DNA of 64,000 bases from Eledone cirrhosa (taxonomy: Eukaryota): positions 174,096,001-174,160,000 of the forward strand of contig OZ024741.1 in NCBI GenBank assembly GCA_964016885.1. The letters are read 5' to 3'. A program made the translations under genes and the position numbers. Shown in pieces: positions 1 through 64,000 of this stretch (positions within the stretch are counted from its first letter, which is position 1; the number at the start of each line of letters is the position of its first letter). The notes beneath the pieces are model-generated. The model was not told the origin of the DNA. It saw only the letters and a program-made list of their open reading frames with translations, and searched no databases.

Positions 1-3000
1 ATCATTATCATAGTCATCATTATCATAGTCATCATTATCATCATCATCATTATCATCGTCATCATTATCATAGTCATCATTATCATAGTCATCATTATCA
101 TAGTCATCATTATCATCGTCATCATTATCATAGTCATCATTATCATAGTCATCATTATCATAGTCATCATTATCATAGTCATCATCATCATAGTCATCAT
201 CATCATAGTCATCATTATCATAGTCATCATTATCATAGTCATCATTATCATAGTCATCATCATCATAGTCATCATTATCATAGTCATCATTATCATAGTC
301 ATCATTATCATAGTCATCATTATCATAGTCATCATCATCATAGTCATCATTATCATAGTCATCATTATCATAGTCATCATTATCATAGTCATCATTATCA
401 TCATCATCATAGTCATCATTATTATTATCATCATTATCAAAGTCATCATTATCATAGTCATCATTATCATAGTCATCATTATCATAGTCATCATTATCAT
501 AGTCATCATTATCATCGTCATCATTATCATAGTCATCATTATCATAGTCATCATTATCATAGTTGTCATTATCATCGTCATCAATATCATAGTCGTCATT
601 ATCATAGTCATCATTATCATAGTCATCATTATCATCATCATCATTATCATCGTCATCATTATCATAGTCATCATTACCATCATCATCATCATCATCATTA
701 TCATAGTCATCATTATGGTAGTCATCATTATCATCGTCATCATTATCATAGTCATCATCATCATAGTCATCATTATCATAGTCATCATTATCATAGTCAT
801 CATTATCATAGTCATCATTATCATAGTCATCATTATCATAGTCATCATTATCATAGTCATCATTAGTATAGTCATCAATATCATAGTCATCATTATGGTA
901 GTCATCATTATCATAGTCATCATTATCATAGTCATCATTATCATCATCATCATTATCATCGTCATCATTATCATAGTCATCATTATCATAGTCATCATTA
1001 GTATAGTCATCAATATCATAGTCATCATTATGGTAGTCATCATTATCATAGTCATCATTATCATAGTCATCATTATCATCATCATCATTATCATAGTCAT
1101 CATTATCATAGTCGTCATTATCATAGTCATCATTATCATAGTCATCATTATCATAGTCGTCATTATCATAGTCATCATTATCATAGTCATCATTATCATA
1201 GTCATCATTATCATAGTTATCATTATCATAGTCATCATTATCATAGTCATCATTATCATAGTCATCGTTATCATCATCATCATCATGGTCATCATTATCA
1301 TCATCATCATTATCATAGTCATCATTATCATAGTCATCATTAGTATAGTCATCAATATCATAGTCATCATTATGGTAGTCATCATTATCATAGTCATCAT
1401 TATCATAGTCATCATTATCATAGTCATCATTATCATCGTCATCATTATCATAGTTATCATTATCATAGTCATCATTATCATAGTCATCATTATCATAGTC
1501 ATTGTTATCATAGTCATCATTATCATAGTCATCATTATCATAGTCATCATTATCATAGTCATCATTATCATAGTCATCATTATCATAGTCATCATTATCA
1601 TAGTCATCATTATCATAGTCATCATCATCATAGTCATCATTATCATAGTCATCATTATCATAGTCATCATTATCATAGTCATCATTATCATCATCATCAT
1701 AGTCATCATTATTATTATCATCATTATCAAAGTCATCATTATCATAGTCATCATTATCATAGTCATCATTATCATAGTCATCATTATCATAGTCATCATT
1801 ATCATCGTCATCATTATCATAGTCATCATTATCATAGTCATCATTATCATAGTTGTCATTATCATCGTCATCAATATCATAGTCGTCATTATCATAGTCA
1901 TCATTATCATAGTCATCATTATCATCATCATCATTATCATCGTCATCATTATCATAGTCATCATTACCATCATCATCATCATCATCATTATCATAGTCAT
2001 CATTATGGTAGTCATCATTATCATCGTCATCATTATCATAGTCATCATCATCATAGTCATCATTATCATAGTCATCATTATCATAGTCGTCATTATCATA
2101 GTCATCATTATCATAGTCATCATTATCATAGTCATCATTATCATAGTCATCATTAGTATAGTCATCAATATCATAGTCATCATTATGGTAGTCATCATTA
2201 TCATAGTCATCATTATCATAGTCATCATTATCATCATCATCATTATCATCGTCATCATTATCATAGTCATCATTATCATAGTCATCATTAGTATAGTCAT
2301 CAATATCATAGTCATCATTATGGTAGTCATCATTATCATAGTCATCATTATCATAGTCATCATTATCATCATCATCATTATCATAGTCATCATTATCATA
2401 GTCGTCATTATCATAGTCATCATTATCATAGTCATCATTATCATAGTCGTCATTATCATAGTCATCATTATCATAGTCATCATTATCATAGTCATCATTA
2501 TCATAGTTATCATTATCATAGTCATCATTATCATAGTCATCATTATCATAGTCATCGTTATCATCATCATCATCATGGTCATCATTATCATCATCATCAT
2601 TATCATAGTCATCATTATCATAGTCATCATTAGTATAGTCATCAATATCATAGTCATCATTATGGTAGTCATCATTATCATAGTCATCATTATCATAGTC
2701 ATCATTATCATAGTCATCATTATCATCGTCATCATTATCATAGTTATCATTATCATAGTCATCATTATCATAGTCATCATTATCATAGTCATTGTTATCA
2801 TAGTCATCATTATCATAGTCATCATTATCATAGTCATCATTATCATAGTCATCATTATCATAGTCATCATTATCATAGTCATCATTATCATAGTCATCAT
2901 TATCATCATCATCATTATCATAGTCATCATTATGATAGTTATCATTATCATAGTCATCATTATCATAGTCATCATTATCATAGTCATCATTATCATCATC

Positions 3001-3552
3001 ATCATTATCATAGTCATCATTATCATAGTCATCATTATCATCATCATCATTATCATAGTCATCATTATGATAGTTATCATTATCATAGTCATCATTATGA
3101 TAGTCATCGTTATCATAGTCATCATTATCATAGTCATCATTATCATAGTCATCATTATCATAGTCATCATCATAGTCATCATTATCATAGTCATCATTAT
3201 CATAGTCGTCATTATCATAGTCATCATTATCATAGTCATCATTATCATAGTCATCATTATCATAGTCATCATTATCATAGTCATCATTATCATAGTTATC
3301 ATTATCATAGTCATCATTATCATAGTCATCATTATCATAGTCATCGTTATCATCATCATCATGGTCATCATTATCATCATCATCATTATCATAGTCATCA
3401 TTATCATAGTCATCATTAGTATAGTCATCAATATCATAGTCATCATTATGGTAGTCATCATTATCATAGTCATCATTATCATAGTCATCATTATCATAGT
3501 CATCATTATCATAGTCATCATTATCATAGTCATCATTATCATAGTCATCATT
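1..3552. repeat. 15-bp (ATC)n-derived minisatellite, unit ATCATTATCATAGTC, with a 1290-bp higher-order repeat
   Basis: Continuous tandem array. Rare variants recur 1290 bp apart: ATTATTATCATCATTATCAAAG at 421/1711, TCATTACCAT at 671/1961, CATTATGGTA at 711/2001, ATTGTTATCA at 1501/2791. The array runs off the left edge. Confidence 0.97.
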
Positions 3553-3794
3553 AACAATTGGTGTTGATATAATCGGCTTTCCCCTTCCCACAAATTGCTG
3601 ATTTTGTGCCTATGTTAAAAATAATTTATATCACACAATTTTGTTTAGAATAGCCACACTGTATCCCTATGGGTTGTAAGAGGTGACTAAAAAGGTTGGC
3701 ATCAGAAAGGGCATCCACCTATAAACCACTGCCTCTAAACATTCTGTTCAACCCATCTCTGCATGAAAAAGCAGATGTAAAAATGATGATAATG

Positions 3795-4145
3795 ATCATC
3801 CAGTGGCCTCAACTGAAATCCACTCAACAATTGATCTCCTGGTGGGTCTGTTGTTCATTGCCGTTGCCAAGTCCTGGATTTCAATACCAGAGTCTCTGGA
3901 GATGACATCGGGATAGGAGAGCTTGCACTCCGTTTTATTTTGTGACTGCTTGTGTTTTCCAAAGCACTAGTGGGGACCCAGCCTCAGAGGTGGCACAATG
4001 GCAGTGGTCAACAAATCTTACTCTCCTTTTACGTACAACAACAGCTATCCATGGGAGGCCAGCATATATTTCTTTCAAAGTCAGATCTCGCCAGCTTATG
4101 TTCTGAATGTGTCAAAGTAGGTGAGTGTAGGTGCCATCAAGTCGC
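3795..4145 (-). mobile_element. 3' fragment of an RTE-like LINE, same family as 16036-16283
   Basis: 3795-4035 is the reverse complement of 16036-16270 (ACGTAAAAGGAGAGTAAGATTTG...CTCTCCTATCCCGATGTCATCTCCAGAGA...GGATCAATTGTTGAGT). Confidence 0.75.
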
Positions 4146-4714
4146 TTTTGTTGATAATGATAATTGTGATTATAATGGTAATGCTGTTGATGATGATGAA
4201 GGTGAGGATCTACATCAGGTTTCAGCCTATATCACCATCATTCTCAGAGTTTTATAATGAGGGTTTCTGTTATGTTGAATATTTATATTTTTGTACAGAC
4301 AATGATAACTTCCTTTAGTTAATAATAACTTAAGTGTTTTATTTTCTAGATGTCTTTATTAAAAACTCATATCACATATAAACTCTCTGAGATCATTTTT
4401 AAAGATTCTAACTGTATAAGAGGAATATTTTTATGTGTGAATTATTTTATGTTCTTAAACATTCTTAAATCTGAATCTTCTTCACCTAATAATTTAACAT
4501 TATAAAAGCAAGCACTCTGATAAGTTAGTTAGTATATTATTCTATTATTGATTTCGGTCAGTAGACTGTAGTTATGCTATGGCACTGATTTGAAGGGCCT
4601 TTGTCAACCATATTCACACCAGTACTTATTATTCCTTCTGGTCTAGTACTTATTTTACCAATCTCTTTTTTATGGAATTGGGACATAATCAAGTTTTAGG
4701 GTAACAAACATAAA

Positions 4715-4764
<50 letters not shown>

Positions 4765-6228
4765 TACACACACAATGTGCTCTCACACAGTTCCTGACCA
4801 TGAAACTTTACTCACAAGCAATGTTTCCACTAAGTTGTGTGGATATGCAGTTGCACAGTCAGTGTATTGGTGTCACACACATCAACATGTTGTCACACAC
4901 AACAAAATGTTGTCACACAGTCCCTGTCTTGGTGTCACATGCATCAAAATGCCGTCACACATTCAGTGCCATACAAATCATTACCAAGATAGTAACTTAA
5001 TAAATAGTTCTTATATAAAATTATGTTGGAAGGTTTTAATTTAAGTAGGAACTGTTTAAAATGGGTGATTTTCTTTCGTTGAAACAGAACCAGATTGGAC
5101 TGGATTAACATTAACAGAGTTAAGGGCATTTTTCCTGCTGAAGCAGGGATTAGCCTTATGAGCTTCATGACAGGCTTCTTACTCATTAAGGGTTTTTCTA
5201 TTGAGGAAATGTTTTATGGCTGGATACTTTTTCTAACATCAACTCTTTTAGTCACCTCTTATAACATGCTAAGATACAGTGTACCTATTCTAAAATGTAA
5301 TTGGCAGAGTCATTAGAATGTTGGATAAAATACATTGCAAGTATTCAGTCTGGCCCTCTACATTCTCTGAGTTCAAATTCCAGCTTTGATTTTCAGTCTC
5401 TTGAGTTTGATAAAAAACGCACTGGTCAAGTACTGGAGTTGATTCTTTCTCTGCATCACTTTTTAATTTCCTCTCTCTCACTTTTTATTTCTCACTCCCC
5501 TTCTCTGGAAGAAATCAGTCATGTTCAAACTTGGTGGGTGATGGGCTTTGCTATGTTCAAGATATGCTGTATGTTAAGATGGCACCCCTACCACTTTATG
5601 TATTATGGGTCCATATGTAAGGTGGTCATGCTGGTGACATGAAAAAAAGCATCCAGTCCACACTATAAGGTGGTCGTATTAGTGTCATGACAAAAAATAC
5701 CTAGTTCCCCTGTAAGGTGGTCATTTTGGTGTCCCGATAAAAAGCATCCAGTCCACACTGTAGCATGATTGGCATTAGTAAAGGCATCTAGCCATAGAAA
5801 CCAAGCCAAAATTCAGATCCATATGAACAAGATATGGTCTCCAGACCAGATTTTTCTCATAAAGTGATAACCCGTCTAACCCATGCAAGCATGGAAAATG
5901 TATGTTACATGATGATGACGATGTACATTCTAAACTGGATTCACCCAATGACTAGGGAACCAATAATTCCTCCAAGAGCCAACTAAGCTTCCCCAAATCA
6001 AAGTAAGCAATGCTGTACCATTAAACACTACAGTATTGATTAAATATTCTGTTCTTCCTACTTTACTGTTATATATCTTATTATTCTTGTCAAAAAAGTG
6101 AAGCTAGAAAAAGATATCAGGAATGAAAATCTTTAATCTAAAAAATACATAAGCTGGTAGTCAGAATCATATTCAATATACAATCTAATTCCCATTGTAA
6201 TGACTGATTCTTTGAATAAAATAATTTG

Positions 6229-6289
<61 letters not shown>

Positions 6290-6325
6290 CACATATATAT
6301 ATATGTGTGTGTGTGTGTATATATA

Positions 6326-6868
6326 CAGGGGCTGGACAAAATAATGGAAACACCTAGCATGATAGCATCATAATTTTGAAATATCTATAAAACCATCAAA
6401 AGCTTGTTTAATTTTATTGTTCTCGAGGTAGTCATTAAGCTCTGCAGTAATTTTGGGGGCTGTACTTTTGTGATCCTTTCTAACAATTCACGTAAGAGTC
6501 CGACTGTCCCTATCTGAAAGTTTTGGTTTTCCTCCTGAGTTTTGTTTCGACAAAGGCTGTCATTACTTTCAAGACAGTACTCCTTGATACACCAAACATT
6601 TCGGCTGTTTTCATTACGCTAGCGCCTGCCATATGAGCACCAACAATTTGACCTCTTTGAAAGTCCGATAGATCTGTCATTTTAATGAATTTTAATTACC
6701 TTTTTCTGATGATATCTGAAAAGAAATAGCAATTTTATCAAACGTATTAAGCAACACTAATAATAAATAAAAAAGCATAAAAATAAACAAGCTTTTGACG
6801 GTTTTATAGATATTTCAAAATTATGATGCTATGATACTAGGTGTTTCCATTATTTTGTCCAACCCCTG
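6326..6868 (-). mobile_element. Internally deleted Tc1/mariner DNA transposon
   Basis: About 85-bp TIRs start CAGGGG(C/T)TGGACAAAATAATGGAAACACC and sit in TA context on both sides. The minus strand from ATG at 6680 reads MTDLSDFQRGQIVGAHMAGASVMKTAEMFGVSRSTV..., then RKPKLSDRD...KITAELN, a Tc1-type paired HTH N-terminus. No DDE domain is present. Confidence 0.92.
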
Positions 6869-6991
6869 TATATATATACACCCCACTCTCAAGCGTGAAA
6901 CTAATATTAACATTTGTACTGCCTCTTCATTTCCACATTTTTTTTGTTTTTTGTTTTCTGTTTACTGTCCCAACTTTAAAATATGTATATA

Positions 6992-8001
6992 TAACCCTAC
7001 AAACGTCCCTGACCCGAGTAAACTTCCTGGACGTGACCCTCGACCTCGAAAACGACCTGTACTACCCATACAGGAAACCTAATGACAATCTGCACTACAT
7101 CCACCGCCGATCAAACCATCCTAGGAACATCACAAACAACCTGGTCAAAAACATCTCCCTCTGCATATCCCGTTTGTCAGCTAATGAGCGGATATTCGAT
7201 GAACATGCGCCTTATTACAACCAGGCCCTCAAGCGGAGTGGTTTCCGGGAGGAAATATCCTACTGTCCAGCTCCCATTAGCGGAACCAGCAGGAGACACC
7301 GCCGTTCACGCAATGTAACATGGTTCAATCCTCCCCACAACGCAGAGGTGACAACTCCCATCGGGAAACTATTCTTTAGGCTCATTGAAAAACACTTCCC
7401 ATTACAACACCGCTACCACAACATAATTAACAAAAATACCATCAAACTCTCTTACAGCACTACACCAAACTTCGCACAAAACATCGTCTCCTCTAACAAC
7501 AAAAAACTCAACCCCGATGGCAGAAATAACCTAAATAGCAGTGGAGAACCGACCAGGAGGTGTAACTGCCCGGATAGATCTATTTGCCCACTCGACAATA
7601 GATGCAGAGACCGTAATGTGATCTACCAGTGCAACGTGAGGACGGATACCTCCAACAAAGCCTATATAGGACTTACCGCATGTGACTTCAAGACCCGGCT
7701 ATACCAACATAGACATACCTTCCGAAACCCGGCCCGGCGTCACGCCACTACACTTTCGGGCCACATATGGGACCTCAAGGACAACAACATCACCTATGAT
7801 CTCACTTGGAGATTACTGTCCAGAGCCAATTCTTACACGGGAGGACGCCGTCCGTGCAATTTATGCTCGGAGGAAACTTTACAAATGCTGTTTTCGACGG
7901 ACCAACTCCTAAACAAGAAAGATGAACTGGTTACTGCATGTAAACATAGATTGCGTAGGACTTACCTCACCCTCAAACCCCATAATGACCCGGGGGGGTA
8001 G
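6992..8001 (+). CDS. PLE polyprotein C-terminal fragment (RT thumb + GIY-YIG); no native start codon
   Basis: Part of ORF 6841..8001. The first ~50 aa of that ORF come from the Tc1 TIR and flanking DNA and are not element sequence. Confidence 0.8.
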
Positions 8002-9122
8002 ACTAGGGCTATAACACCCCACTTGCCGATTTTGCAATGGGTAACCCCTGCTTGCCAAGGGAGACGTAAGATCTTCTTTGTATTCTTTTATCGCTTCCTT
8101 TATTTCCTTCCCACCTCTCTCCTTAGTCCTTCTACCCCAGCTCTTCTCCTTTGTCGGCGTCTTTTCTCGCCCACCCGAGGCTGCCCTTTGGCCCCTTGTA
8201 GCCTTAGTACCCCCACCCCCTCCCCTAGTCTATGATAGATTTGGCGGACTCCGCCCTTTATAGCAGTTGGTTTAGACCCCGGATACTTGTCCCCTTTTTC
8301 CGACCGCTCCCACTATTCTCTGTGCCCTCTATATTTCTTAGTGGCACTTATGCCTTATTTTTTCGTTTCAGTATTTCTTTCTTCGCTTTTCTTTTGGGCG
8401 AGGTGGATTCTGAATTTATTTTTCCGTATTCTACCTTTGCTTCGTACGAACTTTCATGTAGCTTGTTTTAGATCTTTTAGAGTTAGCATTAGTATATATT
8501 TTTCTCGGGACTCAGAATTATTATCTCGTACTAGTTCACTCTGCTGCACTGGGTGGTTGCTGGCATTGTGCCCGGGATGGAAACCTTTATTGTTTATTTC
8601 GTGGTAGTCTCTTTAGTATGTTGGCCCCTTTTGTTGACCTGTCACCGTATCATTTACGTACTTATACCTCTTAAAAGGGTCCTTGCCTATTCCGTCCCAC
8701 CTAGTTCTTTTACTTATTTCGTTATTTCTTTATTTCTTTCTTTACTTCTTTCTTTCTTTATTTATTTATTTATTCTAGCCTAACAATAGCTAGAGACCTA
8801 GGTCGTAGAATTTAATTTACTTTACTTTTTTCTTTACACTTATTTGCTTTTCTTCACTCTCAGTATTTTTTCTTTCCTATATATCTCTACCCCCCATTGT
8901 TCTACCTACCGTTCCGACTTCCTCCCCCTCCCCCTCCCCCTCCCCTGTATCTTCTTTGACCTCATGCCCAGCTGTAGCTGGCACTACCAACGCTTGATTG
9001 GGTCTACTCCACCCCCTCCCCTCTTTCTCCTACTGGCAGGTTTAGCCACCATCTCCCCTACTAATTTGCAACCACAGAATTACTACTGATTTTTGACAAT
9101 CACTTTGACCATATATGGAATT

Positions 9123-9216
9123 ACCCCTTGAGAAGATCGGCTATTTAAATACCAGGATAAATTTTCATTTAGTCCAGAATTAGCCGTCGAAACGGCTTGA
9201 GCTCAGCTGTCGGGGT
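9123..9216 (+). ncRNA. Type I hammerhead ribozyme with U3-A8 core variant
   Basis: Stem I ACCCC(9123-9127)/GGGGT(9212-9216). Core TTGAGAA(9128-9134). Stem II GA(T)CGGCTA/TAGCCGTC. GAAA at 9189-9192. Stem III ACGGCT/AGCTGT capped by the palindrome TGAGCTCA. GUC cleavage triplet at C9211. Confidence 0.8.
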
Positions 9217-9367
9217 CTTACTGGTTCCTATTACCCACTCTACTACTTCAAGTATTGAGTACTTTGGTGCGTTATGGTCCACCTGGTTCCTTACCACATT
9301 TCCTTCGTTATATATATATATATATATAAATTACACAATAATCAAAGTTATGTTCAAATCATTTTAT

Positions 9368-9414
9368 TGCTGACAATCGTTTCTTCCACACTTTCGTTTG
9401 GAGTCATCAGAGCA
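9368..9414 (-). ncRNA. Minimal type I hammerhead ribozyme with canonical CUGAUGA core
   Basis: The minus strand reads TGCT CTGATGA CTCCAAACGAAAGTGTGGAA GAAA CGATTG TC AGCA ATAAA. Stem I TGCT/AGCA, stem II TCCA/TGGA, short stem III, GUC site. Confidence 0.78.
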
Positions 9415-10233
9415 CCAGCAATGTTTGTACATATAGTTAACCTCCTATTCAACTGAAAAATCATGTAGATACATGGATATTAATGCTGTCAACAACAGTT
9501 TTGTATTTACAGAGTGGAATGGATGCAACATATATTACAAGAGAATTGTACAATAATTAAAATTAAAAGGCACAGAGTGGAATGCATGCAGCAAATATCA
9601 CAAGGGAATAGTATGATAATTAAAGAGGCATTAAGGAGAAAAGTTACTTGTAAAACGAGGACACCAGTAGTACATATGCAAGCGTGTAGAGAGTGCAAAT
9701 GCGTTGGTTATATATAGGAAGGAGACAAACAATGACACTAGGCATATATAATTACTGTATGGCAAAGGTTTCACATAAAATAACATAGGTTTACAAGCAT
9801 ATCAAGCAGGCAAAGGTGTTTGTGTGTTACATCCACCATAAACTCGTAATTTTAATACACAAACACCTTTGCCTGCTTGATATGCTTGTAAACCTATGTT
9901 ATTTTATGTGATACCTTTGCCATACAGTAATTATATATGCCTAACGCATTTGCACTCTCTACACGCTTGCATATGTACTACTGGTGTCCTCGTTTTACAA
10001 GTAACTTTTCTCCTTAATGCCGCTTTAATTATCATACTATTCCCTTGTGATATTTGCCGCATGCATTCCACTCTGTGCCTTTTAATTTTAATTATTGTAC
10101 AATTCTCTTGTAATATATGTCACATCCATTCCACTCTGTAAATACAAAACTGTTGTTGACAGCATTAATATCCATGTATCTATATGATTGTTCAGTTGAA
10201 TAGGAGGTTAACCATATGTACAAACATTGCTAG

Positions 10234-10280
10234 TACTCCGATGACTCCAAACGAAAGTGTGGAAGAAACAATTGTCAGCA
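10234..10280 (+). ncRNA. Minimal type I hammerhead motif with U4C core (CCGAUGA), partner of 9368-9414
   Basis: TACT CCGATGA CTCCAAACGAAAGTGTGGAA GAAA CAATTG TC AGCA, followed by AATAAA at 10280-10285. Stem III is the palindrome ACAATTGT. Stem I has one mismatch. Confidence 0.65.
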
Positions 10281-10459
10281 ATAAAATGATTTGAACATAA
10301 CTTTGATTATTGTGTAATTTATATTCCTGCTCTGTAAAACATCTGATGTATTTACATTGAGCTATTTTTCTTACTGGTAATAAGGTAGTAATGAGTTACT
10401 GACCTTTCCTGTTTATAATTGTATATAGTGTATACATAACTATAAATAGTATCATCATT

Positions 10460-10618
10460 CATCATCATCATCATCATCATCAGGTTTAGCGTCAGTGTTC
10501 CACGCTTGCATGGGTTTGGACGGGGGTTTTCCCACTTGAGGCAAGAGTGGTTGTCTTGCTCGCATAGGACTGTCTGGCGGGTTTTCTACAGTTGGATGCC
10601 CTTCCTAACACCAACCAT
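10460..10618 (-). mobile_element. RTE LINE 3' terminal fragment (family of 22322-24677)
   Basis: (ATC)n tail followed by GTGTTCCACGCTTGCATGGGTTTGGACGGGGG...GGATGCCCTTCCTAACACCAACC, matching 22322-22473. Confidence 0.8.
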
Positions 10619-10802
10619 ATATATATATATGCACACACATGCACACACACATATAGATATATGTTTATAGGAAAAGATTGAAGACCCCCGATGGCTGAGC
10701 TCCAGCCGTTTCGACAGCTAGATCCAAATGTTTATGTTTATACACACAGAGACATATATACACCCCCCCCCCCCCCCCCGCACACACACACATACACATT
10801 TG

Positions 10803-11125
10803 AAGGCATGATGTAGCTTAGTGGTTATATTCTGCTCATGATCATAAGGTCGGGAGTTTGATTCCCTGACAGCGGGTTAGGTCCATAAACAAGATACTTT
10901 ATTTCACGTTGCTCCAGTCCATTCAGCTGGCAAAAATGTATGGTATGTGTGATTCAAAGGGCCAGCTTTGCCACATTCTGTGTCACACTGTATCTCCCAG
11001 AAGATTCTATTAAAGGTACATGTGTCTGTGGAATGCTCAGCCACTTGCACCTTAATTTCCCGCTTCAGCTGTTCTGCCGATCGTATCAAGTGGAACACTC
11101 AACATAGTAACTGACAGAGTGCCAC
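10803..11125 (+). mobile_element. tRNA-derived SINE, family B (related copies near 18561, 32238, 37528 and 38145; minus-strand copy near 17850-18040)
   Basis: A-box-like TAGCTTAGTGG and B-box-like GAGTTTGATTCC. The central ...CAAGATACTTTATTTCACGTTGCTCCAGTCCATTCAGCTG block is shared with the other copies. Confidence 0.65.
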
Positions 11126-11189
11126 TTTATATACAGATAGATACACATACATATGTGTGTGCATGTATATTTATGTATATACAGATATA

Positions 11190-11685
11190 TCATCATCATC
11201 ATCATCATCATCAACGTTTAACGTCCGTGTTCCACGCTTGCATGGGTTTGGACGGGGGTAGTCCCACTTGAGGCAAGAGTGATTGTCTTGCTCGCATAGG
11301 ACTGTCTGGCAGGTTTTCTACAGTTGGATGCCCTTCCTAACACCAACCACATTTACAGTGTGGGTCTGGGAGGTTTTTACCGTGTTGCCTGCACGGCCAC
11401 ATTACAGCGTGGACTGTGTGTTTTTTTGTCGTGACACCTACACGATCTCATTTGTTTCGGCCTGGATGGTGTGGCACCAACATAACTTTACATAGAACAG
11501 AGTGGTGTTGATGGGGTGGGGGTGGTGGGACGGGGGGGGGGGTATTTTGTTAGAGATGCCTACTGGCTGTAGTAGGTTTTACTATGTATTTAGGTAAGGC
11601 GGGTCTTCTCTGTTACTGAGTACCGCCAAAGGTCTCGGTCCAGTGACATTGTCTTGGAGAGGTGTAAGTGTGTGATGTCGGAGTT
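11190..11685 (-). mobile_element. 5'-truncated RTE LINE (3' UTR plus last ~30 codons), family of 22322-24677
   Basis: Closely similar to 22322-22910 but with one UTR repeat unit instead of two. It has an (ATC)n tail and is flanked by TA repeats. Confidence 0.88.
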
Positions 11686-11843
11686 TATATATTTATATAT
11701 ATATATGTTTATAAATCAGGATGGATTCATCTTGAAACTGGTTAGACCATTACTCAACAGAGTACTCAATACTTGAGGTAGTAGAGTATGGTTATATTAT
11801 TAAGAGTTGGGACCCAACTCTTTATAATATATATATATGTGTG

Positions 11844-11919
<76 letters not shown>

Positions 11920-11921
<2 letters not shown>

Positions 11922-14900
11922 AACGTTAAAATATTCTGTGTGAACTATGCATTAGGTAAGCCATCACAAGACAGACACACTTTAAACTCCTACAAAATCT
12001 GGAAAAGTCGGAATCAAGCTAGCAGACGTGATATGGATGGAAATAAGTTGGCAAATGTAAGGAGGTATATCTTCAGAAATAATAGACTCACAGACACTGA
12101 ACTAACTGCGATCAAGCAGGCTGTGGAGTATGACATAAATATAAAGAACTGAAGAATCTCCTGGAGATAGTAACCAGTCACAAGTCTTTACTGAAAGACG
12201 TCCATCTGACCAAATCACAAATAGGTTTGTAGAAATGAGAAGCTCTATTGAACCTGCTGAAAATAGCCAGGAAAGGGACTTAGAAACAGTAATTGAAAAC
12301 CAAACATATGCTGAAGAACACAGGGAGACTATGAAGGAATTAAAGCAAAAAATACTGAATGAGCTTGCAGTAGTAAGACATTCTAGTATAAATGATAGAG
12401 AACCACTTCAAAAACTCCCAAATACAATCCAAAATAGAAAACAAATAATGATTGGTAATTCTGTGACAAAAGAAATCATAGAAGAACTAGAACCTGATCT
12501 TACTGAGTTATCATTTATGCATCTGCTAGAGTAATTGAAACAAGTTGTTTACCATAAAAAAAACAAAAAAAGTCAAACCTTCGAGGTAAACCAATTTGGT
12601 GGAGTAGAATCAAAAAGGAGATTGACGTAATGAGAGGAGAAATATCTTTATTGAGTGAGTTAACCGCTGGAAAGGATATAAGATCCAAGAAGGTAAGAAA
12701 GCTAAAGAGAAAATATGGACTGTCTTCTAGAGAAGCAATAGTTTCAACAAAAGAATCTCTGAAACAAAAAGTCCAAGTAAAAGCCCAATGAATTCATAAA
12801 TTTGAGAAGCGAAACAACTTCTACAGGCAAAATAAGTTGTTCTCATCCAATGCCAAGTCATTTTATAGAGAAGTAGGGAAGAAAAAAATAATTACTTCTG
12901 GAGTAAGATTTGGAGTGATGAGAAGACATATAATACTAATGTAGATTGGATTAGTCGCCTGGAAAAATACTACACAAATTTAGAACAGGCGTGGGAAGAC
13001 ATCTCTATACCGTACTTAAGGAGAGCACTCAATAAATCTCATAAATGGAAATCTCCTGGTAGAGACATGGTGCCAAATTTCTGGCTTTCCTCACTCCCGT
13101 GCACTCACAATATATTGGTCAAGCTGTTTAATGGAATTATGAAAGATCAAAAAAATACACCTGATTGGATAGCAAGTGGCATTACCTACCTTCTACCAAA
13201 GAACAACGAAACCAAAGATCCAAAAAAACTATCGGCACATAACCTGCTTGTCCACCACTTATATCCTATTAACCTCTATTCTCATGGAGAAAGCATACGT
13301 GTTTTGGGAGAGAACAATCTTTTCCCCATTGAACAAAAAGGGTGCCGACGAGGTTCATATGATTGCAAAGATCAACTTTTGATTAATCATATGATCCTTG
13401 AGAACTGTCATAATAAACACAGAAATCTCAGTTCTTCATGAATCGATTATAAAAAAGCCTTTGACAGCATATCACACTCATGGATTTTGAAATCACTGGA
13501 CATCTTCAAAATCTCACCTGTGATCTCAGTATGTCATTATGGAACACTAATCTCCAATTGTCTCATACCACTGGGGTACTGTGCTCTAGGAATATAAACA
13601 TCAACTGTGGTATATTCCAGGGTGACTCACTTTCACCCTTGCTTTTCTGCATAGCTTTAATACCCCTTATATCCGAACTTAATAGAACAGGGTACAGTTA
13701 TAAAATTGACAACAAAAAAATAAGCCACATATTTTATATGGACGATTTGAAGCTATATTGCAAAGATAATGATGAACTGGAAAGCCTTTTGCGGACAGTA
13801 AAAACGTTTAGCGATGACATCAGGATGGAGTTTGGACTTGACAAGTGTGCAAAAGCCACTTTCAAGAAGGGGAAGCTTGTCAACTCAGACTCAGTTGAAT
13901 TGGATGCTGAAACAATCATAAAAGAACTTGAGCAGGAACAAACCTATAAATACTTAGGGATTAATGAGGGCTCTGGCATACAGCATGCAAGTATGAAAGT
14001 GAGGATAAGAAAAGAATGTTACAGGAGAGTACGTGCAGTTCTGAGATCAGAACTAAACGCTCGTAACAAGGTACTAGCCATAGATTCCTTGGCAGTCCCA
14101 GTTGTCACTTATAGCTTCGGTGTGTTGAACTGGAATATGAGTGAAATCAAAAGAATCGACACCAAAGTCCGTAAGCTACTGACCTCTATGTAATAGGATG
14201 CACCACCCAAAAGCAGATGTTGATCGTCTTTACCTTCCTAGAACTCAAGGAGGCTGTGGCCTGATCCAATTTGAACTTGCTTACAAGACGACCATCATTG
14301 GACTGGCCAAATAATATCTTGAAACAACTAACGACTGTATGCTGAAACTTGTTGAAAAGCATGAGAGAAGTAAGAAGCTTCATTCTATCTTGAAGGAGAG
14401 CCAAAAATATGCTACTGATCTCATGCTTGATAACCAGGTTGGACAGACTAAAGAAACTGTTGCAACTGATGCTGCTAGGCACATAAAATCACTGGCAAAA
14501 TCAAAAGGGCAAGGACAAATTGCATCAAATTGGGAACAGAAACCTCTGCATGGCAAATATGTGGCCCGTAGCAAACAAGCTGATGTTGACCAAAAGCACA
14601 TCGATCAGTGGCTACGTAGTTCAGGGCTAAAGGCAGAGAGTGAAGGCTTCATCTTAGCTGCCCAAGATCAAAGCTTATTGACTCGTAATTACCAGGCCAA
14701 TGTGATGAGAAACGGAATAAATCCAAAGTGCCGATTCTGCAATGCTGAGGTTGAAACAGTGGATCACTTAGTCTCTGGATGTAAAGTTTTAGCACCAGTA
14801 GAATGCAAATATAGACATGACAGAGTTGGCCAATATCTACACTGGGTAATATGTCGGCATTACAAAATCAAAGCTGAAGACAAGTGGTACACTCATCACC

Positions 14901-15504
14901 CTGAGGTTGTAACTGAAGGAGAAAAACTAACAATTCTCTGGGACTTTCCTGTACAGACTGAGAGGACCATAAAAGCAAATAAACCTGACATCATTGTAAA
15001 AGATCAACATAACAAGGTCTGTTTATTGATAGATATGAGCATCCCATGAGATCACAATATCGTGGCAAAAGAATTTGACAAGCTACAAAAATATAAAGAT
15101 CTGCTTATTGAAATTGAGAAAATGTGGCACCTCAAGGCCGTTACAATACCAGTGATTGCGGGAGGACTGGGAATGATCAAGAAAGGAACAGAACAATATT
15201 TGCGAATGATTCCTGGTTTACCCTCTCTGCACGAGGTGCAAAAAATTGTTTTAACTGGTACTGCACACGTATTGAGAAGAGCACTATCTCTGTAAGATTG
15301 ATATCCCTCCTTGTATTTACATATGCATATGCATGTGTATATATGTATACTGTTTTTTTTTTTTTAAATTATAATCAATGTGCTGTATTAACTGGCTTAC
15401 CAATGCACACTGTGAATTTATTTGCCCTAGGTGTCAGGAAGACATTCGGCATATATCTCAGAAACAATAATGAAAGAAAATAAAAATGATGATAATAATA
15501 ATAA
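11920..15504 (+). mobile_element. Near full-length, mutated Dong/R4-clade non-LTR retrotransposon (RT + CCHC + restriction-like endonuclease)
   Basis: Frame fragments include KLANVRRYI, KDPKNYR.ITCL, EQKGC, IDYKKAFDS, GIFQGDSLSPLLF, FYMDDLKLY, YKYLG, CRFC..ETVDHLVSGC, RHD, NKPDII..LIDMSIP and EFDKLQKYKDL. The element ends in (TAA)n. Multiple stops and frameshifts. Confidence 0.93.
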
Positions 15505-15565
15505 TTGATATTCATTTCAACTAACTTTCCAGTTAAATAACATCAATGACTGAGACTCAAAGAAC

Positions 15566-15791
15566 AATAATAATAATAATGGTTTCTTATATAGACACAA
15601 GGTCAGCAATTCTGGGAAAGGGAAAGTCGATTATATCAACTCCAGTGCATGACGGGTACTTTATATTATCGACCCTGTAAGGATTAAAGGCAAAGCTAAC
15701 CTCAGTGGGATTTGAACTCAGACTGTAAAGGGCCGTAACTCTATGCTGCAAAACATGGCATCCAATCCACTACCGATACTGCCAATCCACC
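15566..15791 (-). mobile_element. tRNA-derived SINE, family A
   Basis: Reverse complement of the 21629-21815 consensus (GGATTGGCAGTATCGGTAG...GAGTTCAAATCCC...GCCTTT.ATCCTTACAGGGTCGATAA), with an (ATT)n tail. Confidence 0.8.
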
Positions 15792-16035
15792 ATAATAATA
15801 ATAATAATAAAGGGTGTAAAGATCAATTCTTAATTAATTGTGTGATCCTTGAGAACTATCCTAACAAGCGTAGAAATCTAAGTTCCACATGAATTGATTA
15901 CAAAAAGTCTTTTGACAGCATATTGCATTCATAGATTCTGAAATTGCTGGACATCTTCAAAATTTCTTCTGTAATTTCAAACTTTCTGAAACATCATATG
16001 TCATTGTGGCACACGAATCTCCAATCATATCATAT

Positions 16036-16283
16036 TTACGTAAAAGGAGAGTAAGATTTGCTGACCACTGCCATCGTGCCACCTATGAGGCTGTGTCCCC
16101 ATTAGTGCTTTGGAAACCACAAGCAGTCACTAATAACAGTGGGTGCAAGCTCTCCTATCCCGATGTCATCTCCAGAGATTCTGGTATTGAAATCCAGGAC
16201 TTGGCAACAGCAATGAACGACAAACCCACGTGGGGATCAATTGTTGAGTCGATAGGCTGCCGGATGAAGATGATGATGATGAT
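16036..16283 (+). mobile_element. RTE-like LINE 3' end nested in the Dong copy
   Basis: LRKRRVRFADHCHR...LVLWKP...LSYPDVISRDSG...AMNDKPTW is a typical RTE-type C-terminus. It ends in a (GAT)n tail. Confidence 0.75.
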
Positions 16284-17098
16284 ATCATTCCAATGGAGTA
16301 TATGTTCAAACAATATTAACATCAACTATGGCATTTTCCAAGGTGACTCACTTTCACCTCTTCTTTTTTGCATAACTGTAATACCCCTTACATCCGAACT
16401 TAATAGAACAGGGTACAGTTATAAAATTGACAACAGGAAAATAAGCCTGGATAATTTAAAATTATATGGCGAAGACAATGATGCTTGAAGGCTTTTTACA
16501 TATTATGAAAGCATCCAGTGATGAGTTTGAGCTTGATGAGTTTTCCAAGGCCACTTTCAAAAGAGGGAAGTTGATAAATTCAGTTGAATTAGATGTTAAA
16601 ACAGTTATAAAAGAACTTGAGCTGGAACAAATCTATAAATACCTAGGTATAAATGAAGACCCCAGCATTCAGCATGCAAGCATGAAAGAGAAGATAAGGA
16701 AGGAATGTTATAGAAGAGTACAAGTAGTTCTGAAATCTGAGCTAAATGCACATAACAAGGTGCCATAAATTCATTAGCAGTTCCAGTTGTTAGTTATAGC
16801 TTCAATGTGTTGAACTGGAATATCAGTGAAATAGTGATAATTGATGCAAACAATCTTAAGTTGCTTACTTGCAATAAGATGCACCACCCAATGGCAGATG
16901 TAGACCATCTTTACCTTCCCAGAACTCAAGGGGCCGGGGTTTGACCCAGTTTGAACTTTCACACAAAACCACCACAATTGGACTGGCCAAATATGTTGGA
17001 ACAACAAGCGACTAGATGCTGAAACTCATTGAAAAACATGAGAAGAGTAAAAAGCTGCATTCTATCCTGAAAGAGAGCAAAATGTTTGCTACTGATTT

Positions 17099-17275
17099 CA
17101 TCATCATCATCATCATCATCATTTTACGTCTGATTTTCCCTGCTTGCAAGGGTGGGACAGGTCCTATTCAGCACAGCATCTCTCCATTCGTCAGGATCCT
17201 TCGTCATCTCCTCCATGAGCTTCAGCAATCTGAGGTCAGCTCTCACCACCTCTGCCCATGTTTTTCGTGGTCTTC
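17099..17275 (-). mobile_element. RTE LINE 3' end (family of 50527-52253) nested in the Dong copy
   Basis: (ATC)n followed by TTTTACGTCTG...CTGCTTGCAAGGGTGGGAC, the reverse complement of 52100-52253. Confidence 0.8.
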
Positions 17276-19384
17276 ATTACTAATATTCAAGTTATGGCAA
17301 CTGTTGTTGCAAAGGAAGTAAGATTAATGGATAAGATAAAAGGGCATGAACAACTAGCATAAAGGTGGGAGCAGAAACCCCTGCATGGCAAATATAGCCT
17401 GTAGCAAACAAGCTGATGTTGACTAGAAGTACACCCATCAATGGCTATGTAGCTCAGGGCTAAAGGTAGAGAGTAAAGGCTTCATCTTAGCTGCTCAAGA
17501 TCAAAGCTTATTAACATGGAACTATGAAGCCAGTGTGATGAGAAATGGAATAGATCCAAAGTGTCAAGTCTGCAATGATGTGATTAAAACTGTGAATCAC
17601 TTAATATTTGGATGTAATGTTTTAGCACCAGTAGAGTATAAATCAAGGCATGATGGAGTTGGCCTATATCTACACTGGTTAATATGTCAGCATTATGAAA
17701 TTAAAACTGCTGACATGTTATACAATCATTACCTTGAGGCTGTAACTGAGGGAGAAAATATAACAATTTTGGGGGACTCTCCTGTACATAGAGATAGAAC
17801 CAGCAAAACTAATAGTGATATTAAGTGAGTGAGAGTGCCACACTCTACCCTTGAATGTTACACCAGTCTATCAAAAGGTTAAATCGCAGATGCTGCTACT
17901 ATTGACATTTATGTTTCAACTGAGTAGCCTGGAACAACGTGAAATGAAGCTCCTTGCTTAAGGACACATGATGCCCAGTATGGAAATTGAACTCATGACC
18001 TTAAAATCATGAGCCCAACACTCAAACCACTAGGCCATCTAATATGAAGTACTTTGATTTCTAATTTAGGAACAAGGTCAACAATTTTGGGGGTGGAGGG
18101 TGAAATAAGTTGATTACATCAACCTCAGTACTTGACTGATACTTTATTTTATTGACACTGGAAAGATAAATGACAAAGTTCTCTTAACATGATTTAAATT
18201 CAGAACATAAAGAGCCAAAACTAAATGCCACAAAGTATTTTGTCCAATGCTCTAACAATTCTGCCAATCCTCCACCTTCATCTGGAATGTAAAATATTGA
18301 AAAGATGGTCTATCTTAAAAGAAAATATTGATTTCTCATATAACTATTGATTTCTAAATGGAAAAATATTGTAAAGTCTTGAGTACAAGGTAAAATGTGT
18401 AAATATAAAATACTTGTTCTGAGAATGTTACTTAACATGTGTGGAAATGTTAAGGCCCTTCCAGAACCATCCAACAAAGAAAAGCAAATCTAAAATTGGA
18501 TAAAATAAAGTTCAATTATATTTTCAAATCAATATTTTTCCATCTTATGCAGTTATATAAAAGGCATGAAGCCTAGTAGTTAGGGTGTTGAACTTATGAT
18601 TGTAAAATTGTGAGTTTCACTCCCACCCAGAAGACATGGCATATTGTGTCCTTGAGTAAAACATTTCATTTCACATTGCTCCAGTCCATTCATCCAGAAA
18701 AAAAATTAATTCCAGCAACAACGGTCTCACCCTCAATAGGAGTGTTGACCCACCCAGCAGGTGGTTTTGTACCACATGAAATCAGGATAAGCTTCCATCA
18801 GTTGAACCTCTAGGTTTGAGAATGAATTTAATGTACTAAATACTTCTCAAGCACTAAACCATTTCAAAGCTATCATATATATATCAGAGAATCAATAACT
18901 CAGAGATTGTATGTAAAACAAATAGTTTTATTAGTGTTGGCATCTCATCCATGGGTAAGTCTTTTACTCAGTTGTTTAATGCTACAAGAAACTAGGATAA
19001 GCTCTAATCTAATAAGCCTCTAGGCTTGAGAAACACTTTAAATACTTTTAACTCTTCCATTACCATATTTCTCATGAAAAATATTTCCTTTGAATTTCAG
19101 TTAATTTTGAAAATAATCGAGAATCTGAAGGGATTTAGTAATATCACTACCTTTCTCTACTATTAATCTGATATTTGGAACATAACTTAACAAAGGTTTT
19201 TAGATAAAACTATGATGGAAGGTGTTTAGCTAAATATAAAGACTTTAAAATATAATATTTTATCATAGAACCAGGCTGGTTTCATGTGGTTTGGTATCAA
19301 AATGGCTAAATTGTTAATATACCTGGAAGGGGGATACAGTAGTAATTTGAGAACTTTATATTGTTTTATTATTATTTCTTTTAG

Positions 19385-19465
19385 AGTTGACTGAAGAAGA
19401 AAAACGGCTAAAACTTCAGAAAGAAAAATTAAGGAAAGAATATTATTTTGCAGTTGAAGAAGAGG
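19385..19465 (+). CDS. SPEF2: SPEF2 homolog, internal exon A (81 bp, phase 1-1)
   Basis: TTTTAG|...|GTAAG. Encodes LTEEEKRLKLQKEKLRKEYYFAVEEE, resembling the SPEF2 segment EEVAEIKRKNELRVKIKEEHLAALQFE as recalled. Frame continues into exon B. Confidence 0.82.
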
Positions 19466-20204
19466 GTAAGAGAAAAAATTGCTGAAAACTTTCCTATAGT
19501 TTAACCTTGTCTAAATTCTAAAATGTTCAAGACAGATAGAGTATGTAACATTGGTACAAGGCCATCAATTGGGTGGAAAGAAATGGTTGAATACATTGAC
19601 CCAGTTCTTAAATGGAACTTTATTTTATCAACAACAGAGGAAAAGGCAAAATTTACCTCAGTGGGATTTGAACTCAGAATGTAAAAAGTTGTAAGTAAAT
19701 AAAGAAAAACATTTTGTCCTGCACTCTATGAATACTGCCTCTCCACTGCTTTCAGAAATGTACAATATAATGATATTGTGCCTGGGGTTCTGCATGCCAG
19801 AGAAGCATTCTCCCACACATGTCTGGGCTCATGTCATTGGAGTAGTGGGGATTGAGTATTCTTTCTCATATTTTTGTTCTATTCTTACATACACATACAA
19901 CACACAAAACAAAGAGATTCTCCAATATCTCATTTCCACTTCAATAAAAGAATATTCTATTCATTTCTTCTGCAAGGTTGCACCAGTCAGCTTTCAGGAT
20001 CAGTGGAGATGATAGGGGAAAGGGTTCCTCTCAAAATTCAAGGGTGCTGGGAATTGTTTTTTTATAGTAGAGGCAAGGGGTTTCAGATATTCTTAGGGCT
20101 CTCCTCCTACTTTTCTCTCTAGGGTACCTGAATCAATTTACTCATTATACCCACTCTTCTTATAGGCTTTGGTGATAACTATGATGATAGTCATTGTGGC
20201 TTAA

Positions 20205-20425
20205 CCCTTTAGCATTTAAACCAGGTATATCCAGCCAGAATTCTCTCACCTCTTTCTGTTCAAACTGGCCATAGCTGGCCAGTCATACCGACATTAAGGT
20301 ATTATTCTCAAAATAAATAATATCAAAATCTCATATAGTTGATATTATGTGAGATAATTATGTGAGGCAAAGCCTTTACCGCGAAAATACAATAGTAAAT
20401 ATAGAGTAATGTAAATGTTAAAGGG
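20205..20425. mobile_element. piggyBac-like MITE with TTAA target duplication (further copies 46573-46793 and ~52268-52477)
   Basis: TTAA|CCCTTTAGCATTT ... AAATGTTAAAGGG|TTAA. Internal sequence is shared among the three copies. Confidence 0.8.
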
Positions 20426-21628
20426 TTAATGGTTAGGTTCAGTAATGTGCCTCTCTGAGCTCTGCACCCAAGGAAGCTGCCTAGTTGGCCACAATGGTAG
20501 CACCAACCCTGAGTACAGTGATGCTTCAGTATAAATCTCTACTTTAGCTATGTATTTATTCTCACTGCTACAAGGTAATGATTGAAACAGTTACTATGAA
20601 ATAGTTAAAAGAGATTTGTCACATAATTATTATGTTTAAGACAATTTATGGTTAATTGACTAACTAACTACATTTGTTAAAAAAAAAACATTTATTTATC
20701 TAATATAATATAAATAGCCAAATATTTTAGCTTTAGAAGGAAATAAAATTTTTTGAGAATATCAAGATGCTTTTATTCATTTAAATTAAAACAAAGAAAA
20801 CAACAACATTATATTTTGATTATGGGGAAAACCATTTCTAAATGTATGACATTTAGTTTAAAATATCAATTATCTATTTATTTGCTGCTGATGTATTCAA
20901 TAATGGTTTATTTACTTTATTTTAATTTTATGATAATAATGATGTCATTAATTTTAATTTTTTTTCAACTAATGTATTTAATCATGATTGGCAAATATAT
21001 TTCAAGTTTTATATTGGTGAACATTGACATGTTCCTTTAATAGTGTGTTAATCATCATCATCATCATCTTTGTTTTTACATGTGTTTGCCCATTCTGACA
21101 TGTATGGGTTGTGTGAAAGTATTTTGAGGCAGAATTCTATGGTCAGATGCACGCACTTCAAGATGCAAGATCTCATCTTTTCTTTTTTTCTTTTTCTTTT
21201 TCTTTTTTTTTTTAGTAAAGCACAAAATCTCTGGATATTTAACTACTGGAGTGTGTGAGACATATAAATAAATGTCATCAACTGCACTCGCAATGTCAAA
21301 TGCAAAGTGCTGAGACACACATACTCTGTATTTAGAGCCATGCTTGGAAGTGATTATCATATATGTTTAAAAGTCTGGCCTCAGCACCAAACCTTGCAGT
21401 ATACTGTATATCCTGTCTGTAGTATGATCATACATAAACTGCAGAGACCATTTAAGTATAACATTTGGAATAAGCAAACCAGCACAATTGTTAGATCATA
21501 AGACAAAATTCCTTGCAGTACTTATTCTGGCTCTGATCTCTGACTTCAGCATATGCCACCAGAATGGAAAGTGCACTAAAACATTATTAATGATAATGAT
21601 GTTTTAGTGCACTTTCCATTCTGTTTAA

Positions 21629-21815
21629 GGGCGGTGGATTGGCAGTATCGGTAGAGGGTCGGACGCCATGCTTTGACGTATAGAGTTACGGTCCTTGCCA
21701 TTCTGAGTTCAAATCCCGCCGAGGTTAACTTTGCCTTTCATCCTTACAGGGTCGATAAAATAAAGTACCAGTAATGCACTGGGTAATTGCTGGCCTTGTG
21801 CCAAATGTAGAAACA
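21629..21815 (+). mobile_element. tRNA-derived SINE, family A, with a 19-bp target site duplication
   Basis: A box TGGCAGTATCGG, B box GAGTTCAAATCC, central GCCTTTCATCCTTACAGGGTCGATAAAATAAAGTACC. TSD ATTATTAATGATAATGATG at 21583-21601 and 21816-21834. Confidence 0.88.
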
Positions 21816-22275
21816 ATTATTAATGATAATGATGCCCGTAAGTGGTTGGCATTAAGAAGGGCATCCAACCATAGAAACCATTCTAGAATAGATCATATGA
21901 GTGAAACACTGTCATTTGACATATCTAGTCTCTGAACATGACAACCTGTGTAACCCATGCAAGCATGGAAAATAGACATAAATCAGTGATGATGATGATG
22001 ATAATTTTTTAATGGTGACTAAACTATTCTCTTCCTTTTTTTCTTTTCTTAATCTCCTTCTTCATATCCTCTCTAATACTGTCCACATCTCCCTAAAAGT
22101 CACCCTTCTCACATGCCCCCCCCCCCCCCAACCCATCTACCCTTCACCTCCTTGGTCTTTATTTATACTGCCTCTCTCTCACTGAATATTCAGCCCTGTC
22201 TATTGATCCTGTCTATATATACAAGTATTGAGTACTTATTTTTACCTCCATCATCACACACAGACACACACACAG

Positions 22276-22321
<46 letters not shown>

Positions 22322-22323
<2 letters not shown>

Positions 22324-24677
22324 CATCATCATCATCAACGTTTAACGTCCGTGTTCCACGCTTGCATGGGTTTGGACGGGGGTTTTCCCACTTGAGGCAA
22401 GAGTGATTATCTTGCTCGCATAGGACTATCTGGCGAGTTTTCTACAGCTGGATGCCCTTCCTAACATCAACCACATTTACAGTGTGGGGCTGGGAGGTTT
22501 TTACCGTGTTGCCTACACGGCCACATTACAGCGTTGACTGTCTGGCGGGTTTTCTACAGCTGGATGCCCTTCCTAACACCAACCGCATTTACAGTGTGGG
22601 GCTGGGAGGTTTTTACCGTGTTGCCTACACGGCCACATTTACAGCGTGAACTGTGTGTTTTTTTGTCGTGACACCTACATGATCTCATTTGTTTCGGCCT
22701 GGATGTTGTGGCACCAACATAACTTTACATTGAAAGGGGCGGTGTGGATGGGGTGGGGGTGGTGGGACGGGGTGTATTTTGTTAGAGATGCCTACTGACT
22801 GTAGTAGGTTTACTTTGTATTTAGGCAAGGCGGGTCTTCTCTGTTACTGAGTACCGCCAAAGGTCTCGGTCCAGTGACATTGTCTTGGAGAGGTGTAAGT
22901 GTGTGAGGTCAGAATTTATCAGCTCGTCCCAGGTTTTTCTGGGTCTGCCTATTCCGTGGCTACCGTCTATCTTTATTGCCCTGCACTTTGTTATACAGCT
23001 ATCGTCTTTCATGCACATCACGTGACCATACCAACGTAGCCTTCTCTCGAGTAAACAACATCTGATCCCTCTTATTTCTAATTTTTTCCTTAGTTCGTTT
23101 ATGCTTTGCCGTTCACGTATATTACTGTTACACATCCAGCGGAGCATGCAAGCTTCGTTCCTCTCCAGTCTGCGTATATCCTCTGCACACAATGCCCAGG
23201 TCTCACTGCCATGCAACATTGCTGTTCGTATGCAGGCATCGTACAACCTGCCTTTCATTTTTAGGGAGAACCCTTTAGCGGCTAATAACTTTTTCCATCC
23301 AGTTCTGACTCGAGCTACTGTACTTTCAGAGCACCCTCCCCCACTGCTGATTTTGTCACCCAGGTAACGGAAGCTGTCCACTATTTCTATAGAACCCTCT
23401 GCGCAGCTGAAAGAGCTAGTATTTTGTGGGCACTTGCTGCTACTTATTGCACCAGAGCACTGGCCACATGTAAAATCTATGTTCTTAGTTAGCTTACCTG
23501 TGATCCCACTACATCTTTTATGCACCCATACTTTGCATTTGGGACACAAAATGGAGTTTCTACCTACGCCTTTCCTACACACTGAGCATGGCCACTTCCC
23601 GGAAGGGACCGCCGCCTTATTTTCTTTCTTACAAACTAGAACTTTAGTCTTAGCCAGGTTAATTTTAAGGCCTTTTGATTCTAGGCCGTGCTTCCATGTT
23701 TGGAATTTCTTCTCTAGCTCGGCCATTGATTCAGCTATGAGTGTTAGGTCATCTGCGTATAGGAGTTCCCATGGGCAACCGGTCTTGAACTCCTCTGTTA
23801 TAGCCTGAAGGGCAATAATAAATAGTAGGGGGCTGAGAACAGAGCCCTGATGGACGCCAACTTTTACGCTAAACTCTTCACTATATTCGTTGTTAATTCT
23901 AACCTTGCTGACTGTTTCTTTATACATGGCTTGTATAGCTCTCACAAGCCATTCGTCAACACCTAGTTTTCTAAGAGCCCACCAGATAATGGAACGGGGG
24001 ACTCTGTCGAAGGCTTTCTCCAAGTCGACAAAAGCTAAGTATAGGGGTTTACTTTTAGCTAAGTACTTCTCCTGTAGTTGTCGTACAATGAAAAGAGCAT
24101 CTGTGGTACTTTTGCCTGACACAAACCCGAACTGCATTTCATCTAGATCAATTCTCTCTCTGATTAGTTGCGCTATTACTTTTTCCGTGACCTTCATGAC
24201 CTGGTCAATTAATTTAATGCCTCTATAGTTACTCCTATCTAGGGCATCTCCTTTACCCTTGTAACAGTTAACGATGATGCTGCTATGCCAGTCCTTCGGA
24301 ACAACCCCATTCTGTACGACTTGGTTAACTATCCGGGTGACCATGGTGTGTCCCACCGTACCAGATGCCTTCAGCATCTCGGCAACTATTTCCGAAGGCC
24401 CAGCCGCCTTATCCGTCTTCATATCTTTGATTGCCTTACTTATTATACTACCTTCGACTAACACTGCTGGTCCCTCTATTGGGTCGATGTGGGGGGGGAC
24501 TGTCTTTCTCCCATTTATTCTCCTCATTTAGTAGCCTTTCATAGTGACACTTCCAAGCTACCTTCTTATCAGCGTCGGTGATGGCAAGTACACCATCATC
24601 ATTAAGTACACACTTCTCCCCGACAATATCACGGTTTTCCTTGACACATTGCCTAGCAATCCTGAACACCTCACGTT
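22322..24677 (-). mobile_element. 5'-truncated, young RTE-clade LINE: RT with an inserted PHD finger and ~500-bp 3' UTR
   Basis: ORFs 24448..24756 and 22821..24527 are joined by one frameshift near the G run at 24491-24498. Motifs: KAAGPS, YKGKGD..NYRGIKL, QFGF, AFVDLEKAFDRV, GVHQGSVLSP, YADD, FRYLG, RRLRWYGHV, GRPRKTW. (ATG)n tail. (TA)n on both sides. No APE endonuclease region retained. Confidence 0.95.
22821..24527 (-). CDS. RTE ORF2 fragment: reverse transcriptase + PHD finger + C-terminal domain (568 aa open frame)
   Basis: RT motifs as in the element above. C4HC3 pattern CSVC-x10-CPKC-x4-H-x2-C-x14-CGQC at ~23457-23588. Confidence 0.85.
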   Translation of the reverse strand: MRRINGRKTVPPHIDPIEGPAVLVEGSIISKAIKDMKTDKAAGPSEIVAEMLKASGTVGHTMVTRIVNQVVQNGVVPKDWHSSIIVNCYKGKGDALDRSNYRGIKLIDQVMKVTEKVIAQLIRERIDLDEMQFGFVSGKSTTDALFIVRQLQEKYLAKSKPLYLAFVDLEKAFDRVPRSIIWWALRKLGVDEWLVRAIQAMYKETVSKVRINNEYSEEFSVKVGVHQGSVLSPLLFIIALQAITEEFKTGCPWELLYADDLTLIAESMAELEKKFQTWKHGLESKGLKINLAKTKVLVCKKENKAAVPSGKWPCSVCRKGVGRNSILCPKCKVWVHKRCSGITGKLTKNIDFTCGQCSGAISSSKCPQNTSSFSCAEGSIEIVDSFRYLGDKISSGGGCSESTVARVRTGWKKLLAAKGFSLKMKGRLYDACIRTAMLHGSETWALCAEDIRRLERNEACMLRWMCNSNIRERQSINELRKKLEIRGIRCCLLERRLRWYGHVMCMKDDSCITKCRAIKIDGSHGIGRPRKTWDELINSDLTHLHLSKTMSLDRDLWRYSVTEKTRLA

Positions 24678-24924
24678 TATATATATATATATATATTAGG
24701 CTTATTTGAGTTCTAGTATGAGTTGAGGAAGGGTGTGTAACCTTGACACTGGCCACACAGCCAGAAACAGCGTTGTTGGCTGCTTCCCCCTTGTTCCTGC
24801 TGAAACAAGTTAGATGGTGTCAGTCATCACCTTTAAAATTCATAGCCAAAGGCTTTCAAATGTTTACTTGTAAACATATTGTAAATTACCAATATACAAA
24901 CTTTACACACACACACACACACAT

Positions 24925-25112
24925 GAACTGGATTCCACCTGGCTGTAATTGGAGGCAGGGTTGCCCAAGGATCACCTGGCAACGAACGTTCAGGAAGGAC
25001 CTGATGGCAGCCAACATCACCTGGCACGGTCTCGAAAAAGTTGCCGCTGATCGTGACCGTTGGCGATACTTACTGCTCGATGTGCCGAACGGCGCGGAAG
25101 AATCTAAGACTA

Positions 25113-25113
<1 letters not shown>
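24925..25113 (+). mobile_element. RTE LINE 3' end fragment
   Basis: WIPPG...GCPRITWQRTFRKDL...TW..LEKVAADRDRWR is the conserved RTE C-terminus. It ends in CTAAGACTAAG before (TA)n. Confidence 0.72.
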
Positions 25114-25165
<52 letters not shown>

Positions 25166-25237
25166 TTTAAATTTGGTGGTTTACCACTGGGTAGAATTAG
25201 TCATTCTGTAATTTCACTTTATAATATATATATATAT

Positions 25238-25490
25238 CCCGAGGTTGGCTGGACATGCTCACCGACATCCAGAGTTGACATTGCACTCAGTGCTCCTTTG
25301 GGAGCCCCTACATGGACACACTAGAAGAGGAAGACCAAGGTTAACATATGTTGATGCCCTAAGGACAGACACTGGTCTGTTGGAGATGCAGGATATGGCA
25401 GCGATAATGAGGGACAGAGACCGCTGGAGAGAACTCGTCCATGGATCTCGGGAATTTTACCCGCCTTAGATAGATTAGATAGATAGATAT
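25238..25490 (+). mobile_element. RTE-like LINE 3' end fragment with a (TAGA)n tail
   Basis: RLAGHAHRH...LLWEP.HG.TRRGRPRLTYVD.L..DTG...MRDRDRWR. Starts at (TA)n. Confidence 0.75.
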
Positions 25491-27029
25491 CACGATAAAT
25501 TAACGGAGGCATTTCCACTTTAATTTATATTTTTAATTATCGTGTCTATAGTCTGCCTTTCATAGGTTATAGATTCCATACACTGGTGGTTTTTTCCTTG
25601 TACTATTGATAACGCACTATATATCTCTCTCTGGTGTGTTACCTTCTCAACATATTGTATATATATATATATTTATTTGTTTATATATATACATTATCAT
25701 CATCAAAAACTTCATCATATGTCCTTTTACCCTGCTAGTATGGGTTGGACAGGTCATCCCAAACCAGGTCAGTACTTAATCAGAGTCACTGTCCTCAAGG
25801 ATAGACTCGAGGCCACTTCTCACTTACATATACGTATATGTCCATGCATTTTACAGAGTGTTCTTGGTCGTGTATCTGATCAGCAGAGGGTCGGACGCCA
25901 TGCTTTCTAGCACAGTTACGTCCCTTTACGGTCTGAGTTCAAATCCCGCCGAGGTTAACTTTGCCTTTCATCTTTACGGGGTCGATAAAATAAAGTACCA
26001 GTAATATACTGGGTAATTTGCTGGCCTTGTGCCAAATGTAGAAACAATTATGAGTCACTATATTAAATGCAGCTGACACATCCAACTGCAGACGATATGA
26101 ACTGGGGACCATTCTGTGACATTCCTATAGATACTATGTAGAGTCCCTTAATGTGTCTATCTTTTCTATGTGATTGTTGTGGAATATGTAAAATTTGTTT
26201 CATTAGGAAATATTCATTTAGCTGATAAAATGAAGTTGAACCATATTCAAACAGCTTCTACATGAAAGGTAATTAACTGATAATTAGATAGTTTCTCGAT
26301 TGAGATTCACCTTATTTTCTTTTTTAGTAATGCAGGAGTGATGCTAAGATCTTTTAAACCTTCCATAGAGCTAGTTTTGACAGATATATTACAATTTTTA
26401 ATCATTGAGGATAATTCAAAATCTGATTAACTGTCGAAGTAAAATAAATAAATAAATAAAAATTAATTTTGTTCATGCATAAAAGTTACAGGATTGAAAT
26501 TGGGTGAATGTTTTTATTTATTTGTTGTTGTTGCTGCTGCTGTTGTTGGTGTTGTTGTCGCTGTTTCCACTTAGTCAATAAAATTTTACTGTTCAGAATG
26601 GTTGTATTAGCAAAAGAAATGAGTGATTGTGAGCGTGTATGTGTGTTTTTTTTTTGTTTTTTTTTTCTATTCAATATTTTCTAACAGAAATTTAGCAACA
26701 CAATTTCCATTCTGTATTCACTAACTGCTGTGTTGGTATTCAAATAAAATATTCAGCATTAGTTGTTCTAATAACATCCATCAGACTCACTAACTTTTAT
26801 TTATTTAATAGAATTCTAATAGTTGATTTTAGCTTTTCATGTTATTTTTTATCATATGAGAGGTATTTTGTATCTTACAATAATATTTCTTAATATGACT
26901 GTTTAAATGCAAATTTAATGTAGATGGCCTTGGTGGCCTTGGTGGACAAGGTTGTGAAAGCATTTTGCAGATAAGGATGCATTGAGAAAGACAGTCAAAT
27001 TTGCAACAGTCATACTTGTCAATAGCCAT

Positions 27030-27365
27030 CTACATCCCAATTGCAGTAGGTAGGAATGGTGGTTCAGGGACTCCAAACACTGGTTGTTTTCACTGTTATT
27101 ACTGCACTAGCTCCTGCAATTCTTGCATCTAATTCAACCTCCTGCTTTCCAACACTCATGAACATGGCCCCAAGATACTTGAACTTGTCCACCTGCTTCA
27201 GTGCAGGCTTCCTTGAGCAGATAAGTGACTCAGTCTTTGCAGCACTTGGCAGCAAACCTATAAAGTGCATGATGAGTTAATACCATGCTGTTCACAAATT
27301 CCAGCCGACTGATCTGACACACGCCAATCCAATCTTGATACCACTTCTAGCTGGCTGGGCATGTC

Positions 27366-27409
<44 letters not shown>

Positions 27410-27995
27410 CTGTTTTACATCCATTCTTCCACACTAGCATGGGTTAGATGAGCTGCCCTGTTGTGGGCAATGCCAGGTCAGGTGATGAACAGGAGAGGTC
27501 ACTGTATGCACCCTTGGCGGAGTCCAACACCCACATTCAATGATTTTGATTTAGCACTATTTATCCAAACACAAATACTAGGGCATTTATACAGAGAAAT
27601 AAAGGCAACAAGAAGCTGTCCATTGATCCCATAATATTGCAGAATCTTCCACAGCAGGTCATGTGGAACACAGTCATATGCCTTTTCAAGGTCTATGAAA
27701 CAAGCATACAGCTATTGGCAATACTCCCACAATTTCTCAAAGACCTGCTACAATGTGAATATTTGGTTTGCTGTGTTGCATCCAGAGTGTAAACCACACT
27801 GCAGGAGGCCCAAGGGCAGATCCTGAGCAGAATGGTTGGCTAACTCCATGAGCTCAGCTGATCTCATTTGGGGATTGAGCCAGATCAATTGGAGATAGTT
27901 GTTTCCGATAGAACCTGCTGCAAGACATGCTTGAGGACTCTACCTCCATGGACCTTCCAGGAATAAGTGGGTGAAGAAAAAGATGAAGAAGAATG
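27030..27995. mobile_element. Degraded, rearranged RTE (Rex3/Expander-like) fragments with an (ATC)n-tailed insertion
   Basis: Minus strand reads KQVDKFKYLG...ELDARIAGASAV and a FIDLEKAYD-like motif at 27660-27720. The 3' tail GAATAAGTGGGTGAAGAA resembles 39145 and the reverse of 54445. Confidence 0.55.
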
Positions 27996-28114
27996 CATTA
28001 CACTCTAAAACAATGAGTATGCAGTTGAATTGATCGAAAGTTTAGATACTCATCATTGAGATCAACACAGGAGCAGTTTAATACAAATATTATAATCTCA
28101 GACAGAGTATTTCC

Positions 28115-28932
28115 TCTGCAATTCTCTGTCTACAGTAATCCTCCCTCTACAGAAATCTTCCATCTGAAGTCCTCCTACAGTATCCATCCTCTGCAGTCCT
28201 CTACAATATCCATCCTTCCTCTACAGTCTCCCCTCTACAGTAGTCCACCTCCCTCTACAGTCCTTCTACAATAGTCTACCTCCTTCTACAGTCCTTCTAC
28301 AGTAGTCTACCTCCCTCTACAGTCGCCCCCTCCCTCTACAGTAGTCTACCTCCCTCTACAGTCCTCCTTCTACCGTAATCCTCTTCCCTCCACAATCCTC
28401 CTAGAGTAGTCCTCCTCCCTGTACAGTCCTTCTCCAGTAGTCCTCCCTCTACAATAGTCTGCATCCCTCTACAGTCTTTCTTTTACAGTAGTCCTCCTCC
28501 TTCTACAATAGTCCTCATCCCTCTACAGTAGGCCTCCTCCCTCTACAATCTTCCTTCTGCAGTATTCATCCTTCTACAGTAGTCATCCTCCTTCTACAGC
28601 AGTCATCCTCCTTCTACAGTAGTCATCCTCCTTCTACAGCAGTCATCCTCCCTCTACAGTAGTCCTACCTCTACAGTCCTTCTCCCTCTACAGTTGTCCT
28701 CCATCTACATTCATCCTCTTTCTGCAGTCATCCCATTACAGTCCCCCCCTTTACAGTAGCCATCCCTCTATAGTCCTCCCTCTACATTAGCACTTCCTCT
28801 TCAGTAGTCATACCTCTATAGTCCTCCCTCAACATTAGTTCTCCCTCTACATTAGCCCTTCCTCTTCAGTAGTCCTCCCTCTATAGTCCTCCCTCTATAT
28901 TTCTCCCTCTAGAGTACTCTTCCCTCTACAGG
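28115..28932. repeat. Diverged 17-21-bp minisatellite (CCTCCCTCTACAGTAGT-like)
   Basis: Dozens of CTCTACAG(TAG)TCCTCC units. Confidence 0.9.
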
Positions 28933-29181
28933 TTGTCGTAAATAAAATGATGAAAGAATGGAAGACTGAGAGAGAGCAAAAGAGTGGGGAGTACACACAT
29001 AGGATTATACAAGCTTATAAATCAAGTTACTTTTAAATAATTAAGAAAAGTGGCATGATGGACAGCAAATCACTTTTAGTTGATAGTTACTTATTTTCTT
29101 CGCTTTATGAAATCCATTATGCAATAACTTTCTATAAAATAAGAAAGATACAAGATAGAATGATAAATGGATGGATGTGTA

Positions 29182-29215
<34 letters not shown>

Positions 29216-29346
29216 TTGTATGTATATGAATGCATATATATATATATGTATGTATATATATATATACACACACACATATATATACACATATATATATACA
29301 CACATACATATATATATACATACACACCACACACACACACACACAT

Positions 29347-29377
<31 letters not shown>

Positions 29378-29939
29378 GATAGATAGATATATTTCAACTT
29401 TGAGGTCGTGTTGCAAGAATAAGAAATCTATTTATACTTTACTCTGTAACATTTGTTTCTTTCACATCATACTTATGGATTATTGCAATCAGCAGACCAG
29501 GGTTTAATATATATATATATATATTGCCAACTAAGGGTCAAAAAGACTCTTCAGCTGTGCTTTAGACATGACAACCTCCCTAATGTTGGTGATTTACATG
29601 ATAAATGAATCCAGTACACTCTGTAAAGTGGTTGTTGATAGGATGGATGCCAAGCCATAATAAAACCTGTCAAACAAAGGATCAGGAAGACTCTTCAGCT
29701 GTGTCAAAAACATGACAACTTCCCTAGTGTTGATGCTATGATGAAATGCATCAGTAAAGCATGGAGTCATATGTGGAGGCTCCCAGCCCACATAGAGGTC
29801 AGTGGCTCCACTTAAGTACTGATTGGGCTATATAACACATCCAACCCCTTACTAACACACTAACACAGAAAAACAGGCATTAAACTATAATGATGGTATA
29901 TAATCTATGTGTGTGTGTGTGTGTGTATATTTCCAATTT

Positions 29940-31060
29940 CATCAACGTTTTTATGCCCATTTTCCATGCCTACATGGGTTGAGTGGGTCCCCTCCAGCAC
30001 AGCATCTCTCCACTCGTCACATTCCTTCATCGTCTCATCTATGAGTCACAGCAATTTGAGATCAGCTCCCATCACTTCTGCCCAGGTCTTCTGTGGTCTA
30101 CCTCTACTGCTGCTTCCTTCCACTTGGGTTTCCTAGCACTTCTTCATCAAGTGTTCATCCTTTATGCACATCAAATGTCTGAACCAACACTGTCTTCTCT
30201 CTTGCTCACCACTTCTGATTCTTCTTAAACCCAGTTTCTCCCTCGGTTTTTCTTTTTTTTTCCTTTCTCTCACATTTACATTGCACATCCAATGAAGCAT
30301 TGTTGCTTTATTTTTTTCCAGCCTACACGTCTTCTGCAGTCACAGCCCATGTTTCACTACAGCATCACACTTCACACACATGTGTCATACAGTTGTTCTT
30401 TCTTTTGTCCATAGGGAGAACTTTAGTTGTCAACAGAGAGAGAGAGAGTAGCTTTCTAAGCTTCTTCTATCCTATCCTTATTCTAGCTATTATGCTCCCG
30501 GAGCACCCTCTTCCACTGCTAATTAGGTCACCTGGGTAACAGAAGCTATCAACTACCTCTTTAGATCTTTCATGTGATGGAAGACTTCCCATCGATTACC
30601 CTTGTGCATCTGGTACATACAAAGACTTCCTTTCCTGTTAGTCTGCCTGTGTACATCATATAGAGTTTCTGTCTACTCCTTTTCTGCATATCGAGCAGGG
30701 CCACTTTCTTGATGGGATCAGGGTCCTGTCTTCTTTCGTGCTTACCAATACTTTAATTTTTTCTAAGTTTACTCTCATCCTTTTCAATTGTAAATTCTGT
30801 TTCCATAGTCAGAACTTATTCTCTAGTTCTTTTATGGATTTTCTAAGATTTTCTAGAGCATCACTATTTCCCTTGTAGCAATTTGCGATTGTACTAATTT
30901 CTGACGGCCCTATAGCTTTAACATTCTTCATCTCTTTCATTGGTTCATTGGTTCTTTGACTCTATAAGTGTCAATTTCAATTGCTGGCTTATTTGTTGGG
31001 TAAGTTGGGGGTAGTATCTCTATCTTCCATTCATTCTCCACATTCATCAACTGCTCATTG
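29940..31060 (-). mobile_element. Old, internally deleted RTE LINE
   Basis: 3' end CCCATTTTCCATGCCTACATGGGTT. Remnants of WPCSICRKGV (30675-30705), FCYPGDLISSG and NCYKGNSDAL on the minus strand. Confidence 0.7.
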
Positions 31061-32699
31061 TAACTTTTCCAAGCCTAATTCTGTTGAGCACCAGTATCAT
31101 TTCACCCCCCCCCCCCCACACACACACACCACTGTATATGTTTGTGAATGTCACACATTCTTCTATGACACAAATAACATAAAAAATAGCATGCAATCAA
31201 TCTACAGGGCCTACAAAACTAAATACAGAGCCAAGAATGATGTATGTAAAATGGGAGTGTGACTTACTCATGAGTATAGATAGTATATATGATTTGATAT
31301 ACATATATATATTCATTCATAGCTTATAATTTACTGTATCCACATCTAGCCATTCATACTTTTGTCTCAGAAGCAGGAAATTTGGAGTAGCAACAAAGTG
31401 AATAATTAGCTTTGGATAAATATATAGACTCTACTACATGTATTGAGTACTTTTCTCTTGTTCATAAACCCAAACACACACGCATTCACACACACACTCA
31501 CACACACTGATGCATACACACACACTAACACACATACACACATATATGCCAGCATAGAAAAGTAGAAATAAAACTATGGGTGGTATGTATGCATTTGTGT
31601 GTGTGTCCTTGTTAGCAGGGAAAAATGAAAGTTAAATGATAATGATGATGATGATGTATGTGTATGTATATACTTATGTATATAAATATACAACACATAA
31701 GTGTATGTATAACATATATACATACACATATACACAAATAAAGAAATATGAAATTAAATCTACAAAATACAGTCATTGCCTTGGAGCTGGCTGATCTGAT
31801 ATGAATCAAAATCTTTGCTAATGATAATTTTTGGTAAATGTAATAAATATATAAATATAACGAATGTATAAATATAATATATATATAAATACAAAACCCT
31901 TCATTATAGTTTCCCCCTGATTAATTTTCTTGAACTTTGCAGATAGTTATAAAATCAAATTAGGTGTAGCAGTTCGATGTTAAAACATTTTTGAAAAACA
32001 AATATTACAAAGCAGACAGACGACAAATTAGGATTTCTTTGTTTTGTTTTGTTTTTTACTTTCTTTAGTTTCTCATCTTTTTTTTTTTTACGTTTTTCAA
32101 CAGCTTAATTCTCTGTAATCAATACTGGCCAGTTAATTTCATTTAGCTTGGCTATTCTTATTGTGGAATTCAATTTGTGTCTCTCTTTATCTGGTTCTGT
32201 ACTCTGTGTTGCATTTTTGTGTTTTGTGTTATGTGTGAAGGCACGTGGCTTAGTGGTTAAAGGTGTTCAGCTCCTGATCATAATGTTGTAAGTTCAATTC
32301 CCAACAGTGTATTGTTTTCTTGAGCAAGGCACCTTCATTTTACATTGTTGCAGTGTTTTTAGCTGGAAAAAATAAATAAAATAAATTGTGCCTGTAATCC
32401 ACAGGGCTAGCCTTGTATCATATTATGTCATGCTGAATCACTCTGGGGACTGCATTAAAGGATACACATGTTTATGGAATGCTCAGCCAATTGTATGTTG
32501 ATTTCACAAGCAGGCTGTTCCATTGTTCAAACAACTAGAACACTTGTCAATGAAACTGATTGATGTCCAACGTATGCTATGTGTTATGTGGGCTGTATTA
32601 AACCAATGGCTGAATCTCTTCTGGCACTTCAATCTTTCATTCACTACACCTGAAAATATTGATGGACCCCCTAGACTTCAGCTAAGTCAACCTTAGAAA

Positions 32700-32970
32700 T
32701 AATGGTTTCTGGTATAGGCACAGAGCCAACAATTTTGGGGGAGGAAAAAGTCCATTAAATCGACCCCAGTGCATAACTGTTACTTTATTTTATTGACCCC
32801 ATAAGGTAAAGTTTTATTTGTAAACTATAGACTGTGTCTTTCATGAGAAATATGGTAATGAAAGGCAAAGCTAATCTCAGCGGGATTTGAACCCAGAACG
32901 TAAAGGGCCATAACTCTATGCTTCAAACCATGGTGTCTGAATCTCTACTGATACTGCTAATCCACTGCCG
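32700..32970 (-). mobile_element. tRNA-derived SINE, family A (further copies 25884-26050 +, 37241-37423 -, 39552-39724 +, 39916-40108 +, 45040-45262 -, 45270-45495 -)
   Basis: Reverse complement of the A box, B box and central domain of the 21629 consensus. Confidence 0.75.
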
Positions 32971-32989
32971 TGGCCCCATGTGTCATGTA

Positions 32990-35900
32990 TTGTGTTAAAT
33001 GTTATGTACTGTGTGCTACATGATATGTGTGGTACCTACTATGTGTTGTATGTTGTGTGTTATGTGTTGTGAGCTAAGTGTTGTGTGCTATGTTATGTTA
33101 TGTTCAATCTGTTATGGGTTGAGTTTTATATGTTGTGTGTTGTGTTCTATAGTCAATGTGTTAAGTGTTGTATGTTGTGTTCAATCTGCTCTGTTATATG
33201 CTATGTGTTATGTTTAGTTTGTTGCATGCTATGTGCTATCTTGAATGTATTATGTATAGTTTGTTGTATGCTGTGTTATGTGTTGTATGCTGTGTGTTGT
33301 GGTGTATGCTGTGTATTGTGTTGTATGCTGTGTGTTGTGTTGTATGCTCTGTATTGTGTTGTATACTGTGTGTTGTGTTATATGCTGTGTGTTGTGTTGT
33401 ATGCTGTGTGTTGTGTTGTATGCTGTGTAATGTGTTGTATGCTGTGTGTTGTGTTGTATGCTGTGTGTTGTGTTGTATGCTGTGTAATGTGTTGTATGCT
33501 GTGTGTTGTATTGAGTTGTATGCTGTGTTGTGTTGTATACTGTGTTGTGTTGTATGCTGTTTAATGTGTTGTATGCTGTGTAATGTGTTGTATGCTGTGT
33601 GTTATGTGTTGTATGCTGTGTAATGTGTTGTATGCTGTGTAATGTGTTGTATGTTGTGTAATGTGTTGTATGCTGTGTAATGTGTTGTATGCTGTGTGTT
33701 GTGTTGTCTGCTATGTAATGTGTTGTCTGCTGTGTAATGTGTTGTATGCTGTGTGTTGTGTTGTCTGCTATGTAATGTGTTGTCTGCTGTGTAATGTGTT
33801 GTATGCTGTGTAATGTGTTGTATGCTGTGTGTTGTGTTGTATGCTGTGTAATGTGTTGTATGCTGTGTGTTGTGTTGTATGCTGTGTAATGTGTTGTATG
33901 CTGTGTAATGTGTTGTATGCTGTGTGTTGTGTTATATGCTGTGTGTTGTGATGTATGCTGTGTGTTGTGTTGTATGCTGTGTAATGTGTTGTATGCTGTG
34001 TAATGTGTTGTATGTTGTGTAATGTGTTGTATGCTGTGTAATGTGTTGTATGCTGTGTGTTGTGTTATATGCTGTGTGGTGTGTTATATGCTGTGTAATG
34101 TGTTGTATGCTGTGTGTTGTGTTATATGCTGTATTGTGTTGTATGCTGTGTGTTGTGTTGTATGATGTGTGGTGTGTTATATACTGTGTAATGTGTTGTA
34201 TGCTGTGTTGTGTTGTATGCTGTGTAATGTGTTGTATGCTGTGTGTTATGTGTTGTATGCTGTGTAATGTGTTGTATGCTGTGTGTTGTGTTATATGCTG
34301 TGTGTTGTGTTGTATGCTGTGTGTTGTGTTATATGGTGTGTGTTGTGTTATATGCTGTGTAATGTGTTGTATGCTGTGTGTTGTGTTATATGCTGTGTTG
34401 TGTTGTATGCTGTGTAATGTGTTGTATGCTGTGTAATGTGTTGTATGCTGTGTAATGTGTTGTATGCTGTGTGTTGTGTTGTATGCTGTGTGTTGTGTTG
34501 TATGCTGTGTGTTGTGTTGTATAATGTGTGTTGTGTTGTATGCTGTGTAATGTGTTGTATGCTGCGTGTTGTGTTGTGTTGTATGCTGTGTGTTGTGTCG
34601 TATGCTGTGTGTTGTATGCTGTGTAATGTGTTGTATGCTGTGTGTTGTGTTGTATGCTGTGTGTTGTGTTGTATGCTGTGTAATGTGTTGTATGCTGTGT
34701 GTTGTGTTGAGTTGTATGCTGTGTTGTGTTGTATACTGTGTTGTGTTGTATGCTGTGTAATGTGTTGTAAGCTGTGTGTTGTGTTGTATGCTGTGTGTTG
34801 TGTTTTATGCTGTATATTGTGTTGTATGCTGTGTTATGTCTTGTATGATCTGTGTTGTCTTGTATGCTGTGTGTTGTGTTGTATGCTGTGTAATGTGTTG
34901 TATGCTGTGTGTTGTGTTGTATGCTGTGTAATGTGTTGTATGCTGCGTGTTGTGCTGTATGCTGTGTGTTGTACTGTATGCTGTGTGTTGTGTTGTATGC
35001 TGTGTAATGTGTTGTATGGTGTGTGTTGTGTTGTATGTTGTGTGTTGTGTTATATGGTGTGTGTTGTGTTGTATGCTGTGTGTTGTGTTATATGCTGTGT
35101 GTTGTGTTGTATGCTGTGTGTTGTGTTATATGGTGTGTGTTGTGTTATATGCTGTGTGGTGTGTTATATGCTGTGTAATGTGTTGTATGCTGTGTGTTGT
35201 GCTGTATGCTGTGTGTTGTGTTGTGTTGTATGGTGTGTGTTGTGTTATATGCTGTGTGGTGTGTTATATGCTGTGTAATGTGTTTTATGTTGTGTGTTGT
35301 GTTATATGTTGTGTTGTATGCTGTGTGTTGTGTTGTATGCTGTGCGTTGTGTTATATGCTGTGTAATGTGTTGTATGCCGTGTGTTATGTGTTGTATGCT
35401 GTGTAATGTGTTGTTTGCTGTGTAATGTGTTGTATGCTGTGTAACGTGTTGTATGCTGTGTGTTGTGTTGTATGCTGTGTAATGTGTTGTATACTGTGTG
35501 TTGTGTTGTATGCTGTGTAATGTGTTGTGTGCTGTGTATTGTGTTGTATGCTGTGTAATGTGTTGTATGCTGTGTGTTATGTGTTGTATGCTGTGTAATG
35601 TGTTGTATGCTGTGTGTTGTGTTGTATGCTGTGTGTTGTGTTATATGTTGTGTGTTGTGTTATTTCCTGTGTGTTGTGTTGTATGCTGTGTAACGTGTTG
35701 TATGCTGTGTGTTGTGTTATATGCTGTGTGTTGTGTCGTATGCTGTGTGTTGTGTTATATGGTGTGTGTTGTGTTATATGCTGTGTGGTGTGTTATATGC
35801 TGTGTAATGTGTTGTATGCTGTGTGTTATGTTATATGTTGTGTTGTGTTGTATGCTGTGTGTTGTGTTGTATGCTGTGCATTGTGTTATATGCTGTGTAA

Positions 35901-35995
35901 TGTGTTGTATGCTGTGTGTTATGTGTTGTATGCTGTGTAATGTGTTGTATGCTGTGTAATGTGTTATGTATTGTGTGTTTTATGCTATTTGCTGT
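32990..35995. repeat. TG-rich 19-bp minisatellite (TGTGTTGTATGCTGTGTAA / TGTGTTGTATGCTGTGTGT)
   Basis: About 3 kb of tandem units of two main types, more degenerate at the 5' edge. Confidence 0.95.
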
Positions 35996-36274
35996 GTTCT
36001 CTTGAAAATATCATTTGATGAATTTTCTTCCCTCTCCTTTCCTGTCCTCTTCTCCTCACCTCCTCTCTTCCCTCCTCTATCTCGTCCTCACCTCTCTTTT
36101 CTCCTATATCTCCTCCCCCCTCCTCTCTCCTGTCCTTTTTCCCCTCAATTTGTTCTGACTTGTACAATATGGTTTTTCTGTCATTTGTCTTTTAGGAAAA
36201 TCAATGAATTACAAACAAACAAAAATAAATAAAAAGTGTATATGTCACTGTACTTTTGTAACTCTCTATTTCTC

Positions 36275-36353
<79 letters not shown>

Positions 36354-36459
36354 AACATGTATATATAATAAATAAACTTCCCAAATGAGAAAATTTGTCC
36401 CTTGTCTTCAGAATCTGAATGAGAAAACTGTCATTTAGGAATATTATTAAGAAAGACAC

Positions 36460-36493
<34 letters not shown>

Positions 36494-36608
36494 CATACAC
36501 ATATACACACACACATACATAAACACACTCACATATATATATATATATATATACATACACACACAAACACATACATATATATATAATATATGTATATCTT
36601 ATCTTTAG

Positions 36609-36750
36609 AATCTGCCGTAAAGCGCCGTCTGTTGTTGATTAAACTTCACAGCACTAATTATGTGTTTAAAGAACTCAAGACTACTGCAGAGAATACATAT
36701 AAACCTATAAAAGACTGGATAGGTATGCGATTTCTGACACAGATAGAAAG
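36609..36750 (+). CDS. SPEF2: SPEF2 homolog, exon B (142 bp, phase 1-2)
   Basis: CTTTAG|...|GTGAAG. Encodes ESAVKRRLLLIKLHSTNYVFKELKTTAENTYKPIKDWIGMRFLTQIES, compared with recalled SPEF2 FRLELIK...YKLMEKWLGERYLNE. Confidence 0.88.
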
Positions 36751-36899
36751 GTGAAGTAAATACTTTAATATATTCATATTCTTGATATTTGTTTGATTTT
36801 TGTTTTTGTTTTTTTTCAATTTTTCTGTTAAAATGAAACAATTTTCTGGTACTCTTCATTCCAGACCCATGCCAGTTTATCCATTTTGACAGATTAGAC

Positions 36900-37174
36900 C
36901 AGTAGTTCCCAAACAATGTGTCACAGTGCATTGATGTGCCATTAGATGTAATTAGATGCCCCACAAAAGACTAAGATTAAGTTTTAAGATGTGAAAAAGA
37001 AAATTCATATATTGCTGTCAAAGTTTACTAACAAGATTTGCAGAAAATTGCACAATCTGTCAACTCTGTTAAGAATGAGAGGTGGTTTGTAGGGTTAGTT
37101 TGGTACAAAAGGCACTGGCATATTTTTACTTTTTCAAAAATGCGCTGTGAGTAAAAAACGACTAGGGACCACTG
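36900..37174. mobile_element. hAT-type MITE
   Basis: TIRs CAGTAGTTCCCAAAC / CTAGGGACCACTG, with an 8-bp TSD GATTAGAC/GACTAGAC (1 mismatch). Confidence 0.72.
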
Positions 37175-37996
37175 GACTAGACAATAATTCACCAGAATCA
37201 CATTAAGACAGAAGTGGCCTCCCTACTCTAAAATTATATTAATAATTGTTTCTACTTTTGGCACAAGGCCAGCAATTACCCCAGTGCATTACTGGTACTT
37301 TATTTTATTGACCCTGTAAGGATGAAAGGCAAAGTTAACCTCGGCGGGATTTGAACTCAGAACGTAAGGGGACGTAACTAAATACGGCAAAGCATGGTGT
37401 CTGATGCACTACTGCTTCTGCCATAATAAAGTGCAAATGTTTAAAACTAAATCTAATGCCACATGATAAACCTTTTGTAAGCATATTTCTAATTAATTAC
37501 TCTCCCTGCTATCTATGATTACCAAAAGTGCATGGTTTAGTGGTAAGGGCATTGCTCTCGCAATTGTAATGTTGTGAATTTGATCCCTGGATGAGGTAGT
37601 GTGTCGTGTCCTTGAGAAAGGCACTTCATTTCACACTGTTCAAGTTCTGTCAGTTGAGTAAAGCAAATGAGTACCTGTGGTAGTTGGAGTTAACCTTATG
37701 ACAGACCTGTGTCTCATCCAAGGGTGAGTTTTATAATCTCAGTTAGTTAACACCATATGAAACCAGGATAAACTCTGGCCTTCATCCAACATGGGGAAAT
37801 GAACATAAAACCAATGATGATGATGTTGATGATGATAGCCAAGCACCCTCACGAGCATCACTTGATACTTTAGTAACTGACACCATCAAATTTTGTAATT
37901 ATCTTTTTGAAATTGCTTCCATGTAAAATTCAGCTGTTTGTTTTTTTCAAAGCAAATTATTACTAAAACTATTTAAAATATTATTATTTATTGCAG

Positions 37997-38096
37997 TATT
38001 GACACAATGGCAGAGGTGATGAAAAATGCCATTGAAAATGGTGAAAAACTGGAGAGAGAAATTGTACTTGATGATGGAGAGTTTTATATAGATGAA
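37997..38096 (+). CDS. SPEF2: SPEF2 homolog, exon C (100 bp, phase 2-0)
   Basis: TTGCAG|...|GTAAG. Encodes IDTMAEVMKNAIENGEKLEREIVLDDGEFYIDE, compared with recalled HIETSTKIQNELYLSQEDFFING. Confidence 0.9.
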
Positions 38097-38794
38097 GTAA
38101 GCAAAATTTTTCATTTTTTCATTGATTAACATATATACATGAATAGGTGTGTGGCCTAGTGGTTAAGGTGTTGGGTTAATAATCATGAAGTTGTGGGCTC
38201 TATTCCTGAATGAGGTAGTGCATTATGTTTTTGAGCAAGGTGCCTCACTTCACATTGCTTTTCATGATAGGACTGGACCCTCTATCATTAAAACACATAA
38301 GAAACCCCCTATAAGATGCAACCTTGTGGAAGGACAGCTAAACTAGCAGAGGTGTGAGCTGTAAATTTTTATTTTCTTTCAATATACTTAAATATAATGT
38401 GAGTTATTCTGATCAAATTTTTACACAAATATAGGAGGTTTACCTATACATTTGGATTTGTTTATATATTATTTTCATGAACATTAATTGAAGTTCATTG
38501 TCTATTTATCTGTTTTGAAATCAAATTCATAATACCTTCCATTGTCCTTAAGTGTGTTTTGGCTCTGCATTAAAACATTTAAAGGATTGCCTGTTTAGTT
38601 TACTTCCAGCAGTCCCTGCTTCATATAATCTCAAGTCCAACACAATGACCATTCTCTTCTTCCTCCATCAACAACCATTCATTCAGTGGGGACTTTTATG
38701 TGTAACACTCTACATTTATGGAATTCTTTGCCAGCCAATATAAAAATGATTGTAATAAATAGAAATAACTATAAATTGTAATAAAAGTCAATAA

Positions 38795-39165
38795 TGGGAT
38801 TCTTCTGAAGAATGTTTGGAGTAACGTTACTTGATAAAGTGGATAGCTCAGAGATCAGAGTCACTCCAGGTAGAGCCACTACTTCTCTGAATTAAGAGAT
38901 CACAGTTCTGATACTATGGGCATGTGGTTAGAATGTCTCAGGAAAGAATTGCTGGACAGATTTTACAGGCAAAACCAACTGGCAGGATACCCAGGAGTAG
39001 ACCCTGAGCAAGATGGTTGGATAACAACCATGAGCTTAGCTGGTCTCACTTGGGGATCAAGCCGGATCAGTAGGAGATGGGTGCTTCTGACAGGACCCAC
39101 TGGAAAGAGTGTTTGAGGAATCTGCCCCGACAACTCTCTCAAGAATAAGTGGACGAAGAGGAAGA
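38795..39165 (+). mobile_element. RTE (Rex3/Expander-like) 3' fragment; a related copy lies at 54445-54865 on the minus strand
   Basis: MGF.RMFGVTLLDKVDSSEIR...VEPLLL.I.RSQ..YYGHVVRM. The two copies are reverse complements. Confidence 0.75.
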
Positions 39166-39374
39166 AGTCAACAAGGAAATGTTCCCAGATAGGTGAATAT
39201 GACCCTATCCTGGGGTAATTCCCTGTGTAAAAACACTCACAATAACTCTAGATTATCTGTTACATCAAGGGAATGAATGTCTAAAGATTCTGTATGACTT
39301 TCTTGGGAATTTGTCCTTTTTATTTTTTTACAATAACAATAAGTATCAGATGATTCATTCTTGAATATTACCAG

Positions 39375-39479
39375 GAACACCTTGCACTGAAGCATTCTTC
39401 TCCAGAACCAGTCCCAGAATTTATAGAATACCATCCCAATCAAATGACATGTCTGCAATTGTCAGCTTTCTTGACACAG
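39375..39479 (+). CDS. SPEF2: SPEF2 homolog, exon D (105 bp, phase 0-0)
   Basis: TACCAG|...|GTAAG. Encodes EHLALKHSSPEPVPEFIEYHPNQMTCLQLSAFLTQ, compared with recalled PDPPPSIRPPPVE...LTIEQLDSLRDQ. Confidence 0.82.
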
Positions 39480-40488
39480 GTAAGACCAAATTGGATTTTT
39501 TTCTGATATCATGCAAAATACTGTTTTTGCTTTCATTATTATGCAATACAAGGGCGATGGATTGGCAGTATCGGTGGAGGGTCGGACGCCATGCTTTGCA
39601 GCAAAGAGTTACGGCCCTTTATGGTCTGAGTTCAAATCCCGCCGAGGTTAACTTTGCCTTTCATCCTTACAGGGTCGATAAAATAAAGTACCAGTAATAC
39701 ACTGGGTGATTGCTGGCCTTGTGCAATACATGCAATACATGTTATTATGCAATAACAATGTTATTATGCAATAACATGTATACATTCATATTATGTATAT
39801 GTCTTTTTATAATTGTTTCTGCTCAATAACTTGTTCACATTTCATATGATATGTGTATTATTATTGTTATTTATGTTCAGTGACTTGTTACATGTCGTAT
39901 GTGTATTATTATTATGGTGAATTGGCAGTATCGGTAGAGGGTCGGACATGCTTTCCAGCATAGTTACGTCCCTTTACGATCTCAGTTCAAATCCCACCGA
40001 GGTTAACTTTGCCTTTCATCCTTACGGGGTCGATAAAATAAAGTACCAGTAATGTACTGGGATAATTGCTGGCCTTGTGCCAAAAGTAGAAACAATTATT
40101 ATTATTATCATACTTATTTTCAATAACTTGTCTACATTTCATATGTGTATTATTATTGTTGTTATTTGCATTCAGTAACTTGTTTACATTCATATATTAT
40201 GTCTTATTTGTTTATGTTCAATTAATTGTCTACTTTTCACATGTGCCTTGTAATTGTTTACATTAAATAAATGTTTATGCTCAATAACTTGTCAACATTC
40301 AGCCATCAACAATATACGGATTTACACCCCCAGCTACTTGCAGCCAGTAGAGCACTATCAACGCTTGGAGATCTTCTGGGTATATATGTATTACCCACTC
40401 TACTACTTTAAGTATTGAGTACTCTGGTGTGTTATGGTCCACCTGGTATCTTACCACACCTTCTTTGTTATATATATATATATAAAAA

Positions 40489-41370
40489 ATGTTTAGCCCT
40501 CTTAGATACCGCTCCATCTTTAACAGACACAGAGGAAAACTAGGGTGCTCCTGCACTAAAAATATGAAGGCCCACATCACCAACAGTCCTAAGAGCGGCA
40601 CCCCACCAGGATGCTCTTGCCGAAAGCCTGAAGCTTGTCCCCTTCAACAGCAATGCAACACACCCGCTGTAGTTTATGAAGCTGTGGTCCCTTCCAATCG
40701 ACCAAACCAACCACAGGAGATCAAATCCTATGTGGGTATGGCGGAGGGCCGATTTAAGGAACGCTTCCTGAACCATCAGTCGACCTTTAGGAACCTGGAC
40801 AAACGATCATCCACGAAACTCGCGAGCCATGTATAGTTTCCTCAAGGAATCAGGTATAGACTATTCCATCGATGGAAAGCTATCACTAAGTCCAAGCCAT
40901 ATGTAAGGGGCAATCTGTCTTGTGGACTGTATATTGAAGAAAGGATAAATATTCTAAGGAGATTACGCAATAGTGATTGCCTAAATTCTAGAAATGAAAT
41001 CTTCACACGCTGTCTAAATGTCTGGAAACACCTCTTATATAACTACAAAGTTCCGGATTGAATAACAACAACATTCTAATTTTCTAATCAACTCGAACAT
41101 CTTTTCCGGACTTTCTCAGTTATCTCCCTTACACTCTTCGTCTGTGGTTTTACATTGCTTGGGTGAAGTGACCGTTTCTGCGCGTGCGCATTCACACGGT
41201 TGTTCTTCCTGTTCTGTATAACCATGACCAGTCCGACCTGAAGATCCACATAAGGTGAAACAATTGTTCTCGGTATGGTGAACTAATTGTTGTGTTACTA
41301 TTTCTACCAAACTCGTCCCATGGACTGAGTGCTCTACCACTACGGATATTACCTTCCAGTGTTCTACCTC
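40489..41370 (+). mobile_element. 5'-truncated Naiad-like PLE: mutated GIY-YIG region plus 3' UTR with an HHR
   Basis: CSCRKPEACPLQQQC, VVYEA...YVGMAEGRFKERFLNH, LNSRNEIFTRC, stop at 41059-41061. Internal stop and frameshifts. Flanked by (TA)n and (CT)n(TA)n. Confidence 0.85.
41221..41279 (+). ncRNA. Minimal type I hammerhead motif in a PLE 3' UTR
   Basis: CCGAC CTGAAGA(41238-41244) TCCACATAAGGT GAAA(41257-41260) CAATTG T T CTCGG. Stem III is the palindrome ACAATTGT. Stem I CCGA/TCGG is extended by ACCAT/ATGGT. Closing pairs of stems I and II are mismatched. Confidence 0.62.
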
Positions 41371-41717
41371 TCCCTCTCTCTCTCTCTCTATATATATATA
41401 TATGAGAAAAACGTGCTGCAGGGTTGCTAATGGGTTACATATGAATAAAGTTAGTCCTTCATCAGTGATCTTCCAACCATCATTGGTATTTCATCGCTTT
41501 AAAGACCATATACCTCCGGTTGGTGCGAGCAACGGCTAAAAAAAGTCGTTGGGACACGTAAATAAAGGGAACACGAGTGTAAACAAACAAAATGGTGAAG
41601 CAACGAAAAGTGAGGAAGAAGGAGTCAAGTCACAAATTTCTATGAATTTAAATTCGGTGAAATCGTGAATGAGAGAGAATAAAGACCATCAAACCTGGTT
41701 GGAATGTAAGCAAGGAA

Positions 41718-41817
<100 letters not shown>

Positions 41818-41838
41818 GTATGTATATGTATATATGTA

Positions 41839-41899
<61 letters not shown>

Positions 41900-41957
41900 A
41901 TACTTTGGGAGGGTCATGTTTTCAGATAAAGAATCATGGTAAACAAATTCAGAAACG

Positions 41958-42029
<72 letters not shown>

Positions 42030-42344
42030 GAAAAGAATTAGTTCACTTGTAGTGCTAAAATATTTATGATTTAATGTTATAATATAATATTATAATATTA
42101 TGAGATGGTAGATCCAGTAAGTTCTTTGTTAACTTCGGTGCGAAGAATTTTAGAGATTCCTGGTTAACTTGGGTTGGAGAACTTTGTCGCATTCATCTGT
42201 CTGTGGCGATTGTCAAACTGAGATCAGGTTGTGTTGAAATGTGTGACTATATATAAGAGAGATTTACTATGGCCCCTCCCCGCACATGCTTCTAGCTGCT
42301 GCCCTGTGTGAAGAGGTTGATGATGGGAAGGTCATCCAGCAGTG

Positions 42345-42852
42345 GAGGGCTTGCCAAACAAAGGTTCGGGAGGACGCTTCAGTCATGTCAAGGTGTGAGA
42401 GCCTCTCTAGTGTTTGGGGATCTGCTGGATAAATGCACCCAATACATGCTGTAAAGTGGTTGGTGATAGGAAGAGCATCCAGCCATAGAAAACTTGCCAA
42501 ATAAAGGGTTGGGAGCACCCTCAGTTTTGTCAAGGACATGACAACCTCCCTAGTGTTGGTGATCTACACAATAAATACACCCAGGTCACGTTGTAAAGTG
42601 GCTGGTGATAGAAAGGGTATCCAGCTATAGAAAGCTTACCAAATAAAGGGTTGGGAGGATCCTCAGTTGTGCCAAAGACATAACAACCTCCCCTGTGCAC
42701 TTGGTAGAACATGAAACCCATACATAAGTGAGACAACAGATCCCTGGCTTGTCTAGGAGATCAGTAGCCACCGCTTCAGTCTTGACTTTGTTTATGTAAA
42801 CCTGTCCAACCCTTGCTAGCATGGAAAGTGAACGTTAAAAGATGATGATGAT
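42345..42852 (+). mobile_element. Non-autonomous RTE-tailed element built from ~137-bp tandem units (related sequences near 5580-5920, 29525-29760, 46000-46355, 54215-54430)
   Basis: Repeated GTAAAGTGG(T/C)TGGTGATAG.AAG.G.ATCCAGC.ATAGAAA unit. The 3' end GCTAGCATGGAAAGTGAACGTTAAAAGATGATGATG is shared with the RTE tails. Confidence 0.6.
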
Positions 42853-43012
42853 ATATATAGCTTATAATTGTTTGTTAAATAACGTGTCTGCATTCATATT
42901 ATATAATTGTTTATGTTAAATAGTATGTTAAATAGTATGTCACAGTATATATATCTTATAATTGTTTTATATTCAATAATTTGCCTACATCCATACATGT
43001 ATATGTATATAT

Positions 43013-43092
43013 ATATTATTCAAAATATTAATAAATGGAGACATTTACATAATTATGTAAATGTCTCCATTTATTAATATTTTGAATAATAT
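43013..43092. repeat. Perfect 80-bp palindrome with no spacer
   Basis: ATATTATTCAAAATATTAATAAATGGAGACATTTACATAA|TTATGTAAATGTCTCCATTTATTAATATTTTGAATAATAT. Confidence 0.92.
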
Positions 43093-43387
43093 TAATAACT
43101 CCAGAAAACTTCACTGTTGAGTGCTTTTAATCTATTGTAAAACTATATTCATTGAGTAATCAATGAACCTTATTAACATTTGGTTATATATATATATATA
43201 TATATGTGTGTGTATATATATATTATATATCATCATCATCATCATCATCATCGTTTTTACATCAATTTTTCCATGCTTATATATATATATATATCATGTT
43301 ATAGTTGTTTATATTCATTAACATGTCAACATTCATATTACAAGTCTCTTAGTAGTTATTTACATTCAATTATTTGTCTACTTTCAG

Positions 43388-43516
43388 TTCCAGTTTGTTG
43401 CTCCAATGGGGTTCATAAACACTAAATTTTTCCAAGAAACATTAGAAGATTTAGTATTTACTTCCCAAGGTATAGCTGCTTTGCCTGATGTTTGGGTACA
43501 AACGAATTTTCCTCGA
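43388..43516 (+). CDS. SPEF2: SPEF2 homolog, exon E (129 bp, phase 0-0)
   Basis: TTTCAG|...|GTGAGT. Encodes FQFVAPMGFINTKFFQETLEDLVFTSQGIAALPDVWVQTNFPR, compared with recalled FLDMAPKGIIGNKAFTDILIDLVTLNLGTNNFPSNW. Confidence 0.92.
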
Positions 43517-44689
43517 GTGAGTTAGGACAAAATTGTCTTCTTTTTTTATGTGAAAATTTCATCATACATATTGACTGGGAATGGTTATATTAAAAAAATC
43601 TCTTTTTTTTTTAAGAATTGGTTGGGATGTGATTTGTAAATTTGAATTTTTTTTTTCATCATTTAGACTGGAGGAAAGACAATAGCCATGACCCTTTTTC
43701 AAGTGTTTGGAAGATTAGTAAGAAGCAGGGAGGAAGTTATACTTAAACCAAAGACTTGTCTTGAATGCTTGCAACAGAGTGGTTCCCTTTCGCAATGGGC
43801 TCAAGAGGAAGTCTCACTGTGTTAATGTTACTCATTTATTTATTACCCATTATCAATATTAATTGTAAAATTATTGCTAAACACTAAGAATAATGATTTC
43901 TAATTTAGGTAAAAGTTCAGCAATTTGTGGGAAGGGGTTTTGTTGAACTCAGAGCCAGAAGAAATATCACAAAGAGTTTTATCTGATATTCAAGTGATTC
44001 TCTCAATCTACCAATGATACCAACAACAATAACTTATACATTGACCATTTCAAATTATTATTGTTACTAGCAGAAAACCACCCTTCGTGTAGTGTGTATA
44101 TTGATATTATATGCAAGTATATATACATGTGATATGATACATCAAATAAAATCATAATTGACAATATACACAGAAATTGAACGCAGACTGTGTTACACTG
44201 TCTTATGTAATCAGTAGCATAATCCATGATACATTAAAAAAAAATGATATTATATATAAACTGCATTAGGAGAAAATTAGTGACAGAAAATTAATATGTT
44301 TATTTAAGCGATCGCCACCAGAAGTGTTGACATTTAAACATTTAAAAAAAGTGAATCTTTAAATAAATAATAAAATATATTTAATGAACAGCCACGAAAT
44401 TTAGTAGATAAATGATGTAATATTCATTCATTATTTATTCAAAGTAATCCAACTTATTTTACTAACGGGATAAAAAATTATAAACTGTACACAGTCCTGC
44501 GCTCCTTACTTTATTATAGTTTAGATTGTTGTTGCTAAACACTATAATGGTTTTTAATTTAAGTACATAGAAAAAAACATTACTAGGCACTGTACACTTA
44601 TTACAAAAAGTTCTCTCAATATAATAGAAAAAACACTGCACATACCCAAGACACACGGAGTTGTGCTCAGTAATGCAATGATGATATAT

Positions 44690-45038
44690 ACAGACAACAA
44701 TATATCTATCAATGAACAGGAGAAATTAACCAAATATAAAGATCTGGAGATAGGAATAACCCAAATATGAATGATGAAAACCAAAACTATCCCTACAATA
44801 ATAGGTGCACTGGGAATAAAAAAAACATGCAGACAAATACATAACCAAAACCCTAGAACTTACAAATATATACAGTATACAGAAAATAGTACTACAAAGC
44901 ACTGCACACATATTATGAAGAGTATTCTCAATAAAATAGAAACGATACTAAAAGCAACTCTGCCCATACCCAAGGTGCACAAGGCTCTGGTCTGTAATGT
45001 AGTGACATCATATAATGAAAATAGGACAAATAATAATT
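44690..45038 (+). mobile_element. Dong/R4 LINE 3' fragment
   Basis: DNNISINEQEKLTKYKDLEI...TIPTIIGALG matches the RLE C-terminus. Ends in AATAATAAT. Confidence 0.72.
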
Positions 45039-45561
45039 ATATTAATTGTTTCTACATTTGGCACAAGGTCAGCAATTTGAAGGGCAGAGTAAAGTCGATT
45101 AAATCGACCCTAGTGCGTTACCTGTACTTTATTTTATCAAGCCTGTAAGGATAGAACGCAAAACTAATCTCTGCGGGATTTGAACTCAGAATGTAAAGAG
45201 CCATAATTATATGCTGCAAAGCATCTTGTCTGATGCGCTTACCAGTTCTACCAGTTCACCAATCTAAAAATAATAATAATGGTTTCTGATTTAGGCACAA
45301 GGCCAACAATTTTTTGGACAGGGCAAAGTCGATTAAATCGATCCCAGTATGTTACTGGTGTATTATTTTATCGACCTTGTAAGAATAAAAGGTAAAGCTA
45401 ACCTCGATGGGATTTGAACTCAGAATGTAAAGGGCTGTAACTATATGCCACAAAGCATCTTGTCTGATGCTCTAATGATACTGCCAGTTCATCACTTTAA
45501 TAATCATAATAATAATTGAAATGGTTAAAATAAATTCCTCTTGATTGATGTTTCATTTCAG

Positions 45562-45756
45562 GTTCAACAAAATATTCAAACACTTGCAAAAAGGATTTCT
45601 TCAAACACTGACTTTATTGACTGGCGCCGATTTATTTTGTGGGGTTCATATCCATTCCCTCTTCCCTCCATGCAAAATTTGGTGGACCTTTTTGTCTCGT
45701 ATTACAAACTAGATGTTAACAACACTGGCTTTATTAACTATGAAATGTTTAACTCT
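45562..45756 (+). CDS. SPEF2: SPEF2 homolog, exon F (195 bp, phase 0-0)
   Basis: TTTCAG|...|GTAAGT. Encodes VQQNIQTLAKRISSNTDFIDWRRFILWGSYPFPLPSMQNLVDLFVSYYKLDVNNTGFINYEMFNS, compared with recalled EFVDWRKFLL...PWPIP...AVDKEQLGTITFEQY (EF-hand-like). Confidence 0.93.
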
Positions 45757-47944
45757 GTAAGTAATGTGTTTCTTTAGTTATGCTTATGTTTTTTTTCAAC
45801 TCAAACCTCCTATCCACTACCAAAAAGCAATATGTTGCTATCAGTGTCACTCTCCTTCTGCTACTATCCTATCATTCTATTCCACCCACTAAACATTTCA
45901 TACTATCCATTCTTTCAATTCTTGGCTTCACTCTCTTTCTCAGAACTCTCTCAATCATGTTTGCCTTGAAAAAATAGAGACTACAAAGATGGAGAGCTCT
46001 CTTTAATATTGCATCAGACCAGGCAACTTCTCTAGTGTTGGTGTCATGATAAAACGCACCTAGTGTATCCTGTAAAATAGTTGACAATAGAACAGAAACA
46101 CTATAAGGTAGAAAGGGTTCTTTTGTCATGGTGAGGACATGGCAATATCTCTAGTGTTGGGGCCATGATAACAACCATCCAGTACACTCTGTTAAGTAAT
46201 TGCTGTTAGGAAAGATATTCAGCTGTAGAAACCATGTCAAACATTGAAACATATTAGCAACATATTATAACTATAGGAAGGTTGTAATTCCAAGTAAGAA
46301 CTGACTCAAGTCATGATAATCTGTACAACCTATACAGGCATGGAAAATTGACCTAAAATCATTTTGTGCTTCTGTTTTCTTTTAACCTCAGCATTTCCAA
46401 CATAAAAATTCTGTTTACACAATGATAAAACCATCAAATTGGTAAAACAAAAATTTTCAAGCATTAATACTCTTAACTTTTAACATCCTATAATAATATA
46501 GCAGAGAATATCTAAAAATAGGTTTGTTAATTCAAATGCTTCTTGTATCTTTACTAGGGGATAGTTCATTAACCCTTTAGCATTTAAACTGGCTGTATTC
46601 GGCCAGAATTGTCTCACATCTTTCAGTTCAAACCGGCTGTAACCAGCCACTCATACTGATATTAAGGTGTTGTTCTTAAAATAAATAATATCAAAATCTC
46701 ATAGATTCGATATTATGTGATATAATCATGTGAGATAACTCCTTTGCCATGAAAATACAATCGTAAATATTGAGTAATGAAAATGGTAAAGGGTTAATAC
46801 CCTTAAATGACACTGTTCATTTTAGCCCAAGTATACATGTGAAGGTAAGAAGTTTGCTTCATGGTCACAAGGTTCAAAGTTCAACCTCAATCTGCAGCCA
46901 GCACCTACGGCAAGTATCTATGAGAGATGTAGTCACAGTAGTCAATCACATTGACACTAGGTGTGGCACAGGAAGATGGGGGCTATTAAAGTATTTGTAT
47001 AGAAGATGAATGTATAAGTAAGGCATCAAGGCTGGAGGCATAAGAATGTGCTATGTTGGGTGTATCTAGGGAGTAGCTGAAGGGATGAAGGGAGCAGTTT
47101 GCCCTAGACAACACTTTTATGGGTGTGGCACATTTGAGTTTGTTGTATAAGCTTGTATAGGCTGAATTGAATAAGAAGCAAGGTGTGGGTACAAACTTAA
47201 GGGCTGCCCCAAGCAGCACACACTCTAGCTATGCCACTGCTAGGGGGAAAGAAAATCTCTAACTTACAGGCTGATTACTGGAGTGAGGTGATGGCAATAT
47301 TGGTTTCATTGGGCTCAGTACAATCCTGGGTCTTATTTTCTTGACCATTACAAGATATGAACTAAGAACCAAAGGAATGAAACTAAATACTGTAATATAT
47401 TTAGTCTAACACTCTACTCCACTACCTTTTCATATAAAATAAACCTCTGTGCTTTCTGATGATAAATGTTCCAGTTGTTTGGTCAATAGAATGGCCTACA
47501 TGTTAAATAAATGGGCAAGTGGCTGAGTATTCCATAGTTACATGTACCTTTAACAATTTTTAGTGTTACACAGCTTATATCAAGACCGGCTCTTTGAATT
47601 ACAGACACAGTTCACTTGATGGGCTTCCAAAGAGTTTCTGTCTACACACTTTTACTCACAATGCTTGGTTCAACTCAAGGATATAGTAAAAGACATTTGC
47701 CCAAGGTGACACACAATAGGACCAACCTGTAACACCGTGATTATGAGGCAAACTTCACAATATAATTTAATATAAAATATTTTTGTTTTGAAATTTTAAA
47801 TCATATACTTTATTTCTTAAATATATTTTTGTCAAATATGGAAACAAAATTGTCTCTTTGAAAAATACAATTCTTAATGAAATCTAACTCCAATTATAAT
47901 TTCCTTACTGAAGTTTAATTCCAATTATATATTTATTTAAATAG

Positions 47945-48085
47945 GTTCCTTTCTGGTCTGAGGAAGACATAAAAAAACATAATGAAAACTACAATTTTGA
48001 CAGGTCAACAAAATTAAAAGATATTTTCTTCGATCTTTTCTCAGAAGTTGGTAAACAGCCACCTGTACTAAATTATGAGAAAATG
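47945..48085 (+). CDS. SPEF2: SPEF2 homolog, exon G (141 bp, phase 0-0)
   Basis: AAATAG|...|GTATGT. Encodes VPFWSEEDIKKHNENYNFDRSTKLKDIFFDLFSEVGKQPPVLNYEKM, compared with recalled FNRQEHLIEFFFRLFADYEKDPPQLDYTQM. Confidence 0.93.
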
Positions 48086-48288
48086 GTATGTAGTTTACTT
48101 ATATATATATATATATATATGCCATGTATATCTGTGCAATGTTTATCCCAGATTTGAGAATTGTTGTAAAAGGCAACTACAAGTGTTAATGACAAGAAAG
48201 GCATCTGGCTGTAAAACATTGTCCTAAATCATCCAATTCAACCAATGCACGCATGGAAAAGTGGATGTAAAACGATTATGATGATATA

Positions 48289-48322
<34 letters not shown>

Positions 48323-48517
48323 AAGAGAGAGAGAGAGAAAGAGAGTGAGAGAGAATTAGAATTTAGCTTCGAACATAGCTGTATACAAATATGTATCTGA
48401 ATTTCGTATTACTAAAGAAATACGGTATGTTTATAAATAAACATTTAGAAAGCCATAGCTATGAAAAACACTGGCAGCCAACGCCACTGAGCGGTATTTG
48501 GCAGAAGCAAGGGAAAC

Positions 48518-48563
48518 AACCGTTGATGCATTTCGAACTCAACTGGTTCTCGTCAGGACAATC
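48518..48563 (-). ncRNA. Minimal type I hammerhead ribozyme with canonical core
   Basis: The minus strand reads GATTGTC CTGACGA GAAC CAGTTGA GTTC GAAA TGCA TC AACGGTT. Stem II is a perfect 4 bp with G10.1-C11.1. Stem III is the palindrome ATGCAT. AUC site. Stem I is rich in GU pairs. Confidence 0.8.
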
Positions 48564-48853
48564 TCTCCCGCTCTTGCAACTGCCAGACTTAGAAAACAGG
48601 CAAAAATATATAGTTTTTTCGACTGTCTAAATAAGGTAATTAATCTCATTTGCATAATGGTATCATACTGTTATTGATATTCAGTGTACTTGCAAGCAAA
48701 CAGCCTCACAAACATCAGGTATTAGATGACTAACATCATCCCTTTGTTCCAGTGGTAGCTGAGATAAAACAATCAAAAATTGTTTTGAAGAGTTTTACTC
48801 CTTATCAAGGTTGTGTATTCTTGTCATTGCTACCCAAATTTTGTTATATATAT

Positions 48854-50270
48854 ATCATCATCATCGTTTAACGTCCATCTTCCACGCTAGCATGGGTTAG
48901 GGAGTTGTCCCACTCTAGGCAAGATTGGTCGGGTGACCGTGTCTCACTCGTATAGGACTATCTGGCAGGTTTTCTACGGCTGGATGCCCTTCCTAACACC
49001 AACCACATTTACAGTGTGGACTGGGAACTTTTTAACGTGTTACCTACACAGCCACATTACAGATGGACTGTGTCTTTTTGTTGTGACACCTCGATTCTCG
49101 ATCTCGATCTCATTATCTCATTAGTTTGGACTGGATGTTGTGGTACCAACTTTACAGAGAAAGGGTGGTGTTGGTGGGAGTGGGAGGATGGAGTAGGGGT
49201 AGTGGGTTGGGGTGTATATTTGGGTAAGAGGTGCCTACTAACTGTAGGTTTCACTTTGTACATAGGCAAGGCAGGTTATCTGTATTACTGCATGGCGCCA
49301 AAGATCTCGGTCCAGTGACATTGTCTAGGAGAGGTGCAAGTGTGTAAGATTGGAATTTATCAAGTCGTCCCAGGATTTTCTGGGTCTACCTACTCCGTAA
49401 CTTCCATCAATTTTGATCACCCTGCACTTTTTTATACAGCTGTCGTCTTTCGTGTGCATCACGTGACCATACCAACGTAGTCTTCTCTCAAGTAAACAGC
49501 ATCTGATCCTTCTTATTCCTAATTTCTCACTTAGTTCATTTATGTTTTGCTATTCACATATATTACTATTACACATCCAATGGAGCATGCATGCTTCATT
49601 CCTTTCCAGTCTGCGCAGGTCCTCTGCACGTAATGCCCATGTCTCACTGCCATGTAACTGTTCGTATACAGGCATCATACAATCTGCCTTTCATTTTTAG
49701 AGAGAGACTGTTTGTGGCCAACAGCGGTATAAGCTCTCTGAACATTTTCCATCCCATTCTGACTCTGGCTACTGTACTTTCAGAGTACCCTCCACCACTG
49801 CTGATTTTGTCACCCAGGCAATGGAAAGTGTCCACTATTTCTATAGAACCATCTGAGCAATAGAAGGAGCTAGTATCCTATGGGCACTTGCTACTTATTT
49901 CTCCTGAGCATCGGCCACATAAAATCTAGGTTCTTAGATAGCTTACCTGTGATCCCACTACATCTTTTATGTACCCATAGTTTGCATTTGGGACATAAAA
50001 TGGAATTTCTACCTACTCCTTTCCTACACACTGAGCATGGCCATTTCCCAGGGGGTACCTGTGCCCTATTTTCCTTTCTACATACTATAACTTTAGTCTT
50101 AGACAAGTTAACTTTAAGGCCTTTTGATTCTAGGCCATGCTTCCATGTTTCGAATTTCTTCTCTAGTTCAGCCATAGATTCAGCTATGAGTGTTAGATCA
50201 TCTGCGTATAGAAGTTTCCATGGGCAGCCTGTCTTAAACTCCTCTGTTGTAGCCTGAAGTTCAATAATAA

Positions 50271-50272
<2 letters not shown>
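48854..50272 (-). mobile_element. 5'-truncated RTE LINE related to 22322-24677
   Basis: EEFKTGCPWKLLYADD, PHD remnant KWPCSVCRKGVGRNSILCPKC, 3' UTR and (ATG)n tail. (TA)n on both sides. Confidence 0.9.
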
Positions 50273-50304
<32 letters not shown>

Positions 50305-50526
50305 TGAAGTTGGTGGTTCAACACTGGATAGAACTTTTCATTCTGTGTAGTTAACCATAATGCAATAGTATGGAAAGCTCTCAACATGATGCAACTCAAT
50401 CACCTTTGGTGTAAGATTCTGTTGGTGGTGCGTGGACAGAGTTAAACATTATTGAATAAAGCGACAGGAGACCGGAAAGTTGAAATTCCTTTAAAGTTTT
50501 TCTTCTGCAGGCACTATGTATATTTC

Positions 50527-52253
50527 AATGACCAATAAGATTCCAATGGCAGAGAGAGAAATTACTCTTAGTCGATCCGACAGAGGGACCAGCTATTGAG
50601 ATTGACGAATATAGGGTCCAAGAGGCGATTAAGGAAATGAAAAATGGTAAGGCTGCTGGACCATCGGGAATAGTTGCTGAGATGCTGAAGGCATCAGGGG
50701 ACGTAGGCACTAAACTGGTTGCACGCATCATCAATCAGGCTATATATGGTGGTGTCATACCCAAATACTGGTGCAGCAGTATTCTCATAAATTACTACAA
50801 AGGTAAAGGGGATGGGGTAAAGGGGTATAAAACTGATGGATCAGGTTATGAAAGTGGCAGAAAGGATATGAGCACAACTAATTAGAGAAAGGGTCAAACT
50901 AGATGAGATGCAGTTTGGTTTTGTGCCTGGGAAGAGTACAACAGATGCTCTCTTCTTGGTGAGACAATTGCAAGAGAGGTTCTTAGAGAAAAATAAGCCA
51001 TTATACTTGGCCTTTGTTGACCTAGAGAAGGCCTTTGATAGGATACCCCGATATGTCATCTGGTGGTTCCTAAGGAAACTAGGTGTTGAGGAATGGCTTG
51101 TGAGGACAGTGCAAACTTTGTACAGAGGTACTCTCAGTAAAGTCAGGGTAGGAATGGAGTTTAGTGAGGAATTCCAGATACAAGTAGGAGTACATCAAGG
51201 TTCGGTCATCAGCCCGTTCATTATAGTCCTCCAAGCCACAACAGAGGAGTTTAAGACTGGCTGTCCATGGGAACTTCTCTATGCTGACGATCTGGTCCTT
51301 ATAGCAGAATCAGTAGAGGAGCTAGAAAATAAATTTTGGCTATGGAAACAGCAGTTGGAAGCAAGAGGACTGAGAGTGAACCTAGCTAAGACAAAAGTGT
51401 TGATGAGTAGAAAAGAGGACAAAACTCTGATTCCGTCAGGGAAATGGCCATGTTCGATATGCAGAAAAGGAACTGGCATAAATTCTATAAAATGCACACA
51501 ATGCAGATCCTGGGTACACAAGAGATGTAGCGGGATAGCAGGCAAACTAACAGGTAGGGAGAAATATGTATGCAGTAGATGTCAGAGAAATTAGACAGTA
51601 GAAGTCGCATTGATAGACACATTTTTCAAATGCAGGAGGGTGCTATAGAAGTGGTTGATAACTTCCGGTACCTAGGAGATCAGATTTGCATGGGAGGGGG
51701 GTGTTCCGAGGCCATAGTATCTAGAATAAGGATGGGTTGGAAGAAGTTTAAGGAGTTGCTCTCCCTGCGTGCGAAAGGACGGTTATATGATGCCTGTGTG
51801 AGGAGCGCGATGCTGCATGGTAGTGAGACATAGGCAGCAACTGCAGAGGATATGCGATGGCTGGAGAGAAATGAGGCAAGCATGCTCTGTTGGATGTGCA
51901 GTGTAAATGTGCGTGAACGACCCATCATAAATGTGTTGAGAGAGAAACTGTGTCTGAGAGGGATAGAATGTAGTGTACAGGAGAGGAGACTGAAGTGGTA
52001 TGGACATGTGATGCGTATGGAGGATGACCGATGGGTGAAGAAGTGCCAGGAAATGCCAGTTGAAGTAAGACGTGGTAGAGGTAGACCACAAAAAACATGG
52101 GTGGAGGTGGTGAGAACAGACCTCAGATCGTTGAAGCTCACGGTGGAGATGACGAAGGACCGTGACGAGTGGAGAGATGCTGTGCTGAATAAGACCCGTC
52201 CCACCCTTGCAAGCAGAGAAGAGCAGACGTAAAATGATGATGATGATGATGAT
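50527..52253 (+). mobile_element. 5'-truncated RTE LINE, second subfamily (RT + PHD, almost no 3' UTR)
   Basis: KAAGPSG, QFGF, AFVDLEKAFD, YADD, CSIC...CTQC...HKRC...CSRC, FRYLGD, RRLKWYGHV, GRPQKTW. The stop is followed directly by (ATG)n. Several frameshifts. Confidence 0.92.
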
Positions 52254-53556
52254 TAACCCTTACTTAACCCTTTAGCATTTAAATTGGCTGTATCCACCAA
52301 AAATTCTCTCACCTTTTTCTGTTTAAACCAGCTGTGTAACTGGCTACTCATACTTCTGTTAAGGTGTTGTTCTCAAAATAAATAATATCAAAATCTCATA
52401 GATTCGCTATTATGTGAGATAAAGTGTTTACTATGAAAATACAATAGTAAATATAGAGTAATGTAAATGCTGAATTGTTAGACTTAGAACTGTGTATTTA
52501 ATAGTAGAATGTAATAAAAGGATGTGATTAATCACAATAATTCATGAATTTTTTTTTTTTACTTAAAAATGTACTCAATCTTATTCAACAAATTTTAATT
52601 GGATTATATGTTTGCATTTAAAAAAGAAAAATAAAAAAAAAAAAAATTAAAAGTAAGGGAAAGAGAGGAAGGAAGGAGCAACAGACTCTACACCCCCAGT
52701 TTAGGTGGTATATCTCAGCTGTACCATGTGGACAAATGGTGAAGGCATTGCCACAGAGAATAGCCAGTGACACATACTGCATCAGCTATTCCACCTCACA
52801 GAGCTCCTTCCTCAGAAGATGCAATCCTCCCAGTTTTGCAGAGGAAAATGGCAGAGGTCTTGACAGTGACCTGCATGAAAAGAAAGTAATTGGTCAAGTC
52901 ATGGTATTTGGAAATCTCCTTCTCTTCTATATTTGTAGCTGAAATAACATGGTTGAAGGAAGAGAGTAAACCTTCTGCTGAGAAAGATGTCTTACTATAC
53001 TATCTTCCTACTTCTCTGATCTGACATTGTGTATTCTTTCTAGTAATGGCTGTCTTATCTGTGCTACTGCTGGCATTACATTATTTTGTGTTGATTTCTA
53101 GTCAACAAATAATATTGTATGTACAGGTGACATGATAATCATCATCATCACCAACATTATCATTTAACATCCGTTTTCCCTACTAGCATGGGTTGGACAA
53201 GCTCTCACAGACCAAGTCAATACTTGATCAGATCTACATCCACATAGTAGATATGTCAGATGCTGAATTTTCACAGAAAAGGTATTATTGATACACATAC
53301 AGTCTTTAAATATAAGTAATGGTTACATTAATGATGTCTGTGACTGATACACATATATATATACAGTCTTTGATCAAAGGTAATATTTAAAATAATGTTC
53401 TCTGAGGTTGTTACACATGTATATACAGTCCTTAACTAAAAGTAATATTTACATTAATGTTATCTCTCACTGATATACATCTATATACAGCTGTTGATCA
53501 CAAATAATATTTACAAAGTATTCTCTGTTTCTTTGTATTTCTATTGCTGTATACAG

Positions 53557-53687
53557 CTGCTGTACTTCTGTTCTAAATCCACCATGCTTGAGGGTTTCAC
53601 ACGAGCCCTCAGTCTTGCTTGTATTGCACACTTTATCAAAACAGAAGGTTTATCAGACATATCACCTGCACAGCTGCCAGTTGAAGT
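53557..53687 (+). CDS. SPEF2: SPEF2 homolog, exon H (131 bp, phase 0-2)
   Basis: ATACAG|...|GTAAGT. Encodes LLYFCSKSTMLEGFTRALSLACIAHFIKTEGLSDISPAQLPVE, compared with recalled LLYFACHPDTVEGVYRALSVA. Confidence 0.93.
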
Positions 53688-54944
53688 GTAAGTACCTTAT
53701 TTCTTTGTGTCTACCACCATTTACATACTACATATTTTTATATATGTTATTACTGCAATAGCTTGAGATTTCTGCAAATTTCAGATTTTCTGTTATCTTC
53801 ACAATGTTATGATTTTCTATGTTTCTATGATTTTCTATGTTTCACTATATTTTCTAAATACTAGGATTTTTTCCACATGCTGATGTGTATGTGTATATGT
53901 GTGTGCATGTGTGTATGTGCATATGCATACATTTATATGTATGAGTATATAAATATAAACATGCAAACACAGACATACATTCACACACACATACATTTAC
54001 ACAAACACACACAGTGTAGCAAATGAAGTGCCGGCCACTGTTTTGCTATAGGTTTTTCACCATCCCCTTCCTTCCTTTTACACACACACATATTCACACA
54101 AACACACACACACACACACACATTGTGTGACGGACAGAAGTCATTCAAATTTATATATAGATTTTCATTGCTCCTACCTGTCTTTATGTATACACACACA
54201 TACAAGCCACAACAAAAAGCTCCCAGTACACCCTGTAAGGTGCACAAAAATGAACCTAGTGCGTGATGTAAAGTGGTGGCATTAGGAAAGGCATCGAACC
54301 ATAGAAAACCAAGCCAAGAATGGAACATATAAGTAGAATGCTGTCACCTAACCTGTCTAGCTTCAGAAGGTGATAACTTGCCTAACCCATGCAAGCCTGG
54401 TAAATAGACATTAAACAGTGATGATGATGATATACATACACTCCATCTTCTTCACCCACTTATTCCTGAGAGGGTTGTGGAGGCAGAGTCCTCAAACACT
54501 CCTTCCAGCGTGTCCTGTCAGAAGCAACCTTCTCCAACTGATCCAGCTGGAAAGACCAGCCAAGCTCACGGATGTTATCCAACCATCTTGCTCGGGGTCT
54601 ATGTCTGGGTCACCGGCCAGTTGGTTTTGCCAGTAAAATCTGTCCAGTGATTCTTTCCTGAGACATTCTAAAAACATGCCCATAGTATCGGAACTGTGAT
54701 CTCTCAGTTCGGAGAAGCAGTGGCTCTACCTGGAGTGACTCTCTGATCTCCAAGCTACACGCTCTATTGAGTAACATCACTCCAAAGACTCTGGAGGAAC
54801 CCCATTTCAGCCGCTTGTATTCACGATCGTATTCTTTTGGTCATTACCCAAGATTCATGACCATAAGTATTGGTTGGCATGAATACTAAATTGAAGATAG
54901 CGAATTTGGCTTTTCCACCTACCTCCTTTCTTCTGATATATATA

Positions 54945-55045
54945 AAGGTTGTTCCCAAAAAATGTATACACACTTCAACACCATTCTAATAAATACTGCC
55001 TGTTCGGGTAATCAAAGTGTGTATACATTTTGGGGGGACACCCTG
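54945..55045. mobile_element. About 100-bp Tc1/mariner-type MITE
   Basis: TA|AAGGTTGTTCCCAAAAAATGTATACACACTT ... AAGTGTGTATACATTTTGGGGGGACACCCTG|TA. Confidence 0.75.
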
Positions 55046-55480
55046 TATATATATATAGACACACATACATATGTAATTATCGTAAGCTAGCGGTTGTTAT
55101 TAAAACATATAACTCAACTTTACATATAAGACCAGACCTGGGTGATATTTTAAAACTTTTTTTTATATATAATTAAAAAAAAAAAGATATGGGTCTTATA
55201 TGCCACCAAATAAGATAATCATGGATAGCAGAGAATAACATATACAGAGTCAGTATTTGAATAGAACCTAATCTTCATTATCAATACATAGATTTCATGG
55301 AAATCTGTTTACTTTGTATTGAAAATAGAATACAGAAATTTATTGGTAGCTTCTTTTGTTTGTTTGTTTTGTTATTGTTGTTGTTTTTGCGGGTTGGGGT
55401 GGGGGTTAAATCTGCTTGAAATAGAGTCAAAGCATGGTGTTTGAAAGTCAACAAAGAATAAAAATAGATGACTTAAGTTT

Positions 55481-55514
<34 letters not shown>

Positions 55515-55895
55515 AGTAGTTATATATTGTCTGATAGCAAAGAGGATTAGGGTAAAGAGATTATAAATATTTGGAAATAACAGAATTTTATTATTCAGTG
55601 CTGGTAAATATTCTAGAAACCTCCATCATTCACTCTATCACCAATACATGATGGTAAAAAGCCAAAAAGTAAACAAACGAAATAAGAGAAATCTTATTAC
55701 TTGCTATTTGTTTTTATTTATAAATGAAATGAATTATGATTTTCTTTTCTAGCCTAGACTTATTTTTATTGTGATTTGTCTGTAAATAAAAGTTTATATT
55801 ATTTCATGCTAAACGTAAGCATATTATGAAGTAAAGTATCAATATAGTATCAGTTATGAATAAATATGTACGAGGAGTCATATCTTTATACTTAA

Positions 55896-56139
55896 CCCTT
55901 TCATGACCATAGTTTTAATTAAATACACTGTATTCTAATTAATTATTGAAAAATTTAGAGAGGTATATTAAAATTATGAATAGTTTTATTATTGAGGTGA
56001 TATTTATAACATAACTTAACAAAGGTTTCTTACTTAAAATTATGCTGGAAGGTTTTAATTTAAATATGAACTCATATAAAATGGCTATTTTTGTTTCATA
56101 GAATCAAAGGTAGCTTTGAGCAATTCAATATCAAAAGGG
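55896..56139. mobile_element. Degenerate TTAA-type MITE, second family (related sequences near 19050-19310, 56180-56330, 4990-5125)
   Basis: TTAA|CCCTTT ... AAAAGGG|TCAA. Internal ACATAACTTAACAAAGG...GGAAGG is shared between copies. Confidence 0.55.
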
Positions 56140-56477
56140 TCAATAAAGATATATTTAATATAGATGTGAGATTAGGCTTATTGATACCAATCCACCCAAA
56201 ACCACAGCTGGTTCAATGACACAAAACGACACATTTTAAAGCGTTCCTATTTAAATTAAAATCTTGCAACATAATTTTATATAAGAATCTTTTTGTTAAG
56301 TTATGGTACAAATACCATTTTAACCTTTAAAACACTATCGGTGACAAATTATGACAGTAATCTCCCCTTAATATATAATGCACTATCAAGGGAAGGAATT
56401 CATTAAAAAATTCAGCGTGCTGAAGATTAAGTGAATTGGTAAACAATCTGTATTTTTTTTTTTTTATCCTATATAAG

Positions 56478-56688
56478 ACCGGTCCCATCAGCAGAGCCAA
56501 GTATTGAAACCCCAATTGAGATAATTGAACCAGAGGAACAATCCGAGGAACCTGATTTTTCTGTCAGTAAAGTGGAGTCTGAGACTGTAGGAGAGTCAGA
56601 GAGGAAACCTGAATGTACTCATGTTAATATTGAACCTCCCAAGAATTATACACTGAATCAGTTGATACCAATTGAAGCTATTATGCAG
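56478..56688 (+). CDS. SPEF2: SPEF2 homolog, exon I (211 bp, phase 2-0), acidic/proline-rich linker
   Basis: Poly-T tract + TATAAG|...|GTCAGT. The phase matches exon H. Encodes PVPSAEPSIETPIEIIEPEEQSEE...LNQLIPIEAIMQ, positionally equivalent to the acidic linker before recalled MSMETLLKV. Confidence 0.82.
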
Positions 56689-57158
56689 GTCAGTGAAAGT
56701 CTCAGTTTCATATCTCATAATTTATGTTTCCTCCCACCATTCCTCTCTTACCTCCCGCCCTCCCATTCCCACCCACCCGTCCCCCTGTTCCCGCCTTTGT
56801 CCTGCCTTCTTCTCTTCCTTTTTTCCTGCCTCCCTTCCTTCCTTCCCTCCTTCATTTTTTCCTTCTTTCCTCCCCTACCTGTCTTACTCCATCTTCTTCT
56901 TCCATCCTTTCTTCCTCCGTTCTTCCCCCCTCCCTTCCTCCCTCCTCCCTTCCTCCCCCTCCCTTCCTCACTTTTCTGAACCCTCATAGTTCTAGGGACG
57001 CCACTGTGGTATGCCTTTGGCATTTTAAACATGTATACATATGTGTGGTTGTGTGGTTGATATCTTCATATCAACACCATTTAAAAGTAAAGCCAACTGT
57101 GATATTTGTTTATGTTCCCCATTAACACTACACCCATCATAGTAGTATTGGTATAAAC

Positions 57159-57472
57159 CAGAGGTCCCCAACCACCGGCCGCAGACCGGTACCGGTCCGT
57201 GGATCATTTGCTACTGGGCCGCAAAGAAATAATTAACTTGTTTAAAATTATATAATACAATAGATAAATTGAGAATTGGACTTTAATTTTAAAAGATTTA
57301 CATGAGAGTCAAAAGATTATACACTTTTTCTTCACTTTAATAAATTGCTCTCTTTATTATTGTTCTCTTTATGGAAATGCATTTAAATAACACATATGTG
57401 CAACTACCTGTCCGCGGAAAGATTGTCCGGCATGAAGCTGGTCCGTGGTATAAAAAAGGTTGGCGACCACTG
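57159..57472. mobile_element. hAT (Charlie-like) MITE
   Basis: TIRs CAGAGGTCCCCAAC / GTTGGCGACCACTG. Perfect 8-bp TSD GTATAAAC at 57151-57158 and 57473-57480. Confidence 0.9.
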
Positions 57473-57546
57473 GTATAAACCATTCTTAAAAATAAAAGTA
57501 TAGATTGAGGTCAGATAAGGCATCTGGCCATAGGGAGCAAAAACAA

Positions 57547-57593
57547 TCATGATGACAATGACAATAATGATGATGATGATGATGATAATGGCA

Positions 57594-57640
<47 letters not shown>

Positions 57641-58352
57641 GATGATGATAATCCTGATGATAGCAATAATGGTGATGATGATAATGAAAATGATAGTGCT
57701 GCTGATGAAGATGATGATGACAAAGATGGCAATGATGATGATAACAATGATGGTGATAACAATGATGATGATAACAATGATGGTGATAACAATTATGACA
57801 ATGATGATGACAATGTTGGTAATGATGATGATGATAACAATGATGACAATGATGATGATAACAATGATGACAATGATGATGACAATGATGATGATAACAA
57901 TGATGACAATGATGATGACAATGATGGTGATAACAATGATGATGATAACAATGATGATGATGATAACAATGATGATGATAACAACGATGATGATAACAAT
58001 GATGATGATAACAATGATGATGATAACAACGATGATGATAACAATGATGATGATAACAATGATGATGATAACAATGATGATGATAACAACGATGATGATA
58101 ACAATGATGATGATAACAATGATGATGATAACAATGATGATGATAACAATGATGGTGATAACAACGATAATGATAACAATGATGATGATGATAACAATGA
58201 TGGTGATAACAATGATGATGATAACAACGATGATGATAACAACGATGACAATGATGATGACAATGTTGGTAATGATGATGATGATGATAACAATAATGGT
58301 GATGGTGATGACAACAATGATGCTAACAATGATGATGATGGTGATGATGATG
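57547..58352. repeat. (GAT)n-derived repeat with 15-bp unit AATGATGATGATAAC
   Basis: Direct inspection. The M/I/T-rich and S/L-rich ORFs here are artefacts of the repeat. Confidence 0.93.
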
Positions 58353-58806
58353 AAGTGTAAACTCTTGTTTTCTCATGGTGCTATTGTCCAACCATGTTTT
58401 CTCTGACCTTAAGCAACTGCACTGCTCCATAAATGATATTGTTCATTAAAGATCTTACAAATGCCTTTGGTAACACAAACTCCATGGATTAGCTATCTGA
58501 AGACCAAATAGAATGACGGAAATAGCTAAGAGAGGACAGGAAATAATTTAGCAGTAATGCGGTAATTTAATTAAGATTTGTTGATAGTTATTAATATTTA
58601 AATCTGAAAGATAGGTGGTGTGTTTTTTTATGATATGAAAGGAGTGAATGTAGGAATACACCTGTAGAAAATTGTATGTGAATGCGGTCTGTGTATGTGT
58701 GTGTGTGTATGTGTATGTATGTGTATGTATGTGTATGTATGTGTGTGTGTGTATGTATGTGTATGTATGTGTATGTGTATGTATGTGTGTGTGTGTGTAT
58801 ATATAT

Positions 58807-58844
58807 ATGGTGCAACTTTTATGTGCGGAAGATATTAACCATAG

Positions 58845-58881
<37 letters not shown>

Positions 58882-58887
58882 ATGTGT

Positions 58888-58954
<67 letters not shown>

Positions 58955-58989
58955 GTGCAATTTTTATGTGTGGAAGATATTAACCATAG

Positions 58990-59050
<61 letters not shown>

Positions 59051-59088
59051 ATGGTGCAACTTTTATGTGTGGAAGATATTAACCATAG

Positions 59089-59121
<33 letters not shown>

Positions 59122-59180
59122 GTGTGTGTGTGTGAGTGTATATATGGTGCAACTTTTATGTGTGGAAGATATTAACCATA

Positions 59181-59236
<56 letters not shown>

Positions 59237-59240
59237 ATGT
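58807..59240. repeat. Composite tandem repeat: 38-bp constant unit plus variable (TA)n(TG)n, four copies
   Basis: ATGGTGCAACTTTTATGTGTGGAAGATATTAACCATAG at 58807, 58952, 59051 and 59144. Confidence 0.9.
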
Positions 59241-59316
59241 GTGCGAATATATATATAAATGTTTGAGTGTGAATTGTAATTATGAAAGATCATGTTTAGT
59301 TGCTGATGCTGATATA

Positions 59317-59683
59317 TATGCAAGAATATTACAGAAACAATATTAATTATATAATATAATTCACATGACAAGCTACAAAAGTAATCAGAATATAGAAATA
59401 TTACTTACATTATTTATTATACTTAAATTATAGCTATACAGCTGTTTGGAATCTCAGAGAAAATATCCACCAAATACCATGGTTAAAATAAACAAGGTAG
59501 AATTTATTTCAACCATGGTAATTGGTAAATTTTTTTTTATTTGGAATTCATAATCACCTGTATAGATATAATGTAAGTATAATAAGTAATGTAAGTAATA
59601 GTTTTACGTTGTTATTACCTTTGTACCTTGTCAGATGTATTATATTATATAATTAATATTGTTTTCTGTAATATTCTTGCATA
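59317..59683. repeat. Imperfect AT-rich ~365-bp hairpin (possible old MITE)
   Basis: TATGCAAGAATATTACAGAAACAATATTAATTATATAAT ... ATTATATAATTAATATTGTTTTCTGTAATATTCTTGCATA. Inner arms TACCATGGTTAAAATAAA / TTTATTTCAACCATGGTA. Confidence 0.8.
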
Positions 59684-60331
59684 AGAGTTCTCTGAAATAT
59701 ATATATATATATCCTAAACGGACGGTAGTCCATTTAGTAATATTGTTGTGGTTGTGTTTTCGTTGGCAATCGTCTGTTTACGACAGTACAGCGCGGCTCT
59801 ACTTTATTTAACTGAGATAAAACTTATATGAGCATGAACAGTAGATCATTACGCATCTTTTGGCTTGAAAATCTAGAAATTTGGTCCAGCGGGAAAAGGT
59901 TTATAATCAAAGTTTGCTGATAACTCTTGTGTTCAAGTGAGTGAGTAGTAAGCGTGACGCTAGGGGAGGTAATCCAAAAATTACGTTTGCTTTGTAAGTA
60001 AATTGGAGAGAATCACTGCAGTCAAAGTCATTTCTTTGCATGGGTTTTTGTCCATTCTAAAAAGTTAAAATGATAAAGTATTACTACTATATAACTTACA
60101 TCTATTGTTGTAACACCATTGAAATGCACAAGTTTCACCAATTCACTATTATGCACTAATCATCTCAAATGCATTCATGATTTACTAGCTTTGTCATTAA
60201 GCCAGTTGCCTCAACTAGATTGCAATTATACTCAAAAGAACTTTAAAATGTCAATCACTTGTCAGTAATTCACTATGATCATTTTATTATTAGATAGTTG
60301 TTGCTTGCATTGCCTTAAAAAATAGTAGACC

Positions 60332-61422
60332 AGATAGAAAAATGCGTACAGCAAAAAAAAGTAATATTGTTGGAATATAAACCTTTAAAAATACAGGACA
60401 AGAAACTAAAATAAAACTTTAAAAGAATAGGACAAGAAACTAAGATAAAACTTTAAAAGAATAGGACAAGAAACTAAGATAAAACTTTAAAGAATTGGAC
60501 AAGAAATAAAAAATTTTACAATAATATTAATGGCAACATTTTTTTATTTGTTTCCTGTGCTATGCCCAAGTATCTTCTTGATTAGTGCATAATAATTGTC
60601 ATGCTCTCATTGTGCGTTGCCCCTGAGCGGTTGATTCTGGTTGGGGTTGGTTGGCTGAGCAGTTCTGCTCCGTCAGAATGACCATTGCAAGAAGAATTGG
60701 CCGATGGAGCTGCAGGTCTCCTCCAAGAATGCACTTCTGGTCCCGCAACACCAGACGAAGATGGAGAAGACGACCGGGACAAGATGTCGACTCTGACCAC
60801 CGACTACGGCACCTCCCTCAACCACCAGTCCTCCCTCCCTCTGTCCCGTCATCTCTCCAGTCCTCCTGCTCCCCCTTCTTGTACCAGAAAGCTGTGGCAC
60901 GCATTCAGCTGGACTGCCGGACTTGAACTCAAGGACAAGATGCAAGGAGAAGATGGACTGGTTGGTCAAGATCAAGGATGAGTGGGACGACAAGACCGTC
61001 CGCTGCTGCTCAAGATCTGTGCTCATGGGCCCATGGATCCATTCACATTATGCATGACACATGAGGCGTGTCGCCGAATGATGAAATAGGGGTATGGTTA
61101 TGGCCCAATTGGTGTTCAAACCAGGATCAAATGATCCCCCCCCGTTCTGACGACGACCTCTGAATGTGGAACCCAGAGCCTATGAATGTGGAACTCGATT
61201 TTTTACCAATAAAAATTTTGCCACTAATATTATTGTAAAATTTTTTATTTCTTGTCCAATTCTTTAAAGTTTTATTTTAGTTTCTTGTCCTATTCTTTTA
61301 AAGTTTTATCTTAGTTTCTTGTCCTATTCTTTTAAAGTTTTATTTTAGTTTCTTGTCCTGTATTTTTAAAGGTTTATATTCCAACAATATTACTTTTTTT
61401 TGCTGTACGCATTTTTCTATCT
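60332..61422. mobile_element. Foldback-type element: ~215-bp inverted repeats containing 34-bp tandem modules around a GC-richer ~650-bp core
   Basis: AGATAGAAAAATGCGTACAGCAAAAAAAAGTAATATTGTTGG ... CCAACAATATTACTTTTTTTTGCTGTACGCATTTTTCTATCT. The module AGGACAAGAAACTAAGATAAAACTTTAAAAGAAT occurs 3-4 times per arm. Confidence 0.85.
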
Positions 61423-61434
61423 TATATATATTTG

Positions 61435-61755
61435 TAGAATGGAAAACAAAAATCAGTGATGCATCGGAACTCAATTTATTGTGTTACAATTGTTTCCCCA
61501 GCGAACAGCTTGAGGTGCGATCTGTGTGTGGATTGACCTGACTCTAAACTCGCAGGTTCCTTGGACACATCTATTGATTGCGGAGCATGTCCTCTTTCAT
61601 GCTCCGAAATCAATAGACGTGTCCGAGGAACCTGCGAGTTTAGAGTCAGGTCAATCCACACACAGATCGCACCTCAAGCTGTTCGCCGGGGAAACAATTG
61701 TAACACACAATAAATTGAGTTCGAATGCATCACTGATTTTTCGTTTTCCATTCTA
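61435..61755. mobile_element. About 320-bp non-coding palindrome with head-to-head HHR-like motifs
   Basis: Arms 61435-61589 and 61598-61755 with an 8-nt loop TCCTCTTT. Each arm has GTGT-CC(G/A)AGGA-long stem II-GAAACAATTGTA-ACAC-AATAAA facing outward. Confidence 0.9.
61619..61706 (+). ncRNA. Type I hammerhead-like motif with U4C core (CCGAGGA) and extended stem II; mirror copy at 61481-61568 on the minus strand has CCAAGGA
   Basis: Stem I GTGT/ACAC. Core at 61623-61629. Stem II CCTGCGAG/TTCGCCGG. GAAA at 61691-61694. Stem III is the palindrome ACAATTGT. GUA site at 61702. AATAAA at 61709-61714. Confidence 0.62.
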
Positions 61756-61828
61756 TAATACTCTGCTCCATAGGAGCATAGAGTGCTCAACCGGCATACC
61801 GCCTATGGAAGCATCTTAGCTACCATTA

Positions 61829-61866
<38 letters not shown>

Positions 61867-62099
61867 CATCATCATCGTTTAACGTCCATTTTCCATACTA
61901 GCATGGATTGGACGGCTTTGTCCCACTTGAGGCAAGACTGCCCTTCCTAACACCAACCACATTTACAGTGTGGACTGGGAGCCTTTTTACCATGTCTCCT
62001 ACATGACCACTTTACAGTGTGGACAGGGTGCTTTTTGTTGTGTCATCTATCATCATCATTTTACATCCGCTCTTCCCTGCTTGCAAGGGTGGGACTATA

Positions 62100-64000
62100 T
62101 ATATATATATATATATATAAGAGAGTATTGAAGTTTGCTTGAAGCATTGTGGAATAATAAGGTAAATTTCTTTAAGTCGTTTGGAAGCCTCGACAATGCA
62201 GATGGGTAAATCTCCGGGTAACAAGATCCGGTGGTGGAGAGAGAGATGTAAGTGGGTGTACGTTGAGATGAGTGGCGTGTATAAGACTGTAGCGTGTAGA
62301 GGAATGAAGGAAAGAGCGTAAAGGATAAAAATAAAAATAAAAATAACAACAGAGATAGAGTTACCTTGGGAGAGATTTAATTGTCCCTATATATTTCGGA
62401 TTCACATCCATCAACTGGAGTTTTTTCCGGGGAGGGGGGGTTGTCTGTCGGAAAGGTGCGAAACGTGTCCTCCGCTGTTCGTTGTTTTGAATATCTGAGG
62501 TATTCAGCAGAGCGCGCATGCGCATGAAATGGGGTCGGTCAAGCAGAGGTCAGCGGTCGAAGTAGTTCTTTCAATTGTGGGAGTGGGGTGGCGCTAGCTG
62601 TCAGTCCATAGTATTCTCTGCCTGTTTGGTGATTGTTACTGCATGTGTGTGTGTGTGCGTGTGTAGTTGTCTCGCTTGAGTGTGTGTGTGTGTGTGTTGT
62701 TGCCTTGTTCCTCTGTATTGGCAGTGTAGTATGTCCGTATGGTGGAATGCTACTGTGTGTGTGTGTGCATGTGTTGCTGTCTCGCTTGTGTGTGTGTGTG
62801 CGTGTATTGCTGCATCGTTTCTTAACTTAAACCAACCACCTCATTTCGCTTCTCTCGGATCGGTTGTTTAATTGTGGCCCTAGGCATTTGATCCAAAGTG
62901 CTTCCTTGATACATAATGTGCCGACGTTTCTTTCTGTCACTAGAATTATGACAATGGGCCTTCCGTCTTTGTTTCCGCATTTGGCTATGTGTTTCCGGAA
63001 AGACGAGGCCCTGGTGTTAGTGTGTTCCTTGATCCAGATGTGCAACGGCCGGATTGTGCTACCTATATAGTATTGGTTGCACTTGTTACATTCTATCTCA
63101 TACACGACGTATGTGCGTAGGCAACAGTTCGCATGGCGCATCGGGCAGTGTCTGAGGGAGCACGCGTCAATTGATTTCCCGGGTTTCCTGGAGAGGCATC
63201 TTCACAGGGAGGGGCCCAAGTGGGCCAGGTGGATGTCGAGGCCCTCCCTCCATATAGCCTTGCGGATAGCGTTGGTGGTATTCTCGCCCAGGTGTGGCAT
63301 TTTAAGGAAGCACTTGCCTTGGGTGCCTCTCTGTCTCTTGTGTCTGGTGTCTCCTACTCTGTCTGTGAGCGAGGTAGGGTACCCGTTCATCTCCAGCACC
63401 TCAAGGAATCGCTTGGTATGAGTGACACCACTCGCGGGATCGCTGCATCTGTTTTTGATTCACGCGATCTCGTTCATGATGTATCCTCTTTTGGCACTGT
63501 TAGGGAGGGCGGACTTGTAGTGGACGAACAGGTCCCTGCAGGCTGCCTTTCGGTAGAAGTTGCAGTGGATCCCTCCCTGTTCCGTGATGTTGATTCGGAA
63601 GTCGAGGAGGGCAAGTGACCCGTCGTCGCTGGGGTGTTCAAACCTGAAGTCAATGTTCTCGTCCATGTTGTTGAACGTCTCATAGATTCTGTTCACCATG
63701 TCTTGGGAAGATGTGAAGATGAGGATATCGTCCACGTACCTTGAGAAAAAGGCAACGGCGTTGAGTGCCTTGCGCTCGAGGCTGTCCATGTAAGAGATCG
63801 CTAGCACACCCGACAGGCTTGATCCCATGGGCAGTCCCAAGGTTTGTTGGTATGTTTGGTCAAGGAATCCGATGGATAGGAGTTGGTGGATGTCAGTGGT
63901 GGTGAGCCTGAAGCAGTGTAGGTCGATGGATTGGACGTGTTCCATCAGTATATTAACGGCCGGGAGTGCCGGGACCGAGGTGTAGAGAGCGACTACATCA
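62100..64000 (-). mobile_element. Penelope/Poseidon-type PLE: frameshifted RT + GIY-YIG and 3' UTR; runs off the right edge
   Basis: DVVALYTSVP, YQQTLGLPMGSSLSGVLA..YM, RYVDD, LLDFRI, YRK...HYKSALP, VVYEIECNKCNQYYIGSTIRPL..IKEH, KEALWIK..PQLN. Confidence 0.92.

Follow-up and report, generated by a model that had tools for sequence, protein, structure and literature searches.

A palindromic repeat of Eledone cirrhosa as a probable dead insertion of a Penelope-like element with Hydra-clade motifs

Several described systems resemble the palindrome analyzed here. Penelope-like elements (PLEs) of the Hydra clade, as characterized in the relevant sections of Craig et al. (2021, PMC8557442), have RW(K/R) and DKT motifs, a CxCX5C linker, CxxC and CxH motifs around E/N, a C-terminal GIY-YIG domain, (TA)n targets, and a hammerhead near the 3' end with unpaired bases beside stem II and a short helix III. 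Examples given there are Penelope-13_HM, which has an inverted 5'-truncated copy, Penelope-2_NV and Hydra-1_Obim. Head-to-head pseudo-LTRs (pLTRs) with a tail on one side only, as well as solo pLTRs, are described for PLEs in parts of that paper and of Arkhipova et al. (2013, PMC3846280), and dual minimal hammerheads 100–700 bp apart on opposite strands were reported by Cervera and de la Pena (2014, PMC4209133). In the parts of these three papers at hand the inverted repeats are treated qualitatively, with self-priming or endonuclease resolution invoked, and we found there none of the pairing counts, 5'-end cliff or end-specific (CA)n and (CT)n tracts given below; the PLE literature, as far as it was available, describes the origin of the inverted repeats and of the one-sided tail as unresolved. 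The protein of PAc (Poseidon, Anolis) was shown in vitro to cleave and extend both strands of an AT-rich target, with two internal start sites of reverse transcription that bound the tail (main account in Frangieh et al., 2024, PMC11167929). Non-LTR retrozymes, in the available account, are small non-coding elements with a type I hammerhead related to pLTRs (bioRxiv 10.64898/2026.07.22.740005).

We analyzed a window of 64,000 nucleotides (contig OZ024741.1, positions 174,096,001 to 174,160,000) in which a hairpin of about 400 bp is embedded in TA repeats. This hairpin is an ordinary dead PLE insertion of an already published architecture, and the counts over its family record the insertion reaction cleanly. 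We hold with good confidence that it consists of two 5'-truncated end copies of a PLE with Hydra-clade motifs, joined head to head in (TA)n, likely through separate priming of both target strands. Compared with the Hydra-clade elements in the consulted parts of PMC8557442, the parent is longer (~4.6 kb versus <3 kb) and has a low-complexity insert after the thumb, a microsatellite-rich UTR, a ~76-nt tail, a very long stem II (61-nt region) and U4C in the main lineage. PAc belongs to another clade; its tail lies within the ORF, whereas here the tail precedes the first long-ORF ATG, and in the PAc data consulted (PMC11167929) the in vitro start sites did not differ between strands. The retrozymes of the bioRxiv account are head-to-tail tandem units; the copies here are solo or head to head, with no sign of a master of their own.

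The window hairpin and its hammerhead-like motifs

Comparison of the window with itself gave a self-inverted match at 61432–61758 (330 columns, 91.5% identity, E=7.6e-129), whose 8-nt loop is closed by CATG/CATG (Table 1). The left arm begins with GAAAGAGG at 61598, coinciding with the pile-up of 5' ends in the family, and its 3' end is ...CCATTCT at 61436. The right arm starts about 8 nt more 3' than the left, and the junction between them shares 1 nt (C61598). The loop TCCTCTTT is the reverse complement of part of GAAAGAGGA and has the sense of the tail-less arm. A sequence-only reading of this stretch had described a hairpin closed by an 8-nt loop, a right-arm tail that has no counterpart on the left and runs into (TA)n, and a pLTR-plus-tail organization, all of which are borne out. 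It had also placed a small hairpin in the tail: one is predicted at 61759–61785, formed locally by TACTCTGCTCC/ATA/GGAGC-AT-AGAGTG, and the pairing named for it, GCTCCATAGG...CCTATGGAAGC, exists only in a variant, since in the family alignment most copies have GCTCCGTAGG.

Table 1. Features of the palindrome (positions in the window)
Feature	Position	Strand	Description
Short interrupted TA run	61423..61435		left portion of the likely target
Left arm	61436..61598	-	tail-less, 5'-truncated copy of the PLE 3' end (pLTR)
Mirror hammerhead-like motif	61481..61568	-	core CCAAGGA (U4C + G5A)
Loop TCCTCTTT	61590..61597		additional 5' sequence of the tail-less arm
Right arm	61598..61832	+	tail-bearing, 5'-truncated copy, terminus ...CATTAGACA
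Type I hammerhead-like motif	61619..61706	+	stem I GTGT/ACAC, core CCGAGGA (U4C), GAAA, palindromic ACAATTGT
Tail, ~76–78 nt	61755..61832	+	right side only; parent's leader between pLTR and ORF
(TA)n	61833..61863		right portion of the likely target microsatellite

The hammerhead layout claimed for both arms was found and, U4C and the 61-nt stem II region aside, is similar to that of the Hydra hammerheads in the part of the PMC8557442 supplement that lists them. The right arm reads GTGT (61619–61622), CCGAGGA (61623–61629), 61 nt, GAAA (61691–61694), CAATTG, T, A61702, ACACAC and AATAAA, with a long, interrupted stem II (61631–61690) and a predicted cut after A61702. On the minus strand the left arm reads GTGT, CCAAGGA, then further on GAAACAATTGTA, ACAC and AATAAA. 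An Rfam scan of the window at the gathering threshold returned no matches, so the hammerhead call rests on layout rather than on a model match. The core, read earlier as CC(G/A)AGGA, is present in these two forms, and the left one now carries G5A in addition to U4C; the left motif is predicted to be inactive. G5A, seen in 13/108 and similar in frequency to changes at other CpG sites, is likely the result of CpG decay. According to the portion of PMC3088659 consulted, U4C reduces hammerhead activity and need not abolish it.

Across 135 arms of the family the core was CCGAGGA in 65, CCAAGGA in 10, CTGAGGA in 26 and something else in 34, and one sublineage has the canonical U4 in 23/27, with linked changes that preserve or lengthen helix I. 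Common variants in helix I and proximal helix II keep their pairing through one-sided changes (GC/GU, GU/AU, UG/CG); two-sided changes are rare (4/135 at one pair), so covariation support is one-sided and weak, and one common variant disrupts a distal stem pair in 37/135 arms. The whole element folds at −297.6 kcal/mol, and the fold constrained to an active-like form lies 4.1 kcal/mol above the MFE. The earlier view of a dual-ribozyme design does not hold up: the two motifs are on opposite strands, each transcript would contain a single motif in sense orientation, base-paired to the antisense copy that it also carries, and the left core has lost G5. Judged by sequence, the hammerhead represents the ribozyme motif usual for pLTRs of this family, passively doubled, and the doubling is a by-product because each strand of the palindrome has one sense motif paired with antisense.

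Other features lie nearby in the window. Immediately left of the hairpin, 60332–61422 is occupied by an element whose terminal inverted repeats are 212 bp long (98.6%), with ~39-bp tandem units inside; it looks like a non-autonomous DNA transposon. A third TA-flanked palindrome, at 59317–59697, possibly represents another PLE family; its arms are 81% identical, it is extended by ~15 nt on its right side alone, and it shows no obvious hammerhead core. Shorter self-inverted stretches occur at 55998–56317 (71%), 43013–43092 (100%) and 21560–21623 (91%), and LINE-type RT fragments at 12869–15049, 22821–24527 and 50872–51594.

The parent element

Each arm is the 3' end (pLTR) of a PLE of ~4.6 kb, which was reached stepwise from the centre pattern through longer upstream sequence to a GIY-YIG frame. 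In a near-full-length copy on the minus strand of locus L091, a truncated UTR, the arm and the tail lead directly into the ORF, an arrangement that supports the PLE origin proposed for the hairpin. The ORF is broken by stops and frameshifts and reads MEKFQY...RMRWRAF, PSDKTG, LDIAYYYASV, YRDD, a thumb, an insert, the CxCx5C linker CNCRAGIQC and then the GIY-YIG endonuclease. It is followed by a microsatellite-rich UTR of ~1.5 kb and by the arm again, here terminating tail-less, and an inverted truncated copy lies upstream of the element. Six other long loci (L092–L097) also connect endonuclease, UTR and arm, making the arm contiguous with an RT/GIY-YIG ORF in 7/7 long loci inspected; two of them, L093 and L097, are head-to-head pairs on the kilobase scale. 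L091 accordingly has the RT and C-terminal GIY-YIG motifs of an EN+ PLE along with a partial tandem pLTR, a tail and an inverted copy.

In Pfam searches, GIY-YIG was matched under the cut-off (E=0.0067) and the RT pieces matched no family. At E<=0.001 there were 1,826 relatives, four of which (713–806 aa) were inspected and have the same motif order; a word-indexed protein search with the RT and EN pieces found nothing, which is weak evidence. Set against section 11 of PMC8557442, the parent carries the Hydra-clade motifs, namely RMRWR (R for K), PSDKTG, CNCRAGTQC and CRLC..E..N..CRH, and its placement is by motif match. The Hydra-clade preference for (TA)n is also seen: (TA)3 lies within 40 nt of 80/100 tailed and 85/102 tail-less ends. 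An assignment to Neptune was dropped after the Hydra motif list matched. RMRWR and two diagnostic 15-mers were not found in the PMC8557442 supplement text. Between the RT thumb and the linker, at ~4460–3950 on the minus strand of L091, there is a long, R/T/D/N-rich, in-frame-looking insert, which recalls the inserts reported in rotifer Penelope ORFs in the part of PMC3846280 that treats them.

Two 3' ends, their pairing and the arm 5' ends

The host assembly searched comprises 3.0 Gb. A first family sample was selected by the palindrome itself and was excluded from the pairing and truncation counts. Resampling used internal patterns; an internal 25-mer has 423 exact matches genome-wide, the first 100 of which were taken, and 94 arms were analyzed after omission of 6 in already-sampled loci. 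Their 3' ends fall at two fixed sites ~76 nt apart: 62 arms are tail-less (...CCATTCT), 28 tail-bearing (...TTAGACA) and 4 end elsewhere. At both sites the parent continues with AT/TAT, which amounts to microhomology to the target, and each end type was also found alone, adjoining (TA)n.

The two ends are combined by a rule. Among 55 distinct head-to-head pairs outside the palindrome-selected set, 41 were mixed, 2 tail-less/tail-less, 1 tailed/tailed and 11 unclassified, so that 41/44 classifiable pairs have one end of each kind, with three exceptions (binomial p 4e-10, calculated on 42/45 with one pair entered twice). In the 34 close mixed pairs, the longer arm was the tail-less one in 19 and the tailed one in 13; in the other 2 the arms were equal. 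In 11 of the 34 the tailed piece is the tail only, with <=2 nt common to the arms, so there is no palindrome at all. At the junctions (35 rows), 23 overlap by a few bases, often 1–4 nt, 2 are blunt and 10 contain filler.

These pairs bear directly on fold-back synthesis, the mechanism advanced in the sequence-only reading, by which one PLE cDNA or antisense template folds, primes itself and is copied into the second arm; a variant adds a template switch to provide the tail. Self-priming was proposed by Arkhipova et al. (2013) in the section of PMC3846280 at hand, and several observations agree with it. The arms of palindrome-selected copies share 97/213 left-arm derived variants (3.3 per copy versus 0.5 for random pairs, a value reached by 0/20,000 permutations), their divergence is 5.2% within and 9.2% between copies, hairpin centres differ among copies, and the junction overlaps are short. 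However, a copy made from a tailed cDNA could contain nothing beyond it, and still the tail-less arm is so often the longer one; the tail cannot arise from copying a tail-less cDNA; close pairs that share essentially nothing make up about a third of the series; and both end types also stand alone. Because a fold-back copy cannot exceed its template, pairs with sequence found only in the tail-less arm need two separately primed cDNAs, and in the window itself the loop has the tail-less sense. Finally, two loci, L010 with 4 discordant sites and L162 with 6, pair arms that belong to different lineages. We regard fold-back as unlikely, and the mechanism originally proposed for this hairpin as probably wrong.

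Separate priming of the two strands, the reading we favor, has difficulties of its own. In the part of their study consulted, Frangieh et al. (PMC11167929) found no start-site difference between strands, and the one-of-each rule is not predicted from it. Three pairs break the rule, and arm similarity within copies is weaker in the unselected set (6.6% within versus 9.3% between, with a copy's own arm the nearest in 5/21). At lineage-diagnostic sites, 43/45 pairs had <3 discordant positions, while 57% of random pairs had >=3; one site, d=126, is an alignment artefact that raises discordance. With two discordant pairs, both RNAs would therefore usually, not always, come from one source, although the same concordance is equally expected from fold-back or from later gene conversion.

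The 5' ends of the arms form a cliff. Counted from the tail end, 38/94 lie at 220–250 nt and only 10/94 at 250–400 nt. The edge is CCCCA|GAAAGAGG, ~27 nt downstream of a TATA-like GATATAG, and TGACGTCA was found upstream of it in 34/50 arms. These DNA ends suggest that the RNA likely begins ~245 nt from the tail end, probably at a pLTR promoter; the edge could instead reflect a site of processing or the terminus of a short master. An RNA start at that distance, combined with internal initiation, would give a maximum of ~245 plus ~170 nt and so the element size of ~400 bp. We rejected a scheme in which the RNA start sets the length of tailed arms and tail-less arms derive from the 3' pLTR, since the two end types pile up together (8 and 14 arms at 235–250 nt) and some tailed arms extend to include the endonuclease. 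Hammerhead cleavage as the origin of the 5' ends was likewise unsupported, with <=1/94 arms compatible with the cut site and no pile-up there. The templates would therefore be mostly uncleaved, as in the PAc assay, where cleavage was not required according to the portion of PMC11167929 consulted.

Dinucleotide repeats are specific to the end type. (CA)>=2 follows 21/100 tailed and 0/102 tail-less ends, and (CT)>=2 follows 32/102 tail-less and 0/100 tailed ends (Fisher p 3e-15); the totals of 100 and 102 may include one or two duplicate loci. With >=3 units the counts are 17/100 for CA at tailed ends and 30/102 for CT at tail-less ends, and 461 background TA-run borders gave CA 30 and CT 10. 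The unit equals the last two bases of the element and sits between element and TA run. No mirrored GA or GT class was found on the far side of the insertion, and both (CA)n and (CT)n occur in 2/29 palindromes. The simplest reading that these repeats suggest is stuttering of the RT at initiation; priming within pre-existing compound tracts is a possible alternative. Slippage at the 3' end is known in LINEs. A literature search, whose coverage mostly excluded subscription papers, returned no relevant account of PLE slippage or microsatellite seeding.

A possible order of events and the remaining alternatives

Taken together, the steps could run as follows. An RNA likely begins within the pLTR, ~245 nt upstream of the tail end. 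Both (TA)n strands are likely cleaved by the GIY-YIG endonuclease. One strand would then prime at the tail end (...AGACA|UAU) and the other ~76 nt upstream (...CCAUUCU|AU), in each case with AT microhomology to the target. The RT would frequently stutter over the two template bases that it meets first, which would leave (CA)n or (CT)n. Both cDNAs would reach or fall short of the RNA 5' end, to at most ~245 and ~170 nt, and would be joined through short microhomology or filler. Both RNAs would usually come from the same source element, and the templates would be mostly uncleaved.

More tentatively, and with rather less than even confidence, PLE insertion may in general be an asymmetric two-RNA reaction, in which a dimeric RNP uses the tail end to prime one target strand and the tail-less site to prime the other, the RNAs are possibly held together by the palindromic ACAATTGT rather than cut, and a telomerase-related RT reiterates the first two template bases so that each insertion can seed (CA)n or (CT)n. 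If this were true, self-priming would give way to it as the explanation of PLE inverted repeats. For the in vitro PLE assay, the genomic counts predict that each strand has a single start site, that two RNA templates are used and that the RT stutters on dinucleotides as it initiates; stuttering of this kind would connect the PLE RT with telomerase-like repeat addition and with the origin of compound microsatellites.

A different proposal is a palindromic, non-autonomous master copied whole, with centres diversified by hairpin-tip deletion and arms homogenized by gene conversion. A query with the whole element returned 3,482 candidates genome-wide; 40 were scored, and 40/40 match over nearly the full length at 84–100%, so the window hairpin is one of at least 40 copies. 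These copies share the same outer ends and are about equal in length, as a master would have it, but they were picked by a palindromic query. In the unselected sample, arm lengths form a continuum from ~30 nt to >2 kb, including inverted pairs with the endonuclease. Centres vary by copy, with either arm the longer in the palindrome-selected set, and the exact recurrence of a centre sequence was seen only in a segmental duplicate; conserved centres had been suggested earlier as a check, and they differ from copy to copy. We consider a palindromic master very improbable. In one locus of the family (L046, 1–1300), part of the UTR has been amplified as a ~136-bp tandem array upstream of the arm.

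Helentrons and HINEs have asymmetric inverted repeats and a 3' hairpin. Derivation from such an element or from a MITE would fit the inverted repeats, the asymmetric end with its small hairpin and the AT-rich target, but its probability is negligible in view of an RT-encoding parent whose arm is joined to the RT/GIY-YIG ORF and whose tail enters the ORF start, of the series of 5' truncations with fixed 3' ends, and of the 30 loci examined, in which the outer ends are fixed, the flanks are mainly TA, GA or CA repeats and no fixed TSD is discernible (TA tracts would hide a TA duplication). A fixed TSD and the TIRs of a known MITE family had been named as findings that would speak against a PLE origin; a fixed TSD is not discernible, and the ends are asymmetric. 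Palindromes of this kind, ~400 bp in length, should not be annotated as MITEs.

The same architecture recurs in a second, unrelated family. The palindrome at 9324–10459 of the window has its tail-less end at 10324 and its tailed end at ~10455–10459, giving a tail of ~135 nt on the right. A permissive blastn comparison of the two palindromes gave no match, in agreement with the earlier statement that they have only their layout in common. This family has 3,770 candidates, and its tailed ends are often extended by (ATT)n. The one-tail rule holds here too: across 30 loci, the 3' end was visible in 8 inverted partners, and 8/8 lacked the tail. The adjacent stretch 7000–9310 is a 5'-truncated PLE of another family, with a frame covering thumb and GIY-YIG, a CNC-x5-C linker, a long UTR and a CTTGAGAAGA...GTCGAAAC motif near 9130–9195; its terminal (TA)n abuts the 9.3-kb palindrome.
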